A stretch of DNA of 64,000 bases from a virus, in the IMG/VR virus record IMGVR_UViG_3300036852_000503; one strand, given 5' to 3'. Numbering within the stretch: the stretch's first letter is position 1; every line of letters starts with the position of its first letter. Of the stretch, positions 1 to 64,000 are shown piece by piece. The notes beneath the pieces are model-generated. The model was not told the DNA's origin, did not search any database, and saw only the letters and a list, made by a program, of their open reading frames with translations. The position numbers and the translations under genes were made by a program.

Positions 1-12
1 ATTAAGTAAACG

Positions 13-50
13 CCGATCCCACCCACGCTCGGGTACGCGGGTGGGATCGG
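13..50 (-). terminator. Hairpin terminator downstream of rtcB
   Basis: Perfect 12-bp stem CCGATCCCACCC (13-24) / GGGTGGGATCGG (39-50) with a 14-nt loop. On the minus strand it starts 4 nt after the rtcB stop and is followed by TTTACTTAAT. Confidence 0.6.
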
Positions 51-54
51 ACGA

Positions 55-1224
55 CTAGTCCCCCTTGACGTTGAGGATCTGACGCAGCGTGTGCCGCACC
101 TCGACCAGGTCGGCGGCGTCCTTCATGACGACGTCGATGTCCTTGTACGCGCCGGGGATCTCGTCGATGAACGCGTCGGTGTCGCGGTACTCGATGCCGA
201 CCATCGCCTGACGCAGGTCCTCGTGCGTGAACGTCCGACGCGCGACGGTGCGCGAGTAGTTGCGTCCGGCACCGTGCGGCGATGAGTCCAGGGCGAACCG
301 GTCGCCCTTGCCGACCACCACGTACGACGCTGTGCCCATCGAGCCGGGGATCAGACCGGCCGTGCCCACGCTCGCGTCGATCGCGCCCTTGCGGGACAGC
401 CACACCTTCTCGCCGAAGTGACGCTCCTGGACCGTGTAGTTATGATGGCAGTTGATCGTCTCCTGCCGACTGACCGGCTCGCCGATCCAGTCGGCGACGC
501 ACTTGACGACGCGGTCCATCATCTCCTCGCGGTTGAACCAGGCGAACGCCTGCGCCCACCGCATCTCGCGGATGTACTTCCAGAACTCGGGGTCACCGTG
601 GACCAGGTAGGCGAGGTCCGGGTCGGGGAGGTCGATCCACCGACGCCTGCACTGCTCGATCGCGACCTTGATGTGGTGCGTGGCGATCTTGTTGCCGACG
701 CCCCGCGAGCCGCTGTGCAGGAAGAGCCACACACGACCGACCTCGTCGACCGTCACCTCGATGAAGTGGTTGCCCGAGCCGAGCGTGCCGAGCTGAAGCT
801 CCCAGTTCGCCGCGTAGTCACTCGGATCGAACAATGAGTCATCGGCCCGGGCACGTAGCGTGTCGACGCGCAGCTCGGCCGTCGAGGTCAGCCGCGTGTT
901 GTACTTGCCGGCCGACGTCGGCACGGCGGCCTCGATGCTCTCGCGCAGCGGGCGCAGGTCCCGGTTCTTGATGTCGTCCACGTCGAACTGCGTGCGGACG
1001 GCAATCATGCCGCAGCCGATGTCGACGCCGACCGCGGCCGGCATGATCGCGCCGCGCGTGGGGATGACGCTCCCCACCGTCGCCCCCTTGCCCAGGTGCG
1101 CGTCCGGCATGAGCGCGACGTGCGGGTAGATGAACGGCATGGTCGCGATGAGCTCGGCCTGGGCGCGCGTGTTCGGCTCCAGGATCGACGCCCAGTTCAT
1201 GAGTCGGTCGTTGACTCGCTCCAT
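55..1224 (-). CDS. rtcB: RtcB-family RNA 3'-phosphate/5'-OH ligase
   Basis: 389-aa ORF with RtcB hallmarks: MPDAHLGKGATVGSVIPT, GVDIGCGM, GSGNHFIEV, HSGSRGVGNKIA, NCHHNY, PGSMGTASYVV, SSPHGAGR. AGGAA-type RBS upstream of ATG 1224. Confidence 0.93.
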   Translation of the reverse strand: MERVNDRLMNWASILEPNTRAQAELIATMPFIYPHVALMPDAHLGKGATVGSVIPTRGAIMPAAVGVDIGCGMIAVRTQFDVDDIKNRDLRPLRESIEAAVPTSAGKYNTRLTSTAELRVDTLRARADDSLFDPSDYAANWELQLGTLGSGNHFIEVTVDEVGRVWLFLHSGSRGVGNKIATHHIKVAIEQCRRRWIDLPDPDLAYLVHGDPEFWKYIREMRWAQAFAWFNREEMMDRVVKCVADWIGEPVSRQETINCHHNYTVQERHFGEKVWLSRKGAIDASVGTAGLIPGSMGTASYVVVGKGDRFALDSSPHGAGRNYSRTVARRTFTHEDLRQAMVGIEYRDTDAFIDEIPGAYKDIDVVMKDAADLVEVRHTLRQILNVKGD

Positions 1225-1240
1225 CGTGATTCCTATCTTC

Positions 1241-1471
1241 TCAGCGTCGTGACGTCGCCGCCACGATGATCCAGACGGGCACCCACAGCCCGCACGTGAT
1301 GACGGACAGCAGTAGGTGCAGTCCGTGGTTGACGCCGCGCGTCGACGTGACGACGACCTGGTTCGACTACGTCGGCCACGCCGGCGCCGGAGGTGGTAGG
1401 TAGCACCGCTGGCCCCGCTGGTCCAGCGTGTAGTGCCGACCCGTCTCGTACTCGAGGTACACGCCGCTCAC
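1241..1471 (-). CDS. Small protein gene with an in-frame TAG (34-aa N part plus 41-codon TM-helix C part)
   Basis: Not in the ORF track. GTG 1471 overlaps the upstream stop (GTGA). 34 codons (SGVYLEYETGRHYTLDQRGQRCYLPPPAPAWPT) run to TAG 1367-1369. The same frame then continues with strong third-position G/C bias through GLHLLLSVITCGLWVPVWIIVAA to TGA 1241-1243, with no ATG/GTG/TTG before the helix. Track ORF 1233..1634 in another frame is R/P-rich with poor GC3. Confidence 0.5.
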
Positions 1472-1608
1472 AACCCCACCGCCCACAGCACGAGCGGGCC
1501 GAGCGGGGCCAGCACGCCGAGCAGCACGCCCGCGAGCGCGCTACCCAGCGTGGCGCGCACGACGGTGCGCGGGTGGACGACGTAGGTGCGCTTGGCGTGA
1601 CGTGCCAC
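1468..1608 (-). CDS. 46-aa single-pass membrane protein
   Basis: Not in the ORF track. GGAGA RBS then GTG 1608; ARHAKRTYVVHPRTVVRATLGSALAGVLLGVLAPLGPLVLWAVGL; high GC3; stop overlaps the next start (GTGA). Confidence 0.6.
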   Translation of the reverse strand: MARHAKRTYVVHPRTVVRATLGSALAGVLLGVLAPLGPLVLWAVGL

Positions 1609-1653
1609 GACGGTTCTCCCTGGTGTGGGTTCAATGTGTCGTGACCAACTTTA

Positions 1654-1773
1654 TCACACGTTCACGTGCCGTAGCGCGCAGCCCGCGGTTCGCACGACGT
1701 CGTAGCAGCGTCGGCACATGGCCTCGTGACGAAACCACGCCCAACGCCGGTGACAGACCCGACAGATGATCAC
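1654..1773 (-). CDS. 39-aa CxxC...CxxC zinc-finger-like protein
   Basis: Not in the ORF track. GAGGAAAG RBS; GTG 1773 overlaps the upstream stop (GTGA); IICRVCHRRWAWFRHEAMCRRCYDVVRTAGCALRHVNV. Confidence 0.6.
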   Translation of the reverse strand: MIICRVCHRRWAWFRHEAMCRRCYDVVRTAGCALRHVNV

Positions 1774-2039
1774 CGTGTCGACTTTCCTCGGGTGCCGAAC
1801 CACGGCGAGTGGTGCGGCCTGCCGACGCACGTCTTACACCTCGAGTACTTGACGGGTGCCTGCGTCCTAGTCTGACTGATCAGGTACGCCGGGTCGGAGC
1901 GTCGACGCTTCTCCCACAGTACGTTGAACCGGTAGTCGCGTGGACTCATAGCTGACGCCTCCCGCACGGTGCCGTCGTGCAGCTCGTACGCGTACGCACG
2001 GGACCACGCGGCCTTCTTACGTCGACGCTTCACGCTCAT
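1770..2039 (-). CDS. Hypothetical basic protein (89 aa)
   Basis: Part of track ORF 1770..2117. ATG 2039 (or GTG 2042) fits the GC3 pattern; MSVKRRRKKAAW...; stop coupled to the next gene. Confidence 0.55.
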   Translation of the reverse strand: MSVKRRRKKAAWSRAYAYELHDGTVREASAMSPRDYRFNVLWEKRRRSDPAYLISQTRTQAPVKYSRCKTCVGRPHHSPWFGTRGKSTR

Positions 2040-2301
2040 CACCGTCCAACTGTCGCTTGACTCTGGGAAGTTCCAGCAGATCACCCACGGTGCGCACGCC
2101 CAGTCGAGCCCGGGCACGTTGCAGTTGACACTGGACCGAGCGGTAGCTCAGGTCGAGGTCGCGCACCGCGGCCGCGACGGACGAGCCGCCGCGCACCCGC
2201 CGCAACACGAGCACCAGGGTGAGTGTGACCTCATCGTCGGGCACGGTGCTGGGCCGTGGGTACCTCACCGGCGTCAGCGCCGTGATGTCGTGCGACCTCA
2301 C
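2017..2301 (-). CDS. LuxR/GerE-type helix-turn-helix protein
   Basis: 94-aa ORF. C-terminal HTH-like segment VAAAVRDLDLSYRSVQCQLQRARARLGVRTVGDLL. GTG start coupled (GTGA) to the upstream stop. Confidence 0.6.
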   Translation of the reverse strand: MRSHDITALTPVRYPRPSTVPDDEVTLTLVLVLRRVRGGSSVAAAVRDLDLSYRSVQCQLQRARARLGVRTVGDLLELPRVKRQLDGDEREAST

Positions 2302-2537
2302 GTCGAGTCACCTTCCCACTCGGCCGGCTCCCACGCCGACGTGCTGACAGTCCGCGCCACCAGCCGCGAGTTGGGCCGCATGCACAGGAGGTCGGCCAGC
2401 GCGGCGCGCGCCGAGTACTTAGCGCTGTCGGTGATGCCGTACGCCACGTAGAAGTTGCGACCGTTTGGGTACACCCAGTGAATGCCCCACTCGGTGACGG
2501 TCTTCGACCTGTTGACCGGTGCGTTCCCGTGCGTCAT
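2298..2537 (-). CDS. Hypothetical protein (79 aa)
   Basis: Track ORF 2298..2606 trimmed to ATG 2537, which overlaps the upstream micro-ORF stop (ATGA); MTHGNAPVNRSKTVTEWGIHWVYPNGRNFYVAYG... Confidence 0.6.
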   Translation of the reverse strand: MTHGNAPVNRSKTVTEWGIHWVYPNGRNFYVAYGITDSAKYSARAALADLLCMRPNSRLVARTVSTSAWEPAEWEGDST

Positions 2538-2629
2538 CGCCCCAACACCGCACACAGCACGTAGAGCGTCACCCAGAACGTGAGGCCCACGCCGATCTCG
2601 AACCACGGTGCCGTCTTGAGGATCTTCAT
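2534..2629 (-). CDS. 31-aa membrane micro-protein
   Basis: Not in the ORF track. ATG 2629; MKILKTAPWFEIGVGLTFWVTLYVLCAVLGR; ATGA overlap with the next gene. Confidence 0.5.
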   Translation of the reverse strand: MKILKTAPWFEIGVGLTFWVTLYVLCAVLGR

Positions 2630-2663
2630 ACCCTGCCGAATGTACTCGCGTCGGTTCACTCGT

Positions 2664-3143
2664 CTACCTCCCGCCCGCTCGCCGGACCGCGTCGCGCACG
2701 ACCGGCAGCTGGAGCAGGCGTAGCGTGCTCTCGACCCCGAAGCGCGTGCGCAGCTTCCGCGTCGTGTACGTGACCACGCCGGAGCCCCAGCCCTGCGCGT
2801 ACGTCACGCCGTCCTGCGTGAAGCCGGCCCGCAGCGCCGTGAGCACAATCAACTCGATCTCGGTGAACGCCGACGGGTCGGCGCGCCTCACCGGGGTGAG
2901 CGCGGCGGTCGAGCACCGCTGCGGTTCGTCCAGCTCGGCCCGCACCGCCGGCACCATGAGGAGCTGCTGCGTTGACGTCACGCGGTGCGTGGCGCGCAGT
3001 GACCGCAGTCGCTCCAGCATGTTCACGTACGGCATGTCGAGATCCAGGGCCACGCTCCGCTGCGCGAAGCCGCGGCGTAGCGCCCGCAGCATCAGCACGT
3101 CCTTGTCCGAGAGTACCCGCTGCTTGGTCGTCGTCATCGTCAC
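2664..3143 (-). CDS. Protein with two tandem LuxR-like HTH modules
   Basis: Track ORF 2664..3305 trimmed to GTG 3143 (GAGGAG RBS 7 nt upstream, GTGA coupling) or ATG 3137. Two similar halves: ...LMLRALRRGFAQRSVALDLDMPYVNMLERLRSLRATHRV... and ...IVLTALRAGFTQDGVTYAQGWGSGVVTYTTRKLRTRFGV... Confidence 0.65.
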   Translation of the reverse strand: MTMTTTKQRVLSDKDVLMLRALRRGFAQRSVALDLDMPYVNMLERLRSLRATHRVTSTQQLLMVPAVRAELDEPQRCSTAALTPVRRADPSAFTEIELIVLTALRAGFTQDGVTYAQGWGSGVVTYTTRKLRTRFGVESTLRLLQLPVVRDAVRRAGGR

Positions 3144-3385
3144 TGTCGCTCTCCTCGTTCGCCTGCCTGCACGGCCGCGCGTGGGCCGTACGGTCCCCGC
3201 TTGGTCCGGCGCTCCGTGTGAATCGTCTTGATCGGCTTCCAGTAGCCCGCCGCGGGGATGTGCATGCGGCAGCCCCAGCCGGAAGGCGCGCCGCAGCGCG
3301 GGCACTCGCGGCTGAGCGGGCTGGTCGTCGGCGGCGAGCCGGTGTAGCCACCCGCGGAAACGCCGGCGCGCGATCGCTTGCTCAC
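3140..3385 (-). CDS. Hypothetical Cys-containing small protein (81 aa)
   Basis: Track ORF; CPRCGAPSGWGC motif; GTG start coupled to the upstream stop. Confidence 0.55.
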   Translation of the reverse strand: MSKRSRAGVSAGGYTGSPPTTSPLSRECPRCGAPSGWGCRMHIPAAGYWKPIKTIHTERRTKRGPYGPRAAVQAGERGERQ

Positions 3386-3546
3386 GTCGTCACCTCGCCG
3401 TCGGCACGCACCGCGCGATCGCGGTGGGCGTAGTCGCGGTGGTACACGCGGTTACCTCGACTGTACCGAAGGTCGAAGCAGGGGCCACCGGCGGTCGCGT
3501 GGCACCAGTCGCAGTGATCGTAGCGCTTCCAGTTGGTTTTAGTCAT
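3382..3546 (-). CDS. Hypothetical Cys/His-rich protein (54 aa)
   Basis: Track ORF 3382..3597 trimmed to ATG 3546 (GGAGAGAACG upstream); MTKTNWKRYDHCDWCHATAGGPCFDLRY... Confidence 0.6.
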   Translation of the reverse strand: MTKTNWKRYDHCDWCHATAGGPCFDLRYSRGNRVYHRDYAHRDRAVRADGEVTT

Positions 3547-3563
3547 CGTTCTCTCCACGGCTC

Positions 3564-3749
3564 CTAGATCCGGTCCAGCGTGTCGGTGGGCATCCACCCG
3601 CCGCAGCTCGCCACCTGCGCCGCGACGAGCGCGGCCTCGTCGCGCGAGTCGGCGGCGACGGTCACGCGGGTCCAGTGGTGCACCGCGACACCCGACTTCA
3701 GCGCGTCGTGCGTCGACACGCCGACGTCAAACTCGAAGACGTCAGCCAT
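3564..3749 (-). CDS. Hypothetical protein (61 aa)
   Basis: Track ORF 3564..3932 trimmed to ATG 3749; MADVFEFDVGVSTHDALKSGVAVHHWTRVTV... The upstream part of the ORF is R-rich junk. Confidence 0.6.
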   Translation of the reverse strand: MADVFEFDVGVSTHDALKSGVAVHHWTRVTVAADSRDEAALVAAQVASCGGWMPTDTLDRI

Positions 3750-3942
3750 CGTCACCCACCGCGTCGCGTCGCGCACGCCGGTCGAGCCACGCCTGCCGGC
3801 GCGCCCGGTGCGACCGCTTGATCTCCGCGTCCGCGCGCCGACGCGACGCCGTCGCGGTGGTGCACGGCCTGCCCACGCCCGCCGCGCAGTACGCGCAGCG
3901 CACCTCGCGGGCGTCGTGCTCGCCGACGTCACCGATCCTCAC
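3742..3942 (-). CDS. Hypothetical Cys-containing basic protein (66 aa)
   Basis: Track ORF 3742..3996 trimmed to GTG 3942, coupled (GTGA) to the upstream micro-ORF; CAYCAAGVGRPC motif. Confidence 0.5.
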   Translation of the reverse strand: MRIGDVGEHDAREVRCAYCAAGVGRPCTTATASRRRADAEIKRSHRARRQAWLDRRARRDAVGDDG

Positions 3943-4061
3943 GGCGTCACCGTGACTCGCGCGCCGCGCAGGCTGTTGATGAGGTCGATCACCCACGGTC
4001 CGTACGCCACCAGCAGGAACAGGAACCCGACGACCGCCAGCAACGTGATGATCCTACTCAT
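3939..4061 (-). CDS. 40-aa membrane micro-protein
   Basis: Not in the ORF track. GAGGGAGAGC then ATG 4061; MSRIITLLAVVGFLFLLVAYGPWVIDLINSLRGARVTVTP. Confidence 0.55.
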   Translation of the reverse strand: MSRIITLLAVVGFLFLLVAYGPWVIDLINSLRGARVTVTP

Positions 4062-4102
4062 GCTCTCCCTCTTCCTCGGCCAACGCTACGGTAGACGGTA
4101 GC

Positions 4103-4741
4103 CTACCGCGGCTCGACGGTCGCGCGACGCGACTCCGCGTCGCCGCCGCGGTAGCCGTGCTCGACGGCGCGATCCTTGTACATCTTCGGCAGTTCGTCCT
4201 GGATTTCACCCGTTTCCACAAACGCCTTGATGGCGTCGATCGCCGCGTTGGTCCGGTGTTGCCACTCCCACCCAGCCACCACGTTCTTTCGGGCACGCCG
4301 CGCGATGAATTCGTGAGACGTGGTGGTGGATGCCGCGTCGCCGTCACGGTACCGCTTCGGCAGCGCGTTCGTGACGACGCCGTCGTTCACGTACGACTTG
4401 ATCGCGCCGATCTGCTCGGCGCTCCACAGGAAGCCGGACCAGCCGGCCACGACGATCATGCGGCGCCAGTACTCGTGCTGCCGATGCGCGTAGCTCGGGC
4501 CCACGGGCGGCCGGGTCGTCGTGAGCTGGTCGGGGCCGAGCTGCGTGTGGCTCCAGCGTGGCCCGGACTGGGCGCGGGACGCGGCCAGACGCTCCTGGTA
4601 CCGCGGGTCGGCGCGCTTGGCGTCGACCCGCGCCTTGAGCACGGCCTTGGTGAGGTCGCCGCACTGGTCCCAGAACGCCTCGTCGGACGTGGGCGCGTCG
4701 AGCAGCTCGCGCATCTTGACGCGGAACTCGCTGATCTCCAT
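4103..4741 (-). CDS. Hypothetical protein with an internal duplication
   Basis: 212-aa ORF with ordinary composition. Repeated module VVAGW...IGAIKSYVNDGVVTNALPKRYRD / VVAGWEW...IDAIKAFVETGEIQDELPKMYKD. Confidence 0.8.
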   Translation of the reverse strand: MEISEFRVKMRELLDAPTSDEAFWDQCGDLTKAVLKARVDAKRADPRYQERLAASRAQSGPRWSHTQLGPDQLTTTRPPVGPSYAHRQHEYWRRMIVVAGWSGFLWSAEQIGAIKSYVNDGVVTNALPKRYRDGDAASTTTSHEFIARRARKNVVAGWEWQHRTNAAIDAIKAFVETGEIQDELPKMYKDRAVEHGYRGGDAESRRATVEPR

Positions 4742-4742
4742 C

Positions 4743-5063
4743 TCAGACCTCGCTCTTGGTGTTGCGCGCCAGCTCGCGCGCGTACGTGTCGACCAGCGCC
4801 TGAGCCGCCTTGACGCGGCTCGTCTCGACCACGCCGGAGCGCCGCGCGTGCCGGTTGACGCGCAGCTCCGCGGCGACGGCGTGCTTCAGCTGCCACGACC
4901 AGCCCTTGCGCACGCGGGTCGCGACGCGAATCCGGCCCTGCGTCACGTGCGTCTCGGTGGTGTCCTTGCGGACCGTGCCGATCAGCACGCCGTCCACCCG
5001 CACCTCGTGCAGCTCCGCGCCGTCGTAGTCGGTCTTCTCGGCCTTCGTGATCGTGACGTTCAT
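4743..5063 (-). CDS. Hypothetical protein (106 aa)
   Basis: Track ORF preceded by the conserved leader GGAACCCAAGGAGAGCACG-ATG. Confidence 0.8.
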   Translation of the reverse strand: MNVTITKAEKTDYDGAELHEVRVDGVLIGTVRKDTTETHVTQGRIRVATRVRKGWSWQLKHAVAAELRVNRHARRSGVVETSRVKAAQALVDTYARELARNTKSEV

Positions 5064-5102
5064 CGTGCTCTCCTTGGGTTCCGGTGTTCGTGCTCTGTGA
5101 CA

Positions 5103-5131
5103 ACCGTATCAAATATCCCAACACCGTGCAA
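5103..5131 (-). promoter_or_regulatory. Sigma-70-like promoter (TTGCAC-17 nt-TACGGT)
   Basis: Read on the minus strand: -35 TTGCAC (5131-5126), 17-nt spacer, -10 TACGGT (5108-5103). The whole module of about 72 nt down to the ATG is nearly identical to the plus-strand module at 38445-38515. Confidence 0.5.
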
Positions 5132-5152
5132 CCACCAAACCCATCGACCTCA

Positions 5153-5560
5153 CTACCGACGGAGCCGACCGTGCCGCCGCGTCAGCTTCGCGATCGTCGC
5201 CACCGCGTCGTCGCCCGGGTCGGCCACGTCGCGCTGGCCGTGGTCGGCCGCCTCGGCGGCGCTCGCGAACAGCGGCTCGGACGGCGCGGGCACCCCACCC
5301 GCCGGTCGGTCGAAGCGGAGCGCCAGCAAGTCGTGCTCGTGACCGCGCGACGTGTGGCACACGGCCCAGCCGTGGCAGTGGAACTCGGGCGACGCGTGGC
5401 ACGCGAACCCGACCGGCGGCTGCTCGGTCGTGGGTGCGTCGTACCCCCGCAACTTGTCGTACTCGGGCGACGCCCACACGCCGCTGGGAACGTCGCGGCG
5501 GTAGGGGCACGCGCCGCAAGCCTTCACTCGGACCTCGGTCATCTCGTTCACTCCGTTCAC
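5153..5560 (-). CDS. Hypothetical Cys/His-rich protein
   Basis: 135-aa ORF (the start could be ATG 5542); CGACPYRRDVPSGVW...FACHASPEFHCHGWAVCH. Confidence 0.75.
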   Translation of the reverse strand: MNGVNEMTEVRVKACGACPYRRDVPSGVWASPEYDKLRGYDAPTTEQPPVGFACHASPEFHCHGWAVCHTSRGHEHDLLALRFDRPAGGVPAPSEPLFASAAEAADHGQRDVADPGDDAVATIAKLTRRHGRLRR

Positions 5561-5587
5561 GAAGGTGATGATCCAGTGGTGCCGGCG

Positions 5588-5797
5588 TCACATGCCGCGA
5601 CGCGGGCAGACGTCGCTCGGCACGCACACCCGGCACGTGCTGTCGACATCCTGGCACGCCGAAACCGGCGCGGGCGTTGGTGACGTCCCGGGGCGGGGCG
5701 TCGTGCCGCCAGGAGGCGCCTGGCAGCCCGTTGGGGCGGCCAGGGCGCCAACCACGGCGACGCACGCGGCCAGGGCGCGGGTCCAGGTGAGCATCAT
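5588..5797 (-). CDS. Small secreted or membrane-anchored Cys-rich protein (possible lipoprotein)
   Basis: 69 aa. N-terminal signal-like MMLTWTRALAACVAVVGALAAPTGC, then a P/T-rich segment and more Cys. The lipobox is not canonical. Confidence 0.5.
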   Translation of the reverse strand: MMLTWTRALAACVAVVGALAAPTGCQAPPGGTTPRPGTSPTPAPVSACQDVDSTCRVCVPSDVCPRRGM

Positions 5798-6054
5798 GCG
5801 TCGTCCGCCCGCCGATCGCCGTGGTTGAACACGACGATCGCGCCGATGCCGCCAGTGGTGATCTTGACCAGCTCCAGCAGGTGGGCGGGCAGCTCGCCGC
5901 CCTCGATGAAGTCGTCGCCCAGCTCCATCACCTCGGTGGCGTCCTCGGCCACCTGCTGGAACGTCCGGTCCACCTGGACGGTGATCACGACGCGCACGTC
6001 GGCCAAGTAGGTGTGCCGGTACTCCAGCGTGAACGAGTTCAGCGGGCTCCCCAT
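5794..6054 (-). CDS. Hypothetical acidic protein (86 aa)
   Basis: Track ORF preceded by CCTAGGAGAGCACG-ATG. Confidence 0.75.
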   Translation of the reverse strand: MGSPLNSFTLEYRHTYLADVRVVITVQVDRTFQQVAEDATEVMELGDDFIEGGELPAHLLELVKITTGGIGAIVVFNHGDRRADDA

Positions 6055-6114
6055 CGTGCTCTCCTAGGTTGAGTGATCCAGTGTGACAACGCGTCGGGCG
6101 CCCGTGATGTGATG

Positions 6115-6297
6115 CTACTGGTTGCGGTACGCGACGCGCAGGAGTAGCTGCTCCGCTTCGTCGACGGCCACCAGTGTGGTGACGATAGTGTCGTCCAGTG
6201 TCGCCGTGTCACCGTCAGTCGCGGTGACGCGATGCTCGGACACGACGTAGACGACGTCACCCACTCGCAGGTCACGATACTTGGTCATGCTGATCAC
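6115..6297 (-). CDS. Hypothetical protein (60 aa)
   Basis: Track ORF with plausible composition (the start may be ATG 6288). Confidence 0.65.
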   Translation of the reverse strand: MISMTKYRDLRVGDVVYVVSEHRVTATDGDTATLDDTIVTTLVAVDEAEQLLLRVAYRNQ

Positions 6298-6322
6298 CTC
6301 TCATCGACTCGTGAGCTACTCA

Positions 6323-6361
6323 GTGTGGCCCCGGGCCTCGAACCCGGGTGGCTGCCGACAC
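6323..6361 (-). ncRNA. tRNA acceptor/T-arm minihelix-like element
   Basis: Minus strand reads GTGTCGGC-AGCCA-CCCGGG-TTCGAGG-CCCGGG-GCCACAC. This gives a 7-bp acceptor-like stem with one bulged C and a 6-bp stem closing a TTCGAGG T-loop. It lies in the 73-nt spacer between two genes. Confidence 0.3.
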
Positions 6362-6370
6362 CACCGATTC

Positions 6371-6628
6371 TCAGAACTCCCAGCCCATGTACTCGTACGC
6401 GTCGAACTTGGCGTCGGAGCGGGTGCGGTAGGTCTCGATGACCTCACCCTCGATGACCAGATCCCAACCCTTGGTGGTCTTGTCGATGCGGACCAGGTCG
6501 TGGCTCGTGACCTGCACACGGCTCGTGGTGCCCTCGCCGATCAGCGCGAACCCGGACCGACCGCTCGCGGTCCAGATGAAGTCGCCGTGCTTGGTACGCT
6601 TCGGGACGAACGCGGTGGTCGTGGTCAT
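6371..6628 (-). CDS. Hypothetical protein (85 aa)
   Basis: Track ORF preceded by GGAACCAAGGAGAGAATC-ATG. Confidence 0.8.
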   Translation of the reverse strand: MTTTTAFVPKRTKHGDFIWTASGRSGFALIGEGTTSRVQVTSHDLVRIDKTTKGWDLVIEGEVIETYRTRSDAKFDAYEYMGWEF

Positions 6629-6670
6629 GATTCTCTCCTTGGTTCCGGGTTGCTCTGCGGTGCTAAGACA

Positions 6671-6699
6671 AATCTACCACAGACCGGGCAAACTTAACC
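6671..6699 (-). promoter_or_regulatory. Promoter, GGTTAA-17 nt-TAGATT class
   Basis: Minus strand: GGTTAA (6699-6694), 17 nt ending in TGTGG, then TAGATT (6676-6671), followed by the conserved TTGTCTTAGCACC. Confidence 0.5.
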
Positions 6700-6732
6700 C
6701 ACGACTTTACGGAAACGTGAGTTAAGTTTGCC
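6687..6732 (-). terminator. 12-bp perfect inverted repeat overlapping the -35 element
   Basis: GGCAAACTTAAC (6687-6698) / GTTAAGTTTGCC (6721-6732), 22-nt loop, just downstream of the stop at 6746. Confidence 0.4.
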
Positions 6733-6745
6733 GCTCACGGCGTTG

Positions 6746-7012
6746 CTACTCGCTGATCTCCGTGATCTGGCCGGCGAACGTGCGCCGGTCGTCGTTGGCG
6801 TCGCCGTCGGCGTTGTCGACGTACCGGTCGATGACGGCGAGCAGGTCGGCCTCGGTGCCCGTGAACCGGACGACGGGCCACCCGTTGTCGCCCAGGTCGC
6901 GCCCGATCTGGGCCATCACGCCGGGGATGCCGAAGATGAACTTACCCGCGGCGTCCAGCGGGTCCTCGTCCACGTCGTAGACGATGTCGAGTTCGAGCGT
7001 GCACGTGCTCAC
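6746..7012 (-). CDS. Hypothetical acidic protein (88 aa)
   Basis: Track ORF 6746..7132 trimmed to GTG 7012 (CCAAGGAGACCAC upstream); STCTLELDIVYDVDEDPLDAAGKFIFGIPG... Confidence 0.65.
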   Translation of the reverse strand: MSTCTLELDIVYDVDEDPLDAAGKFIFGIPGVMAQIGRDLGDNGWPVVRFTGTEADLLAVIDRYVDNADGDANDDRRTFAGQITEISE

Positions 7013-7106
7013 GTGGTCTCCTTGGTCGTCGTTGGACTCGTCAACGCGGGCCTCACCCGCGGACGCCGACGCCTCCCGGCGTGGGCGTTTCGTCCTGTGA
7101 GGGTCG

Positions 7107-7352
7107 TCAGGTCCGCTGGATGATCCTGTCACCCGGGGTGGTGACGTGCTCGAAGTCGTACGACGCCTCGATGCCGAACTCGGTCCGCGCGCAGTCCTCG
7201 AGCGCCGTCAGGCACTCCTGCACGTACTCGTAGTCGCCGAACGAGTAGCCGACGCGAACGTCGAGAATGAGGCTCGCGGGGTCGATGGGCGAGACGACGG
7301 TGACCTTGACCACCTCGGCGTCCCGCGTGAACGTGATCGTGTACCGGTGCAT
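7107..7352 (-). CDS. Hypothetical protein (81 aa)
   Basis: Track ORF preceded by GGAACCTAGGAGAGCACG-ATG. Confidence 0.8.
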   Translation of the reverse strand: MHRYTITFTRDAEVVKVTVVSPIDPASLILDVRVGYSFGDYEYVQECLTALEDCARTEFGIEASYDFEHVTTPGDRIIQRT

Positions 7353-7393
7353 CGTGCTCTCCTAGGTTCCAGTGTGCCGCGAGTCAACCTTGG

Positions 7394-7543
7394 GCGAACC
7401 ACGCGGGGCGGGACAGTCCGGGACGCCGTCTACGTCCCCTACCCTTCGTTGGTACTTCACCGTCTTGCCGCCAGCCAACGCTCCCAGCGGTGAGGGCACG
7501 AACGGAGAGCCGGTAGCAAGATGCGCGGCCCCGCGTGGTTCGC
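7394..7543 (-). ncRNA. Structured long 5' leader or ncRNA closed by a 16-bp inverted repeat
   Basis: GCGAACCACGCGGGGC (7394-7409) is the perfect reverse complement of GCCCCGCGTGGTTCGC (7528-7543), 118 nt apart. Inner hairpin GGACG/CGTCC at 7422-7437. It lies between promoter 7578-7606 and ATG 7352. The ORFs drawn here are R/G-rich with poor GC3. Confidence 0.45.
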
Positions 7544-7577
7544 TTTGGAGTTGTGTCGTGCTGTGGTGCTAAGACAA

Positions 7578-7606
7578 ACTCTACCACATGCCGGATGAGT
7601 TTGACC
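7578..7606 (-). promoter_or_regulatory. Promoter, GGTCAA-17 nt-TAGAGT class
   Basis: Minus strand: GGTCAA (7606-7601), 17 nt ending in TGTGG, TAGAGT (7583-7578), then TTGTCTTAGCACC. Confidence 0.5.
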
Positions 7607-7615
7607 CGGTAACTT

Positions 7616-7855
7616 CTAGGAAACCGTGCGGATCACGGTGAGCGTGTGGCCCAGTTCAAAGCCGACCGGCGTGTCGACGCCCGCCACGCGGGCCTGCACG
7701 GTGGTCACCCGGGCGCGACTCCCGGCGAACAGGTGCGCGCCGTTGGACCGCCAGACCCTGGTGACCTCGCGCAGCTGGCCGCCCGCGGCGAGGTACCGGT
7801 CGCCCGCGCGCAGGTCCTGGGCGGGGATGCTGATCACCGTGGTGTCGTCGCTCAT
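7616..7855 (-). CDS. Hypothetical protein (79 aa)
   Basis: Track ORF preceded by GGAACCTAGGAGAGCACG-ATG. Confidence 0.8.
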   Translation of the reverse strand: MSDDTTVISIPAQDLRAGDRYLAAGGQLREVTRVWRSNGAHLFAGSRARVTTVQARVAGVDTPVGFELGHTLTVIRTVS

Positions 7856-7894
7856 CGTGCTCTCCTAGGTTCCGATCCAGTGGTGCTGGTGACT

Positions 7895-7923
7895 ACATTA
7901 CCACACGTCGGGTCAACTTAACC
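7895..7923 (-). promoter_or_regulatory. Promoter, GGTTAA-17 nt-TAATGT class
   Basis: Minus strand: GGTTAA (7923-7918), 17 nt ending in TGTGG, TAATGT (7900-7895). Confidence 0.45.
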
Positions 7924-7941
7924 CATCATTATGGACTCAAC

Positions 7942-7977
7942 GGGCGGACCCCGCGGCGTGAACCGCGGGGCCCGCCC
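7942..7977 (-). terminator. Strong GC hairpin terminator
   Basis: GGGCGGACCCCGCGG (7942-7956) / CCGCGGGGCCCGCCC (7963-7977): 14 bp plus one mismatch, 6-nt loop, 12 nt after the stop of the 7990..8364 gene. Confidence 0.6.
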
Positions 7978-7989
7978 TCGGGTGGTACG

Positions 7990-8364
7990 TTACAGCGCGC
8001 GCACGAGCTCCGTGACCGCGACCGCGAGTGTGACGACGACGCCGCCGCCGAACGCCAGCGCGGTCACCGCGCAGCCCTTCTTTTCGGCGACCGTCTTGTC
8101 GTGCTTGATCGACTCCTTGTGCGTGCGCCGATCACGCTTCGCCTTGTTGCGCGGGTGCATGATGCTGTCGCGGTTCTTAGGGCACAGGTTGTCGGGGTGC
8201 GGCTTACCCTTGCAACCTCGACTACACCGCTTGTTACTCCCCGACGCCGCGTACTTGCGATTGCGCGACTCCTTGGATCCCCTACCACTCAAGTCCACGT
8301 AGTGCGGGCAGTCGCGCGCGTTGTCGTGCTCAGCGTTGCAAGCGTAGCACCAGAATGTGACCAC
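7990..8364 (-). CDS. Cys-rich, highly basic protein with a C-terminal TM anchor
   Basis: 124-aa ORF, GTG start after GGAACCAAGGAGAGTAC; WCYACNAEHDNARDCPHY...CSRGCKGKPHPDNLCPKN..., then GCAVTALAFGGGVVVTLAVAVTELV. G+C is visibly lower than in neighbouring genes. Confidence 0.75.
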   Translation of the reverse strand: MVTFWCYACNAEHDNARDCPHYVDLSGRGSKESRNRKYAASGSNKRCSRGCKGKPHPDNLCPKNRDSIMHPRNKAKRDRRTHKESIKHDKTVAEKKGCAVTALAFGGGVVVTLAVAVTELVRAL

Positions 8365-8413
8365 GTACTCTCCTTGGTTCCTCGGCGCCGGCCCGTCCGG
8401 CGCCCGCGGGTTA

Positions 8414-8443
8414 AGCCTACCACATAGTACCCGGTCGGGTCAA
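8414..8443 (-). promoter_or_regulatory. Promoter (TTGACC-18 nt-TAGGCT)
   Basis: Minus strand: TTGACC (8443-8438), 18 nt ending in TGTGG, TAGGCT (8419-8414). Confidence 0.5.
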
Positions 8444-8706
8444 CGCCGACCGTCGCCCGGCACGACGCGCACCCGCTGGTCCAGCGGCGTCGTGAGGTAG
8501 CCATCCGTGAGGTTCGGCTCGACGACTCGCCACACCTGCGGCGACACCTCGATCGTGACGTCTTCAGCGTGATCCAGTCGACTGCACGTCAGCATCGCGC
8601 TGCGTACCAGCTGCCTCATCACCTCGGCGGTGAATCGCTCGCCGCACCGCGTCAGCTCACTGTCATCGGGTTCGCCGTCGCCGAGATCACCCGGCGCCGT
8701 CATCAT
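8440..8706 (-). CDS. Hypothetical protein (88 aa)
   Basis: Track ORF with ordinary composition. Confidence 0.7.
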   Translation of the reverse strand: MMTAPGDLGDGEPDDSELTRCGERFTAEVMRQLVRSAMLTCSRLDHAEDVTIEVSPQVWRVVEPNLTDGYLTTPLDQRVRVVPGDGRR

Positions 8707-8950
8707 CGCTCCGCGACCTCGGCGGCGGGAGCGTGCGACCCAGGATCTTGCCGGCCTGCGCCGCGCAGTCCTCGCCGAAGCTGGCGAGCCCGTAGAACGG
8801 CGACGACTCGTTGGGGGAGTCCCACGTCGCCGCGTACCGCGAGATCTGCACGTAGTCGAGGCCGATCTTAAGCCACGACTCGATCGCGAGCGCGCGCTCC
8901 CTGTTGATGATGCGCGCCAACCGTCTCGGATCCATGCGGGGTTCCGTCAC
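8687..8950 (-). CDS. Hypothetical protein (87 aa)
   Basis: Track ORF; GTG start with GAGGAGG RBS. Confidence 0.7.
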   Translation of the reverse strand: MTEPRMDPRRLARIINRERALAIESWLKIGLDYVQISRYAATWDSPNESSPFYGLASFGEDCAAQAGKILGRTLPPPRSRSDDDGAG

Positions 8951-8991
8951 CGTCGTGCCTCCTCGTTCCCATCAACTCATCGTCGTCGTCG

Positions 8992-9249
8992 TCAGCGCAT
9001 GCCGCAACCTAGGTGCGGCGTGACGTGCTGGTCGCCGACGCACCGTCGCCGCGGTCGCAGCGTGCTGGGGATCGGCACGCCGGGCGCCGCCTCGGTGTGG
9101 ATGACGTCACCCAACGCCGCCGCGCAGACGCAGTTGCCCACGCCCGACTGGACGTCGCGCGCGTACACGTGCGGCAGCCGGTACTCGCTGCGGAACGGCC
9201 CCACCGAACCCTCGTGCCCCGGCACCGCGTGGTGCCGAGCGGTGGTCAC
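8992..9249 (-). CDS. Hypothetical protein (85 aa)
   Basis: C-terminal part of track ORF 8992..9411. GTG 9249 is coupled (GTGA) to the upstream stop. High GC3 begins only from this start. Confidence 0.55.
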   Translation of the reverse strand: MTTARHHAVPGHEGSVGPFRSEYRLPHVYARDVQSGVGNCVCAAALGDVIHTEAAPGVPIPSTLRPRRRCVGDQHVTPHLGCGMR

Positions 9250-9839
9250 GCGTCCCGCCTCAGCACGACGCGGCCGTGGTAAATGTCGCCCTGGTCGATC
9301 ACCGTGAAGCCCCGCTCCAGCAGGTAGGGCACCGCGTCGCCGCCCTTGCCGTTCCAGCCGGGTCCAGGTGTCGGGTCGAGCACCGACGGCAGCGCCCACG
9401 TGTCGTCGCACGCCACGATCCCGCCGGCGATCACGTGCGGCTCGACCAGCATCGCCACCGAGAGGTGCGACGCGAGGCTCGCCTGACGCGAGTACGCCTG
9501 GCCGCGCGCCTCATACTCGAGTCGCTGCGCGTCCCACATGCCCTCGGGCGCGTGCTCGTACGGCCAGTCGTGCCCGTCCAGCCAGGCGAAGCCGATCGGC
9601 AGGGTCCAGGTGCGCAGCACGTCCTCGGCGCGTCCGCGGTGCGGCAGCACGTTCGGGATTGAGCACGCCCGGTCGATCTGACCCGGGTCGACGTCGATCA
9701 CGTGCATCGGCGGCCCGACCTTGCTGAGGAACGTGGTCGACCCCTCGCCGTCCGAGTCGCGTTCGACGCCCACCTCGAGGATGACCGCGCCGGGCGGGTA
9801 CGCCACGTCCGCCGCCACCTTGTACCCCTGGGTTCCCAC
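9246..9839 (-). CDS. Class I methyltransferase-fold-like protein
   Basis: 197-aa ORF; VILEVGV...GEGSTTFL resembles a degenerate SAM-binding motif I and IVACDD resembles motif IV. Weak call by eye only. Confidence 0.35.
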   Translation of the reverse strand: MGTQGYKVAADVAYPPGAVILEVGVERDSDGEGSTTFLSKVGPPMHVIDVDPGQIDRACSIPNVLPHRGRAEDVLRTWTLPIGFAWLDGHDWPYEHAPEGMWDAQRLEYEARGQAYSRQASLASHLSVAMLVEPHVIAGGIVACDDTWALPSVLDPTPGPGWNGKGGDAVPYLLERGFTVIDQGDIYHGRVVLRRDA

Positions 9840-9906
9840 GTGCGCAACCCTAGCACACAGGCCCCGGGTCCTCGTGGTGAGGATCGGGGCCCGCGGCGTG
9901 AAGTGA

Positions 9907-10083
9907 TCAGGCCCAGTACGCCTTGACCTCCGCGCCGGACGCGATCAGCGCGCTGATCTCATCGGTGGTGAGCACCCGCTCAGGCTGGGTCTCGCACAGC
10001 GTGCGGGTGGACTTGAGGGTCGCGGTCAAGCGGCCGAGGCGGAAGGTGCGGGTCGCGGTGACCGAGACGGTGCGAACGTTCAT
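9907..10083 (-). CDS. Hypothetical protein (58 aa)
   Basis: Not in the ORF track. ATG 10083 after GGAACCTAGGAGATCACG; MNVRTVSVTATRTFRLGRLTATLKSTRTLCETQPERVLTTDEISALIASGAEVKAYWA; high GC3. Confidence 0.65.
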   Translation of the reverse strand: MNVRTVSVTATRTFRLGRLTATLKSTRTLCETQPERVLTTDEISALIASGAEVKAYWA

Positions 10084-10126
10084 CGTGATCTCCTAGGTTC
10101 CTAAGCTGTTTTGCGGTGCTAAGACA

Positions 10127-10155
10127 ATAGTACCACAACGATGGTGACGTTGACC
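10127..10155 (-). promoter_or_regulatory. Promoter, GGTCAA-17 nt-TACTAT class
   Basis: Minus strand: GGTCAA (10155-10150), 17 nt ending in TGTGG, TACTAT (10132-10127), then TGTCTTAGCACC. Confidence 0.5.
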
Positions 10156-10192
10156 GGCACGAGCGAGACAATCTTACGTGAACTACGTTCAC

Positions 10193-10540
10193 TCACCGCC
10201 TACCTCGGCGCGCGAACGCGGTCCGCGCGGGTCCAGTGTGCGGTGCCCTCGGCCTCGCGCCGTCACGCAGTCCGTCGAGCGGCCCCTCGGTGACGTCGGC
10301 GTCGACGTAGGCGCCCTCGTCCACCCGCACCTTGGTGCCGCGCACCAGCACGTACCGCAGCTCGTTACCGTCATCGTGCAGCTCGCCCCGCCGCTCGAGG
10401 AGCCGGACCACCTCGCTTCCCAGCGTGACCGTCAGCCGGTGGTCGCCGCCTAGGTGGTGACGCCGTCGGAGCGCGACGACCTCCGCGCCCAACGGCGTGA
10501 GGATGTCGTCGTCGCCTCGGTCGTCACGCGGTGTCGTCAT
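10193..10540 (-). CDS. Hypothetical protein (115 aa)
   Basis: Track ORF; the N-terminal two thirds look like ordinary protein and the C-terminal tail is R-rich. Confidence 0.55.
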   Translation of the reverse strand: MTTPRDDRGDDDILTPLGAEVVALRRRHHLGGDHRLTVTLGSEVVRLLERRGELHDDGNELRYVLVRGTKVRVDEGAYVDADVTEGPLDGLRDGARPRAPHTGPARTAFARRGRR

Positions 10541-11192
10541 CCTCAGACCTCCCCGGCCCTTCCTTGTCTACTACGCCGATGTCGTCTACGGCCGGCGCCG
10601 ACCACGTGCCCTCGACGTCGACGGGAGCCCCGGAGGGCGACTCCAGGACCAGGAGCTGCCGGTGCGCCTCCTCGAACGCGGCCACGCGCCGGGCCGGTTC
10701 CAGGTTCAGCTTGTCGATGACGCGCCCGATCACCTCCGCGACGATCTGACCCTCGAGTTCGACCTGCCGCACCATCCGCTCGGCGACGCCCGCGTTGACG
10801 GCCGCCGCGGCCGTGCGGGTCATGAGCGCGCGCTCCTTCCGCGACTCGGTCATCCAGCGGAGCACCGCGACCGTGTCCGGGTCGCCGCCGTCGTTCTCGC
10901 CCGTGGTCGCGTCGCGCACCGCGCGCTCCAGCTGGGCGTCGACCCACGCCACGCGGCCCGCCGCGAGCCGCACGCCCTTGAGTAGGGCCTCCCACGGCGT
11001 GACGTTCAGCTCGCGGGCCACGTCCAGTGCCATCATCCACGCCCCGTGTCTCGTCGCCGTTCCGTGCTTCTTACACGGGCCGTAACCCGCGTGCCGGGTG
11101 AACTCGCCCGCCAGGTATCTACAGCGTGTACCTCGCCGTGTGGTCTCGCCGCACCTCAGCGCGAGACGGCGTGCGGTGCGGCGAGCGTTCAT
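10524..11192 (-). CDS. Hypothetical protein with an N-terminal Cys cluster (222 aa)
   Basis: Track ORF 10524..11429 trimmed to ATG 11192; MNARRTARRLALRCGETTRRGTRCRYLAGEFTRHAGYGPCKKHG... The upstream part of the ORF is R/W-rich junk. Confidence 0.65.
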   Translation of the reverse strand: MNARRTARRLALRCGETTRRGTRCRYLAGEFTRHAGYGPCKKHGTATRHGAWMMALDVARELNVTPWEALLKGVRLAAGRVAWVDAQLERAVRDATTGENDGGDPDTVAVLRWMTESRKERALMTRTAAAAVNAGVAERMVRQVELEGQIVAEVIGRVIDKLNLEPARRVAAFEEAHRQLLVLESPSGAPVDVEGTWSAPAVDDIGVVDKEGPGRSEDDDTA

Positions 11193-11206
11193 AGATCCAT
11201 AATAGC

Positions 11207-11431
11207 CTACCGATCCGTAAGTGCCCGCTCGACGACGTCGGCGAGTCGGTTGATCGCCGTCGCGATTTCGTGGTTCGCCTCGGCGATGTTGTCGAGCGCC
11301 TGGCCTACGGGATGCGGTGAACCAGATTGTGACTTTCCACCAAGCGCGGCGGCTAGTCCTTCGATGGCGCCCATGTGTCCACCCGGCCCGTGGAACGAAA
11401 GTTCGCGGATCGCGTCGCCAACGTCGCACAT
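11207..11431 (-). CDS. Hypothetical protein (74 aa)
   Basis: Track ORF 11207..11464. ATG 11431 follows AGGAAG, and GC3 rises only after it. Confidence 0.6.
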   Translation of the reverse strand: MCDVGDAIRELSFHGPGGHMGAIEGLAAALGGKSQSGSPHPVGQALDNIAEANHEIATAINRLADVVERALTDR

Positions 11432-11468
11432 AAGATCACTTCCTACTCGCTCGGCATTCGTCACTGTA

Positions 11469-11765
11469 GATCTTGCTCAAGATCAGGTACACTAGCCGTT
11501 CCTACTGTACCTGAGCACGTGTTGTGGATCTTGGGTACAGTGGAACAGTAACTTTTCGGTTAGCCATGTAGTAGACGGTGGGCGGTAGGTGCGCGTCGTA
11601 CGGGCATTTAATGGTTATAGCCAGTTTCTACTGTACCTACTGTTCTACTGTACCCTACCGTTACCCGATCCACTGTTTACCGTTGTCAAAGATTCATCAT
11701 TATTCATTTACGCAGGTACACTGACACCCGATCCTACCGTTCCGCATCATACCTCCTACTGTACC
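11469..11765. repeat. Iteron-like repeat field in an AT-richer intergenic region
   Basis: CTACTGTACC at 11502, 11628, 11645 and 11756. Variants: CTACTGTTC at 11637, CCACTGTTTACC at 11670, inverted GGTACAGTGG at 11534 and GGAACAGTAAC at 11542. 16-nt palindrome GATCTTGCTCAAGATC at 11469-11484. TACCGTT occurs 3 times. Confidence 0.7.
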
Positions 11766-11788
11766 CGGCCTAGTGAACCCGGTTCAAC

Positions 11789-11815
11789 GGAACAGTAAGC
11801 GTCGCTTACTGTTCC
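11789..11815 (-). terminator. 27-nt perfect palindrome downstream of the primase/helicase gene
   Basis: GGAACAGTAAGCG-T-CGCTTACTGTTCC, 8 nt after the stop at 11824. It shares the ACTGT core with the iteron-like repeats. Confidence 0.55.
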
Positions 11816-11823
11816 GGCGCCTC

Positions 11824-14199
11824 TCAAGATCCAAAATTCGCCGCCCACGCGGCCGTCCCCGAGGCCCACCGTACCCCCCTGAAACCTCGTACCTTCACGC
11901 CTCCCACGTTGACGGCGTTCTTGGGTCGGTCCAGTCCGTGACCGGTCAGCTCGCGCGACAACCGGATCATGTTCAGCTTGTCGAAGCCCCGGACGCCGTG
12001 CTGCTCGCACCAGCGCTCGTACGCGGCGTACAGCTCCGTGTTGTCGATGAAGTCGTTGGGGTCGCCCGTCCGCGTGAACGTGTCCTCGATGAACTGCCCC
12101 GTGAAGTCCTCCTCGTCGCGGTACGTCTTGACGTCGTCGCGGATCGACGCCGGTACGCCCAGTGAGCCGAGCTGCCGCCAGTCCAGCAGCCCCTGGAGCG
12201 CCCAGTTCAGGATGCCCGACGCCTCCTCCAGGTACAGCAGGTCGCCGAACCGGTCGATCGCCTGGCCCGGCTGGATCTTGCCGTGGCAGAGGATCCGGTG
12301 CATGCGGTTCCACACGCCGTCCGAGGGGTCCCGGACGGTCGGCTGGCCGTTGCCCGCGATCCACAGCTTGAACTGGGCGTCGAACTCGAAGAAGTCCTTC
12401 TTCATCCGGCGCGCCTTCACGCGCTTCGACCCGGTCAGCGCCTTCACGCGCTCGACGTTCAGCGCCTTGCCCTGCCGGGTCTCGTCGATGAACACCAGCC
12501 GCGCGCCGAGCAGGTCGGCCATGATGGTCGGGTGCTGCTCGTCGCCGCCGGTCAGCAGCGCGGTGGTGGCCGTCTGGGCGTAGGAGCCCATGAGCTGCAT
12601 CACCGGCTCGATGAACGCGTTCTTACCGTTCGAGCCGCTCCCCTCCATGAAGAAGAACGACCGGGCACCCACGTCGCCGGTCAGCGTGTAGCCGACGGCC
12701 CGGCGGATGTAGGCCATCAGCACCGGGTCGCCGTTGCAGAGCAGCTCGACGTGGCCCAGCCACCGCTGGTACGTCGCCGTTGGGTCGTGCGTCACCTCGG
12801 CGAGCCGGGTGCAGAGCTCCTCACGCCTGGACTCGCGCAGCTCGCCGGTACTCAAGTCCAGGGTGCCGTTGCGCACCACCAGCAGGTTCGGGTCGGAGTC
12901 CAAGTCCTCGGTGGTGACGACCAGCTCGGGCTCCGCCTCGGCGCCGGCGAGCATCGCGCGCCGTCGCTGGATCGACTCGGAGTCGCGCGCCCAGTTGGCC
13001 AGCCGGGCGCGGACGTCGCCCTCCGCGACCTCGGCGTCGCGCCGGATCGAGTCGATGACCTCCTTCGTGAGGTCCAGCGACCGGTTGGTCCGATCGGGTG
13101 CCCACCGGAGGCCGTCCCAGACGTACCAGCGCTTCTCGTCCGCCGCGAACCGCAGCCGGTCGCCCAGGACGCGGACCACCCGCAGCGAGTTGCCGAGGTC
13201 GGTCGGGAGCGCGTCCCGCGGCGGTGCCTCCTGGACCTGGGTGGCGCTCAACCCCACGCGCTGGGCCCACGCCAGCGTGGTGGGCGACGGCCCGGCGATC
13301 CCGCGTCCCGGCCCGTGCTCGCGCCGGACGCGGTCCACGAGCTCGATCACGTCGTCGGCCGTCCACGGGTTGGCCGGGTCCGAGTTGACCAGCAGCTGGA
13401 GGACCACCATGCCGAGCGCGATCATCTCGGAGCGGTACGCGTTGCGCCCGCGCAGCGAGCACATGTACCGGTAGAACTCGGTCTGCTGCTCGCCGGGCGC
13501 GATGCCGTCCCGGAGGATGCCCTCGACGTCCACCCGCTCGCCGCGGTCGTCCAGGGCCGGGTTGTCCTCGGCGGAGTGCGCCCCCGACCGGTCGCGCCCC
13601 GCGCCGCCGACCTGGAGCGCCTCGACCCACCTGGGCCCCAGGAACGCCAGGTCGGCGACCTGCGGGACCGACTCGCTGAGTACCCACCCCGGCGCGTACC
13701 ACCGGTACGTCCCCTGGGTGTCCGGGTGCACGGACGGCCAGACCACGGCGAACCGGTGACCGTGCCGGACGATCTCGACGTTCGAGCCCCGGCCGAGGTC
13801 GGACTTCCAGTCCAGGCCCGGCGGGACGCGGTAGAGCCGGATGCCCGACCCGGACCCATCCGTCCGCGACGTGGAGATCCACGTCGGCGGCAGTTGCTCG
13901 TCCAGCTGCGTCTCGAACCAGTCGACGGTCTCCGCCCCGACGCGGCCGTTGTAGGCGTCCACGTCGACGCCCAGCACGTCGTCCGGCAGGCGCAGCCCGA
14001 CGTTGGCGCGCGGCATCGACTCGACCCACTGGTCCAGCTGCGCGTCGTCGGGCCACGGTGCCCCGCGTCCGGTGAAGTCCATTGGCGGCGTCCGCTTGCC
14101 GATGATCGGCAGGACGCCGAGCCACCCGGCGTCGCGGTACGCTCGCGCCCCGTCGCCGTACGGGGCCGTCACCCGGCCACCCGGCCGTTCACGCGGCAC
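11824..14199 (-). CDS. Bifunctional DNA primase/polymerase plus P4/D5-type helicase
   Basis: 791-aa ORF. N-terminal prim-pol-like region (AYRDAGWLGVLPIIGKRTPP...VDVD...). C-terminal P-loop FFFMEGSGSNGKNAF with LVFIDE Walker B. The start could be GTG 14199 or GTG 14172. Confidence 0.85.
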   Translation of the reverse strand: MPRERPGGRVTAPYGDGARAYRDAGWLGVLPIIGKRTPPMDFTGRGAPWPDDAQLDQWVESMPRANVGLRLPDDVLGVDVDAYNGRVGAETVDWFETQLDEQLPPTWISTSRTDGSGSGIRLYRVPPGLDWKSDLGRGSNVEIVRHGHRFAVVWPSVHPDTQGTYRWYAPGWVLSESVPQVADLAFLGPRWVEALQVGGAGRDRSGAHSAEDNPALDDRGERVDVEGILRDGIAPGEQQTEFYRYMCSLRGRNAYRSEMIALGMVVLQLLVNSDPANPWTADDVIELVDRVRREHGPGRGIAGPSPTTLAWAQRVGLSATQVQEAPPRDALPTDLGNSLRVVRVLGDRLRFAADEKRWYVWDGLRWAPDRTNRSLDLTKEVIDSIRRDAEVAEGDVRARLANWARDSESIQRRRAMLAGAEAEPELVVTTEDLDSDPNLLVVRNGTLDLSTGELRESRREELCTRLAEVTHDPTATYQRWLGHVELLCNGDPVLMAYIRRAVGYTLTGDVGARSFFFMEGSGSNGKNAFIEPVMQLMGSYAQTATTALLTGGDEQHPTIMADLLGARLVFIDETRQGKALNVERVKALTGSKRVKARRMKKDFFEFDAQFKLWIAGNGQPTVRDPSDGVWNRMHRILCHGKIQPGQAIDRFGDLLYLEEASGILNWALQGLLDWRQLGSLGVPASIRDDVKTYRDEEDFTGQFIEDTFTRTGDPNDFIDNTELYAAYERWCEQHGVRGFDKLNMIRLSRELTGHGLDRPKNAVNVGGVKVRGFRGVRWASGTAAWAANFGS

Positions 14200-14459
14200 G
14201 TGCTACGATCGGTCATGCGTGTTCTACCTCCTGGTGTCGTCCCACTGGACGGAGGTGCGGCGAGGTGTGAGCGCACGCCGCCGAAGTCCGCCTCGCGTCC
14301 GGTCACCCCGGGTCTACCCGGTCGCTCCGGTCGAGGTCAGGGCGTCAATTTACAACCCTCGACGCCGCTTGACCGAACCCGGTAATGATCTTCGACCGCG
14401 GCGGCGACGGCTCCCCGCGACGCACCGGTCGCACGCCTCACGGCCCCGGCGACGGCGCG

Positions 14460-14468
14460 TGGTAGGGT
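14460..14468 (+). promoter_or_regulatory. Extended -10 promoter candidate (TGgTAGGGT)
   Basis: TGGTAGGGT at 14460-14468 in the divergent region. The same TGnTAGGGT motif recurs at 15925 and 17114. No clear -35 element. Confidence 0.35.
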
Positions 14469-14562
14469 AGTTGTCGACCGCCCCGTCCACCTCCCTGGGA
14501 CCGACGGGGCGGTCGTCCACGGCGCGGCGACGCGTCACCAGGAATAAGGAGAGGACGACGCA

Positions 14563-15078
14563 GTGAGCGCACTCCCGATCACACAACTTCCGACGATGGC
14601 CGACGTGGGGACGCGCCGGACCTGGTACCTGCCGCTGGGCCGGGGCCGGACCGACCAGCGTCACCAGGTCGACGCCACGTTCATCGGCATGGGCTCGTCC
14701 GTGCAGCACCAGCACCGGCACCACGACCCGGGCGCGTCGTTCGCGCGCACCGATCAACGGTGCGGCGCGTGCCGCTGGTTCGAGACTCGCATCTTCCGCG
14801 TCGTGACGCCGCCGTCGGATGAGCCGGACCACCGGGCGCGCACCGAGTACGTGCTGCACCACGTGGGCGCGTCGATCGTGCCCGGCGAGGTCGACCTGCA
14901 CCGGCACGAGCTGGTCTACTCCGCGCACGAGGTCATCGAGGCGTTCACGGTCCGGCGCGTCACGGACGGCCACCCGAGCGAGCCGTTCATGACCCGGCCC
15001 GCGGCGCGCGCGCTGGCCATGGCCGCCGGCTACGACCGTCAGCTCGAGTTGGCGTACGTCGACAGGGCCACGGCGTGA
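14563..15078 (+). CDS. Hypothetical protein (171 aa)
   Basis: Track ORF; AAGGAGAGG RBS; GTG start. Confidence 0.75.
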   Translation: MSALPITQLPTMADVGTRRTWYLPLGRGRTDQRHQVDATFIGMGSSVQHQHRHHDPGASFARTDQRCGACRWFETRIFRVVTPPSDEPDHRARTEYVLHHVGASIVPGEVDLHRHELVYSAHEVIEAFTVRRVTDGHPSEPFMTRPAARALAMAAGYDRQLELAYVDRATA

Positions 15079-15302
15079 CCGCGCGCACGCTCGATCTCAA
15101 CATCAGCGCGCCGGCACGCAGGCCCCGCGTCCGGCGGGCGCGACAGGGTGAGTACATCTACACGGTCGCGGCCCGTCGGAACCTCGCGCCGCCGTGGCTC
15201 CTGGAGGAGCCGGTGGGCGTCGCTAGGTTCAAGGTGGTGACGGCGTTCCCGACGTGGCGCGCCGCGATCCAGTCCGTGCTGCGCGACTACTGGGGAATGT
15301 GA
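15075..15302 (+). CDS. Hypothetical protein (75 aa)
   Basis: Track ORF; GTGA coupling to the upstream gene. Confidence 0.6.
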   Translation: MTARTLDLNISAPARRPRVRRARQGEYIYTVAARRNLAPPWLLEEPVGVARFKVVTAFPTWRAAIQSVLRDYWGM

Positions 15303-15309
15303 GGAAAGC

Positions 15310-15900
15310 GTGAATCTACCTCCGCTACCGCACGGCGTCGACCTACCTCCGCCACCTCGCGGCGCCGGCGGCGTGGTCACGTGGCAGAGTCTTCTCGCGC
15401 GGGCCGGACGCTACGGAACGCGAGGAGGCACCGTGCCCGACGGGCACACCCGAAGTCGACGCCCGCACGCGCAGGAGGAGCGCACCAGGCTCCGCGGCGT
15501 CGACACGCCGGGGTGTGACTGCGGCCGCTCGGGGATGGGCGTCGAGTGGCACGCGTTCAACTGCACGTGGATAATGGTCCGGCGCGTAGGTGAGCACGTT
15601 GCCGCCGCCGCTGCTGCCGCCAACGCCCGCCGTGCCGATTCTACCCGGGAGGAAGTGGTGCGCGTGGCCAACCCACGAGTCGGCACGTCCAAGACGATCG
15701 AGTCCCCGCGCGCGGAGTGCGTCGCGGCCGGGTGCGCGTGGGTGTACCCGAACAACGAGGTCACGGCGCGCGAGAGCGGCTCGCACCGCGAGGTCAACGC
15801 CGAGGCGCGCGGCCACGTCCACCACCGTCCGAGTCACGAGGTGCGCGTGACCGTGGCGCACGTCACGACGTTCGCCGTCGGGAAGTCGACCGACGCCTGA
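15310..15900 (+). CDS. Hypothetical protein (196 aa)
   Basis: Track ORF; GAGGAAAG RBS upstream of the GTG. Confidence 0.6.
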   Translation: MNLPPLPHGVDLPPPPRGAGGVVTWQSLLARAGRYGTRGGTVPDGHTRSRRPHAQEERTRLRGVDTPGCDCGRSGMGVEWHAFNCTWIMVRRVGEHVAAAAAAANARRADSTREEVVRVANPRVGTSKTIESPRAECVAAGCAWVYPNNEVTARESGSHREVNAEARGHVHHRPSHEVRVTVAHVTTFAVGKSTDA

Positions 15901-15924
15901 CCGCCTCACCGCTAGGCCGCGGCG

Positions 15925-15933
15925 TGCTAGGGT
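15925..15933 (+). promoter_or_regulatory. Extended -10 promoter candidate (TGcTAGGGT)
   Basis: TGCTAGGGT followed by the leader AGTCACCAGGAACCAACGAACCCCAGGAGAGAAG-ATG. Confidence 0.35.
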
Positions 15934-15967
15934 AGTCACCAGGAACCAACGAACCCCAGGAGAGAAG

Positions 15968-16306
15968 ATGTTCGAGACTCAGGTCCAAGCGGGCGTCGCC
16001 CGGCTGAACGACTGGACCCCCGGTTGGCTCGACCACGTCGACGTGGACGCGCTGGACATGGTGTCCGCCGTCGACTGCGTGGCCGGCCAGGTCGGGCGTA
16101 AGTTGCTCGGCAGCGTCTGGTCGCCGTTCAGTACAACGCTTCGCGCGCTGAACATCCCGCTTCACGACGAGGCCGCGTTCGGCTTCGACATTTCCGAGGA
16201 CATCAGTTCAGTTGATGATCGGCGCGCCGCGTACGTCGCGCTGAACGCCGAGTGGACGCGGGTCATCACGGATCTGAAGGTCGCTTCGGCCGCGCACTTG
16301 TCCTGA
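15968..16306 (+). CDS. Hypothetical protein (112 aa)
   Basis: Track ORF with a strong RBS. Confidence 0.8.
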   Translation: MFETQVQAGVARLNDWTPGWLDHVDVDALDMVSAVDCVAGQVGRKLLGSVWSPFSTTLRALNIPLHDEAAFGFDISEDISSVDDRRAAYVALNAEWTRVITDLKVASAAHLS

Positions 16307-16368
16307 CCGTCGTGAGGCAACCTGCAATAATCTACACCGAACACAGACAGAGAATTGCCGAGGGACTG

Positions 16369-17109
16369 ATGACCACCAAGTTGCACACGGTTCTCGCGCT
16401 CCTCAAGGGAACGCGCCAGCGTGCCTACGCGGCGAACGCGGAGCTGCGCAAGACCGCCAAGAAGAACGACCTGTACGCGGGCATCGCCCGGCGGTACCAG
16501 CCGCGCAAGGAGGACGGCGACACGCTGCCGGAGGAGTCCACGCTCGTCCAGCAGGACGCGGGCGACATCCTGGAGCAGTTCGTCGCGAACCAGGTCAAGC
16601 TGTGGGACCTGACGGGCACGATGGAGGCGACGAGCGGCGTCGCCCGCGCGGACATCATCACCGCCAACAACACCGTGCTGGCGACCGACGTCCCGGCCAC
16701 GTTCATGCTCTTTCTCGAGCGTCAGCTGGACGACGTACGGACGTTCATCAACGACATCCCGACTCTCAACCCGGCCGAGGTTTGGCACACCGACCCGAGC
16801 GGGACGTGGGCGACGGAGCCGTTCAAGACGGTGCGGACCAAGAAGATCCCCCGGAATCACGTGATCGCGCCGGCCACCGACAAGCACCCGGCGCAGGTCC
16901 AGGTGTTCACCGAGGACGAGATCGTCGGCGACTGGACCACGATCAAGTACTCCGGCGCGCTGGCGGCCGGGCACAAGCGCGAGATCATCGACCGGATCGA
17001 CGCGCTCAAGGACGCGGTCAAGTCGGCCCGCGAGCGCGCGAACGAGGCGGAGGTCGTGGAGGTACGCGTGGCGGCACGCCTGTTCGACTACCTGCTCGGT
17101 GGCTCGTAG
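16369..17109 (+). CDS. Hypothetical protein (246 aa)
   Basis: Track ORF 16252..17109 trimmed to ATG 16369 (GAGGGAC upstream); MTTKLHTVLALLKGTRQRAYAANAELRK... Confidence 0.75.
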   Translation: MTTKLHTVLALLKGTRQRAYAANAELRKTAKKNDLYAGIARRYQPRKEDGDTLPEESTLVQQDAGDILEQFVANQVKLWDLTGTMEATSGVARADIITANNTVLATDVPATFMLFLERQLDDVRTFINDIPTLNPAEVWHTDPSGTWATEPFKTVRTKKIPRNHVIAPATDKHPAQVQVFTEDEIVGDWTTIKYSGALAAGHKREIIDRIDALKDAVKSARERANEAEVVEVRVAARLFDYLLGGS

Positions 17110-17113
17110 GACG

Positions 17114-17122
17114 TGGTAGGGT
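17114..17122 (+). promoter_or_regulatory. Extended -10 promoter candidate upstream of the tRNA cluster
   Basis: TGGTAGGGT at 17114-17122, immediately after the stop of the preceding gene. Confidence 0.3.
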
Positions 17123-17203
17123 AGACCACGTCGCGAATACTCCATGGGGATGATGGAGAGCACGAAAGCCGTCGGTCGTGGTGGGCGGGCGGCGAGTAGG
17201 GTA

Positions 17204-17281
17204 GGCACGGTAGCTCAACGGTAGAGCAACGAGCGGCGGGAGTCGCTCTTACGGTTCCAGGTTCGAGTCCTGGACGTGCCG
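17204..17281 (+). tRNA. tRNA-like gene with a non-canonical anticodon arm (identity undetermined)
   Basis: Acceptor GGCACGG/ACGTGCC (6 of 7 bp). D-arm GCTC-AACGGTA-GAGC. T-arm CCAGG-TTCGAGT-CCTGG. Between them are 28 nt instead of about 22: a 5-7 bp stem (GAGCG/CGCTC core) with an 8-nt loop GCGGGAGT, and a 6-nt variable region. Confidence 0.45.
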
Positions 17282-17329
17282 CGCAGCACTAGACACAGAC
17301 GCAGTGACAGTGAAAGACAGATCGGAAAA

Positions 17330-17401
17330 CCCCGTTAGTGGAGGTTCGAGTCCTTCCCGGGACACTCATGCCCCGGTAGCCCAATTGGCAGAGGCGCGGG
17401 G
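17330..17401 (+). ncRNA. Circularly permuted tRNA-like unit B (3' half then 5' half)
   Basis: Order: CCCCG (17330-34), TTAGT, T-arm GGAGG-TTCGAGT-CCTTC, CCGGGAC-A, linker CTCAT, GCCCCGG (17370-76), TA, D-arm GCCC-AATTGGCAG-AGGC, G, CGGGG (17397-401). Acceptor strands pair 6 of 7. CGGGG/CCCCG form a perfect 5-bp anticodon stem. Total 72 nt. Confidence 0.4.
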
Positions 17402-17470
17402 ACCCGCACAGACACTCGCTGCAGACACAGCACGCACGCCTAGGACCGGATCGACTGGTCGTGTCAATGA

Positions 17471-17562
17471 TTCCGAGACGGTGGTTCGAATCCGCCCGCG
17501 CGCTCCAAACATCATGCGCGCGTAGTAGAGTGGCAACACGCGGATCCCTAAGACAAAGTCCG
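17471..17562 (+). ncRNA. Circularly permuted tRNA-like unit C (3' half with encoded CCA, then 5' half)
   Basis: Order: TTCCG (17471-75), AGAC, T-arm GGTGG-TTCGAAT-CCGCC, CGCGCGC-T-CCA (to 17507), 8-nt linker, GCGCGCG (17516-22), TA, weak D-arm with GG, G, CGGAT (17541-45), CCCTAAG... Acceptor pairs 7 of 7; CGGA/TCCG pair. The downstream segment alternatively forms CGGAT-12 nt-GTCCG (17541-62). Confidence 0.35.
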
Positions 17563-17595
17563 ACCTGCACCGCTGCCGGTACGCCGAATAGGCAG

Positions 17596-17667
17596 TACAT
17601 CAAAGCTCAATGGTCGAGCAACTGACTTCTAATCAGTGTGAAGCGGGTTCGATTCCCGCTGATGTCA
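17596..17667 (+). tRNA. tRNA-Arg (anticodon TCT)
   Basis: Acceptor TACATCA/TGATGTC (6 bp plus a 1-72 mismatch). D-arm GCTC-AATGGTC-GAGC. Anticodon arm ACTGA-CTTCTAA-TCAGT. Variable GTGAA. T-arm GCGGG-TTCGATT-CCCGC. Discriminator A; no encoded CCA. Confidence 0.85.
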
Positions 17668-17752
17668 ACATCGCTACCTGCAAAGTAGCTTGGAGGCCGG
17701 TCCTGGGCAGGGCCGGCCTCCGCCATCTACGGACTAGCGTTTGGGGTGAGTC

Positions 17753-17956
17753 GTGGAGAGAGTGAAGATCACGCGCACGATCGTGCACACCGCGTTCGTG
17801 CCTCGCGAGTGTTATCCCGGCATGTCGAGGCGCGCCGTCGTCGATCACGAGACGTCGCTGCCGCTCGCCGAGGCCGTCGAATCACTGGTTGACGCCGGTG
17901 AGTTCGAAGTCCAGCTGACCACCGTCGTGCAGTTCGAGGAGATGAGTGACCGATGA
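17753..17956 (+). CDS. Hypothetical protein (67 aa)
   Basis: Track ORF with ordinary composition. Confidence 0.65.
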   Translation: MERVKITRTIVHTAFVPRECYPGMSRRAVVDHETSLPLAEAVESLVDAGEFEVQLTTVVQFEEMSDR

Positions 17957-18153
17957 GAACGTGTGGGTACGCGGGGATCCGCGACGCCGCCGAGAGTGCA
18001 GCCGTCGCGTTTCACGCGGTGGCCGAGTCGTGCCGTGGTACCGGCACGCCGCTCGGCACGGCGAGCGCGCTGCGAACTGCCAGCGTCGCGCTGGCGGGCA
18101 TGGCCGACGAGTTCACGTCCCTGCACGACGCGATCACCGCGGCCGGTCGGTAG
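17953..18153 (+). CDS. Hypothetical Ala-rich protein (66 aa)
   Basis: Track ORF; ATGA coupling to the upstream gene. Confidence 0.6.
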   Translation: MRTCGYAGIRDAAESAAVAFHAVAESCRGTGTPLGTASALRTASVALAGMADEFTSLHDAITAAGR

Positions 18154-19118
18154 TGCTCCTACTAGTCGACGGTGCGGACTGCGTCGCCAAGTCGACGCTC
18201 GTCCACCGGCTCGTCGACGCGATCACGGCGCGCGAGGCCGACGGTCGACTCGACGTCAGGCACGCCGGGCCGCCGACGAGCCATCCTCTGGACGAGTACG
18301 AGACGCCGCTCCTGGACTACCGCCCGGGAACCGGTCGGCACGTCGTCTGCGACCGTTGGCACCTCGGGGAGGCGGTCTACCCGGCTGTGTTCGGGCGCCC
18401 CACCAAGTTCGACGACGCCGTGCGACTCCACGTGGACCTATTCCTCCGGTCGCGCGGCGCGTTGGTCGTCGTGGTCACCGCGCGCGCCACGCGCGTCCAG
18501 CAGTGCATCGAGGAGCGCGGCGACGACCTGGTCACGTCCGACATGGTCCACGCGATCCAGTCGGGCTTCACCGACGCCCTGCGGATGAGCCTGGTGCCGT
18601 TCGTCGTCGTCAACGGCTACGAGGTGACCGACGACGACGTCCGGCTCATCATCGAGCGCGCCGACGCCGAGGCGCGCGGCGCCGCGCGGCTCAACCAGTT
18701 CACGACGTACGTCGGACCGGCGCGCCCCGCGACGCTCCTCCTGGGCGACGTGCGCCACGGGTCTGACGGCGACCCGGGTGACCTGCGACCCGCGTTCATG
18801 CCGTACCCGGCGACGTCGGGGCACTACGCGCTCGGCGAGGTCGCGCGCCGGTGGCCGATCACCGCGCTGGCGGGTCTGGGCATCGCGAACGCGTGCGACG
18901 TCGACGACCCGGTCGAGCTGCGCGCGGCGCTGGGCGACCCGGTCACGGTCACGCTCGGCCGCAACGCCCAGCGGCGACTACCCGGGATGGCGCGCGAGTT
19001 GCCGCACCCGCAGTGGGTCCGGCGTTTTCAACACCGGAGCGGCGACGCGTACGCCGCCATGCTGCTCGGTGAACCCATTCCCGACGTGTACTCGCAGGTC
19101 GAGCTCACGCTACCGTAA
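18153..19118 (+). CDS. P-loop nucleotide/nucleoside-monophosphate kinase-like domain fused to a UDG-superfamily-like domain
   Basis: Track ORF 17946..19118 trimmed to GTG 18153 (TAGTG overlap). N-terminal LLLVDGADCVAKSTLVHRLV with a DRWH-type segment (CDRWHLGEAVY). The C-terminal half has LLLGDVRHGSDGDPGDLRPAFMPYPATSGHYAL and LPHPQWVRR, resembling UDG family-4 motifs A and B. Confidence 0.5.
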   Translation: MLLLVDGADCVAKSTLVHRLVDAITAREADGRLDVRHAGPPTSHPLDEYETPLLDYRPGTGRHVVCDRWHLGEAVYPAVFGRPTKFDDAVRLHVDLFLRSRGALVVVVTARATRVQQCIEERGDDLVTSDMVHAIQSGFTDALRMSLVPFVVVNGYEVTDDDVRLIIERADAEARGAARLNQFTTYVGPARPATLLLGDVRHGSDGDPGDLRPAFMPYPATSGHYALGEVARRWPITALAGLGIANACDVDDPVELRAALGDPVTVTLGRNAQRRLPGMARELPHPQWVRRFQHRSGDAYAAMLLGEPIPDVYSQVELTLP

Positions 19119-19131
19119 GGAGGCCAACCCG

Positions 19132-20016
19132 TTGGAGCTCAAGCTCACCGACATGCGCGACGACTACGTGGGTCTCGTGCGGCACGTGATCAGGAACGGC
19201 GCGGAGGTCTCGGCGCGCGGCATCGCGACGCGCGAGCTGACCGCCGTGACGCTGGTCATCGAGAACGTCCTGGAGCCGCTCCTGCCGATCGGCGTCGGCC
19301 GCGGCGTGAACACCCGACTGGCGGCGCTCGAGGCGCTCCAGCTCATCTCGGGCGTCTCCCGGTTCGACCTGGTCCAGGTCGTCGCGCCGGGCTTCGCGCG
19401 CGTCCTGGTGGACCAGGCCGACCCCGACTACGGCGCGTACGGCCCTCGGATCGTCCAGCAGGTCACCGACTGCGTCGACCTGCTCGAGCGCGACCCGTCG
19501 AGTCGGCAGGCCGTGTGCGTCATCTGGAACGAGAAGGACCTACGGCACGCGGGCGACAAGCCCTGCACGGTGTTCATGCAGTTTCTCGTGCGCAAGAGCC
19601 CCACCGGCGAGTTCGACGCGCTGGAGCTGCACACGCACATGCGCAGTCAGGACGTCTGGCTCGGCGTGCCGTACGACGTGTTCATGTTCACCCAGTTGCA
19701 GCACACGGTGGCGAGTGAGCTTCGGCTACCGGTGGGTAGGTTCGTGCACCACGTGACCAGCCTGCACATCTACGAGCGCGACCTGGACGCCGCGACCAAG
19801 TTGCACGGCGTGACGGGACCGCTCGCCGACGAGCTGCCCTGCGGCGTCGTCCCGGCGCGCGACGGCGCCGGTGACGACGGCGACGACGGCTTCAACGTCG
19901 CGGCGTACCTCCTGGAGGGCAACAGCACGACGGCGGAGGACGCGGCCAACCCCTGGTACGCGGTGCAGCTCGACGAGATCGAGAAGCAGCTGGCGACGGA
20001 GCACGACGGTGGGTGA
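19132..20016 (+). CDS. Thymidylate-synthase-family pyrimidine C5 methylase or hydroxymethylase
   Basis: TTG 19132 after TAAGGAGG. Motifs: SRQAVCVIWN, catalytic DKPCTVFMQFLV, MRSQDVWLGVPYDVFMFTQL, SLHIYERD. Substrate and chemistry cannot be read from the sequence. Confidence 0.8.
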   Translation: MELKLTDMRDDYVGLVRHVIRNGAEVSARGIATRELTAVTLVIENVLEPLLPIGVGRGVNTRLAALEALQLISGVSRFDLVQVVAPGFARVLVDQADPDYGAYGPRIVQQVTDCVDLLERDPSSRQAVCVIWNEKDLRHAGDKPCTVFMQFLVRKSPTGEFDALELHTHMRSQDVWLGVPYDVFMFTQLQHTVASELRLPVGRFVHHVTSLHIYERDLDAATKLHGVTGPLADELPCGVVPARDGAGDDGDDGFNVAAYLLEGNSTTAEDAANPWYAVQLDEIEKQLATEHDGG

Positions 20017-20029
20017 CGACCGACCCTCG

Positions 20030-20497
20030 ATGGACCAGACGCTCATGCGGATGGCGGTGCTGATGGCCGATCGCGCCACGTGCTCGCGCGCCCAGGTCGG
20101 CGCCGTCATCGTCAAGGAGACGCGGCCGATCTCCAGCGGCTACAACGGCACCGCCGCCGGTCTTCCCCACTGCGACCACTCGTGCAACTGCGGGTATCCC
20201 GGTGAGGGCGGTAAGTACTTTGACGGCAAGCACCTGTCAAACTGCCGCACACTGGTACCCTGTGATGAAGCTATTCACGCCGAGGCCAACGCCGTCGCGT
20301 TTGCGGCCAAGCACGGCGTCTCGACGGACGGCGCCACGCTCTACACGACAATGACTCCCTGTCTAGCGTGCGCTAAGCTGATCGCGAACGCCGGCATCAC
20401 GCGCGTCGTCGCCGCGTCGGCGTACCGCGACGACAGCGGTATGCTGCTGCTCGAGCGGCTGGGCATCCAGGTGCAGAGTGGGTCACTTTACCTCTAG
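20030..20497 (+). CDS. Deoxycytidylate (dCMP) deaminase
   Basis: ATG 20030; zinc motifs HAEANAV and TPCLACAKLI; GYNG. Confidence 0.85.
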   Translation: MDQTLMRMAVLMADRATCSRAQVGAVIVKETRPISSGYNGTAAGLPHCDHSCNCGYPGEGGKYFDGKHLSNCRTLVPCDEAIHAEANAVAFAAKHGVSTDGATLYTTMTPCLACAKLIANAGITRVVAASAYRDDSGMLLLERLGIQVQSGSLYL

Positions 20498-20512
20498 GAA
20501 GTAGGAACTCAC

Positions 20513-20626
20513 GTGGAAGTCATACTGATCATCGCGGCGCTACTCTGGGCGTACCTGCTGGGTCGTCGGCACGGTCGCGCCGCCGTGGAGCGTCGCGTGC
20601 AGGATCTTCTCGGCCGACCGAGGTAG
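20513..20626 (+). CDS. 37-aa membrane micro-protein
   Basis: Not in the ORF track. GGAAGTAGGAA RBS, GTG 20513; EVILIIAALLWAYLLGRRHGRAAVERRVQDLLGRPR. Confidence 0.5.
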   Translation: MEVILIIAALLWAYLLGRRHGRAAVERRVQDLLGRPR

Positions 20627-20635
20627 GAGCGTGGC

Positions 20636-22432
20636 TTGAGTCTTGATGAGGTCAAGGGCATCCATCTCGTCGATGACCTTGACACGGCGTGGGAGTGCAA
20701 GCGCTGGTTGTCCACGTGCGACGAGATCGCCGTGGACACGGAGGGCACGGGATTAAATACCCGGATCGACAAGGTGCGGCTGCTGCAACTCGGCGACCGG
20801 CAGACCGCGTACTGCATTCCCATCGACTTTCCCGGCTGGGGCGCGCTCGGAACCGAGCTGCTCACCAAGTTCCAGGGGCGAATGGTCGCGCACAACCTGA
20901 CTTACGACGCCGAGATGATCAAGGGCACGCTCGGGGTCCAGCTGCCGATCGAGCGCTGCGACGACACGCGGCTCATGGCGCACGTGCTGGAGTCCACCGG
21001 TTCGACGGCGCTCAAGAGCCTCACGCGGCGGTTCGTCGACCCGCGGGCCGGCAACTTTCAGCACCAGCTCGACGACGCGATGAAGAAGAGCGGCTGGTCC
21101 TGGTCGATCATTCCGATCGACTTCGAGCCGTACTGGATGTACGGCGGCCTCGACACGATCCTCACGATGCAGCTCAAGGACTACCTCGAGCCGCAGGTCA
21201 TGGCGGAGGCACCCGAGTCGTACGCGCTGGAGCTGGCCGTCGCCTGGGTGACGCGCCGCATGGAGCAGCGCGGCATCCAGCTCGACCGCGAGTACACCGC
21301 CGAGCTGGCGGCCAGCCTTAGCAGGTACGTTGAGGAGGCCGAGACCTGGTGCCAGGCGTACTACGGCGTCTCCCCGGGGTCCAACGCCAAGGTCGTCGAG
21401 CGCCTCCAGGCGGATGACGTCGAGTTCACGAAGATGACCGACGGCGGCGCGTGGAGTCTCGACGCGGAGGTTCTCGAGTCGATCGACCACCCGCTCGCCG
21501 AGACCGTGCTGAAGCGCCGGCGCGCGCAGAAGACCGTGTCCACCTACCTGGACAACTACCTGACCATGTCCGAGTGGGACGGTCGGATCCACCCGTCCAT
21601 CAACACCATCGGCGGCACGGACAAGAACCCGTTCGAGCCGGGTGGTAGCAAGGGCGTTCGGACCGGTCGCATGTCGTGCAGCGATCCCAACCTGCAGAAC
21701 GTGCCCATTCGCACCACCATGGGCAAGCGGATTCGCAACTGCTTCACGTCGTCGATCGACCACACGTGGATCAAGTCCGACTTCTCGCAGATCGAAATGC
21801 GGGTCTTGGCGCACATGTCGCAGGATCCCAACATGATCGCCGCGTTCAACGCGCCCGGCGACTTCTTCGTGAACATGGGACGAACGCTCTTCGACGAGCC
21901 CGACTTCCGGAAGGCCGACCCGCGTCGCCAGCTACTCAAGAACGGCGGCTACGCGAAGATCTACGGCGCGGGCATTCCCAAGTTCGCCAAGACCGCAGGC
22001 GTGCCGGAGCTCGAGGCCAGCGACTTCATGCGCGACTTCGACGGGCTGTACCGGAAGGTGCCCGAGTGGATTCGGTCGATCGAGAACCTGGGTCGTTCAA
22101 CGCTGAGTCACGAGGGTCAGGCGTACGTGCGCTCGCCACTTACCGGGCGCAAGCACGTCGCCGACGCGGGTAAGCTGTACGTGCTGGTCAACTACCTGAT
22201 TCAGGGTACCGCCGGCGAGATCCTCAAGCGTAAGATCGTGGAGGCCGACCAGGCGGGCCTGGGCGACTTCATGATCCTACCGGTGCACGATGAGATCGAC
22301 CTGGACGTGCCCAACGACGACCTGGAGGACGCGATGGCGACGCTGCACGACGTGATGAACGACGCCGAGCTGCTCACGGTGCCCATCACCGCGTCGATCG
22401 AGACCGGTCTGCGCTGGGGCGACGTCGCGTGA
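20636..22432 (+). CDS. polA: Family A DNA polymerase (Pol I-like, with 3'-5' exonuclease domain)
   Basis: 598-aa ORF. Exo motif IAVDTEGTGL. Polymerase motifs SCSDPNLQNVP, DFSQIEMRVLAH, RRQLLKNGGYAKIYG, ILPVHDEI. Confidence 0.92.
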   Translation: MSLDEVKGIHLVDDLDTAWECKRWLSTCDEIAVDTEGTGLNTRIDKVRLLQLGDRQTAYCIPIDFPGWGALGTELLTKFQGRMVAHNLTYDAEMIKGTLGVQLPIERCDDTRLMAHVLESTGSTALKSLTRRFVDPRAGNFQHQLDDAMKKSGWSWSIIPIDFEPYWMYGGLDTILTMQLKDYLEPQVMAEAPESYALELAVAWVTRRMEQRGIQLDREYTAELAASLSRYVEEAETWCQAYYGVSPGSNAKVVERLQADDVEFTKMTDGGAWSLDAEVLESIDHPLAETVLKRRRAQKTVSTYLDNYLTMSEWDGRIHPSINTIGGTDKNPFEPGGSKGVRTGRMSCSDPNLQNVPIRTTMGKRIRNCFTSSIDHTWIKSDFSQIEMRVLAHMSQDPNMIAAFNAPGDFFVNMGRTLFDEPDFRKADPRRQLLKNGGYAKIYGAGIPKFAKTAGVPELEASDFMRDFDGLYRKVPEWIRSIENLGRSTLSHEGQAYVRSPLTGRKHVADAGKLYVLVNYLIQGTAGEILKRKIVEADQAGLGDFMILPVHDEIDLDVPNDDLEDAMATLHDVMNDAELLTVPITASIETGLRWGDVA

Positions 22433-22935
22433 CCGAACGGTTTCTCGGCTACGTGATCGGCGTGGACCCCGGCACCAGCACCGGCGTGTTCGCGCTGCGG
22501 CTCGACGCCGACGGCGTGCGCCCAATCCACCGGTACCAGGGTGGACCCGACCCGGCGCTCGACTGGATCGAGAAGGTGCTGACGCACGCCGCGGCGCACG
22601 GCGAGACCGTGCACGTCGCGTGCGAGCGCTACACCGTGGGGCCTAAGACCGGTCTGCTGACGCAGCAACCGGTCGCCCTGCACGTCATCGGTCGACTGAA
22701 GCACCTCACGGGGACGTTCGACGTGCCGCTGACCATGCAGTCGCCGGGAGACGCCAAGAAGTTCGCGCCCAACGAACTACTCGAGACGCTCGGCTTCCGG
22801 GTCAAGCCGGCCGAGGTCGGCCGGCGCGACGCCAACGACGTGAACGACGCGGCGCGGCACGCCGTGCTGGTGCTCGCCAAGACGTGGGCAACACTCTTCG
22901 ACGCGCTCGTTCGCCGGACGTCGTCACCACGGTAG
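22429..22935 (+). CDS. RuvC-like Holliday junction resolvase
   Basis: 168 aa; VIGVDPGTSTGV, VACERY, DANDVNDAARHAVLVL (acidic catalytic residues in RuvC order). Confidence 0.7.
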   Translation: MTERFLGYVIGVDPGTSTGVFALRLDADGVRPIHRYQGGPDPALDWIEKVLTHAAAHGETVHVACERYTVGPKTGLLTQQPVALHVIGRLKHLTGTFDVPLTMQSPGDAKKFAPNELLETLGFRVKPAEVGRRDANDVNDAARHAVLVLAKTWATLFDALVRRTSSPR

Positions 22936-22982
22936 TGACGTGCGTTGGTAGTATTCCACTCGAAGCGGACTAAGGAGTCAAC

Positions 22983-23174
22983 GTGAACTACGTGAGTCAG
23001 GCCGTGCTGGCGTGGATCCTCAACGTCGTGGCGTCGCTGCTGGCGCGCGCGATCGACGGGCGCTCGCTGCGCGCCAACCTCGACCGGTTGCACACCGGCG
23101 CGTCGGTTGAGTGGGCGATCGGACTGCGCGAGCAGCAAGGTCGGCACGCGCTGCGCACGACGGCGACGGCGTGA
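22983..23174 (+). CDS. Hypothetical small protein (63 aa), N-terminal hydrophobic segment
   Basis: Track ORF; TAAGGAG RBS. A TGgTAGTAT extended -10 candidate lies at 22946-22954. Confidence 0.6.
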   Translation: MNYVSQAVLAWILNVVASLLARAIDGRSLRANLDRLHTGASVEWAIGLREQQGRHALRTTATA

Positions 23175-23175
23175 C

Positions 23176-25083
23176 TTGCCGCACGCCGACTACGACCCGA
23201 TCAGGAACCTCATCACGGTCGCCACGGTGTGGAGTGAGAAGGACCTCATTCGCTCCGTGTCCGGTGCCGGGTACCGCGACGGCGCGTGGCGCGTCCCCGC
23301 GACCTGGGCCTCGCTGGTCACCTTGCGCGGCGTCTTCAAGGAGACGCTCACCCTGGGCGAGACGCTCGTTTCGTGGGCCTGGGAGCTTCGTCGAGCACGC
23401 GTTGACCCAGCCTTGGAGGTACGGGCGCTCCTGGAGTGGCCGGTCACGGAGAACCTCAACGAGCACCTCTACCCGTTCCAGCGTGCGGGCGTCGAGTTCA
23501 TGCTGCGCGCCGGTAGCGGCCTCATCGGCGACGAGATGGGCACCGGTAAGTCGATCCAGCTGCTGTCCATGCTGCGCGCCCGGCTGCACCGGGGTGAGCC
23601 GGCGCTGCCGGCACTCATCATTTGCCCCAACTCGGTGAAGCGACACTGGGTCCGTGAGATCGACCGGTGGCTGCCGGGCGTGACGGCGTACAACGTGGAG
23701 GGAGGCGCGGTCCAGCGGCGTAAGGTACTCAAGAGCGCGCTTCACGATCCCACCGCGGTCGTGATCATCAACATCGAGTCGGTGCGGCTCTTCACGCGAC
23801 TCGCGCCGTACGGCGCGATCAAGCTCAAGCGCTGCCGCCAGTGCGACAAGCATCACGGCGACGAGGGTCTGACCGCGGCGCGCTGCGACGTGCACCACAA
23901 GGAGTTGAACGACTTCGAGTTCAGAACCGTGGCGCTCGACGAGGCGCACCGCGTCAAGGAGCCAAAGTCGCAGCAGACGCGCGCCATCTGGCACGTCATG
24001 CACCAGGCGTCGGTCCGGTACCGGTGGGCGCTGACCGGCACGCCGATCGCGAACCATCCCGGCGACCTCTGGTCGGTCATGCACGCCGTGGCGCCCGACG
24101 ACTTCCCGACGCGCTCGCAGTTCATCGAGAGGTACTGCCTATCCGGGTGGAACGCGTACGGCGCGCTTCAGATCGTGGGCATCCGGCCGGACACGCGCGA
24201 CGAGCTGTTCAAGCTCCTGGACCCGCGGTTCCGCCGGATGCTGAAGGCCGTGGTGCTGCCGCAGCTTCCACCCAAGGTCCGCCAGACGCGCTACGTGGAC
24301 ATGTCGACGGCGCAGGCGCGCATGTACGGCGAGCTGGACAAGTCGCTGATCACGCGACTGCCGGACGGCGAGCTGCTCATCGCGCCAACGCAGCTCGCCG
24401 CGCAGGTGCGGCTCATGCAGGTCGCGTCCACGTCGGTGAAGATAACCAAGCCGGACCCTGACCGCATGGAGACGTGGTCGGTGACGCTGGTCGAGCCGTC
24501 GACCAAGCTCGACGCGCTCGAGGAGGTGCTGGACGAGCGCGGCGTTCTCGCGCACGACTACGCCGGCCCGGCGGTGCTGATCGCCGCCGAGTTCAGGCAG
24601 CTGATCGACCTCGCCGCGCGGCGACTCGACAAGCTGGGGATCCACTACGCGCTCATCACCGGCGACGTGTCGCCGCACGACCGTGAGCGCGCGCTCGACG
24701 CGCTGCGGGCGCGCTCGATCCGCGCGCTGCTGTTCACGAACAAGGCGGGCGGGGTCGGCCTGGACATGTCCGCGTCCGACACGCTCATCAACCTCCAGCG
24801 CTCGTGGTCGCTCGTGGACGAGAGTCAGAAGGAGAACCGCAACCACCGGATCGGCTCGGAGATGCACGAGTGCGTGAACATCATCGACATCGTCATGAAG
24901 GGGACTGTCGAGGAGGTCCAGGTGACGCGGCTGCACGAGAAGCTCGAGCGGCTGGACGAGATCACGCGCGACCGGGCCGCACTTCTCCGGGCCAACGTCA
25001 ACGCCGACACAACCGATCTCGACGCACTGGAGGCTCTCATCTTGAACACTCCCATCGGACTACCTAGCGTAAGTGAGGAGTGA
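23176..25083 (+). CDS. SNF2-family helicase/ATPase
   Basis: Track ORF 23107..25083. Likely TTG 23176, directly after the upstream stop. Motifs LIGDEMGTGKS, LDEAHRVK, WALTGTPIAN, and the C-terminal helicase lobe TNKAGGVGLD...QKENRNHRIGS. Confidence 0.88.
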   Translation: MPHADYDPIRNLITVATVWSEKDLIRSVSGAGYRDGAWRVPATWASLVTLRGVFKETLTLGETLVSWAWELRRARVDPALEVRALLEWPVTENLNEHLYPFQRAGVEFMLRAGSGLIGDEMGTGKSIQLLSMLRARLHRGEPALPALIICPNSVKRHWVREIDRWLPGVTAYNVEGGAVQRRKVLKSALHDPTAVVIINIESVRLFTRLAPYGAIKLKRCRQCDKHHGDEGLTAARCDVHHKELNDFEFRTVALDEAHRVKEPKSQQTRAIWHVMHQASVRYRWALTGTPIANHPGDLWSVMHAVAPDDFPTRSQFIERYCLSGWNAYGALQIVGIRPDTRDELFKLLDPRFRRMLKAVVLPQLPPKVRQTRYVDMSTAQARMYGELDKSLITRLPDGELLIAPTQLAAQVRLMQVASTSVKITKPDPDRMETWSVTLVEPSTKLDALEEVLDERGVLAHDYAGPAVLIAAEFRQLIDLAARRLDKLGIHYALITGDVSPHDRERALDALRARSIRALLFTNKAGGVGLDMSASDTLINLQRSWSLVDESQKENRNHRIGSEMHECVNIIDIVMKGTVEEVQVTRLHEKLERLDEITRDRAALLRANVNADTTDLDALEALILNTPIGLPSVSEE

Positions 25084-26491
25084 TGTGTACACTCCGGACG
25101 AGTTGACCGGCGCGATCGTGCTCGACGTGCGCACTCGCTACAAGCTGTCGCGCGTCGAGTTCAGCGATCTCGTCGGCTTCAGCGGCAAGAGCACGGCGCG
25201 ACTCAACAACATCGAGAAGCGCGACTCGTGGAAGGCCGGCGACCGCGAGATGATCGCGGCCGCGATCAACACGCTCGTCAAGACGGCCGGCGCGGTTGGT
25301 GCGGTCAAGTCGCGCGGCGAGTCGTCGGCGTCGGCGATGCACGTCACGCACCCGGCGTCGGGTGACGGCGGCTCGGTCGTGCTGCTCGATCCCGACTACG
25401 AGGACGAGTTGAACGAGCAGCTCGTGGCGGTGCTGCCGATCGAGGACTTCGTGCCTCCGGCGTGGGAGCTCGCGCCGCCCGTGCTCCCGGCGCAGCTGGA
25501 CCCCGAGGTGCACGCGTTCAGCAACTCGGAGTTCCAGACGTTCAAGCGCTGCCGGCGCAAGTGGTGGCTCGCGTGGTACCGCAACATGGTGCTGCGAACC
25601 GAGGACTACACGGGCGTCCGGTCGACCGGAACGCGTGTTCACACGGCGCTCGAGGCGTGGTACGTTCCGGAGGGACGGCAGCGCGTCGACCCGCGCGACG
25701 CCCTGGAGCGCGTCATCGTCGAGGACTGGACTAAGATCATCAACCTCGCGCAGTCGCGCGGCGCGAACGACGAGCAGCTCGCCGAGTTGGCCACCGACTT
25801 CGCCGGGAGCACCAATCTCGAGCGTGCGATGGTGGAGGGCTACGTCCAGTGGCTCGAGGAGACGGGCGCCGACTCGGAGCTTCGCATCGTGGGCTCCGAG
25901 GTGCCCATGATCGTGGACGTCGAGCTGCCCATGGGCGACGACGAGCCTCGGCAGATCCAGCTGATCGGCCTGCTGGACTCGCGGGCTCACCGGGTGACCG
26001 ACGGCAAGCGGTTGTTCGTCGACCACAAGACCGTGGGCGACTTGCAGGGGCCGGTGATCACACTACCGCAGAACGAGCAGATGCTCCACTACCACCTTCT
26101 GGAGTTTCTGAGCGGCGGCGACGGCGACGCGCTGTGCGACGGCGCGCTCTACAACATGCTTCGTCGCGTCAAGCGTTCGGCGCGCGCCAAGCCGCCGTTC
26201 TACGAGCGTGTCGAGGTGCGGCACAACCAGTTCGAGCTCGACTCGTACAAGCAGCGTGCGTTCGCCGTGTCGCGGGAAATCCTTCGCACGATCGACGCCC
26301 TGGACCGTGGCGAGCATCACCTCGACGTCGTGTACCCGTCACCAACATCGTCGTGCCGTTGGGACTGTGATTTTTTTGCCGTCTGCAACATGTTCGACGA
26401 CGGGTCGAGCGGCGTCAACGACATGATCGGCGCGCTCTACACCCAGGGCAACCCGCGCGAGCGCTACGACAAGAAGGGTCGCGACGCGTGA
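25073..26491 (+). CDS. HTH domain fused to a PD-(D/E)XK Cas4/RecB-like exonuclease
   Basis: 472 aa (the start could be GTG 25085). XRE-like LSRVEFSDLVGFSGKSTARLNNIEKRD. Nuclease part FSNSEFQTFKRCRRKWWLAWY...DHK... and C-terminal Cys cluster SSCRWDCDFFAVC. Confidence 0.75.
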   Translation: MRSDVYTPDELTGAIVLDVRTRYKLSRVEFSDLVGFSGKSTARLNNIEKRDSWKAGDREMIAAAINTLVKTAGAVGAVKSRGESSASAMHVTHPASGDGGSVVLLDPDYEDELNEQLVAVLPIEDFVPPAWELAPPVLPAQLDPEVHAFSNSEFQTFKRCRRKWWLAWYRNMVLRTEDYTGVRSTGTRVHTALEAWYVPEGRQRVDPRDALERVIVEDWTKIINLAQSRGANDEQLAELATDFAGSTNLERAMVEGYVQWLEETGADSELRIVGSEVPMIVDVELPMGDDEPRQIQLIGLLDSRAHRVTDGKRLFVDHKTVGDLQGPVITLPQNEQMLHYHLLEFLSGGDGDALCDGALYNMLRRVKRSARAKPPFYERVEVRHNQFELDSYKQRAFAVSREILRTIDALDRGEHHLDVVYPSPTSSCRWDCDFFAVCNMFDDGSSGVNDMIGALYTQGNPRERYDKKGRDA

Positions 26492-27375
26492 CCGAACCAA
26501 CGTCCGAGCAGTCCGTGGCCGTCGAGCCGCCGGTGCTGTTCGACACCCACGAGCGCTTCTCACTCCTCATCCACGGGCCGTCGAAGATCGGCAAGTCGTC
26601 GCTCTCGGGGACTGCGCCCAAGCCGGTGCTCGTGCTGGACGCCGAGGGGAGTTGGCGCTTCATCCCGGTGCGTAAGATCTACTGGGATCCAGTCGGGCCG
26701 CCGCCGGTGTACGACGGCACGTGGGACGCGTGCATCGTCACGATCAACGCGTGGGCCACGGTCCAGCTCGTGTACAACTGGGTGTCGCAGTACATCACCC
26801 CGTTCGTGTCGATCGTGATCGACTCGATCACCGAGATTCAGCGCCGCTGCAAGGCGAATCTGGTCGGGCACGAGGCGCCTAAGATGCAGGACTGGGGCGT
26901 GCTCCTGTCGCAGATGGACGCGGTGATCCGCGGCTTCCGCGACCTAGCGCTCATTCCGTCGCTCAACACACGCTGCGTGATGTTCATCGCCGAGACGCGC
27001 ATGTCGCACAATACCGGCAAGTGGGTGCCGTACATGCAGGGGCAGATCTCCGTGTCGCTGCCCTACTGGGTGGACGTGTGCGGTTACATGTACCCCGACT
27101 GGGAGCCCGACGCCAACGGGCAGCCGAGTCAGGAGGTCCGGCGACTGTGGATCTCACCTCACCCGCAGTACGAGTCGGGCGAGCGGGTCCAGGGTCGACT
27201 CGGCAACGTCATCACCATTCACAAGCCCGACGTGGGAAGGAGCGGCCAGGACGTTGAAAACTGGATGAACATCATCTTCAACCGGGTCGCGACGACGGCC
27301 GACGCGCCGGTCATCACCACCGAACTCCCATCGATCACTCACGTTGCGTCGGCTCACGTCGCAACGGAAGGTTAG
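26488..27375 (+). CDS. RecA-fold AAA ATPase (Sak4-like recombination protein)
   Basis: Walker A LLIHGPSKIGKSSL; Walker B-like VSIVIDSITE; GTGA coupling. Confidence 0.7.
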   Translation: MTEPTSEQSVAVEPPVLFDTHERFSLLIHGPSKIGKSSLSGTAPKPVLVLDAEGSWRFIPVRKIYWDPVGPPPVYDGTWDACIVTINAWATVQLVYNWVSQYITPFVSIVIDSITEIQRRCKANLVGHEAPKMQDWGVLLSQMDAVIRGFRDLALIPSLNTRCVMFIAETRMSHNTGKWVPYMQGQISVSLPYWVDVCGYMYPDWEPDANGQPSQEVRRLWISPHPQYESGERVQGRLGNVITIHKPDVGRSGQDVENWMNIIFNRVATTADAPVITTELPSITHVASAHVATEG

Positions 27376-27384
27376 GAGTAGCAC

Positions 27385-28104
27385 GTGTCCACGATTGACT
27401 TCACCAAGGCTCTGGCCGACGCGAAGACCGTGTCGTTCGAGCCGCTGCCCAACGGCGACTACGACGTCGAGGTGGTGTCCGCGGAGGCCGTGACGGCGAG
27501 CACGGGCAAGCCGATGATCAAGACCAAGATGAAGGTCATCACCGGCCCGCACATGAACAAGCCGATCATCAACAACTTCACGCTGTCGCTGGACAACCCG
27601 GTCGCTGTGTCGATCTTCTTCCGGCACATGAAGTACTTCGGCATCGACGACGCGTTCTTCGCCGCACTCGGCTCGCAGGGCAGCCTGGCACCGGTCGCGC
27701 AGGCCATGGTGGGTCGCCGCGTCAAGCTGTCGCTGACGCAGCGCGAGTGGGGCGGCGAGATGCGGAACAACGTCGCCGGCGTCAAGCCGTACACCGGCGC
27801 GCCGGGCGCAGGTCCCGCCGGCCCCGCCGGGCCCGGCTCGTTCACGCCCGGCCCGGTGACGGGTCCGGGTGCCGCGGTGGTGGCGCCCATGCCCACCGCT
27901 CCGGCGCCGACGCCCGCCCCGGCACCCGCCCCGGCCGCTCAGCCGGCTCCCGCGGCACAGCCCGTCGCGCCGCCGGTGCCAGCACAGCCGACGCCGGCCG
28001 CGGCCGTCCAGGATGTCCAGAGCATCCCCACGGCCGCCGAGGTGGCGCCGCCGTTGACCGCGTCGGCACCCGTCATCCCGCCTCCGCCGGAGTTGCCCAT
28101 CTAG
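27385..28104 (+). CDS. Sak4-associated ssDNA-binding-like protein with a Pro/Ala-rich tail
   Basis: 239 aa; N-terminal FEPLPNGDYDVEVVSAE...KPMIKTKMKVITGP. The last roughly 100 aa are low-complexity P/A. The family (DUF669-like) was judged by eye. Confidence 0.45.
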   Translation: MSTIDFTKALADAKTVSFEPLPNGDYDVEVVSAEAVTASTGKPMIKTKMKVITGPHMNKPIINNFTLSLDNPVAVSIFFRHMKYFGIDDAFFAALGSQGSLAPVAQAMVGRRVKLSLTQREWGGEMRNNVAGVKPYTGAPGAGPAGPAGPGSFTPGPVTGPGAAVVAPMPTAPAPTPAPAPAPAAQPAPAAQPVAPPVPAQPTPAAAVQDVQSIPTAAEVAPPLTASAPVIPPPPELPI

Positions 28105-28136
28105 TCCACGCCCCACCGAGTTGACGGGATGAACCT

Positions 28137-28688
28137 ATGGATCGACGTCGGCACGTCGTGTTCGACCTCGACGGCGTCCTACTGGACACCGCCGACATCA
28201 TCACGGTCGCGTACATGCGTGCCGGCGTCGACCCACCTCACAACATTCTCGAGTGCGAGGGCACGAACTGGCTCGCTGGGCAGGTCCAGGGTGACGAGCT
28301 CACGCGGGTGCGCCGGCACAAGAACGAGTTCTACCTCGACATGCTGCGACGCTTCGAGGCCGCGCACATGCCCGCGTTCACCACGGTGTGGGACTTGCTT
28401 GACCGTGGGTATCGGCTGCACGTGCTCACCGGCGCGCCGAGCGGCGCGATCGAGGCGCTTCGCGAGGGTTACTACGGCGAGAGCAACTGGCCCTTCACGT
28501 CCGCGTTCGACGGCGTCACCACGCCCGAGAAGATGAAGTTGCTTGCCCGCCTTGGTGACGGCGGGGTGTATATTGACGACCAGGCGCGGCTCGTCGATGT
28601 TCCCGACGGCTGGCGCTTCATCCACTACACCGGTCAGAGCGCGGACGAGTTGCTCCGGCTGGTCGAGCACGGCGAGAGGAAAGTTTAA
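28137..28688 (+). CDS. HAD-superfamily hydrolase/phosphatase
   Basis: Motif I VVFDLDGVLLDT; motif III/IV region GGVYIDDQ. Confidence 0.75.
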   Translation: MDRRRHVVFDLDGVLLDTADIITVAYMRAGVDPPHNILECEGTNWLAGQVQGDELTRVRRHKNEFYLDMLRRFEAAHMPAFTTVWDLLDRGYRLHVLTGAPSGAIEALREGYYGESNWPFTSAFDGVTTPEKMKLLARLGDGGVYIDDQARLVDVPDGWRFIHYTGQSADELLRLVEHGERKV

Positions 28689-29579
28689 GTGCGACTCTGT
28701 GTAGGTGCGGTATCGCAGCGGGTCGTCGAGGAGGCGGCCAAGCTCCAGGTGCACCAGGTCGTCGCGTCGCGGCGTCAGGTGGACGTCGGCGGGGGTTACA
28801 CCGGCTACGACCAGACGACGCTGGTCGACACGGTCAAGCGGTTGAGCGAGGGTAACACGAAGGTGGTGCGTGATCACGGCGGGCCGCTCCAAGGTGGCAC
28901 CGACGACGACGGCCGCGCGTCGCTGGATGCCGACGTTCAGGCCGGGTTCGACGGCCTGCACCTCGACGTCTGCCAGTTGCCGTACGACCGGCAGGTGACC
29001 GAGCTGCTCGAGCTGCTCGAGACGTACGGCAACCTGGGCCTGACCATTGAGATCGGTGGCGAGCACGACACCCAGGAGCACAACGCGCTGCTGCTCGGCG
29101 CCGCGCTCGCGTTCGGCGTCGAGATCGACTACGCGGTAGTGGGCTTCGGTTCGCGTGTCTGGGCCGACCGACAGTACGGCGCGCCGACCTACGCGGGCAA
29201 GCTTATGCTCACCAGCGCGCGCGCGAACGCGCTCGGCGTCAAGACTAAGATTCACAACGTGGACTGGGTCGGCGGCCGAGTCGCGAACTACGCGGGTACA
29301 GTCGACGCGTACAACATCGCGCCCGAGTTCGGCGCCGTCGAGATCGACGCGCTGCTCACCGTTCTCAACTCGGACGTGGCGTACGGGCTGCTCGAGTTCG
29401 CGCACAAGAGTAAACTCTGGACCCGCTGGTTCAACGCGAACGAGGGCACGTGGTTCGACCGTGCCAAGTGCGCGCTGCGCTACCTCCAGTGGTCCAGTGA
29501 GGTGCAGGATGTCACGCTCAGCCACGACGCCGACCAGTTTGTGAGGATGATGATCCGTGATGCAATTCAGCGTGGGTGA
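28689..29579 (+). CDS. TIM-barrel sugar-phosphate enzyme-like protein (tagatose/fructose-bisphosphate-aldolase-like)
   Basis: 296-aa ORF, GTG start 1 nt after the HAD stop; SRRQVD...GYTG...VVRDHGGP...HLDV...EIGGEH pattern. Family assignment is tentative. Confidence 0.4.
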   Translation: MRLCVGAVSQRVVEEAAKLQVHQVVASRRQVDVGGGYTGYDQTTLVDTVKRLSEGNTKVVRDHGGPLQGGTDDDGRASLDADVQAGFDGLHLDVCQLPYDRQVTELLELLETYGNLGLTIEIGGEHDTQEHNALLLGAALAFGVEIDYAVVGFGSRVWADRQYGAPTYAGKLMLTSARANALGVKTKIHNVDWVGGRVANYAGTVDAYNIAPEFGAVEIDALLTVLNSDVAYGLLEFAHKSKLWTRWFNANEGTWFDRAKCALRYLQWSSEVQDVTLSHDADQFVRMMIRDAIQRG

Positions 29580-29949
29580 GCTGTTCGACATCCTACTCGC
29601 CGGCGAGGTGACGCTCACCTACAAGCCGTGGGGTAGCGAGCGGACGGTGGCCACCGAGCACTTCCTGCTCAAGCTGATCGACGTGCACGCCGGCGAGCGG
29701 ACGTCGCTTCAGCACCACGTCAGGAAGTATGAGATCCACTGGATCATGGGTGGCGACGGCACCATCGAGGGTACGCCCGACGACGACCTCTTCCGACCGC
29801 GACCGTCCGGTGCCTACCCGGTCTACCCCGGCACGGTGCACCGCGCGGTGGGACCGCTGACCATTCTCGAGATCAGCACCAACCACCCGGACGACGTGGT
29901 CCGACACGAGGACGACTACGGTCGCTCGGCGACAGACGGCGGTGAGTGA
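29557..29949 (+). CDS. Cupin-domain protein (sugar-phosphate isomerase/epimerase-like)
   Basis: 130 aa; cupin motifs HAGERTSLQHHVRKYEIHWIMGGDG and PGTVHRAVGP. Confidence 0.6.
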   Translation: MMQFSVGELFDILLAGEVTLTYKPWGSERTVATEHFLLKLIDVHAGERTSLQHHVRKYEIHWIMGGDGTIEGTPDDDLFRPRPSGAYPVYPGTVHRAVGPLTILEISTNHPDDVVRHEDDYGRSATDGGE

Positions 29950-29952
29950 TCG

Positions 29953-31470
29953 ATGACCGCGTTCGTGATCGTCGCCGCTGGGCTCGGTACCCGCGTGGGC
30001 CGGGTCGGCGAGTCGTTGCACAAGTCGCTGATTCCCCTCGCGCAGCGCGCCGTGCTGTCGCACCTCTTCGACCTGGCGCCTCGCGACGCGCGACTCGTCG
30101 TCTGCGTGGGTCACCGCGCCGGTCAGATCCGTGACTACGTGGCCTTGGCGCACCCGCAGCTCGCGGTTGAGTTTGTCGACGTGCCCGACTGGAACGGGCC
30201 TCACGGAGGACCTGGGGCGTCGCTACTGGCCGCTCGCGAGGCGGTGGGCGACGACGACGACCTGATCGTCACGTCGTGCGACACGCTCTGGGGCCGTGAC
30301 CAGGGTCTCTGGCACGACTCGAGTTCGTGGGTCGCCGTCGCGCCCATTCCCGCGGGCACCGACCCGATCCGCTGGACGCGCGTGGAGCACAACTCCGATC
30401 GCGTGTCCACGATCTACGACAAGCGTCACGGCGGTAGCGGCAACGAGCCGGCGTGGACCGGTCTGGCGCGCGTCGCGGCGCGGGACCTGCCCACGTTCTG
30501 GTCCGGGTTGACGAGCGCGCGACCGGCGCACGAGTTGCAGATCGTAAGCGGACTCGACGAGATCAGACACAACCTGCGGGTCAAGTGGATCGACTGGACC
30601 GACGTCGGCGACGAGACCGCGTACGCGAGCGCCGTCGCGCGCGTGAGCGGTTACGACTTCGTCAAGTACGACCAGGCCACGTACGTGCTGCCCACCGAGG
30701 GCCGGGTCGTCAAGTTCAACGCCGACCCGGAGGTGATCACTCACCGAATTCACCGCGCCGCGCACCTCACGACGATGGTGCCGACTCCGATCGTGTCGGG
30801 CAACGACGCCACGCTCATGGCGCACCCGTACGTTCCCGGCGTCACCGCGTACGACGCGGTCGAGCTGCACGACGTCGAGCTCACGCACCGCATTCTCGAC
30901 TGGTTCGACGCGACGGTGGGCAGCTCGACGGCGCACGCGCCGCTACCCGGTGCGCGCGGCACACGGCAGAGTTTGAACGAGTTCTACGTGAACAAGACCC
31001 TCGGGCGCGTCGCGCAGCTTCCCGCGCGGCTGCGGGCTTCCGCGCGCGATGCGGTGGACGCGGTCGACTGGGTCGCGCTGCTGGACGGCGCGGTCTGGGG
31101 GACGCCGCACGGCGACTTCAACCACGGCAACATCATCGTGACGCCGGGTGGCGAGCTGGTCGGCATCGACTGGCGCGAGAACTTCGCGGGCAGCTACTAC
31201 GGCGACATCCGCTACGACCTGGGCAAGCTGCTCGCCGGAACGGTGGTGCACTGGCAGCGTGCCCAGTGGGGCGACTTCCGACCCTGGGTTGAGGGTGAGA
31301 AGCACGCGCTGGCGATCCGCGAGTTCGTCGAGCGCATGCCCGGCGTGGACGTCCGCGACATCGAGATCATCGGCGCGCTGTCACTTCTCAACTGCGCCCC
31401 ACTCCACGCGGCGCCGCTCGACGAGATCCTCGTCGCGCGGGGCTGCGCGTGGCTCCAGCGGGTGCTGTGA
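29953..31470 (+). CDS. Bifunctional sugar-1-phosphate nucleotidyltransferase / APH-choline-kinase-fold sugar kinase
   Basis: 505 aa. N-terminal VIVAAGLGTRVGRVGESLHKSLIPLA (NTP-transferase G-loop). C-terminal HGDFNHGNIIV...GIDWRE (kinase catalytic loop plus DxD-like). Confidence 0.7.
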   Translation: MTAFVIVAAGLGTRVGRVGESLHKSLIPLAQRAVLSHLFDLAPRDARLVVCVGHRAGQIRDYVALAHPQLAVEFVDVPDWNGPHGGPGASLLAAREAVGDDDDLIVTSCDTLWGRDQGLWHDSSSWVAVAPIPAGTDPIRWTRVEHNSDRVSTIYDKRHGGSGNEPAWTGLARVAARDLPTFWSGLTSARPAHELQIVSGLDEIRHNLRVKWIDWTDVGDETAYASAVARVSGYDFVKYDQATYVLPTEGRVVKFNADPEVITHRIHRAAHLTTMVPTPIVSGNDATLMAHPYVPGVTAYDAVELHDVELTHRILDWFDATVGSSTAHAPLPGARGTRQSLNEFYVNKTLGRVAQLPARLRASARDAVDAVDWVALLDGAVWGTPHGDFNHGNIIVTPGGELVGIDWRENFAGSYYGDIRYDLGKLLAGTVVHWQRAQWGDFRPWVEGEKHALAIREFVERMPGVDVRDIEIIGALSLLNCAPLHAAPLDEILVARGCAWLQRVL

Positions 31471-32948
31471 TGAGCCTGCGCATTGGGTACGGTAAGTTCG
31501 GGCGCAGCATGGCGTTTGACCGCAACAAGTGGGGCTTCCAGGGGGACGCGGAGGCACCTAACCTACTCATGCGGCTCGCCCGACGCAACCCCGACGTGAC
31601 GTGGGTGATCGTCGGTAAGAACACCGGCACCGGCTGGCAGGGTGAGCAGAACATCGAGAACCCGTGGTCCGACGGCTCGTGGACGAGTAAGATCAGGGGC
31701 CAGCCGTACAACAACATCGGTGCCGGCCAGACGCCGCCGCCCGACGAGCTGTTCATCCCGTATCGCAAGGCCGGCGGTGGCTTCTGGCTCAACGGCGATG
31801 CGTACCGACGCGACCTCGCGATCGCCGACGTGATCGCCGGTCTCGACGGCGTCGTGATGCACATGGGGCAGCACGGCACGAGTCACGTGCCGATCCCGCA
31901 GTCGACGTCCACGTGGGCCGACGCGGCGCGTCAACCCGAGCTGATCACGTCGCCGCAGCTCTGGTCGCGCAACTACGGCGAGTACGCGGCGCGCGGACTC
32001 AACGCGCTCGGCGATCGGACCAACGGCGAGGCGCCGGTGGTCTGGCTGGTGACGGACCCGCGCAACTACCTCAAGGCGCGCGATCTCAAGTGGCCCAGCG
32101 GCTCGCGCGAGGTGCTCGCGCAGTACGAGTTCACGCGCACCACCCGCCACGAGCGCTACCTGGACCCGCGCGCGCCCGATGAACTCGGGTGGGACAACTG
32201 CGCCGTCGACCGCGACGGCGAGGTGTGGGTGGCCGACAACAGCTACGTGCACGCCGGACTTGAGCTGATGATACTCCCCGACGACTGGGAGACGTGGGGT
32301 CCAGCGGGATTCCACGAGCGACTGCCGACGGGCGTCGCGTCCACGTCGTTCAGCGACGGCCGCATCGGGCGTGAGCTGCGGCGGTCCGAGCTGATTCGCG
32401 ACTACCTGCTCGCCGCGTTCCCCGATGCCGAGATCTTCGGCAAGTGGGATGCGGTGAGCGAGGCGGACATTCTTCCGCGCGTGGTGGTGCGCAACAAGCC
32501 GGACGAGTTCGCCAGCCTACTCAACCGCTGGCGCGTGACGCTCGCGATGCCGGCGCTCGGGACACCCTGGACGGTCGCCAAGGTGTTCCAGTGCTTCGCC
32601 GCGAACGTCGCGTGCTTCATGGTCGAGCAGCTCGACGACCAGGGGTGGCTCCTACCCACCCGCCGGCGAGGTCCTGGTACCCAGCAGGTGGGCAATGTGT
32701 TCGGCACGGACATACCGCTGTGGTCGATCAGGAACGACTGGACACCTCGTGACCTGATGCTCGCGAGTTGGCTGCGCGTGGAGTCGCCGGTCGAGTTCGA
32801 GCGGGGCGCCCGTCAGGTGAGTCATCGTGAGTCGCTGTGGGAGTGGATCGTTCAGGCCCAGCGCGCGCTGCTGCAACGTCGCTGGGATGAGCACTTGACC
32901 GAAGTTTCGATCGAGCGACTGCTCGGCATCAATGGAGAAGACAGGTGA
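31470..32948 (+). CDS. Hypothetical 492-aa protein (candidate transferase of the cluster)
   Basis: Track ORF 31449..32948. ATG 31470 overlaps the upstream TGA. No motif recognised with confidence. Confidence 0.7.
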   Translation: MSLRIGYGKFGRSMAFDRNKWGFQGDAEAPNLLMRLARRNPDVTWVIVGKNTGTGWQGEQNIENPWSDGSWTSKIRGQPYNNIGAGQTPPPDELFIPYRKAGGGFWLNGDAYRRDLAIADVIAGLDGVVMHMGQHGTSHVPIPQSTSTWADAARQPELITSPQLWSRNYGEYAARGLNALGDRTNGEAPVVWLVTDPRNYLKARDLKWPSGSREVLAQYEFTRTTRHERYLDPRAPDELGWDNCAVDRDGEVWVADNSYVHAGLELMILPDDWETWGPAGFHERLPTGVASTSFSDGRIGRELRRSELIRDYLLAAFPDAEIFGKWDAVSEADILPRVVVRNKPDEFASLLNRWRVTLAMPALGTPWTVAKVFQCFAANVACFMVEQLDDQGWLLPTRRRGPGTQQVGNVFGTDIPLWSIRNDWTPRDLMLASWLRVESPVEFERGARQVSHRESLWEWIVQAQRALLQRRWDEHLTEVSIERLLGINGEDR

Positions 32949-33217
32949 GCGACGACGTGATCGACCCGACCGAGTTGCCCGGTCGAGTGACCGGCTATCG
33001 ACCGCAGACGTCGGCAGCCGTCACGTTGGTGAACAGGATCAAGAACTACGAGCGCGACGTCGCGATCCTGTGGGCGCAGGTCAACCGGCACGACGGCGTC
33101 GACGCCGACCAGCGTGAGCTCTCGCTCGCGCGCGATCACTTCGAGGACGGCTTCATGCACCTAGTGCGCGCCGTGTTCAAGCCCGTTGACCCATTCGTGG
33201 AGGCTCTCGGTGGCTGA
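32945..33217 (+). CDS. Hypothetical protein (90 aa)
   Basis: Track ORF; GGAGAAG RBS; GTG start. Confidence 0.65.
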   Translation: MSDDVIDPTELPGRVTGYRPQTSAAVTLVNRIKNYERDVAILWAQVNRHDGVDADQRELSLARDHFEDGFMHLVRAVFKPVDPFVEALGG

Positions 33218-33791
33218 CTGGAAGTGGTTGGAGTCGACCCGTCGACTCCAGGAGGAGTCGTTTGGCGTCGTCTACCCGATCGAGGGTGAGCAGCTCGCGG
33301 ACTACGTGGTGTGGAACCACACTGCGCTCGTCTCGGAGGCCACCGAGCTGCTGAACGAGTTCGGCTGGAAGCCGTGGGCGTCGCCTCGTGGCTGGGTCAA
33401 CCGTCAGTTGGCGCTGAAGGAGGCCGTGGACGTCGCGCACTTCCTGGCGAACATCATGTGCGCGATCGACGTGACGGACGATGAGTGGGAGGCCGCGTAC
33501 CGCTCGAAGCAGGGCGTCAACGCGACACGCCAGCGCGAGGGATACGATGGAATATCGGGGAAGTGCCCGGGCTGTAAGCGTGCGTACGACGACGACATCC
33601 ACTGCAAGCCCGGCTACCTTCAGAAGAGTGCCACGGGAGTTGTTTGCATCAAGGTAGGCGCGCAGTGCAGTGAGCAGACGTGCCCGGGATGCGGAACCGA
33701 CTACGCGGACACGGTTGACTGCTACACGGCGAACGATCCCGACAACGTAAGTCGTAAGATTTACTGTGGCAAATTGCGCGAGAACATCTAG
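33210..33791 (+). CDS. All-alpha NTP pyrophosphohydrolase (MazG / dimeric dUTPase-like) with a C-terminal Cys-rich extension
   Basis: Track ORF 33186..33791, likely GTG 33210; EATELLNEFGWKPW and KEAVDVAHFLANIM resemble the metal-binding helices. The C-terminus has CPGC...C and CPGC...C. Confidence 0.55.
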   Translation: MADWKWLESTRRLQEESFGVVYPIEGEQLADYVVWNHTALVSEATELLNEFGWKPWASPRGWVNRQLALKEAVDVAHFLANIMCAIDVTDDEWEAAYRSKQGVNATRQREGYDGISGKCPGCKRAYDDDIHCKPGYLQKSATGVVCIKVGAQCSEQTCPGCGTDYADTVDCYTANDPDNVSRKIYCGKLRENI

Positions 33792-33803
33792 GAGGAGTCC
33801 AGC

Positions 33804-34996
33804 GTGTACCGATACGTCTCGTGTCAGACGTTCGCGGGAGGTTTCGACGTAGGTATGGTGCAGGCAGGCTTCGAGTTGGTGCACAAGGTCGAGCAGCACG
33901 GTGGGTTCGGTATGCCCAACTGCCTGGCGAATCGCGACATTCTTGGGCACAACTGGACATTCGAGATCGGTGACTACAAGACGTGGTCCGCGCCTGAAGT
34001 GGAGGTACTGGCAGGGAACCCTCCCTGCTCTTGACTGGCTTTTCAGCTATGACCGACAGGAAGTACCGCGGCATCGACGCCAAGGTGAATTCGTGCATGT
34101 GGGTGCTCATGGAGTACGCCGCGCGCGTGAAGCCGCAGGTCATCGTCATGGAGTCGGTGCGGCAGGCGTACACCGGCGGCCGCGCGATGATGACCGCGCT
34201 GCGCGACGACCTCGAGGCGAAGAGCGGGTTGAAGTACGACCTCTACCACGTCATGCAGGACGCGATCGAGCTGGGCGGCCCGGCGGTGCGCAAGCGTTAC
34301 TTCTGGGTGGCGTCGCAAATCCCCTTCGGCGTGGAGTTCCCCGTCATCACGCGCACGCCGACGCTCCACGACGTGATCGGCGACATCGAGCCGCTCGCCG
34401 AGACGTGGCAGCTCCAGCCGTACCGGCGACCGCCCTCCTGGTGGGCGAGCGCGCCTCGGTCGACGTCGGGTGCGGTCGACGGGCACATGACGCGCACCGG
34501 CATCGCGCACCGGCGAACGCTCGACCTCCTGACGCTGGGTGAGCAGCTCGGCGAGCCGTGGCCGCAAGGGTGGCACGTCGGCAAGTTCGCGCAGCACATC
34601 TACGACCGGCACGGCTGCCTACCCGACTCGTGGCTCCACCTGAAGAGCAAGTTGCTCGGGAACGACTTCCACATGGGTTACATCTCCGTGACCAGGTGGG
34701 ACGACAACCGCTCGGCGCGCGTGATCACCGGCGGCGCGCTCGACCTGGTGCTCCACCCCACGCAGCCCCGCTTCATCTCGCACCGTGAGGTCGCGCGCGT
34801 CATGGGCTTCCCGGACGACTGGCGCATCCTACCGCTGCGGGACCAGAGCAGCCTGAAGGCGACGTGGGGCAAGGGCATCACGACGCACTGCGGCCGCTGG
34901 ATCGGCGAGCAGGCGCGCGCGGCGCTGGACGGCGCACCCAACTCGTTCGTGGGCACGCCCGTCGGCGATCGTGAGTGGCTGATCAAGCGCAAGTGA
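33804..34996 (+). pseudogene. DNA (cytosine-5) methyltransferase interrupted inside catalytic motif IV
   Basis: Frame 1 (33804-34034): motif I FAGGFDVG ... GNPPCS then TGA at 34032. The -1 frame (from 34031): TGFSAMTDRKYRG...QVIVMESV (motif VI-like)... to 34996. Deleting 5 nt (TTGAC, 34031-34035) would give a contiguous GNPPCSGFS. Confidence 0.75.
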
Positions 34997-35061
34997 AGTG
35001 ACGTTGGGTAGGCACCTGTTAATATTCGGCTGAGTCACATTACGGCAACCGAGGAGTACGA

Positions 35062-35397
35062 GTGTCCGACGAGGAACTAAGCGTTGTGGAGCAGATCGAA
35101 TTCACCGGCGAGCCCGCCGCGGAGCCCGAAGGCGACGCCGAGCCGGCCGGCGCCACCGGTGTCGAGGCCAAGGGTCGGCGCGGTCGGCCGCGCTCGGAGG
35201 ACGCCCTGGGCCGCGACAACGCGGTGCTCGCCGCGCTCGGCGAGGGCGTGAAGACGCGCGAGCAGCTCGCGACCGAGATCAACCAGCCCGGCGGGCTCAC
35301 CTACCTGTCGCTGTACCGCCTCCGGAAGGAGGGCAAGGTCCAGCGGTTCGAGGGCGAGGGCGTCAAGCGGGGGTGGCAGCTCACCTCCGTCGAGTGA
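35062..35397 (+). CDS. Winged-helix-like DNA-binding protein with an acidic N-terminus
   Basis: 111 aa; GAGGAG RBS; KGRRGRPRS AT-hook-like segment, then VLAALGEGVKTREQLATEINQPGGLTYLSLYRLRKEGKV. Confidence 0.6.
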   Translation: MSDEELSVVEQIEFTGEPAAEPEGDAEPAGATGVEAKGRRGRPRSEDALGRDNAVLAALGEGVKTREQLATEINQPGGLTYLSLYRLRKEGKVQRFEGEGVKRGWQLTSVE

Positions 35398-35476
35398 CTC
35401 ACGCGCGCGTACGCGTAGCGCACGAGCGCACGCGTACGCGCGGCGTGAGCCCGGCTAAAGATCTTGAAAGTCACTG

Positions 35477-35505
35477 GGTTCATTTGTCCCAGCGTGTGGT
35501 AAAGT
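35477..35505 (+). promoter_or_regulatory. Promoter, GGTTCA-17 nt-TAAAGT class
   Basis: GGTTCA (35477-82), 17 nt ending in TGTGG, TAAAGT (35500-05). Same architecture as the minus-strand early promoters. Confidence 0.5.
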
Positions 35506-35524
35506 TTGGCAGGTAGGGCAGCGA

Positions 35525-35587
35525 GGGCGACAAGCTTCCACGGATTACGGGATGGCATCCCACCGGGTTCGATCCCCGGGTCGCCCA
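35525..35587 (+). ncRNA. Truncated tRNA-like element (acceptor plus T-arm intact, no anticodon loop)
   Basis: GGGCGAC (35525-31) pairs 7 of 7 with GTCGCCC (35580-86). T-arm CCGGG-TTCGATC-CCCGG. Only 31 nt lie between them (about 42 expected), containing the hairpin GGGAT-GGC-ATCCC. Discriminator A. Confidence 0.45.
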
Positions 35588-35622
35588 CTCGGAAGGCACG
35601 ACGCACGACCTAGGAGAGCACG

Positions 35623-36219
35623 ATGCAGACCGTTGCGACGATTTTGGCGCAGGCCACCGACAAGCAGATCAACCTCATGCTCAAGCTCGCCGGCGAGCGC
35701 GTCGTCGAGGACTGGGGCACCTGCGGCGAGGAGCGCATCGAGACGCTCGGCGCGAAGATCGAGGACCTGGGTGAGCGGCTCGACAAGCGCATGGCGTCGG
35801 CCATGATCGACTTTCTGCTGACGCGGCCGATCGACAAGCGTGAGGCCGACTGGGAGAAGTCGCTGGCCAGCGAGGTTCCCGCCAGCGTGGACGAGCCGCT
35901 GACGCCCGGCGTCTACGAGACGCACGGCCGCGTGTACGTCGTCAAGTACAACAAGGCGCGCACGAACCTGTACGCCAAGGTGCTCGTCGAGATCAACTCC
36001 GATCGGCTGGTCGAGTCGGGTGACGTCGTTAAGATCGAGTTCGAGTACGCGCCCGGCGCGATCCGCCTCATTAAGTCGCGTCACCGCATGACCGTCGAGC
36101 GTGCGGAGGAGCTGACGATCCGCTACGGTCGCTGCATCAACTGCGGTCGCGCGCTGAAGGCCGCCAAGTCCGTGAAGGCCGGCATCGGGCCGGTCTGCAT
36201 CAAGTCGTTCGCCGTCTAG
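35623..36219 (+). CDS. Hypothetical protein with a C-terminal CxxC...GIGPVC motif
   Basis: 198 aa preceded by CCTAGGAGAGCACG-ATG; C-terminal RYGRCINCGRALKAAKSVKAGIGPVCIKSF. Confidence 0.8.
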   Translation: MQTVATILAQATDKQINLMLKLAGERVVEDWGTCGEERIETLGAKIEDLGERLDKRMASAMIDFLLTRPIDKREADWEKSLASEVPASVDEPLTPGVYETHGRVYVVKYNKARTNLYAKVLVEINSDRLVESGDVVKIEFEYAPGAIRLIKSRHRMTVERAEELTIRYGRCINCGRALKAAKSVKAGIGPVCIKSFAV

Positions 36220-36228
36220 GAGGTTGGC

Positions 36229-36381
36229 GTGACCGACTGGGGTCTACCTACCGAAGCGGAGCTCCAGGGCGTCTGGCTCGCCCTGGAGCGCACGTCGAGG
36301 ACGCGCGACGAGTCGGGGTGGCTGGCTCCCCTGGAGCCGAGCGACGCGCTCGACGCGCACTGGCGCCTAGGCTGGGAGTAG
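36229..36381 (+). CDS. Hypothetical protein (50 aa)
   Basis: Not in the ORF track. AGGAGG RBS, GTG 36229; TDWGLPTEAELQGVWLALERTSRTRDESGWLAPLEPSDALDAHWRLGWE. Confidence 0.55.
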   Translation: MTDWGLPTEAELQGVWLALERTSRTRDESGWLAPLEPSDALDAHWRLGWE

Positions 36382-36405
36382 GCGCAAAAATCTTGTCACA
36401 ACTTG

Positions 36406-36434
36406 TTTACACGGTGACTAACGTGTGCTAGGTT
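36406..36434 (+). promoter_or_regulatory. Sigma-70-like promoter (TTTACA-17 nt-TAGGTT)
   Basis: -35 TTTACA (36406-11), 17-nt spacer ending in TGC, -10 TAGGTT (36429-34), in an AT-richer spacer. Confidence 0.5.
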
Positions 36435-36474
36435 TACATCACAGCACAGGAACTTAGGAGAGAAGGCGATCATC

Positions 36475-37473
36475 ATGACCTCAACGCTCGAGTCCCCCGC
36501 CCCCGCCCCCGCCCTCGCCGACTACGCCGAGCAGGGAGGCGAGAAGATGTTCAGCTCGCGTCGGCTGCCCTGGGCCAAGATCGGCACGGTCATCGACGAC
36601 CCGAGCGTGGATGCCGCCACGGCCGCGCAGCTCGGCGGTCTCGACTTCGACGTCGAGCTGCGGAGCGTGCGCTACAACGTCGTCAACGCCGACGGCATCA
36701 AGTCCACCAAGACCATCCCGAACCGCAAGGCCGTCGTACGGGTCGGCACCGACGAGTTCTTCGACGTGGTGAGCACGAAGTACGTGCCGGTCCAGTACCG
36801 CGACGCGTTCTCGTTCCTGGACGGCATTCACCCCCGCTACGTGTCGGCGGGTACGATGGGTGGCGGTAAGCAGGGCTTCATGGTCATTCAACTCCCCGGC
36901 GCCGAGGACGTCTCCGTGGACGTCAACGGCGTGAACGACCCGCACATGCTCTACGTGATCGTTCGCACGTCGCACGACCGCTCCAAGGCCCTCGAGGTCG
37001 CCGTGATGCCGCTGCGCGGACTGTGCATGAACATGCTCGGCCTGCCCTCGCTCACCCGAGGCGCCGAGCAGCGCTGGTCGTTCAAGCACGTCGGCGACGT
37101 CGCCGAGAAGTTGGAGCAGGCCCAGGCCACGCTGCTCAAGACGGAGAAGTACGTCGACGCGTTCCGAGGCACGGTGCGGCAGCTCGCGTCGGTCACGCTG
37201 GACGGCGACGACGTCAACACGATCCTCAAGCGCGTCCTGCCGGACCGCCCGATGCGCGACGACGCGATCGCCGCGATCACGGCGTCGTACACGGACAGCC
37301 CGGCCGTGGGCTTCACCGGCACCGGCTGGGGCCTCACGAACGCGGTGAGCGAGTACTTCCAGTGGGGCCGGAACGAGGGCTCGCGCACCGACCAGTCGAT
37401 GTTCACCTCCGCGCTGTCCGGCGACACGCGCAAGTACGTCGGCCGGACCGCCCAGCTCCTGCTGACCAGGTAG
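36475..37473 (+). CDS. DUF932-like phage/plasmid protein
   Basis: 332 aa; the overall pattern (LPWAKIGTVIDD...FDVVSTKYVPVQYRDAF...GGGKQGFMVIQLP...VRTSHDRSKA) matches my recollection of the DUF932/TIGR03299 family. Confidence 0.55.
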   Translation: MTSTLESPAPAPALADYAEQGGEKMFSSRRLPWAKIGTVIDDPSVDAATAAQLGGLDFDVELRSVRYNVVNADGIKSTKTIPNRKAVVRVGTDEFFDVVSTKYVPVQYRDAFSFLDGIHPRYVSAGTMGGGKQGFMVIQLPGAEDVSVDVNGVNDPHMLYVIVRTSHDRSKALEVAVMPLRGLCMNMLGLPSLTRGAEQRWSFKHVGDVAEKLEQAQATLLKTEKYVDAFRGTVRQLASVTLDGDDVNTILKRVLPDRPMRDDAIAAITASYTDSPAVGFTGTGWGLTNAVSEYFQWGRNEGSRTDQSMFTSALSGDTRKYVGRTAQLLLTR

Positions 37474-37488
37474 TTAGCAGGTGAGATG

Positions 37489-37529
37489 CCGTGGGGATCG
37501 GGTGCCGGGGTTGACCCCGATCCTCACGG
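37489..37529 (+). terminator. 14-bp hairpin terminator
   Basis: CCGTGGGGATCGGG (37489-502) / CCCGATCCTCACGG (37516-29), one G-T pair, 13-nt loop, 15 nt after the stop at 37473. Confidence 0.6.
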
Positions 37530-37536
37530 CCACCCA

Positions 37537-37603
37537 GGGTCCGTAGCTCAACTGGTTGAGCGCCTCGACGGAGGAGTTGTAGGTTCGAATCCTACCGGGC
37601 CCA
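37537..37603 (+). ncRNA. tRNA-like element whose anticodon arm is a 4-bp stem with a tetraloop
   Basis: Acceptor GGGTCCG/CGGGCCC (7 bp including one G-T), TA, D-arm GCTC-AACTGGTT-GAGC, G, then only 12 nt CCTC-GACG-GAGG where 17 are expected, variable AGTT, T-arm GTAGG-TTCGAAT-CCTAC, discriminator A. Confidence 0.5.
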
Positions 37604-37636
37604 CGTAGAAACTTCACCATCGATGAGAGGAAAGCA

Positions 37637-38047
37637 ATGGGTGCACCACGTGTCTGGCAGAAGGTCATGGCCGTGCTGGTCGACGCGCCGGGGGTGACGC
37701 TGTACCGGACCGAGATCGCGGAGCGCGCCGGCCTCACGCCCGAGCAGGTCTACGGCGCCATCAACACGATCATGCGCAACTCCGAGAAGGCGCCGTTCAT
37801 CGACGTCGTGCACAAGGGCGCCGCGTGGCGCTACGCGCCGAAGGGCGCGACCCTCACGCAGGACTCGATCAAGCAGCGCGCGCAGGTCCAGGGTACGGTC
37901 TCGCGGTCAAACACTGGACCGTCGCCGTCGCCCTTGCCGTCGCTCGGCACGTCGACGCGCGTGTTCGAGGAGATCGGCAAGCTCAAGGACGGCAGCATCC
38001 TACTCCGTGACAGCGACGGCAACATGTGGTCCGCCAGCGAGCTGTAG
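37637..38047 (+). CDS. Winged-helix-like DNA-binding protein
   Basis: 136 aa; GAGAGGAAAG RBS; VTLYRTEIAERAGLTPEQVYGAINTIMRN. Confidence 0.6.
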   Translation: MGAPRVWQKVMAVLVDAPGVTLYRTEIAERAGLTPEQVYGAINTIMRNSEKAPFIDVVHKGAAWRYAPKGATLTQDSIKQRAQVQGTVSRSNTGPSPSPLPSLGTSTRVFEEIGKLKDGSILLRDSDGNMWSASEL

Positions 38048-38081
38048 TCGATCACGCACGATCAGTCACCAGGAGGTCGTG

Positions 38082-38432
38082 ATGAGCAGCTCGAGCGACG
38101 CGTTCATGCGCAACCCGGATCGTTCGTGCGTCAACGCGCCGCTCGAGGTGTTCGTCACCTCGGGCGACGAGGCGGACGAGCCACCCTTCCCGTCCGAGGA
38201 CGCGCGATACTACTGCGACCGGTGCCCGGTCCGACCGGAGTGCCTGATGTACGCCCTGGACAACGGCGTTGACTTCGGCGTGTGGGGTGGCATGAGCGCG
38301 TACCAACGTGGACTACTCAGGCGTAAGAAGGAGCGGAAGCGCTGCCCGTCGTGCAGCTCGACGGACATCGTGCTGGAGAACGGCAGCGAGATCTGCCTCG
38401 CGTGCGGTGTGTCGTGGGAGGTTTGGAACTAG
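38082..38432 (+). CDS. whiB: WhiB-family transcription factor with a C-terminal zinc-ribbon extension
   Basis: ATG 38082 after CAGGAGG; C-x-CDRCPVRPEC cluster, GVWGG turn, basic RRKKERKR, then CPSC...CLAC. Confidence 0.8.
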   Translation: MSSSSDAFMRNPDRSCVNAPLEVFVTSGDEADEPPFPSEDARYYCDRCPVRPECLMYALDNGVDFGVWGGMSAYQRGLLRRKKERKRCPSCSSTDIVLENGSEICLACGVSWEVWN

Positions 38433-38444
38433 TGACTCGTGTGG

Positions 38445-38473
38445 TTGCACGACGTTGGGATTTATGATATGGT
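38445..38473 (+). promoter_or_regulatory. Sigma-70-like promoter (TTGCAC-17 nt-TATGGT)
   Basis: -35 at 38445-50, -10 at 38468-73. The module continues to ATG 38513 and is near-identical to the minus-strand module at 5131-5061. Confidence 0.5.
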
Positions 38474-38512
38474 TGTCTCACGGCCCGCTACCAGGAACCC
38501 AAGGAGAGCACG

Positions 38513-39259
38513 ATGACCGAGCCCCGGTTCGACGTTCAGGACAAGATCGCGAAGCTGCTCGCGAAGGCCGAGAAGACCACGCCCGAGGAGGCGCTGGTTC
38601 TGACCGAGGCCGCCGAGCGAATGATGCTGAAGTACGGCATCGAGCAGGCTGTGATCAACGCGAAGCGCGCGGGTAGCGACCACGCGTCGGACGAGCGCAT
38701 CATTCGCGTGATCATCCAGCTCAAGGGCACCTACCGCCGGGCGCTTCTTCTGACGCTGGGCAACATTGCCGACGCGTTCGGCACCGTGAAGACGATCAAC
38801 GGTCACACGCGCGACAGCACCGAGTTCCTCTGGCTGGTCGGCTACGAGTCCGACGTGCGGCAGGTCGAGACGCTGGTCACGTCGCTTCACCTGCAGCTGA
38901 TGGCCGCGCTGTCGACATGGTGGCGCACGTTCGACGCCGACGGCATGACGGCGATGGCGAAGTTCAAGGCGCGCCGGCAGTTCATGCTCTCGTTCGGGAG
39001 CGGCGCGTGCGCGCGCATCGCGGCGTCGCGTCGTGAGGCGGTTGCCGACGCCACGAACGCCGAGCCCGGCACCGCCCTGGTGCTGCGCGACCGACGCTCG
39101 GCAGTCACCTCGTGGGTCGACGCGCAGTACGAGCTCGTCCCGGGCAAGTCCGTGCGCATGGCGAGTGGCGGTTATGCGGCGGGTAGCGCTGGTTACGAGG
39201 CCGGGCGCAACGCGAGCACCGGCGAGGGCGCGCTGAAGGCGACCAAGGCGATTCGGTAG
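38513..39259 (+). CDS. DUF2786-like protein
   Basis: 248 aa; N-terminal DKIAKLLAKAEKTTPEEALVLTEAAERMMLKYGI is typical of that family as I recall it. Confidence 0.55.
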   Translation: MTEPRFDVQDKIAKLLAKAEKTTPEEALVLTEAAERMMLKYGIEQAVINAKRAGSDHASDERIIRVIIQLKGTYRRALLLTLGNIADAFGTVKTINGHTRDSTEFLWLVGYESDVRQVETLVTSLHLQLMAALSTWWRTFDADGMTAMAKFKARRQFMLSFGSGACARIAASRREAVADATNAEPGTALVLRDRRSAVTSWVDAQYELVPGKSVRMASGGYAAGSAGYEAGRNASTGEGALKATKAIR

Positions 39260-39283
39260 CAAACACACGCCTCCAGGCGTCCT

Positions 39284-39344
39284 CTGAGACGGCAACGCCG
39301 CCCTAGCCGGGGTAACCGGCACGCGGGCGGCGTTGCCGTCTCAG
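39284..39344. terminator. Bidirectional terminator: 20-bp perfect inverted repeat between convergent genes
   Basis: CTGAGACGGCAACGCCGCCC (39284-303) / GGGCGGCGTTGCCGTCTCAG (39325-44). The 21-nt loop contains GCCGG-GGTAA-CCGGC. Confidence 0.7.
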
Positions 39345-39372
39345 CGTGACCCTGAGCGGTGTTGGCGGGTAG

Positions 39373-40449
39373 CTAGGCGTTGACCTCACTGTTGACACGC
39401 CGACGATCCGCGGCGACCGCGTCCGACCACGACTCCCACCACTTCCAGGCGTGATCCTCGATCCGAAGCGTCGCCGCGACCGCACGGCCGGCTTCGCTCA
39501 GCTCGGACCGTCGCGCCGCGTTCTCGCGAAGCGACTTGATCGTCCGGTACCAGTCGTTGGGTCGCTCAGCCAGTAGGCCGCAACCCAGCTCGTGCAGCCG
39601 CCGGTACTCCGTGCGCGGCGACGCGACCCACGGTACGCCGACCGCGGCCAGCTCGAGCGGCTTGAGCCACGACTTGGACGCGTTGAACACCGTGTCGGCG
39701 AGCGGCGTGATGCCCACGCCGATGTGCTCGGCGAGCACGCGCGGCCAGTCCAGCAGCTCGACGGCCACGCGCAGCTGCGTCACGTAGTCGTCGCTTGGTA
39801 GGCCGAATGCCTTGCCCACGCCGGGCGACGTGCTGGTGACGTGCAGCCGCGCGCCCTCGTGCACCAGCCGTGCGACGGAGCTGCCCACGACGTCGGGGTC
39901 GTTCGGGTGAGACCCCAACGACGCGGGCCAGCCGATCACGCTGGAGTCGACGTGACGCACGTCGTAGTAGTGCGCCGCCAGGTAGTTCGGCAGCACACGG
40001 CCCCGGCCGTGCGCCGCGTAGCGCTTGACCAGCGCCGGCGTGGTCGCGGTGACCAGCGACGCGTGACGACACGCGTCGTCCAGGTTGCGCCACGAGTGCT
40101 CACCCTGGTTGCGTGGGTGCAGCATTCGCCACGCCGGGTTGTCCGGGTGGATGGTGCCGAGGTCGTCGTCCACGTCGATCACCACGGTGACGCCCTGCCC
40201 GCGCAGCGCGCGCACGGCCTGCGCCATGTACTTGTGCGTCACACGCTGGAGCACCACAACGTCGGTGCCCTCGGGAATGTCAACGTTGACCACGCGGTCG
40301 TCGCGGTCGTCGATGCGGAGGAGCAGCTTGCGCGACTCCTGCTCGATGACTGTGACGTCGTGGCCCGCCGCGCGGAGTACCTCGGCGGGCCAGATGACGC
40401 GGTGGTGACCGCAGCCGTAGTGATCGGCGGGAAAGACGAGTACCCTCAC
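39373..40449 (-). CDS. Glycosyltransferase (GT-B-like)
   Basis: 358 aa; MRVLVFPADHYGCGHHRVIWPAEVLRAAGHDVTVI N-terminus and two-lobe layout typical of phage/actinobacterial glycosyltransferases. Judged by eye. Confidence 0.55.
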   Translation of the reverse strand: MRVLVFPADHYGCGHHRVIWPAEVLRAAGHDVTVIEQESRKLLLRIDDRDDRVVNVDIPEGTDVVVLQRVTHKYMAQAVRALRGQGVTVVIDVDDDLGTIHPDNPAWRMLHPRNQGEHSWRNLDDACRHASLVTATTPALVKRYAAHGRGRVLPNYLAAHYYDVRHVDSSVIGWPASLGSHPNDPDVVGSSVARLVHEGARLHVTSTSPGVGKAFGLPSDDYVTQLRVAVELLDWPRVLAEHIGVGITPLADTVFNASKSWLKPLELAAVGVPWVASPRTEYRRLHELGCGLLAERPNDWYRTIKSLRENAARRSELSEAGRAVAATLRIEDHAWKWWESWSDAVAADRRRVNSEVNA

Positions 40450-40658
40450 GGCTTGGTCGAGCCGCTCTTACCGGCTGGTGCCGAGCTGGCCTGCGCCTGG
40501 CCACGTGCGGCAGGTGCGGCGGGCGCGCTCTCCAGGGTGGCCACGCGCTCGGCGAGTCGCGTGCTGACGGCGACGAGCTGGTCGCTTACCACCACGAGCT
40601 GCGAGACGCGCTGCTGCAACTCGGTGATGTTGTCCTGCATACGCTGGATCAGTGACAT
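40446..40658 (-). CDS. Coiled-coil small protein (70 aa)
   Basis: Track ORF; heptad-like N-terminal half, A/P/S-rich tail. Confidence 0.6.
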   Translation of the reverse strand: MSLIQRMQDNITELQQRVSQLVVVSDQLVAVSTRLAERVATLESAPAAPAARGQAQASSAPAGKSGSTKP

Positions 40659-40697
40659 GAACGTGGCCTCCGGTGGGTGGGTGAGTGAACGCCGGCG

Positions 40698-41516
40698 CTA
40701 GACCGAGGGCCCGGCGTTGTACTTGCCGATCCAGTCGGCGGCCTCGGCGCCGCTCACGCCGAGGTGCGGGACGCCGGCGTCCTTGAACGCCGTGCGCAGG
40801 CTGTCCTTGTCACCCACGTAGGTGGATCGACTGTTCGTGAAGTCGATGATGAACGCGGCGCCCACGTCGATGGTGGGTACCGGGTCGTGCGTGACTTCGA
40901 GACCGATTCCGTTCATGGTGTCCTTCCCTCGCGTACGTGGTGCGTCGATGACCGAGTACTGAATGATGCGATTGAGATCGAGTCCGCCCGGGTCCCAGTG
41001 CTCGTCGGGCGCCGGGGCGTGCTGGTGCCCTAGGTGCCCGGAGTACGACCTGAGCCCGTCGAGCGACAGCCGGATGGGGCTGTCGGGCGACGCCAGCACG
41101 AAGTCCACCTCGTGGGCCGCGTAGCAGCGTAGGTACTGGTCGGGTACGCCGAACGCGTCGCGGATGGGACGCACGACGTTCTCACCCAGCCAGCGCAGCT
41201 CGGCGTCGCCGAGCAGGTGCGCGCTCTCCGAGAATCCCACCACTTCGACCTGCACCACGCGCGAGCGGTCGTTCGACGTCCCGGCGAGCGAGTACGCGGC
41301 GAGGTTCAGCGGAATGTGCTGGACCCTCTCCTTGGTGGCTGGGTTGACGATGATGTGCGGCGGGTAGGGTCGGTACGCGTTGACCGCACCAATTACCGAC
41401 GTACCCTGCGTCATGTGCCAGAGCAGCTTCGGGTCGTCGTTCTCGACGTACGTCGCACCGGCGACGTCGCCGCCGAGTGGCATTCGCTCGTAGCCGTCGA
41501 GCCACGTGTCAGTCAT
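40698..41516 (-). CDS. Endolysin (N-acetylmuramoyl-L-alanine amidase-like)
   Basis: 272 aa located between the tail genes and the glycosyltransferase; HMTQG...VQVEVVGF...GHLGHQHAPAPDEHWDPG resembles amidase_2/PGRP-type zinc ligand spacing. Confidence 0.55.
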   Translation of the reverse strand: MTDTWLDGYERMPLGGDVAGATYVENDDPKLLWHMTQGTSVIGAVNAYRPYPPHIIVNPATKERVQHIPLNLAAYSLAGTSNDRSRVVQVEVVGFSESAHLLGDAELRWLGENVVRPIRDAFGVPDQYLRCYAAHEVDFVLASPDSPIRLSLDGLRSYSGHLGHQHAPAPDEHWDPGGLDLNRIIQYSVIDAPRTRGKDTMNGIGLEVTHDPVPTIDVGAAFIIDFTNSRSTYVGDKDSLRTAFKDAGVPHLGVSGAEAADWIGKYNAGPSV

Positions 41517-41577
41517 GAGTGACCTCCTGGTCTATTAAAACAGGAGCGCGGCGTCGACCTCGTCGTGACCGTCGTGG

Positions 41578-42105
41578 CTACGTCAGTCCAGGACCCTGCA
41601 CCTTAATCTTGGTGTGAATGCCGAACAGCGTCAAGGTGTCGGAGTTGGACGCCTTCTGCCTGCGCAGCTTGATCGTGTGTGAACCTGCCGCCGCCAGCGT
41701 GACCGTCCACCCCTGCGAGATGGCGACACGACCACTCGATCCCTCACCCTCCGCGTGCGCCTCACCCGTGGTGTTGGTGACGCCGTCCACCATGATCGTG
41801 CCGATGAACGTGTCGGTGCCGCCCGTCGTGGCCACGTCCCAGTACGACTCGACGCTCACCACCGTGTTGACGGTCGGCGTCGTGAACGTGAGCGTCGCGC
41901 CGGCCACGTCGGTGTCGACCGTGGTGACGGTCTCATCGCCGGCCGAGCGTGCCTCACGGTAGACCGTGCTCCTGCTGATCACCGTGGCGTCGGTGATCTC
42001 GAGCTGATCCTCGACGGCCTGCGCCAGCGCGTTGATCTGGACCGGGCCGTTGGGTGGGTCGCCCAACTCGGGGTAGGGGAAGTTGTATGTTGCGGTGACG
42101 CCCAC
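41578..42105 (-). CDS. Minor tail protein / receptor-binding candidate
   Basis: 175 aa; N-terminal YNFPYPELGDPPNG motif common at the start of actinophage minor tail proteins. Confidence 0.6.
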   Translation of the reverse strand: MGVTATYNFPYPELGDPPNGPVQINALAQAVEDQLEITDATVISRSTVYREARSAGDETVTTVDTDVAGATLTFTTPTVNTVVSVESYWDVATTGGTDTFIGTIMVDGVTNTTGEAHAEGEGSSGRVAISQGWTVTLAAAGSHTIKLRRQKASNSDTLTLFGIHTKIKVQGPGLT

Positions 42106-42116
42106 GACGCGCTCCT

Positions 42117-42818
42117 CTAGTCTCCGTGTCCGTAGAATGCGGTAGGTACGACGCTGGCCCAGTCAACACCGGCGGTTCCAGTGATGAGTTGGATTTCATA
42201 GCTCACGAAGACGAGCTGCCCGTACATACCCGCCGGCCACGCGTAGTCGATGGGGCCCCAGACGACGCCCGGGGTGCCGGTGGTGGTTGTGTACACGCCG
42301 GACGTCGCCATGAGCGTGCCGCCCGGCGGGCTCGCCGCGTTGGTCGGGTACGCCGTGTACCACTGCACCCGGGCCTGGCCCGTTGCGGTGCCGCCCGACA
42401 CCTGGACCTTCCCGCCAACCGCTACCTTGGGGTGGTTGATGATCATTGCGGAGACGAGCTTCGACGTGTACGCGCCGAGCGTGTTGGTCTGGAGGACGGC
42501 GTCGGTGTTCTGCTGGTAGAACGCCTCCGAAATGTCGGGCATGACACCCGAGAAGAAGTCGGCTGAACCCGGGATGACGATGCGGCCAAGAATGAAGTAG
42601 CTCGTCTTATACCGCAGTAGGCCGACGACGTGCCCGACGCGCAGCACCAGCGCCTCGGTGATGTTCAGCATCGGCACGTTCGTGATGGGCGTCCCCACCA
42701 CGTCAATCACGTTGTCGCCCGTCTGCCGGTTCCACGCCCTGATGACGCCCTGGTGGTAGCCGACGTCGGCGACCGACCGCTGTGCCAGCGACGACGTTAT
42801 GTCATCACTACGTCCCAC
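42117..42818 (-). CDS. Minor tail protein
   Basis: Track ORF 42117..42956 trimmed to GTG 42818 (GAGAGGTAGG upstream). The earlier part is R/S junk overlapping the upstream gene. Confidence 0.6.
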   Translation of the reverse strand: MGRSDDITSSLAQRSVADVGYHQGVIRAWNRQTGDNVIDVVGTPITNVPMLNITEALVLRVGHVVGLLRYKTSYFILGRIVIPGSADFFSGVMPDISEAFYQQNTDAVLQTNTLGAYTSKLVSAMIINHPKVAVGGKVQVSGGTATGQARVQWYTAYPTNAASPPGGTLMATSGVYTTTTGTPGVVWGPIDYAWPAGMYGQLVFVSYEIQLITGTAGVDWASVVPTAFYGHGD

Positions 42819-42837
42819 TTGTTCACCTACCTCTCGA

Positions 42838-43947
42838 CTACGATGAGACGACGAACTGCTCGCGAGTTTTCGCCGACATGATGCCCTCGGCGCGTAGCGG
42901 CGTGACGAGCGTCTCGATGACGTGAATCTCAATGCCCGACGACGTCGTGACCTCAACCGCGTCGGCGACTTCGAGCGCCGGGTTCGGCACGGTCGTGAAG
43001 TCGATGTTGTAGGGCAGGCCGATCACCTGCTGAAGAAGTGACGTACCGGCGCGCACGGCCTGGTCATTGGTCGTGATGAACGACGACGCGAAGAAGCGGG
43101 GGACCTTGCCGAACCGGCCGTACCAGTAGGTCGGGCTGTTCGGGTTGTTGTCCAGCACCACCGCGTGAACCGGTGGCAGCGTGTCGCCGGCCTCGCCGTT
43201 CACGACGACCGCGTTGTACGTACCCTCGCGCGTGATCGACTGGTCCAGTGAGACGAGCACGCCGTTGTGCCCGGAGTTGACCGAGTAGACGGAGACGGTG
43301 GGGTCGGGAGGGTCGCGAATGACCAGCACACCTCGGTAGTCGAAGTACATGATCTTACCGAACGACGTGACGAGCTCGGTGAGAAACTCGAACCGGTCCC
43401 GCTCGGCGACCTGGTCACGGCCGAGCTGCATCACGTCAGTCGTGTCGTCCCACTCGATGGTGACGAGCGGGTAGACCTCACTTACCAGTTGAAGCACGAC
43501 GTCACCCACGAGCTCCGCGGCGAAGAACTGGATCGGCTCGATGAGCCGCGCCTCGACGATGCCACTCATCCGGTCCAGCGCGGCGATGCGAAGTGGGTTG
43601 TTGGGCAGGTCCGACTCCTCGACCGTCGCGATGCGGAAGTAACCCTGGCTCACCCACTCGCTCGTGCCGTTGCCGTACGAGATGCCCCGCCTAACGAAGA
43701 TCTCATTGCCGTACGGCGTGAGCAGCCCGCTCGACTGCGTGGTGAACATGTTGGTGCCGTCGGTGGTGAGCGCGAGCGTCGCGCGCACGTCCGCCGCGGC
43801 ATCCGCCGAGACGTCGCCGTCGATGATCGGGATGTCGACGCCGTCGGGATCGGTGCCCGTCTGGTACGTGGTGACGACGCGCGCGTCGGCGACCATCCGG
43901 TGCGAGCCCCGGAGTGCCGTGAGAAATTGACTGCTAACTGGTCTCAC
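42838..43947 (-). CDS. Minor tail protein
   Basis: 369-aa ORF in the tail module. Confidence 0.65.
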   Translation of the reverse strand: MRPVSSQFLTALRGSHRMVADARVVTTYQTGTDPDGVDIPIIDGDVSADAAADVRATLALTTDGTNMFTTQSSGLLTPYGNEIFVRRGISYGNGTSEWVSQGYFRIATVEESDLPNNPLRIAALDRMSGIVEARLIEPIQFFAAELVGDVVLQLVSEVYPLVTIEWDDTTDVMQLGRDQVAERDRFEFLTELVTSFGKIMYFDYRGVLVIRDPPDPTVSVYSVNSGHNGVLVSLDQSITREGTYNAVVVNGEAGDTLPPVHAVVLDNNPNSPTYWYGRFGKVPRFFASSFITTNDQAVRAGTSLLQQVIGLPYNIDFTTVPNPALEVADAVEVTTSSGIEIHVIETLVTPLRAEGIMSAKTREQFVVSS

Positions 43948-43959
43948 GTGATCAGCTCC

Positions 43960-45390
43960 TCACGACACGATGACGTCGTTGGTCGACCCGACGAGCGTGA
44001 GTAGACTGGCCCAGTCAACGTGGTTGGCGAGGACGTCGCTCCACGTGGCGTACGTGTTGACGACCGTCTGCCACGTGCCGAGCGCACCTACGATGTCGGC
44101 GCTCGGCGCCGCGATCTCAATCAGCGGCAGGTTGAAGACGCGCCAGTCGTTGTCGCAGTCGCGGTTGCGCAGCGGCCGGCGCTCGTCGGTGTCCTGCACC
44201 GCGGCGTAGAGCGTGGGCATGGGGTCACCCGGCGGCGCCTGGAAGAAGAACGTGTCGCCCGTGGCGAGAATGATGTCGAAGTCGGTGCGTTCGGTCGTCG
44301 TGCGCGTGATGACGTCGATGACCAGCTCCTTCGAGCCGCGCACGTCGGTGACCGCGATCGGGTAGTTCCTACCCACCACCACGAAGATGCCGTTGCGCGC
44401 GCGTCGCTTGATCGACGAGATGTTGGGAATGCAGCCCAGCGGCCTGTTGAGGAACGGCCGTGCGATCACCTTGATCCAGGTGGTGGTGATCGTAGGTGTG
44501 ATCGACACGATCTCGGAGCTGAGCAGTAGGTCGGCGTGAAGGAACGCCACGACGAACGAGCGTGAGATCGCCGTGCTGCCACCCGACACCGTCGCGGTGT
44601 CGACGGCGATGTCGGTCTTGGTCGTCTGCGCCATGTACGACCACGACATCGCGGCGTCGTCACCTGCGGTCGAGATCGTGCCGTTCCCCTGAATGGCGTT
44701 CCAGCCGGCGGTACCCGCCGACACCGAAGTCCAGTCGTCCTGCTTCCAGAGTCCCTGGACGAGCATCATGCGGTCGAACGGAACGGTCAGTGCGGGGCGG
44801 TCGATGTTCTGGGCCGGCGTGCTGTTCAGCTGGGTCGCCACGTTGCCGACCGTGAGCGACGTGTTGCGGAACGCGGCAGTCTGGACCAGTGTGTCCGCGT
44901 TGGCGACGCCGCCGGTGAACGACACCGTGGGCGTGGGCTCCGAGCCACCCGTGACGATCCTGCCGAACAGCTTCACGTTCGACGCGTCCATGACCGTGGT
45001 GTAGCCGGTGGGCACGTTGGGTTGACCGGTGCCCGAGTTGCGGATGCTGGCCTCAATGAGCATGAGGTCGCCGGCCTGGTAGCCGATCGGCAGCGTGGCG
45101 ACGAGCGACGAGTTGTTGCCGCTGACCGGTGGGCCACCGGTCACGTACGTGCTCGCCGTCGTGTCGTACGCGCGGATCCGGTAGAAGTTCTGGACGTTCG
45201 CCGAGAACTCGTAGTCGTCCACGTGCACCGAGTTGCCGCTCGGTACGAGCGCGCCGCCACCGCGAACGGTGGTCCAGTTGACTTGGTTCGTGGAGCGCTC
45301 GATCGTGACGACGTCGGTGGCGACGTTGAGCCCGGTGACGACGACTTGGACGCGGGACAGCACGCCGTCGTACGTAAGAGTGGTGCTCAC
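43960..45390 (-). CDS. Minor tail protein (distal-tail position)
   Basis: 476-aa ORF immediately downstream of, and overlapping, the tape measure stop. Confidence 0.65.
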   Translation of the reverse strand: MSTTLTYDGVLSRVQVVVTGLNVATDVVTIERSTNQVNWTTVRGGGALVPSGNSVHVDDYEFSANVQNFYRIRAYDTTASTYVTGGPPVSGNNSSLVATLPIGYQAGDLMLIEASIRNSGTGQPNVPTGYTTVMDASNVKLFGRIVTGGSEPTPTVSFTGGVANADTLVQTAAFRNTSLTVGNVATQLNSTPAQNIDRPALTVPFDRMMLVQGLWKQDDWTSVSAGTAGWNAIQGNGTISTAGDDAAMSWSYMAQTTKTDIAVDTATVSGGSTAISRSFVVAFLHADLLLSSEIVSITPTITTTWIKVIARPFLNRPLGCIPNISSIKRRARNGIFVVVGRNYPIAVTDVRGSKELVIDVITRTTTERTDFDIILATGDTFFFQAPPGDPMPTLYAAVQDTDERRPLRNRDCDNDWRVFNLPLIEIAAPSADIVGALGTWQTVVNTYATWSDVLANHVDWASLLTLVGSTNDVIVS

Positions 45391-48020
45391 GGTACCCTCC
45401 GACCTCCCGCGGTGACGGCGCGCTTGACGCGTCGGTCACGATCCGACACGACGTTGGTGACGAGACTCGTGAGCTCCTGCTCGCCGATGAACACCTGGAC
45501 ATCGACGCTGCCGTCGACGACGGCGGAGCCTGCGTCGGCCGAGCGCGCCGCGCTCTCGGCCATCCGACGCGCGACGTCGCCGCTCGTGCCTCCGGTGGCA
45601 CGCGTCGTGAAGTTGCCAACGTTGGTCGGCGAACTCCGCGCGAACTCGCTCTGCGTGGCCTGCATGAGCCCCTGGACCGCGCGCCGGACCGCGGAGTCGT
45701 CGCTCAGCGACTTGGCGAAGTCACGGATCATGCTCTCACCCGAGAACGTGACGTAACCTCGGCCGGAGAACGGTCCCTCCTTGGCGGGGGAGAACGGGAA
45801 GAGCGCGCGCATGCTGCTCATCGCCTGGCCAATCGCGTTCTTAGCGTCCTGGATCTTGGCCTTGATGCCGTCGATGAACCCGGAGATGAACTTGGCACCG
45901 GCGTCGAAGAGAATCCGGCCAACGTCCCCGAACGAGTCGCGAATCTTGTTGGGGATGTCCCGCACGTACTGAAGTGCTTCCTGGAACTTGTCGCGAATGG
46001 AGTCGCGAATGTTGCCAAAGATGTCCGCGATGCCCTTCACGAGCGGCACCAGGCCCTCGTTGAACGTGAGCTTGAGGCTGTCGACGAACACCCCGGTGGC
46101 GTTCTTGATCTGATCCCACACGAACGGGACGACCTTCGAGAGGGCGTTCCACGCGTCGACGAGCGGTGTGATCGCGATGTTGATCAGCGAGAGAATGACG
46201 CCGGTTATTAGGATGATCCCGTCGATGAGCGGAGGTGCGACGTTCACCGTGAAGTCGGCGAACGTGCTGATGAGCGGACCTAGCTTGACGAGTATGTCGC
46301 CCAGCTTCTCCGCGAGATCCGCGATCTTAGGCGCCAGGTCCTCGATCGCCTTCACCAGCGAGTTGCTGATGACCTCGACGAGCTGGGTCAGCTTGTCCAT
46401 GTCGATGGACTCGATGACGCGCCTCAACACGTCGGCGAGCGGTGGCAGTAGCGTCTGCGCCAACTTGAAGATCGGGTCCAGGAGGGGCACGAGCGCCATG
46501 AGCAGGTCGCCGAAGAAGCCGATCAGGTTCACGAGCGCCGGCACCAGGTCGGGAATGATCTTAGCCATGTGGTCGCTGAGCTTACTCAGCACCTCGGACA
46601 GGACGGGAAGTAGCGCGTCGAGCGCCGCCTTGAACACCGTCCCAATCGCGTCGCCGAGCTGCTTGAAGATGCCGGCGAGCGTGCGCATGAAGTCCACGAA
46701 GCCGGTCGACGCCGTGAACTCGCGAAACGTCTTGATGAGCTCGGTGAGCGGCGTCTGGAGTTCTCCCGTGCCCTCGATGAGCGGCCTGAAGATGTTGCCG
46801 ACGATGCCGACGATGTCCTTGAGAATGGACCAGAGTGCCTTGAGCGCGTCAACGCCGTCGAGCATGAACTCCTTGAGCTTGCCGGATTCCTTGGCCTGCG
46901 CAATGAAGTCGCGGAACTTGATGGCGGCCTTCTCGGCGCCGCTGGTCAGGCCGGCGAAAACGTTGGCGCCGACGTCGGCGATGTCCAGCAACGCCTCGAG
47001 TACCGGTCCGAACGCGGCACCCAAGTTGTGCACGACGGTGACGGTGCTGTCCATGATGGACCTGACGGCGCCGAGGCTGTCGGCGCTGATCAGCACGTCG
47101 ATGAAGTTGCGGGCCACCTTGTTCAACTCGGTCGAGATGTCGACCAGGCCGTGTGTTAGCGCCGGTAGGAACAGCTTGGCGAGCGCGTCGATCTTGTGAT
47201 CGAGGCCCTTGAAGAACGCGCCTTGGATACCCTGGATGACGCCGTCGAATTCGTCCTTCAGCTTCCGGACGGCCTTGACGAACTCCTGCGCCGGCGGCGC
47301 GAGCTTCTTCATCTCCTCGGCGAGCTTCTTGGGGTCGGTCTCCTTGATGGCGTCCGCGACCCCCGTGAACGCGAGCTTGGCCACCAGCCCGGCCGCGCCG
47401 ATCGTGGCCAGCGCACCCGGCAGGAGCGCCGCCGCCTGCGCCGCGGTCGCGAGTAGTTGGCCGAGCGACGCCACGATGGGTAGCAGCGACGTCACACTGG
47501 TGCCGATCGACACCACCTTGCCGAGGCTGGTGGCGACTCCGACCAGTCGCTCGTTCAGTCGTCTGAACGAACCGTCGACGTCGTCGCTCGACTTGCTCGC
47601 GTCCTTGTTCACCTTGTCGACGGCATCGCCGATCTTGTCGACTTCACGCTTGACGTCGCGACTCGCCTTCTCGGCCGCGGTGGGTAGTCGCGTGATCACC
47701 TGCTCGATGCCGTTCGCGGCCCTGCGCGTGGCGACGACGACGTGCTGCTGCGTGTCGTCGAACCAGTTGACGATCTTGGTGTTGGTCTTGTCGATCTTAT
47801 CGCTGACGCTGTTGAGATCGTCGTTGATGTCGCCGGTCAGGCGCTTGAACGGGTCGCCACCTCCGCCGCCCTGACCCAACTTGCTGATCTTCTTGTCCAC
47901 GTTGCCGAGCGACTTCTCGATGTCGCGCGAGAACGTCTTGACCTTGGTGAGCAGCTCGCGGGCGAACAGCTCGACGTCGGGGATGATCTCGACGGCCGCG
48001 CGCGCGATGACGTCAGCCAC
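45387..48020 (-). CDS. Tape measure protein
   Basis: 877 aa; long helical/hydrophobic central region (LLPIVASLGQLLATAAQAAALLPGALATIGAAGLVAKLAF...). Position follows the chaperone pair. Confidence 0.9.
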   Translation of the reverse strand: MADVIARAAVEIIPDVELFARELLTKVKTFSRDIEKSLGNVDKKISKLGQGGGGGDPFKRLTGDINDDLNSVSDKIDKTNTKIVNWFDDTQQHVVVATRRAANGIEQVITRLPTAAEKASRDVKREVDKIGDAVDKVNKDASKSSDDVDGSFRRLNERLVGVATSLGKVVSIGTSVTSLLPIVASLGQLLATAAQAAALLPGALATIGAAGLVAKLAFTGVADAIKETDPKKLAEEMKKLAPPAQEFVKAVRKLKDEFDGVIQGIQGAFFKGLDHKIDALAKLFLPALTHGLVDISTELNKVARNFIDVLISADSLGAVRSIMDSTVTVVHNLGAAFGPVLEALLDIADVGANVFAGLTSGAEKAAIKFRDFIAQAKESGKLKEFMLDGVDALKALWSILKDIVGIVGNIFRPLIEGTGELQTPLTELIKTFREFTASTGFVDFMRTLAGIFKQLGDAIGTVFKAALDALLPVLSEVLSKLSDHMAKIIPDLVPALVNLIGFFGDLLMALVPLLDPIFKLAQTLLPPLADVLRRVIESIDMDKLTQLVEVISNSLVKAIEDLAPKIADLAEKLGDILVKLGPLISTFADFTVNVAPPLIDGIILITGVILSLINIAITPLVDAWNALSKVVPFVWDQIKNATGVFVDSLKLTFNEGLVPLVKGIADIFGNIRDSIRDKFQEALQYVRDIPNKIRDSFGDVGRILFDAGAKFISGFIDGIKAKIQDAKNAIGQAMSSMRALFPFSPAKEGPFSGRGYVTFSGESMIRDFAKSLSDDSAVRRAVQGLMQATQSEFARSSPTNVGNFTTRATGGTSGDVARRMAESAARSADAGSAVVDGSVDVQVFIGEQELTSLVTNVVSDRDRRVKRAVTAGGRRVP

Positions 48021-48402
48021 CGCTCACCACCCCCATCGAGCGCATGAACGACTGCGACGCGTCCTCATCACCGTACCACCACGACGGCTCACCCGTCTCC
48101 CTCAGCGGCACGTACTCACCTCCGGGTAGCTGCCACTTGGTGACCTGCATGACGTACTCGTAGTCCTGACGCGGCTTGTCGGGGTTCTTCTCGTCGTACC
48201 GAAGTCGATCCAGCGACGCCTTGTACAGGACGTTGAGCAGCCGGTTGAGCGGCAGCGTGAGAAGATCTACACCGCGGCCGACGTGCTCACCGTCGAGCTC
48301 GTGCCAGACTCCGGGTTGTCGGGCCCAGACGAGGAGTCCGAGTCCGGCTGTGTAGGGCGCAGCCCGTACCGCTCGAACAGGAAGTGCACCACGTCCATGC
48401 AC
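48013..48402 (-). CDS. Tail assembly chaperone, -1 frame extension (expected G-T-type fusion)
   Basis: The ORF is open in the -1 frame relative to 48267..48692 across 48267-48402 and continues to 48013. Its own ATG start is probably not used. Confidence 0.55.
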   Translation of the reverse strand: MHGRGALPVRAVRAAPYTAGLGLLVWARQPGVWHELDGEHVGRGVDLLTLPLNRLLNVLYKASLDRLRYDEKNPDKPRQDYEYVMQVTKWQLPGGEYVPLRETGEPSWWYGDEDASQSFMRSMGVVSGG

Positions 48403-48692
48403 GTCGCCAGGCCGATCGGGTTGGACGTGTCGCTCAACCTGGCGATGAAGCGCTCGGCGGACTCGGGGACGAGCAGCGCCCGGATCATCGACTTCATGAT
48501 GTTCTTGCGGTTCTCGGGGTTGGTCGAGTCGGCGCTGAGCGCCGTCGCGTACGCGCTGAACTCGAATGCCGTGTCGGCGGCCAAGTCGCGGACGCCGGTG
48601 AACACGTCACCGTCGATCTTGAACTGGAGCGCCGTGGTTCGCACGGAGAAGTCCATCATTTCGCCGCTCGCGGTCACACCCTGGTCGGCCAC
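48267..48692 (-). CDS. Tail assembly chaperone
   Basis: 141-aa acidic protein directly upstream of the tape measure gene. Confidence 0.7.
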   Translation of the reverse strand: MADQGVTASGEMMDFSVRTTALQFKIDGDVFTGVRDLAADTAFEFSAYATALSADSTNPENRKNIMKSMIRALLVPESAERFIARLSDTSNPIGLATCMDVVHFLFERYGLRPTQPDSDSSSGPDNPESGTSSTVSTSAAV

Positions 48693-48770
48693 GTTACCTC
48701 ACTAGATCGACGCGTCACTACCGTACGATGCCAGCATAGATCGGTCGCGCGCGCGTTGTCGGCTAGTGTC

Positions 48771-49184
48771 CTACGAGCGGATGTCCTGGAGCGCATTCTC
48801 CAGGAATGGGTTCGGCTTGATGCCCTTGACGGAGCGCGCGTACACGAACTTGTTCTTGCCCTTGGGCTTGAACTTGAGGAACTTGGCCCGCTTGGGGTAG
48901 ATGGGCGCGTGTCGTGGGCCGTAGATGCCGGTGCCCTTCATGATGTACCACGCGTAGGTGACGTGCGTCTCAACGCGGCCCACCGGTCCAGTTGGGAACG
49001 AAGTGACCGAACTTCTGATCGACGAGCGCAGCCGTCCCCTGCGCACCGGGGCGCGACGCTTGGCGCCTGCCTGGACCCGCAGCGTGAGGCGCTTGGTATG
49101 CCTGTAGAACGGCTTGCCCGGTGACGTCGTGAAGCGCTTGAACTCCCGCAACTTCAACGTGACGCCCGTGACCCTCACGCTCAT
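48771..49184 (-). CDS. HK97 gp10-like head-tail joining/tail completion protein
   Basis: 137 aa; VETHVTYAWYIMKGTG...NPFLENAL pattern. Confidence 0.6.
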   Translation of the reverse strand: MSVRVTGVTLKLREFKRFTTSPGKPFYRHTKRLTLRVQAGAKRRAPVRRGRLRSSIRSSVTSFPTGPVGRVETHVTYAWYIMKGTGIYGPRHAPIYPKRAKFLKFKPKGKNKFVYARSVKGIKPNPFLENALQDIRS

Positions 49185-49188
49185 CTAG

Positions 49189-49716
49189 TCATCGCCTCTC
49201 AACGGCGACGAACGCGTGAAGTTCAGAGCCTCCGCAGTCGCCTAGCGGCCCCTGCGTGGTTTGCTCGCCGATCGAGAAGTCAATGATGCTGTCGCCGTCC
49301 TTCAGGGCGCAGAGCACGCGTGCCGTCGTGTCCAGGGTGACGAACGCGTCGGCCAGCATGATCTTAGCCGTCGCGTCGAGCTGCGCGCACTCGACGCTGA
49401 TCGCGCGACCTACGGGCTGCGGCATGCATCGCATCACTTGGATCGTGACGTCGCCGACCAGCCACGCCAGGTCGCAGCCCGCGCCGACGCGCGTTCCCGA
49501 GCCCAGAGTGCCTGGGAACTCGTCGGAGAGGAACCAGTTGGTCGTGGAGACGTAGAGCGCGCCGCAGGTGCAGTCGTCCCACGCGATGGCGCCGGGCACG
49601 ACGCAGCCGCTGGCCAGCGGGCCGCCGAGCGACTGCGTCGCGATGGCGGCGAGCAGCTCGGTGACCAGCGTCGTGCTGAGCGTGTAAAACGCGAGCGGCC
49701 CGGCGAGTTGAGTCAC
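49189..49716 (-). CDS. Head-tail connector-region protein
   Basis: Track ORF 49189..49791 trimmed to GTG 49716 (GTGA coupling). Confidence 0.55.
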   Translation of the reverse strand: MTQLAGPLAFYTLSTTLVTELLAAIATQSLGGPLASGCVVPGAIAWDDCTCGALYVSTTNWFLSDEFPGTLGSGTRVGAGCDLAWLVGDVTIQVMRCMPQPVGRAISVECAQLDATAKIMLADAFVTLDTTARVLCALKDGDSIIDFSIGEQTTQGPLGDCGGSELHAFVAVERR

Positions 49717-50519
49717 GTGTTCGACCTCCGCGCGAGCGCGCCGTCGACGCTGTACACGGCCGATCGCGCCGTGAGCTTGTTCGGATTCCACGTCGCCAGG
49801 AACATGTCGACGAGGTACATACCGGTCACTCGGTCCTTGAGCAGCTCGGTGATCTGCGGGAATGAGATCGTGACGTTCTGCCGGACCAGCTGCGTGACGC
49901 CCTGGGGTAGTCGGCAGTCGTCACCGCGCAGCGCGCGCATGAACTCGCAGGCCAGCTCGCCCACTGCCCACGCGCCACCTTCGGGTACGGGGATACCAAA
50001 CTCGGCGGTAACCGACCACGTGCCCACCTCCGTGTCGGGAAGATTCAGGTTGTTGCACGTGGGCCACTGCAACCCGTCGGTGCGGATCAGCAGCCGGTTG
50101 TCGTCCACGTGGTACGCACCCGTGACCAGTGGTGCGCCGTCGACCCGGACCTCCACGATGCGGTACACGGGCGCGGGTAGGACGACCTCGGACAGCTCGG
50201 TGCACGAGCAGCCTCCCGTGCAGCCGCCGCACGTCAGGTTGAACCACTGGCCGCCGATCAGCGCGGGTGTGACGAACTGACCGTCACCTGGAAACGCATC
50301 GCCGAACTGCGGGAAGCCCGAGAAGAAGTCGTCGCACTCGCGTCGGCACGGGCGCAACTTTACCGTGCACAGGCCGAACTGGCGACCCGACAGACCCCAC
50401 ACGACTTCGGTCGCGAAGCGCGCCGCCGACCCGGTGGTGGTGGGTGACTCGCACGACACGTCGCACGGCCACACGACGGGCCAGGTATCACAGGGACCAA
50501 ATGGGGTACTCACGGCCAC
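49713..50519 (-). CDS. Cys-rich head-tail connector-region protein
   Basis: 268 aa; CDTWPVVWPCDVSC..., CGGCTGGCSC. Confidence 0.6.
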   Translation of the reverse strand: MAVSTPFGPCDTWPVVWPCDVSCESPTTTGSAARFATEVVWGLSGRQFGLCTVKLRPCRRECDDFFSGFPQFGDAFPGDGQFVTPALIGGQWFNLTCGGCTGGCSCTELSEVVLPAPVYRIVEVRVDGAPLVTGAYHVDDNRLLIRTDGLQWPTCNNLNLPDTEVGTWSVTAEFGIPVPEGGAWAVGELACEFMRALRGDDCRLPQGVTQLVRQNVTISFPQITELLKDRVTGMYLVDMFLATWNPNKLTARSAVYSVDGALARRSNT

Positions 50520-50547
50520 CTCCTCGCCCTAGTGTAGTCCGCGATCG

Positions 50548-50895
50548 CTAAATGGCGGGTGCCACGCCTACGGAGGCGCACACCGTCCAGGTGATGAGGA
50601 GCGACGCGTACCGTTGGGTTCCGTTTCCCACCCAAAACATTCCCGCGTACGGGCCGGGTGCGGGAAAGTCACTGGCGACCCACGTGTACGTCACCTTACC
50701 GTTAGCGGCGTCGGTGATCACCGCGTTGAGCGTGACGACGTTGATGAACGGCGCCGTGTTGCCCCGCTCGCCCCGCTGGAACTTTGCGGTGTAGCCGGCG
50801 AGGTTGATCGGTCCGCCGGCGTAGTCCAGAAACTGGTACTCGAGCGGGGCCGGAATTTCACCTACGACGTACGGCCCGATCGTGTCTTGACTCAC
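50548..50895 (-). CDS. Structural-module protein (115 aa, beta-rich)
   Basis: Track ORF; GTGA coupling to the upstream gene. Confidence 0.6.
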
Positions 50896-51866
50896 GGTGT
50901 TGCCACCTCCGTCCCCGAAATGTGGTTGGTCGGCTCGCGTCCCGAAATGTGATTGTTCGGCTCGCGCCCGTGAATGCGAATGCGCGCGCCGGTGTTCGGA
51001 CCGGCAATCGAACCCACCGCGGCATCGGTGATGCCCACTGCGTCGGTGAGCGTGCGCGTCTGCGAGCCCGAGTGCGCGACGCCGTCGGTGACACCCACTG
51101 GATCGGTGACGGCGCGCACGTCCGTCAGCACGTCCGTCGCCGCGTCAGTGATGCCGATCGGATCGGTCACGGTCTTGGTGTACGCCGTGCTGGTGGCGGT
51201 CGGCACCAGGGTGATCTCGAGCTGCGCGGTCCAGGGGATCGGCGGGCCGTCCTCCGTGGTGGAGCCCACGCCACCCGCCAGCGAGTTGGCGTTGCCGGAG
51301 TAGTCCACGGCCTCGGTAGTGACGAACGGGTGAAAGCGAAGTAGGCTGTCGGTTCGTCGCGGCTGGTACTGCGCGAGCTCGGCCTCGACCTCGGCCTGCG
51401 TAAGCGCCGCGTTCCACATCTTGAACGCGGCGATGCGGCCCGACCAGAAGAAGTTGCCGAAGTTGACCGAGTCACCAATGGCCAACCCACCCGGCGGGTT
51501 GGTAGCCGTGAAGTTTCCCGCCGCGGTGTCCACCGTCAACGCCGCCGTGGCGGCGTCCGCGTGGTAGTAGTTGGCCGTGGTGCCGTTGACCGACAGTCCC
51601 ATGCGGTACCAGGTGCCGACCGTGAACGTCGACGCGCCGAGCGGTGTGCCGGAGTACGTCACCGTGTCGAACACGCCGACGGTGGTGCCGTCGGAGAACG
51701 TGGACACGTCGACGTACGCGCCGTTGACGCCGACCGACACCTGGCACGAGAAGTCGTTGCGGTCCACGACGAGTTGGGTCCACCACGTGATCGTCCAGAC
51801 GTTGGCGCTGGGTAGTCCGGTGGCCGCGGTGTACTCGTCGGTGCCCGACGCGAAGCGAACTGCCAC
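50892..51866 (-). CDS. LamG/concanavalin-like lectin-fold protein with C-terminal short tandem repeats
   Basis: 324 aa; [18 protein letters not shown]...[22 protein letters not shown] is typical of Laminin_G_3. The C-terminus has TDxxGxTD repeats and GREP(N/T)NHIS twice. Confidence 0.65.
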
Positions 51867-51878
51867 AGCTACCTCCCC

Positions 51879-52379
51879 CTACGTGGACAGGTAACTAACC
51901 GTGACCTTGACGAGGATCACGTCGCCCGTCAGCGTGTCGGCTCCGTTGTTGGCGTCTCGCGCGATGCGCAGCCAGACGATGTCGTCGGCCGCGATCGAGT
52001 CGAGGTTGGTCACCGTGATGGTGCAGCGGTGAAGGCGCTGGGCAGTCGTGCCGAGGTGACTGTCGGTGACGCTGTTCAGCGTCGCCAGCGTCTTGGTCTC
52101 GACGTCCTGCGTGTCGGTGTTGGGTGTGATCGCGGCGACCTGCGACTCGAACACGACGTCACCGGACGACGCCGTGTCGGCATACCAGTCGATGTCGAGG
52201 GTAACGTTACCGCTGGCGTAGTTGACCGCGCGAAACGACCAGAACACTGCCTCGTCGGCCGCCGCGTCGAACGCCAACCCGTACACGGGGAAGTTGGTGC
52301 CGTTGCGTACCAGCGCGGGAAACGCGGTCGTGAGAAAGTACCCCGCCGCCGGCTCGAGTTGAATGAAGACGTTGGCCAC
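51879..52379 (-). CDS. Structural-module protein (166 aa)
   Basis: Track ORF; GTG start overlapping the upstream TAG by 1 nt. Confidence 0.6.
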   Translation of the reverse strand: MANVFIQLEPAAGYFLTTAFPALVRNGTNFPVYGLAFDAAADEAVFWSFRAVNYASGNVTLDIDWYADTASSGDVVFESQVAAITPNTDTQDVETKTLATLNSVTDSHLGTTAQRLHRCTITVTNLDSIAADDIVWLRIARDANNGADTLTGDVILVKVTVSYLST

Positions 52380-52639
52380 TAGTCCTCCGGAGTCCGTAGT
52401 AGACCGGCACGACGCATGGCGACGTAGCAGAGGAGGAACGTCTTCTGCGCTAGGTTGGCCGAGCCGCGGAACGGCTGTGGCAGCGCGGCGTTGAACGACG
52501 TCTGATTCGCCTCGATCCAGTCGTCGGTCGCGTCGACGGCGTCCCGGAGCTGCGTCTTGGTGACGCCACCGAGCGACCCGGGCCAGTTGCGCATCACCTG
52601 CGCGAGTACCCGAAACCGATTCACGGCGTCCAGTGCCAT
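52379..52639 (-). CDS. Structural-module protein (86 aa)
   Basis: Track ORF. Confidence 0.6.
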   Translation of the reverse strand: MALDAVNRFRVLAQVMRNWPGSLGGVTKTQLRDAVDATDDWIEANQTSFNAALPQPFRGSANLAQKTFLLCYVAMRRAGLLRTPED

Positions 52640-52652
52640 CGTGACTCCTGTC

Positions 52653-53222
52653 CTAGGCGCCTAGGAGGTCGTGATTCCACGTCACCGTCAGCGTGTCCGA
52701 CGCGCCCTTGCTGCCGACGCCGGTGAGTAGCGCACGCGCGATCGTGGCGGCTGCTAGCGACGTCGCGTCGGCCAGCACGTCGTTGACGAGCACGACTTCG
52801 GTGATCGCCGACGCCGTGGTTGCCTTGCCGGCTGCCCAGACGGCCTGCCACGTGATCCGACGCGACGCGCCCGCCAGCGCCGACGTTGGGAAGCCGCCGG
52901 CGAGTGCCTGGTGCGAGTCGCTCAGGTACGTGACCAGCGCGGCCCCGGCGCCCGTCTTGGCGGGCGCGGTGCCGCCGGTGCCGAGCTTCATGCCCGTGAC
53001 CTGCGCCGGAGGTCCGGCAATGCCCGCGGCGCGCTCGCCGTAGAACTGGTCGCCGACCTGCGTGACCAGGTTGTGCGTCTCGCAGCGTGCCGTGAGAACG
53101 CCGTCGGCGTCGCGCAGCTCGGCGACCACGAAGCCCACGACGCCGATCGGCTCGTCGTCACCTCGCCCGCGGTCGAGCCGCGCGACGACCGAGTCGCGCA
53201 GACTCGCTCGACTGGTACCCAC
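52653..53222 (-). CDS. Structural-module protein (189 aa)
   Basis: Track ORF 52653..53351 trimmed to GTG 53222, 14 nt after the upstream TAG. Confidence 0.55.
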   Translation of the reverse strand: MGTSRASLRDSVVARLDRGRGDDEPIGVVGFVVAELRDADGVLTARCETHNLVTQVGDQFYGERAAGIAGPPAQVTGMKLGTGGTAPAKTGAGAALVTYLSDSHQALAGGFPTSALAGASRRITWQAVWAAGKATTASAITEVVLVNDVLADATSLAAATIARALLTGVGSKGASDTLTVTWNHDLLGA

Positions 53223-53236
53223 GGTTGACCCCGATC

Positions 53237-53920
53237 CTAGGTGAGCGTCGTCGGACCGCAGACTGCCGTGGGCAGCGCGACGGTGGTGATGTTCCAGAGC
53301 CAGTGCTCGATGGCACCCAGCTCGTTGACGACGCGCGGACTCGGCAGCCACGACGTGCCGCTACCCGGTCCGTTGCCCCACTGCGTGGCCGCGCCCTGCG
53401 TCTCCGAGACGAACGACAGGGTGGAGCGCGCGTTCTCGATCGTGTACGTATTGATCTTCACGTTGCCGACGTTGGGCCACGCGTTGTAAATGTACTGCTG
53501 CGCGCCCGACGCGTCGCACGCGCCGGAGCCCGCGACACGCTGCCAGACCTCCATGGAGAACCTGTTGCTGGCCTCGCCCTCGGCCACCGCCCAACCGGTT
53601 CCAGTGGTGGCGGGCGACGCGGTGTCCAGGAGGCGCGCGCTCATGATGTACGCGGCGGCCACCGGGTCGATCGAGCAGAAGTTCACGGTGAGCATGAGGC
53701 GCTTGAGCGTCGGCCGGTCCTTCTGGTTGACGCACGCGGCGCCGTCGGCGTTGCGCTCGAAGAACTCCTCGCCGTCCTCGTAGTCGGGCTCCATCTCGAC
53801 CTGGACGAATCCCGTGGTCGTGACGACCAGCGACGACGCGCCGGTGACCGGGATGCCACACTCGTCGAGCTTGACGATGCGTAGGTGAGTTCCCTTGATG
53901 GGGGCTGCGCAGATGGCCAC
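53237..53920 (-). CDS. Structural protein (possible major tail/tube protein)
   Basis: 227-aa beta-rich ORF. No other obvious tube candidate exists between the capsid and chaperone genes. Function not established. Confidence 0.35.
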   Translation of the reverse strand: MAICAAPIKGTHLRIVKLDECGIPVTGASSLVVTTTGFVQVEMEPDYEDGEEFFERNADGAACVNQKDRPTLKRLMLTVNFCSIDPVAAAYIMSARLLDTASPATTGTGWAVAEGEASNRFSMEVWQRVAGSGACDASGAQQYIYNAWPNVGNVKINTYTIENARSTLSFVSETQGAATQWGNGPGSGTSWLPSPRVVNELGAIEHWLWNITTVALPTAVCGPTTLT

Positions 53921-53936
53921 TGTGTCTACCTCACTC

Positions 53937-54836
53937 CTACACTATCGGTACGCCGATGTCGACCAAGATGGCAAAGTGGCAGCAATCCCAACCCAGCACG
54001 TACGTGCGCTCGGCGATCATCTCGATCGTGTTGTTGCCACGGTTGATCGACTCGCTGAGCGTGAACGTCTTGATGTCGCCTCGGCGCATGGTGACTGCAC
54101 CGGTCGCGTAGATCCAGGACTCGCCGGTGGCGGGCGCCGCGCCGGCGGGCGACGTGCCTGGGTAGCCCGCGCCGGCAGCCACGAGGTTGCCGTTTAGCGT
54201 CTTAAGAATGCCGTTGTAGGCCTTGACCAGTCCCCACGCGTCCAGGGTGGGTAGCACCTTCACCGGCACGTGAATGACGCCGACGCCGTTGTAGCAGTCG
54301 GCGAGCGCGGCCTCGAGTAGGCCAAGACCGGTGACGATGTCGACCGCGGCGCCGGTGACCACGATCGACGCCGGGCTCTGCAACTGAATACTCTGCGCGT
54401 CGACGACCGTGGCGTTGGCCGCGAGGTGGGGAAACACCACCGTCTTACCGTCGGCGGCACCGGTCCAGAATGCGCGTTCGATCTGCCACGGCTCGCTCTG
54501 CGTGAGCGCGTCGTTGGCGATCTTGGCCGCGTCGCCGTTGCCGACCGGCGAGCAGTCGAACTTAGCGAACGGCGTGAACGGCGTCGAGCCGCGCAGCGTG
54601 AGGTTGACGACGTCGGTCTTGGCGTTGGGCTGCGGCGGTGCCTCACCCGCACCGGTCACCACGATGCACTCATCGTACGTCGTGTTGCCCATGGGGCTGA
54701 GGCAGCGCGACTCCCACGTGACGCCGTTCTGCCAGTGAATGTTGTCGCCGGTCGCGATCGGCTGCACGACGCTGAGTAGGCCGTAGGGCTGCGGTGTGAA
54801 CGCAGGTGGGTCGACAATGAGGCGAGGTCCTGCCAC
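53937..54836 (-). CDS. Capsid-module protein with an HK97-fold-like look
   Basis: 299 aa; ...IERAFWTGAADG...AERTYVLGWD... reminiscent of HK97-type capsid/encapsulin shells. Tentative. Confidence 0.35.
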   Translation of the reverse strand: MAGPRLIVDPPAFTPQPYGLLSVVQPIATGDNIHWQNGVTWESRCLSPMGNTTYDECIVVTGAGEAPPQPNAKTDVVNLTLRGSTPFTPFAKFDCSPVGNGDAAKIANDALTQSEPWQIERAFWTGAADGKTVVFPHLAANATVVDAQSIQLQSPASIVVTGAAVDIVTGLGLLEAALADCYNGVGVIHVPVKVLPTLDAWGLVKAYNGILKTLNGNLVAAGAGYPGTSPAGAAPATGESWIYATGAVTMRRGDIKTFTLSESINRGNNTIEMIAERTYVLGWDCCHFAILVDIGVPIV

Positions 54837-54884
54837 CTGCGTTCACCTTCCTCCGCGTAGTGTGCTCGTGCCGATCGACGTGGC

Positions 54885-56648
54885 TTACAGGTTGAAGCCG
54901 GTGCCGTTAGCGGAGCCGGTGCGACCGTTGACGGCGAAGTTGATCGTGTACTGCCTGGACTCGTGACCCACCCGGGCGATCAGGTGGCACTCCTCCGACC
55001 ACGCCGCGGTGTGGTCGTTCGTGGCGTTCAGCACGCTGTCCCGCACGATGCCGAGGTCCAGGGAGAGACCGTTGCCGAGGACGAACGTGCCCGCCGCGTA
55101 GATCATGATCGTCGCCGACGTCGGCCACGCGGTCAGCGCGGTGGCGTTGCCGAACTGGCCGGCGCCGCGCACCTGGTAGTCGTTGACCCACTGGACCCGC
55201 ACGTTGATCGTGGCGAAGTCCGAGTCGATCTCGGCGTCGCTGATCTGGTTTGCCTCCACGCCGGTGCGCCACGCGAGGTCGGCCCGGATGGTGGCCTTCA
55301 GCCAGTACGGCGCGATGACCTCCAGGACGTCGTCCTGGCACATGCCGTAGCGGGCCCGGTAGTCCGTGGCGCCGAGTGAGATGCCGCCGTAGACCTGCTG
55401 GTAGACCGGCTGGCCGGTGACCGCGTAGTTGCCGGTGCTGATCGCCGCGGCCGACAGCGTGGTCATCTGCTGGAGGAATCGGCCGTTCATGGCGTGCGCG
55501 TGCGCCGACATGAGCAGCTGGAGGAAGTTGGACGTCGCCTCGGGGTACGCGTCGTCGGTCAGGTTGCCCGCCGTCAGGCAGACGCCGTAGCACTCGAGGC
55601 GCGTGTCGGTGAACGTCGGGCACGGGACGCGGACACACGGCTTGGTCGGCGAGCCGGTGACCGCGGCGATGTCGCTCGCCTCGGTCCAGAGCCACGGGTT
55701 GGACGTGACGCTGAACGCCGTGCTGAAGCCGCCGAACGCGACGCCGCTGAAGACGTCGGCGAGCGACGGGGAGACCGGGAACCGAACGCCGCCGCGGCTG
55801 ACGCCGAACGTCGGGAGGTCGACCAAGCCGTCCTCGCACGCGATGTTGAAGAAGTCGTACCGGACCTCGGACGGCGCGCACCAGCCACCGGCCGCGACCA
55901 GCGCGTTCTTCTTGTCCTGCGAGGTGATGTGCCGCAGCAGCTCGCCGACCTGACCGAGCGAGGTGCGGTCGTCGACCGTGTGCTCATACTCGTTGCGGAT
56001 CGTCGCCACGAGCTGCTGGTTCGGCGCGTTCTGCGTGACCGGCATCGCGCGGGCCTTCTTCTGGAAGATCTCCGTGAGACCGTCCAGCCCGTTGACGCCG
56101 TCGCCGCGCGCGACGCCCGGGATGTCCACGCTCGCGGTGACCGCCAGCTTGGCCCGGGGCGGCGACGCGGTGACGGGCGCGAACTGCTGCGCCTGCGACA
56201 GCGAGGCGCGCTGCGTGGCCTGCGTCACGGCGCGCGGCGACATGCGGTCGCCGAGGATGTTGACCAGTGCGGCCGTGGCGCCCTGCGTCGCCGCGGCCGC
56301 GATGGCCGTGAGGTCGATCGCCGGTGCCGCGCTCGGCTTGGTGCTGTCGAGCTGCTGCGCGCCGTGCACACGCGCGTCGAGCATGGCCTGCTGCGCGATG
56401 AGCTTCGCACGCTCGGCCTCGCTGGCCTGCGCGGCGCGAGCGACCCGGCCCTGAAGTTCGGCGCGGATCCGATCCAGACCGTCGGCCAGCTTCGCGGCGT
56501 AGGAGACGATCTCCGGGGAGACCTCCTCCGCGTTGATGCGGGTGTACTCGGCGACGATCTGCGCCTCGAGTGTCGACAGTTCCTCGTGCGACGTGATGAG
56601 GGTGAGATCCTGCGGAACGTTCACAAGCTCCTCAGGCTTTCCGGGCAC
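54885..56648 (-). CDS. Major capsid protein with an N-terminal scaffold-like coiled coil
   Basis: 587 aa. The first roughly 120 aa are helical/charged (AELQGRVARAAQASEAERAKLIAQQAMLDARV), followed by AAGGWCAPSEVRYDF...PCVRVPCP. Follows the protease gene after a 200-nt leader. Confidence 0.65.
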   Translation of the reverse strand: MPGKPEELVNVPQDLTLITSHEELSTLEAQIVAEYTRINAEEVSPEIVSYAAKLADGLDRIRAELQGRVARAAQASEAERAKLIAQQAMLDARVHGAQQLDSTKPSAAPAIDLTAIAAAATQGATAALVNILGDRMSPRAVTQATQRASLSQAQQFAPVTASPPRAKLAVTASVDIPGVARGDGVNGLDGLTEIFQKKARAMPVTQNAPNQQLVATIRNEYEHTVDDRTSLGQVGELLRHITSQDKKNALVAAGGWCAPSEVRYDFFNIACEDGLVDLPTFGVSRGGVRFPVSPSLADVFSGVAFGGFSTAFSVTSNPWLWTEASDIAAVTGSPTKPCVRVPCPTFTDTRLECYGVCLTAGNLTDDAYPEATSNFLQLLMSAHAHAMNGRFLQQMTTLSAAAISTGNYAVTGQPVYQQVYGGISLGATDYRARYGMCQDDVLEVIAPYWLKATIRADLAWRTGVEANQISDAEIDSDFATINVRVQWVNDYQVRGAGQFGNATALTAWPTSATIMIYAAGTFVLGNGLSLDLGIVRDSVLNATNDHTAAWSEECHLIARVGHESRQYTINFAVNGRTGSANGTGFNL

Positions 56649-56850
56649 GTTGGCCTCCTCTAGAGGGCGTGCGGACGTCCGCGCGCGTCATTCTCTGATG
56701 TAGTGTAGCAGGACACCACCGTTGTGCGACCCGCGAGTTGGCATTCTTACCTTGATGCCGGTTCGGGGACCGAAACGGGGTTGGGAACGGGAATGGATTC
56801 CTGTGTTGGCTGAATGATCGGCTGGTTCTTCCGGCAGTTGCACATTGTTC

Positions 56851-59430
56851 TTAAACCTCCTTGAGAATGCGCTTGCCCAGCATTGCCATGACGTGCTTGA
56901 GCGCGTCGCTGTCACGCTCCTGCTCGGTCATGATGTTGCCGATGGTCATGAAGCCCGCGGCCACCAGCGACTGCGGTACGCCGCTGGCGATGCGCGCCCG
57001 CGTGCGCAGGTGGAAGCCCGCGACGTTGACGCCGAGTAGACCGACCAGGCGCAGCTCGCCGCCGATGCGCCGCCAGTCGCCGCTCACTCGGCCGGACGCC
57101 CGCAAATCGTGCACGCGCGCCGACTCGGCGTGCGGTCGGATCGCGCCGGCGACCCAGATGCCGACCTCGTCGTTACCCACGACGACGTCGGCGACGACGC
57201 TGCCCGTGTTGTCGTAGTGCTCGGCGGCGCGCGACGCGCGGTACGACAGCGGCGCGTGGCCGGTGGCCACCGTGATCTGGCCCACGGCGACGTGCGAGCC
57301 GTCGGCGCACACCACCTCACCGGTCATGAAGTACGGGTGCGCGTCCTCGACCGGCGGGCTCACGCAGATGTCGTCGAACCCGACGTGGCACTCACCCCAC
57401 TGCGCGGCGTGCCCGTAGACGCGACCCTGGTCGGTGATGGTGATGCCGACGGGAACGCTGAGTCCCGGGTTCTCGAACCACGCGCTCGGCGGTCGCCACG
57501 CGTCCAGCTTGGCCTGCTCGGCCGCGGCCACCAGCGTCGCGTCGTTGAACTGCGCCGGTGGTGGCTCGCGGTCGGCGTCGCGGAGGTGCGCGGCCAGGTG
57601 ATCGTAAATACCCTGACGCTCGCCGGCCGGCACCGTTGTGCCGCCTCGACCGCCGTTGAGTACGCCGATGCCGCTGGAGCACGCCGTGAGGTTGGCCGCG
57701 CCGGGCTTGCCGTCGGCCCCGACCTCGTGGTGCAGGAACTTGGCGGCCGACTTCGTGACCTTGCCGTTCTCCACCGCACCGTCGTCGAGCCAAGCGTAGC
57801 CCATGCGAGCCGTGTCGACGGACATCGGCGACGGCAACCGCTTCTCGTTGATGCCAACATCCCAGGGGACATCTGACGTGGCCGTAGAATGCGTGCCAAC
57901 GGCGCCAAACTTCAGCTCCGCTACGGCTGCCAGGGCGGCCGTGAGCGCGTCGACGTCGTCGCCGACCAGCGAGACGGTCGCCTCGACGAATGCCGGGATG
58001 TCGACCAGTGTGGCCCCGCGAACGCGCCCGCCGTGGTATACGATCTTCTCCGGGCGGCCGAACAGCGCGTCCAGTGGGTTGCCGGCGTCGCCCTCGTCCC
58101 CCGTGGGCGACTCCGGCCAGACGACCTCGACGTCCGCGTCGGCGATGTCGTCGGCGTCGATCGAGATGCCGCCCGCGAAGCCGTCGTTGAGCCTGCGGCG
58201 GATCTCGAAGCCGTCGGGGCTCTTGATGTCGAGCACGCCCGCGCCCATGATCTTCTCGCCGTCGCGCCACACCTTGTCGGCTCGACCGACGGTCACGGTG
58301 ACGTCGTGCTCGCCGCCGTGCGCCGTCTCCTTCTGCCAGCGGATCAGCACCTGGTCCGCCCACGTGAGCGCGCCGGGTGCGAACTCGCGACCGTCGCCGG
58401 TGGTGATGCCCTCGACGGCCAGGACGCCCGTCCACAAGCGCGCCTTCTCGAACTCGGCGTCGGTCATGAACGAACCGTCGCCAACACGCTGGTAGCCGGC
58501 GGGCGTCTCGCCGTCGCCGGGCATCATCTTGTCGCCAGGCATGCCGTCACCACCGGTCACGGCGAACGTACTGGTCGAGACGACGCCCATCTTTCCACCT
58601 TCGTCGTTGGTGTAGAGCGCGGCAATCTGCTCGTCGGCGGACTGCTCGGTGTCGTGGCAACCCATGACCTCGTCGTTGTCATCCTGCACGACGGCCCACG
58701 GTTCGGCCGCCGAGCACGCGGCGTGGTTCTCCACCTTGTGCCACGGCATCGGTGCACCTCCCAATGATGATGTTAGTGTAACAGGTTCGCCCAACGGCAC
58801 GTCGGTGACGTCATTCCCGAACGCGACACGGACCTGATCGAACGTCACCGGGCCGACTCGCTCCGAAACGGCATCCAGTAGATCCTCATCTGAGTACGCA
58901 ATGCAAATGTGCGGCTGCCACGGCATGTGCTGCTCGGGCATGTCGAATTCGCTGAGATTCGACCTAATGAGGGCACGGATCGTCGCGAGCTGCGACTGAC
59001 CGTCCTCACTGGTCTCGTCGCTCGCGTCGCCGACGTTGACGACCCACGCCGGCTCGTCGCTCCCGGGGTTCCAGTGTGCCACGCCGAACGCGTTGCCCTG
59101 GATCGGCCAGAACTCACGGGCCACCTCCGTCACCGCGTCGACGACGTAGTTGCGCACGTCATCCGGGAAGTCGCTCTTACCCAGGTACCAGAGGGTGAGG
59201 TGCAGCTCGTCGGCGGGTTCGTACCCGTCGAGCGCGAGTCGCGCGACGTCGGCGTCGCTTGGGACCAGGGCGATCATGCCACCGTCGAACTTATCTGTGT
59301 TAACTGCCGCGGTGACGACGTCCAGAGGTTCACCGTTGAGTAGTCGTGTGATCTCGTCGTTGGTGAAGCCCTCGTCCTCATCCACCACGGTGAACATGAC
59401 GTTATTCGGATCGGACAACGGCGTTGACAC
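56851..59430 (-). CDS. Capsid maturation protease with an N-terminal 2H (LigT-like) phosphoesterase domain
   Basis: 859 aa. Residues about 50-205 carry two HxT/S-type motifs (ELHLTLWYLG; QPHICIAYS) in LigT-like spacing. The middle and C-terminal parts resemble prohead protease regions (GVLAVEGITTGDGREF..., GHAAQWGECHVGF). Confidence 0.6.
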   Translation of the reverse strand: MSTPLSDPNNVMFTVVDEDEGFTNDEITRLLNGEPLDVVTAAVNTDKFDGGMIALVPSDADVARLALDGYEPADELHLTLWYLGKSDFPDDVRNYVVDAVTEVAREFWPIQGNAFGVAHWNPGSDEPAWVVNVGDASDETSEDGQSQLATIRALIRSNLSEFDMPEQHMPWQPHICIAYSDEDLLDAVSERVGPVTFDQVRVAFGNDVTDVPLGEPVTLTSSLGGAPMPWHKVENHAACSAAEPWAVVQDDNDEVMGCHDTEQSADEQIAALYTNDEGGKMGVVSTSTFAVTGGDGMPGDKMMPGDGETPAGYQRVGDGSFMTDAEFEKARLWTGVLAVEGITTGDGREFAPGALTWADQVLIRWQKETAHGGEHDVTVTVGRADKVWRDGEKIMGAGVLDIKSPDGFEIRRRLNDGFAGGISIDADDIADADVEVVWPESPTGDEGDAGNPLDALFGRPEKIVYHGGRVRGATLVDIPAFVEATVSLVGDDVDALTAALAAVAELKFGAVGTHSTATSDVPWDVGINEKRLPSPMSVDTARMGYAWLDDGAVENGKVTKSAAKFLHHEVGADGKPGAANLTACSSGIGVLNGGRGGTTVPAGERQGIYDHLAAHLRDADREPPPAQFNDATLVAAAEQAKLDAWRPPSAWFENPGLSVPVGITITDQGRVYGHAAQWGECHVGFDDICVSPPVEDAHPYFMTGEVVCADGSHVAVGQITVATGHAPLSYRASRAAEHYDNTGSVVADVVVGNDEVGIWVAGAIRPHAESARVHDLRASGRVSGDWRRIGGELRLVGLLGVNVAGFHLRTRARIASGVPQSLVAAGFMTIGNIMTEQERDSDALKHVMAMLGKRILKEV

Positions 59431-62400
59431 TAGGCACCTCCCTCAACGACGACGCGAAGCTTCACTACTCGATCTTTTGGATTATCTGGGTGCGGCTGCG
59501 AACTGATGATCTTAAACTGCGTGCCGGGCGCCAGCGCCATCTCATTCTCATCCGGCCAGTAACTTAGCTCCTTGAGCCACGCCATTCGCGAGCCCTTGGG
59601 CGCGTCGATTTCAATGTGAACGTTGCCGCTCCAAATCCCATTCTTGATGCTCGTGCTCATGACGCCCTTGTCCGTGATGGTCTTACCCACCATCTCGTCC
59701 AGTTTTTCAGGCACGTACACACCAAACGAGTTAAATGTAGTCTTGCGATACAGCACAATGTCGTCGGTGCTTGTCTTCATTGCCGCGTTGATCTGCGCAA
59801 TAGTCTTGCGGGTGCCCTCCGTGCAACCTTGGTAGCCGGTGCCGCGTAGGCAGTTGTTGACCTGAACGTACGCCGGACCTGTGTACTTCTTAAGCGCGGC
59901 GCGCTGCGCACCGTTGATCGGCGGCGGATCGACCACGTTCATACGCTTCTGCAGTTCGTTCGCGTCAGCCTCCGTGAGCTCACGCGGTAGCGGTGTGAAC
60001 GACACCGTGGGTTTGGGGGTTGGGTTGCTTTGCAGCAACGCGTGCTTCTTACCACCAGGTGTTTCGAGAAACGCGTGAACCTTGGTGTAGAACGGCTTGG
60101 TGGGGCCACCTTTGTCCGACTGGTCCATAATGTTGAGCGCATCGTTCATAGTTAGTCCAGGATGTGTCTTGGACACTTCGAACGCGGCGTCGTACATCTT
60201 CTTGCCCGGACTGCTCGCCTTGGCGCTGTGCTTCTGGAAGATGGCCTTCGTCTTGATCACGTCATCAACTGGGTACTTCTTCTCGATGACTGGTGTCGGC
60301 ATGTTCAACACAGGCTCGATCGGCTTCTCACCGGTGATGTACCGGTCGATAAGATCTTGCCGGCGCAGCGTGAGCTTCTGCTTGAGCTTAGCCGCGGTGG
60401 CGCCGGTGAACCCGGCGGCGTCTACCAGCTGATTGATCTGGTGAGGTTCGATGGCCTCGATTTTCTTGACACCCTTGCGAATGTCGTCGTCGGTGATGTC
60501 GGCGTAGATCTTTGCAGCAATTGGGTTGAGAGTCTTATCACGCAGCGAGCTGGTTTCGGTAACGGCGTCGCCAAAGTTGAGACCCTTCGGTGACCCATCC
60601 GCACGGTAGAGTAGTGAGCCACTTGGGTCTGTGCGCACCGGGTGGCCTGGCTTATCGGCGATGATGTTCTCACCGTAACCGCCGACCTCCGTGTTGCCAA
60701 GCCACGCGTCGATCGCGAAGTCCTCGTACAACTTACTCTTAAACTGTGGGTTGTCCATGTTCTGCGACATCTTGCCGAGGCCCTGGACGTGCTTCCACTG
60801 CGTGCCTAGTTCATTGGTCTTGCCATGGAAGAACATGTTGTCGACGGCGACGAACTCGGCATCGGGCACGTCGACGCCCGCGAGCTGGTACAGCTTACTT
60901 GCCAGAAGCGTGTTGCGGGCGGCCGACTGCGAGGGCGCGGACCTAACGTAGACTTCATCACCGTTCGGATCGGCGAACACCGCGCCCTTCGCGAAGCTGG
61001 GAGGCGTCAACCGCTTGTATCCGGCCATGGGCTTGACGTTGGCGATCGACGTCAGGGGCGACTTAGGCACCGTGGGCGACGTGGTCAACGGAGCCGACGT
61101 GGTGGGTGCGGCTGGTGCGGCCGGCGTCGTCGGCGCGATCGTCTTGACCAATTCGTCCGACGTGACCGGCTTGGTTGACGCGCTCGGTCCAGGTGCGCTC
61201 GGCTGCTTACTGGCGCCGCTTCCGTACCGATTGATCAGATCCTGACGCCGGGCCTTCAACTTCGTCTTCAGTTCTTCCGAGGTGTTGCCGGAGCTGAAGT
61301 TCGCCGCGTCCACCATGTCGTCGATCTGCTTAGGTGTGATGGCCTCGATCTTGGCCACACCCCTGCGAATGTCCTCGTCGGTGATGTCGGCAAAGATCTT
61401 CGCGCTCTGCGCGTTGAGCGCGGGGTTGCGCAGCGTGTTGATCTCGGTGACCGTGTCGCCGAAGCTTGAACCCTTCGGCGTACCTTGCGCGCGGAAGAGT
61501 AGCGCGCCGCCGGAGTCGATGCGCGCCGGCTCGCCGCTCTTGTCGGTGATGACGTTGTCGTAACCCAAGCCGACGACATCCCAGTTTGCGAGCCACGCGT
61601 CGGCGGCGAAACCCTCATAGAACTTACGCTTGAATTCTGGATCCTTGATTCTCGTCGCGATGTTGGTGTCACCCGTGATGATGCGCGACTTGGTGCCGAG
61701 CGCGCCGTTCTTTCCCGGAAACGACGCGTCGTCCAACTTGACCAGCTCGACGTCCGGCGTCCGAACGCCCGCGAGTTCGTACAGCTTGTTGGCCAACACC
61801 TCGTTCTTGGCGTGGTTACCGCTCTTCGACGCCTTCACGTAGTGAAAGTCACCGTTGGGATCGATAAACGACCCACCCTGCTGCGATCCTTGCTTCCCAC
61901 CTACCTTGGTGAACCCCGCCATTGGCATGGGGTCGTCGATCAGCTTCTTAGGCTTGGCGGGTGTCGTCGCCTGCGCCGCGGTCGGACCGTTGTCGTCACC
62001 CGGCTCGAACCACTCGGCGTCGTACGACTTAATGGCGTCATACGCCTTGGTCTTAATGGCCGTCTGGTCAACCTGCCACTCGCCGTTGGCCTGCCTACTC
62101 TGCAGACTGTACCGGTCGCCCTCCCACACGATGCGCTTGTCACCGCTCTTGTTCGTGGCGAGCGTCGTGCCGGCTGGTCGCTTCTTATGCACCAGGGCGT
62201 GCGTGATCTTAAGAGGCTTACCCGGCGTCTTGGCACTAGGTGACGTTCTGGACGGCGCACCAGGTGACGTTGTCGTCGGCACGTTCGTCGTCGCCGTCTT
62301 ACCCTCGTCACCCGGCTCGAACCACGAGGGCGCGTACGCGTTGACCGCCACGTACGCCTTGGTCTTGATCGCGGTCTGATCGGTCTGCCACTCACCGCTG

Positions 62401-63698
62401 GATCGCTTGTGTTGGAGGTTGTACTGCGTGCCGTCCCAGACGACCCGCTTGCTCTGGTCACCGCTCACCGCCGTGACGGTGCCCGGCTCACGCTTCTTGT
62501 GAATGAACGCGTGCGTGATCTTTACCTGCTTGCCGAGTGCACCGGCTGAGCTGGACTTACCGGACGGCCCAGGTGGGCTACCCAAGTCTCCCGCACTCGG
62601 CGCACCCGACGACTTAGCAGCCGAGTCGTCATCGTCATCCGGCGTGAACCACTCGGTATCGAAAGCCTTGATCGCGTTGTACGCCTTGGTCTTAATCGCA
62701 GTCTCTTCAACGGTCCACTCGCCGTTAGGCTGCTTCCGCTGGAGATTATAATACATACCTCCCCACACAGCACGCTTATCACCGGTCTTGTTGATCGCAA
62801 TGACCGTTCCCGGCTCGTGCTTCTTGTGGATCAGCGCGTGCGTGATCTTAAGTGACTTGCTGGACGCGCCACCCGGAGTCTTGGCGAACTTACCGTCGCT
62901 GTCGCGTGGGTGCTTTCCCGGAGTCCAGTTGGGCGACGCCGCGGCGGCCAACGTGTCGTCGTAGTCGAGGAACTCATCATCCGGGATGTCCCAGATCAAA
63001 GTGCACCTGCAGTTAATGGTCTCACCCGGCGGTGCGGTGGGATCGTGCGGCCGGTCCATCGGGTAGCCGCCTACCGTGAACTTTCCGCGCATGTCGACGA
63101 CCTCGCCGTTGACGGCGACGTGCGTCGGGCGCGTGTGGCCGTCGTGCGTGGCGAGCCACTCCTTGGTGGCGTCCAGCGTCGTGGCCGTCATCTGCGCGTA
63201 CGAGCCCGCCTCGCTCGCGGCCATCACCTCGTTGCGCGCGATCACTTCGGCGCGCGGCAGCGCGATGTCGGTGGTCGCGACGATGCGATCACGGATCTGG
63301 TCGATGCTCTCGCCGTTGAGGTTGCCCTCGATCATCTGCTCCCGCGCGACGTTCCAGACTAGGTCGCCGATGTCGCGCAGCCGGTTCTTAACGCCCACGC
63401 GAAAGAAGTCGGCGATCGACTGCACCACGCGCGGAATGCTGATGGCCGCGGTCAGCGCGTGCTCGTGTAGCTGCCGCCACGTGTCGTCCGCCGACTCCCG
63501 CCACACGCGCATGACGTGATCGGCGAGTCGCTGGTCGATGCGAATCGCCCACTGCGTGCGGATCGTGATGAGGTCGTCCACGCTACGCACGCGTGATGCG
63601 ACGTGCTTCAGCGTCGCTGTGACTTCACGCCGGACGAGCGCGGCGAACTCGTCGCCGCGCCGGTCCAGCTGCTCAAGAGTGGGACCCGTTACGCGCAC
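59430..63698 (-). CDS. MuF-like minor capsid protein fused to repeats, two kinase-like modules and a C-terminal ADP-ribosyltransferase toxin domain
   Basis: 1422 aa. MuF/SPP1 gp7 motif HTRPTHVAVNGEVV...PPGETINCRCTL. Three repeats of about 70 aa (KITHA(L/F)(I/V)HKK...AIKTKAY...WF(E/T)P). Two paralogous modules of about 235 aa. ART R-S-E motifs VLYRKT, VMSTSIK, PDENEMA. Confidence 0.85.
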   Translation of the reverse strand: MRVTGPTLEQLDRRGDEFAALVRREVTATLKHVASRVRSVDDLITIRTQWAIRIDQRLADHVMRVWRESADDTWRQLHEHALTAAISIPRVVQSIADFFRVGVKNRLRDIGDLVWNVAREQMIEGNLNGESIDQIRDRIVATTDIALPRAEVIARNEVMAASEAGSYAQMTATTLDATKEWLATHDGHTRPTHVAVNGEVVDMRGKFTVGGYPMDRPHDPTAPPGETINCRCTLIWDIPDDEFLDYDDTLAAAASPNWTPGKHPRDSDGKFAKTPGGASSKSLKITHALIHKKHEPGTVIAINKTGDKRAVWGGMYYNLQRKQPNGEWTVEETAIKTKAYNAIKAFDTEWFTPDDDDDSAAKSSGAPSAGDLGSPPGPSGKSSSAGALGKQVKITHAFIHKKREPGTVTAVSGDQSKRVVWDGTQYNLQHKRSSGEWQTDQTAIKTKAYVAVNAYAPSWFEPGDEGKTATTNVPTTTSPGAPSRTSPSAKTPGKPLKITHALVHKKRPAGTTLATNKSGDKRIVWEGDRYSLQSRQANGEWQVDQTAIKTKAYDAIKSYDAEWFEPGDDNGPTAAQATTPAKPKKLIDDPMPMAGFTKVGGKQGSQQGGSFIDPNGDFHYVKASKSGNHAKNEVLANKLYELAGVRTPDVELVKLDDASFPGKNGALGTKSRIITGDTNIATRIKDPEFKRKFYEGFAADAWLANWDVVGLGYDNVITDKSGEPARIDSGGALLFRAQGTPKGSSFGDTVTEINTLRNPALNAQSAKIFADITDEDIRRGVAKIEAITPKQIDDMVDAANFSSGNTSEELKTKLKARRQDLINRYGSGASKQPSAPGPSASTKPVTSDELVKTIAPTTPAAPAAPTTSAPLTTSPTVPKSPLTSIANVKPMAGYKRLTPPSFAKGAVFADPNGDEVYVRSAPSQSAARNTLLASKLYQLAGVDVPDAEFVAVDNMFFHGKTNELGTQWKHVQGLGKMSQNMDNPQFKSKLYEDFAIDAWLGNTEVGGYGENIIADKPGHPVRTDPSGSLLYRADGSPKGLNFGDAVTETSSLRDKTLNPIAAKIYADITDDDIRKGVKKIEAIEPHQINQLVDAAGFTGATAAKLKQKLTLRRQDLIDRYITGEKPIEPVLNMPTPVIEKKYPVDDVIKTKAIFQKHSAKASSPGKKMYDAAFEVSKTHPGLTMNDALNIMDQSDKGGPTKPFYTKVHAFLETPGGKKHALLQSNPTPKPTVSFTPLPRELTEADANELQKRMNVVDPPPINGAQRAALKKYTGPAYVQVNNCLRGTGYQGCTEGTRKTIAQINAAMKTSTDDIVLYRKTTFNSFGVYVPEKLDEMVGKTITDKGVMSTSIKNGIWSGNVHIEIDAPKGSRMAWLKELSYWPDENEMALAPGTQFKIISSQPHPDNPKDRVVKLRVVVEGGA

Positions 63699-64000
63699 CG
63701 TTCACCCGCCGTTCTGCATCGGCAATCAACTGCTCGTCGTGCGGGAACACACGACTGCCAATGATGAACTCACCCTTGGTGTCGAGCCAGCACTCGTAGC
63801 TACCGTTCGTGCCGGGGTGCACGCTGACGCCCTCGAACGTCGCGTGCGTGAACGGGCACGAGAACAGCTTCGGCTGACACAGTAGCGGGTGCTTGAGGCG
63901 CCAGCCGGCGACGGTGAACTCGATGACGTGCGTCGACTTCGCCTGCAGGATGGTGAACGCGTAGTCACGCGAGCCCGCCTGGGTCGACGCCGCCGGAGCC
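63673..64000 (-). CDS. 3' end of an upstream structural gene (probably portal), partial
   Basis: Not in the ORF track. The frame is open from the window edge to TGA 63673-75 with high GC3; ...YAFTILQAKSTHVIEFTVAGWRLKHPLLCQPKLFSCPFTHATFEGVSVHPGTNGSYECWLDTKGEFIIGSRVFPHDEQLIADAERRVNGARNGSHS. Overlaps the MuF start by 26 nt. Confidence 0.6.
   Translation of the reverse strand, partial: APAASTQAGSRDYAFTILQAKSTHVIEFTVAGWRLKHPLLCQPKLFSCPFTHATFEGVSVHPGTNGSYECWLDTKGEFIIGSRVFPHDEQLIADAERRVNGARNGSHS

Follow-up and report, generated by a model that had tools for sequence, protein, structure and literature searches.

What does a phage do with a head-morphogenesis protein that carries about 1150 residues beyond its head domain? 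A sequence-only reading of the 64-kb window (the whole stretch of 64,000 nucleotides analysed here) had described one open reading frame (ORF) as a MuF protein with an ADP-ribosyltransferase (ART) toxin domain at its far end and extra modules in between, implying that several activities are injected together. Proteins that enter the cell with phage DNA act ahead of phage gene expression, as the first line of takeover and anti-defence, and very few injected phage effectors have been characterised, T4 Alt being the classic example.

The gene, its neighbours and its relatives

The ORF and the genes that place it are the following:

59430..63698, minus strand: whole ORF with GTG start, MuF–R3–K2–mid–ART fusion protein, 1422 aa (open reading frame listing)
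63679..64000, minus strand: C-terminal end of the upstream gene, putative portal, overlapping the MuF start and cut by the window end (tblastn)
56851..59430, minus strand: downstream gene, 859 aa, 2H/LigT-like phosphoesterase (aa 38–215) and prohead protease/scaffold (aa 330–846) (PHROG matches)
54885..56648, minus strand: major capsid protein (phrog_777 at 4e-124)

The GTG start of the fusion ORF is sound, because the N-terminus of the protein, MRVTGPTLEQLDRRGDEFAALV, lines up position by position with those of its relatives, MARVTGPSRDELDARGDEFAARV. That the ORF arose by chance or joins two genes was ruled out by a GC3 of 0.79 over the whole ORF, the conserved N-terminus and architecture and the absence of internal stops. 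The protein has a mass of ~150 kDa, and its passage through a tail would require unfolding or cleavage; its linkers are long, flexible and rich in P/S/T/A/G.

The visible end of the upstream gene is 54% identical (tblastn) to aa 524–615 of a 618-aa protein of the relative L004, which is encoded directly upstream of the L004 MuF gene. In the relatives, the gene order is TerL, DUF1360, portal-orthologue gene and MuF fusion. The downstream 859-aa gene overlaps the stop codon of the fusion gene by 1 nt and is 60% and 65% identical to two separate L004 genes, one of which is a Pfam 2_5_RNA_ligase2 protein; the gene that follows the MuF fusion in the relatives encodes a 2H orthologue of 295–299 aa. 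PHROG matches identify protease/scaffold, capsid, adaptor and tape-measure genes downstream of the fusion gene, and the capsid protein is 33–35% identical to capsid proteins of Streptomyces and Gordonia phages. Given the capsid gene at 54885..56648, the fusion gene therefore lies inside the head-morphogenesis module. As judged from these alignments, it sits between the putative portal gene and the protease and capsid genes, a synteny common to the relatives.

The phage has an estimated genome of ~84–100 kb and is apparently lytic. The window carries a lytic-type replication gene set consisting of DNA polymerase I, helicase, primase, exonuclease, Sak4, SSB, thymidylate synthase and RtcB. Actinobacterial hosts were assigned because of the ~66% GC content and the relatives of the capsid protein. 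The phage was found in soil, and its hosts are of the high-GC (actinobacterial) type.

Public metagenomes contain an identical protein and ~30 homologues. The plan MuF–R(1–5)–K(0–2)–mid–ART recurs in ~20 metagenomic relatives, which differ in the number and type of their modules, and more distant MuF–R–K–mid–ART proteins exist as well. A megablast search of the fusion gene against 50,697 phage genomes returned no match, and none of the deposited phage genomes covered at least 80% of the fusion protein. The protein had also been called unusually long, which is true in relation to MuF toxins; it is, however, of ordinary length in its own family (949–1720 aa) and small beside polyvalent proteins.

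The terminal MuF and ART domains

The ~1000 residues between the MuF and ART domains, previously unannotated, were resolved into R, K and mid domains strung like beads along the chain; the full set of domains is as follows:

62964..63698, minus strand: MuF/SPP1 gp7-type head-morphogenesis domain, aa 1–245 (Pfam PF04233 and PHROG)
62631..62855, minus strand: R1 repeat, aa 282–356 (HMM copy coordinates; pairwise BLAST)
62304..62528, minus strand: R2 repeat, aa 391–465 (HMM copy coordinates; pairwise BLAST)
61992..62216, minus strand: R3 repeat, aa 495–569 (HMM copy coordinates; pairwise BLAST)
61215..61931, minus strand: K1, predicted HipA/CtkA-like protein-kinase-fold domain, aa 590–828 (AF2 model and Foldseek)
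60330..61037, minus strand: K2, degenerate K1 paralogue, aa 888–1123 (BLAST and motif table)
59964..60296, minus strand: mid domain, conserved orphan module of ~110 aa, aa 1135–1245 (jackhmmer)
59433..59963, minus strand: ART domain, R-S-E type with ExE, aa 1246–1422 (PF03496 and PDB sequence matches)
59745..59747, minus strand: ART R1318, in the motif LYRKT (aa 1316–1320)
59649..59657, minus strand: ART S1348-T-S1350, in the motif MSTS (aa 1347–1350)
59541..59549, minus strand: ART E1384-N-E1386, the motif ENE (aa 1384–1386)

Phage_Mu_F (PF04233) matches aa 120–235 (nt 62994–63341) with an E value of 3.9e-14, its score of 53.8 bits exceeding the cut-off of 29.6, and thus places the MuF domain at the N-terminus, where the sequence-only reading had put it. 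The head-morphogenesis family phrog_2468 matches aa 39–235 at 7.9e-34, and ten PHROG families of head-morphogenesis, portal-fusion and related head proteins match the MuF protein at E ≤1e-11. Membership of the MuF family was judged on two points, and both were found: a profile score above the curated threshold and a gene directly after the putative portal gene in the head module. Besides MuF and ART, no other Pfam or PHROG domain family was detected in the fusion protein; MPTase, ArdC and SNF2 were not seen.

At the opposite end, ADPrib_exo_Tox (PF03496) matches aa 1262–1403 (nt 59490–59915) with an E value of 2.3e-18, scoring 66.7 bits where the cut-off is 23.4. The R-S-E type ART with LYRKT, MSTS and ENE motifs that had been read from the sequence at the C-terminus also aligns with ARTs of solved structure: the catalytic R, STS and ExE are in register with those of Lmo0066 (8za7; E 1.6e-12) and Vip2 (1qs2; 6e-5), and further PDB matches are 1ojq and 2gwm. 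Among 82 homologous domains, the R is kept in all 82, the S in 79 and the two E residues in 77 and 82, respectively. This near-invariance of the triad indicates selection for catalysis and, to judge from ExE, the acceptor may be arginine. By its sequence, the domain belongs to the VIP2/C3/SpvB group of protein-modifying ARTs, with the triad intact; a match to Alt-like ARTs was weak (phrog_802, E 0.004).

The modules in between

The centre of the protein is occupied by two K domains of ~240 aa each that are 51% identical to each other. The AF2 model of K1 has a pLDDT of 94.4, and its best PDB match in Foldseek is Helicobacter pylori CtkA (3akl; E 2.7e-7, TM 0.67), followed by HipT (8ezr; TM 0.51), PI4K and eukaryotic-type kinases. 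We take CtkA to belong with the HipA-like kinases, a grouping backed here by the presence of both CtkA and HipT among the top fold matches. The idea that the protein combines several activities is thereby strengthened, the model pointing to a second enzyme type in the middle, with K1 adopting a HipA/CtkA-like kinase fold next to a degenerate K2.

The motifs of K1 can be assigned as G604-S-Q-Q-G-G609, K622, E633, N705-W-D707, N715 and D728, with IDSGG as the Mg-binding motif. On this alignment, the Gly-loop, Lys, Glu, catalytic Asp/Asn and Mg-binding Asp are all kept, so that the catalytic-type set appears complete. The catalytic loop, NWDVVGLGYDN, is without the His of the DxHxxN loops of the HipA/PI3K type and is three residues longer; distant K-like copies have a loop NHDAHxxxN, three residues shorter than that of K1. 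In K2, the Gly-loop is changed to SFAKGA, the Lys to Arg919 and the catalytic Asp to Glu1004, with Asp1024 kept. Because most catalytic motifs are lost or altered, K2 is probably a pseudokinase.

The kinase relationship is seen by fold comparison only. A per-member Pfam scan left K1 without a match at E ≤1, and a K profile found none among PDB sequences. HipA_C is matched by 3 of 19 aligned K sequences (best 7.6e-5) and HipA_2, weakly, by 2 of the 19; the homologue P0086 scores 16.3 bits against HipA_C/HipA_2, for which the cut-off is 30.5. A PI3_PI4_kinase Pfam match in the homologue P0039 was rejected as evidence on K, as it lies at aa 384–429 and the K domain at aa 1146–1377. Because the catalytic loop is atypical, the substrate of K could be a protein or a small molecule, and its chemistry is uncertain.

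K domains also occur in other contexts. Some relatives carry copies of a second kind, which we call type B; these are without the Lys and the Mg-binding Asp, keep the NWD loop and are strongly conserved, and in some relatives they are the only K domain. Standalone K genes are found in the head modules of unrelated phages, in one case directly after a MuF gene. K and ART are combined in giant, MuF-less single proteins of phages of Pseudomonas, Yersinia and Aeromonas. The K-containing protein of Pseudomonas phage Jeremy is labelled only ‘ADP-ribosyltransferase’, and those of Gordonia phages Forza, Sixama and GodonK and of Actinomycetia phage DSL-LC01 are labelled ‘hypothetical protein’. For the K domain, unannotated in deposited genomes, the fold match reported here is thus a first structural assignment.

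The remaining modules have no recognisable counterparts in the databases searched. The R repeats are basic alpha/beta units of ~75 aa, with R1 55–64% identical to R2 and R3 (pairwise BLAST). An AF2 model of the repeat has a pLDDT of 92; Foldseek gave best E values of 0.3 in the PDB (single propeller-blade-like meanders) and 0.096 in BFVD, a sequence profile found no PDB match and tblastn found none in deposited phage genomes. A word-indexed homologue search with one repeat returned no match, and an exhaustive HMMER search recovered 68 representative proteins. A faint PcrA_UvrD_tudor match (Pfam E 0.63, 19 residues) raised the idea of RNA-polymerase binding, which was dropped because the fold search gave it no support. 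The mid domain was found by jackhmmer in 61 of 111 sequences (110 collected proteins and the Jeremy protein) and, among relatives of the fusion protein, always lies directly N-terminal to ART. In a PDB profile search, mid matched nothing better than 22 residues of flavivirus NS5 (E 0.12), and Pfam gave no match.

Predicted function and relation to known systems

We consider that the fusion protein is probably a multi-enzyme host-takeover effector that is packaged in the head and co-injected with the DNA, like T4 Alt. This reading builds on observations: which domains are present, how their catalytic residues are patterned, where the gene lies in the head module and how far the family conserves these features. 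According to work cited in PMC5512222 and PMC5576092, SPP1 gp7 is the one head protein known to leave with the DNA. Anchoring at the portal within the procapsid has been shown for gp7, and on that precedent the MuF domain would hold the fusion protein there too. From the analogy with T4 Alt and the position of the gene, we infer that the virion contains the C-terminal cargo and releases it together with the DNA at infection, whole or after cleavage in the P/S/T/A/G-rich linkers. In the new host, the ART would use NAD+ to mono-ADP-ribosylate one or more host proteins and K1 would phosphorylate one or more host proteins as a Ser/Thr kinase. Together they would disable host machinery or defences, or divert them, ahead of phage gene expression. 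K2, predicted to be catalytically impaired, probably assists K1 in regulation or in docking to the target, and the R repeats and mid would serve as non-catalytic spacer or binding modules. Viewed in this way, the fusion protein and its ~20–60 metagenomic relatives suggest that some soil actinophages deliver an ART and a kinase on one portal-anchored polypeptide.

A bolder reading, which we regard as doubtful, is that K and the VIP2-type ART form a conserved two-enzyme cassette of phage-delivered effectors, recurring in actinophage MuF fusions and in the MuF-less giant proteins of Pseudomonas, Yersinia and Aeromonas phages, whose members cooperate on one host target or pathway. Phosphorylation and ADP-ribosylation would then, for example, be sequential or mutually dependent; type B K, instead of being a dead relic, may have gained a new activity on its kinase fold or be dedicated to target recognition; and the R repeat and mid would serve targeting or packaging, as new modules specific to this family.

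Against the proposed injected effector stands the possibility that the enzymes are not ejected at all and act late, in the virion-producing cell, by modifying host or phage proteins during morphogenesis or by blocking superinfection. The MuF fusion would then only secure co-expression with the head genes, or else the prohead protease would remove the cargo ahead of packaging. The fusion gene does lie in a late head operon, a late role in superinfection immunity has been proposed for HipA-family kinases by Benler et al. (PMC8008677), and the long flexible linkers and adjoining protease gene make clipping plausible. However, the cargo is covalently attached to an SPP1 gp7-type protein and has remained so in ~20 relatives and in the distant MuF–R–K–mid–ART proteins, an attachment that a purely cytoplasmic late enzyme would not need. 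T4 Alt, moreover, is also made late and packaged in the head, yet it is active early in the next cell. We therefore judge late action in the producing cell to be unlikely.

The fusion protein could also be a prophage-encoded MuF polymorphic toxin (Jamet et al. 2017) that is set free in or with phage particles and kills competitors of the lysogen, the producer being guarded by a cognate immunity protein. It resembles such toxins (PMC5576092) in joining an N-terminal MuF trafficking domain to a variable, swappable C-terminal toxin; ARTs recur there, at 14% of 191 MuF toxins, and the modules of our protein vary between relatives. Along the ORF, GC3 is 0.88 in MuF but 0.72 in mid and ART, a drop that would be compatible with cassette exchange. 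Several observations nevertheless make this explanation very unlikely. A small immunity ORF (<150 aa) was sought next to the fusion gene and none was found, the adjoining genes being the putative portal gene and the stop-overlapping gene for the 859-aa 2H–protease fusion. No macro-, ARH- or HipB/HipS-type antidote was matched among the scanned ORFs (PHROGs only). The genes are of lytic type, and no integrase or repressor was present among the 30 larger ORFs scanned in the window; the window covers 64 kb of a contig of at least 84 kb, the rest of which may carry a lysogeny module. Finally, the protein carries tandem modules and not a single toxin.

We give similarly little credence to the proposal that K is a phosphotransferase for small molecules or nucleic acids, or has SelO/SidJ-like chemistry, and that the ART targets nucleic acid or NAD+ (as an NADase): the His-less catalytic loop with its three-residue insertion, the additional Foldseek matches to aminoglycoside and lipid kinases, namely APH(3′) (TM 0.35), PI4K and YtaA, the conservation of type B copies that have lost Lys and Mg-binding Asp and sometimes stand alone, and the nucleotide or RNA chemistry suggested by the neighbouring 2H phosphoesterase and RtcB all speak for it, but the best neighbours of K1 by a clear margin are protein Ser/Thr kinases (CtkA at 0.67 and HipT at 0.51, against 0.35 for APH), HipA is the only sequence-family signal, and the ART falls by sequence in the VIP2/C3/SpvB group with ExE.

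A virion-delivered MuF–ART effector, the core of the reading we favour, is an idea already known, because MuF–VIP2 ART fusions have been described in the lytic Microbacterium phages Percival (cluster EH), Goodman and Johann (cluster EJ), where they are predicted to be virion-associated (PMC7302621). Fusion to MuF is frequent among Alt/VIP2 ARTs (PMC9503650), and the ART activity of a MuF–ART toxin, EFV from an Enterococcus faecalis prophage, has been proven according to a report cited in PMC5576092. Virion delivery of MuF-fused effectors is in this literature a hypothesis drawn from genomic context and from the analogy with SPP1 gp7 and T4 Alt (PMC5576092, PMC5512222, PMC9503650). Our protein shares with the Microbacterium fusions the MuF domain, the R-S-E VIP2-type ART, actinobacterial hosts, the location in a head module, the apparently lytic lifestyle and the predicted virion association. 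By contrast with those proteins, which are two-domain as described, it has an insert of ~1000 aa that holds three R repeats, K1, K2 and mid.

The arrangement also recalls the polyvalent proteins (Iyer et al. 2017, PMC5512222), which have several linker-separated effector domains and virion-gene neighbours, are predicted to be packaged and injected, and have MuF, ART and kinase domains among their recorded building blocks. They are recognised by at least two effector-type domains on one polypeptide of a phage or conjugative element, encoded among virion or transfer genes, and the fusion protein, encoded in a head module, has the ART and the predicted kinase K1, besides K2, three R repeats and mid. 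The polyvalent kinase, however, is a C-lobe-less ePK family of Verrucomicrobia and Bacteroidetes, whereas K is HipA/CtkA-like; and from the polyvalent repertoire of H-Y-D ART-PolyVal, MPTase, ArdC-N, SNF2, DdrB-ParB and LPD nothing was encountered in the Pfam search, the ART here being of the R-S-E type. T4 Alt, which is packaged and injected (PMC9503650, PMC5512222) and modifies RNA polymerase, is likewise of the R-S-E type; it is produced late, travels in the head and is active at the start of the next infection. It differs in that a capsid-targeting sequence, not MuF, directs it to the head and in that it has no kinase partner, and the sequence relation is only at the level of the superfamily.

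Among the canonical motifs of the HipA family are a Gly-rich loop, a catalytic motif and a Mg2+-binding motif (PMC8262856), and K1 resembles HipA, HipT and CtkA in its modelled fold, N-terminal Gly-rich loop, Lys, catalytic Asp/Asn loop and Mg-binding Asp. It departs from that family in its longer, His-less catalytic loop, in having no Pfam-significant match and no adjoining HipB- or HipS-type antitoxin gene, in lying inside a virion protein whose neighbours are the putative portal and the protease, and in being duplicated, with one copy degenerate. Phage kinases near virion genes have precedents: HipA-family kinases are encoded between the portal and capsid genes in ‘Gratiaviridae’ (Benler et al., PMC8008677), and the T7 kinase disarms host defences (PMC13645617). 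What is new is the pairing of a predicted kinase with a probable pseudokinase, and the presence of R and mid as orphan modules, on a known MuF–ART core; if the predicted activity is real, these modules are new material for the study of effector packaging and host-target recognition.

Domain layout of the MuF fusion and its ADP-ribosyltransferase

The MuF fusion occupies nucleotides 59430..63698 on the minus strand and encodes 1422 aa from a GTG start, exactly as the sequence-only reading had placed it. Its N-terminus matches those of relatives almost residue for residue in the alignment, so the GTG start is correct. The two domains proposed in that reading, an N-terminal MuF domain and a C-terminal ADP-ribosyltransferase (ART), were both recovered by Pfam well over the curated cut-offs: Phage_Mu_F covers aa 120-235 with E = 3.9e-14, and ADPrib_exo_Tox covers aa 1262-1403 with E = 2.3e-18. 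PHROGs concurred, with head-morphogenesis families (to 8e-34) and an ADP-ribosyltransferase exoenzyme family (2e-9). No significant match to aa 245-1240 was obtained in Pfam, NCBIfam or PHROGs. Pairwise comparison of segments revealed two repeat families within these middle ~1000 residues, namely three R repeats of ~75 aa (55-64% mutual identity) and two K domains of ~240 aa (51% identity).

Modules of the MuF fusion, with HMM-derived boundaries
aa 1-245, MuF
aa 282-356, 391-465 and 495-569, R repeats
aa 590-828, K1
aa 888-1123, K2
aa 1135-1245, 'mid', a conserved module
aa 1246-1422, ART

The linkers between modules are 54-76% Pro/Ser/Thr/Ala/Gly, and the protein is organized as independent domains on a string. 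Along the gene (59433-63698, minus strand), GC3 is 0.88 in MuF, 0.77 in R, 0.82 in K1, 0.77 in K2 and 0.72 in mid plus ART; neighbouring genes have values of 0.85-0.95. The drop from MuF to ART is compatible with gain of the cargo modules by recombination from a lower-GC source.

The ART motifs that had been picked out by eye, LYR1318KT, MS1348TS1350 and E1384NE1386, are all found, and they lie in register with the catalytic Arg, STS and ExE of solved enzymes. The best such match is Lmo0066 (8za7; E = 1.6e-12), followed by Vip2, C3 and SpvB. Among the 82 homologous ART domains gathered, the Arg is conserved in 82, the first Ser in 79 and the two Glu in 77 and 82, respectively; this near-invariance argues that the domain is under selection for catalysis. 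The ExE motif suggests arginine acceptors.

Kinase-like K domains and the R and mid modules

A word-indexed search returned 17 K homologues, all but one of which lack Pfam annotation; the exception also has an ART domain. Their alignment contains the invariant or near-invariant pattern GSNxGG ... YVK ... NE ... DAWLANWDV.G...DN ... R(I/V)DxGG ... RAQGxPKG, which is typical of an ATP-phosphotransferase site. AlphaFold2, run on the alignment of homologues, gave a very confident K model (pLDDT 94.4, pTM 0.92). In a Foldseek search of the PDB, the best five matches to this model were all CtkA, a secreted Ser/Thr kinase of Helicobacter pylori (E = 2.7e-7, TM 0.67); further down came additional bacterial Ser/Thr kinases, HipT (TM 0.51), PI4K, numerous kinases of eukaryotic type and aminoglycoside kinases. 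The K profile had no match among PDB sequences, and the sole sequence-family signal was a weak HipA_C/HipA_2 similarity in a few homologues. We take CtkA to belong to the HipA-like group, a placement supported here only by the presence of both CtkA and HipT among the top fold matches and by the weak HipA_C profile matches of K homologues. On this evidence, K belongs to the protein-kinase-like superfamily as a highly divergent member, closest to the HipA/CtkA branch, and present family libraries do not recognize it.

When all K copies were aligned, two types emerged. Type A has the complete motif set and includes K1 of the window (G604-G609, K622, E633, D707, N715 and D728), an active-looking copy. 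In type B, the Gly-loop is replaced, the Lys is lost, RIDxGG becomes RTNxGG and RAQG becomes RANG. K2 of the window lies between the two, with the loop SFAKGA, Lys replaced by Arg919, the catalytic Asp replaced by Glu1004 and Asp1024 retained, from which we infer that it is catalytically impaired. Conservation is good among the type B copies themselves, and several relatives have no other K domain; a non-canonical function is probable for them.

The R repeat was found in just 68 of 1.84 billion representative proteins, almost always within very large proteins, and had 0 matches in 50,697 deposited phage genomes. The repeats are basic (pI ~9.5), and the model, a confident one (pLDDT 92), begins with a short helix, continues as an antiparallel meander of four strands and ends in a C-terminal helix. 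Neither PDB nor BFVD yielded a significant structural neighbour, and no sequence-profile neighbour was found. The mid module, always immediately N-terminal to ART within the MuF fusion family, was detected in 61 of 111 sequences (110 collected proteins and one from Pseudomonas phage Jeremy that is annotated as 'ADP-ribosyltransferase') and has no counterpart in PDB or Pfam. Our guess is that R and mid are binding or spacer modules.

Relatives and genomic context

A protein identical to the MuF fusion has been recorded on an 84-kb JGI contig, and ~20 proteins with 35-45% identity lie on contigs of up to ~100 kb. All of these relatives are built as MuF - R(1-5) - K(0-2) - mid - ART, now and then with an insert (an intein in P0031; a ParB-like stretch, seen by eye, in P0019); more distant MuF-R-K-like-mid-ART proteins were also found. 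In two relatives' loci (95-kb and 99.7-kb contigs), the gene order is TerL - DUF1360 - portal - MuF fusion - 2H - protease - capsid. Beyond this family, K occurs with ART in the 1213-aa Jeremy protein and in matching Yersinia and Aeromonas phage proteins. It also occurs, with 40% identity to the window K, in a 3289-aa 'hypothetical protein' of Actinomycetia phage DSL-LC01, whose gene follows that for the portal at a distance of a few genes and precedes the capsid-maturation-protease gene. Standalone K genes lie immediately after a Phage_Mu_F gene in a Mu-like head module (P0014) and immediately before a large terminase gene (P0001). The relative L004 has two extra standalone ART genes, which are absent from the window and had no match to the window ART (tblastn, 1e-5; too divergent).

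Related genes in other phages
L003 4801-14670 (Actinomycetia phage DSL-LC01, OQ999401.1 52800-62669), giant 3289-aa head-module protein with a K domain
L009 5422-7801 and L008 7001-9128, genes for a standalone K domain, in the head modules of unrelated phages
L004 13073-14808 (99.7-kb Logan contig SRR17298996_22506), two standalone ADPrib_exo_Tox genes (288 and 289 aa) between the 2H and protease genes

The window is a phage genome. The C-terminus of a portal orthologue lies upstream of the MuF fusion; downstream, on the same strand, are a 2H-phosphoesterase/prohead-protease fusion, major capsid, head-tail adaptor, tape-measure and tail proteins. Genes elsewhere in the window encode DNA polymerase I, helicase, primase, exonuclease, a Sak4-like annealing protein, SSB, thymidylate synthase, a methyltransferase and RtcB; two tRNA genes are also present. 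The capsid protein shares only 33-35% identity with its counterparts in Streptomyces, Gordonia and Mycobacterium phages; this, together with a GC content of ~66%, points to an uncultured actinophage.

Further features of the window
56851-59430, minus strand, 2H/LigT-like phosphoesterase (aa 38-215) joined in frame to prohead protease/scaffold (aa 330-846); gene following the MuF fusion
17204-17282, plus strand, tRNA-like gene with an abnormal two-base 'anticodon' (tRNA-???, gg; ARAGORN)
17596-17667, plus strand, normal tRNA-Arg(tct), ~300 bp downstream of the tRNA-like gene (ARAGORN)
55-1224, minus strand, RtcB-type RNA ligase (phrog_1075, E = 1.7e-142)
39373-40449, minus strand, glycosyltransferase at the end of the tail module (phrog_7162, E = 5e-31)

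In L004, the halves of the 2H-protease fusion are two separate genes, encoding a 299-aa Pfam 2_5_RNA_ligase2 protein and a 577-aa protein (60% and 65% identity). Fusions of 2H domains with MuF or portal proteins have been noted (PMC9503650), and the 2H-protease fusion could be a second head-delivered enzyme. RtcB, the 2H domain and the tRNA genes suggest an RNA-repair or anti-tRNA-cleavage theme. Relatives carry a sugar-nucleotide enzyme cluster (epimerase, UDP-glucose dehydrogenase, glycosyltransferases) upstream of the terminase gene.

Proposed role and comparison with known systems

The best-supported reading is that the MuF fusion is a head-packaged multi-effector. What is shown directly is which domains the protein contains, that their catalytic residues are conserved and that the gene lies in the head module; we infer its packaging, ejection, processing, activity and targets by analogy. 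The MuF domain would dock the protein at the portal, and the cargo would exit the virion together with DNA, as precedents for packaged or ejected head proteins suggest (SPP1 gp7 and T4 Alt; PMC5512222, PMC9503650). ART would then modify host proteins by ADP-ribosylation, and K1 would phosphorylate them; further precedents are the EFV MuF-ART toxin (PMC5576092), the MuF-VIP2 fusions of lytic Microbacterium phages (PMC7302621) and the T7 kinase with its anti-defence role (PMC13645617). Alternatively, the protein may act only late and within the cell, a role that has been put forward for the HipA-like kinases of 'Gratiaviridae' (PMC8008677). A polymorphic toxin fits less well, as it presupposes a temperate phage, an immunity gene and a function in killing other bacteria, but the gene content looks lytic (no integrase among the 30 larger ORFs scanned in the 64-kb window) and no immunity ORF is present, the MuF fusion stop codon overlapping the next gene's start by one base and so leaving no space for a small one.

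The main value of the finding is that it supplies concrete, testable candidates for injected enzymes, along with a structural annotation for K, now labelled 'hypothetical' in several sequenced phages. Because MuF joined to VIP2/Alt-type ART is an established architecture (PMC9503650, PMC7302621, PMC5576092), the MuF-ART core was already known. The insertion of a HipA/CtkA-like kinase with its degenerate twin, R and mid are neither described in the literature examined nor annotated in the databases searched, and the MuF fusion combines features that were kept apart in the study of Iyer et al.
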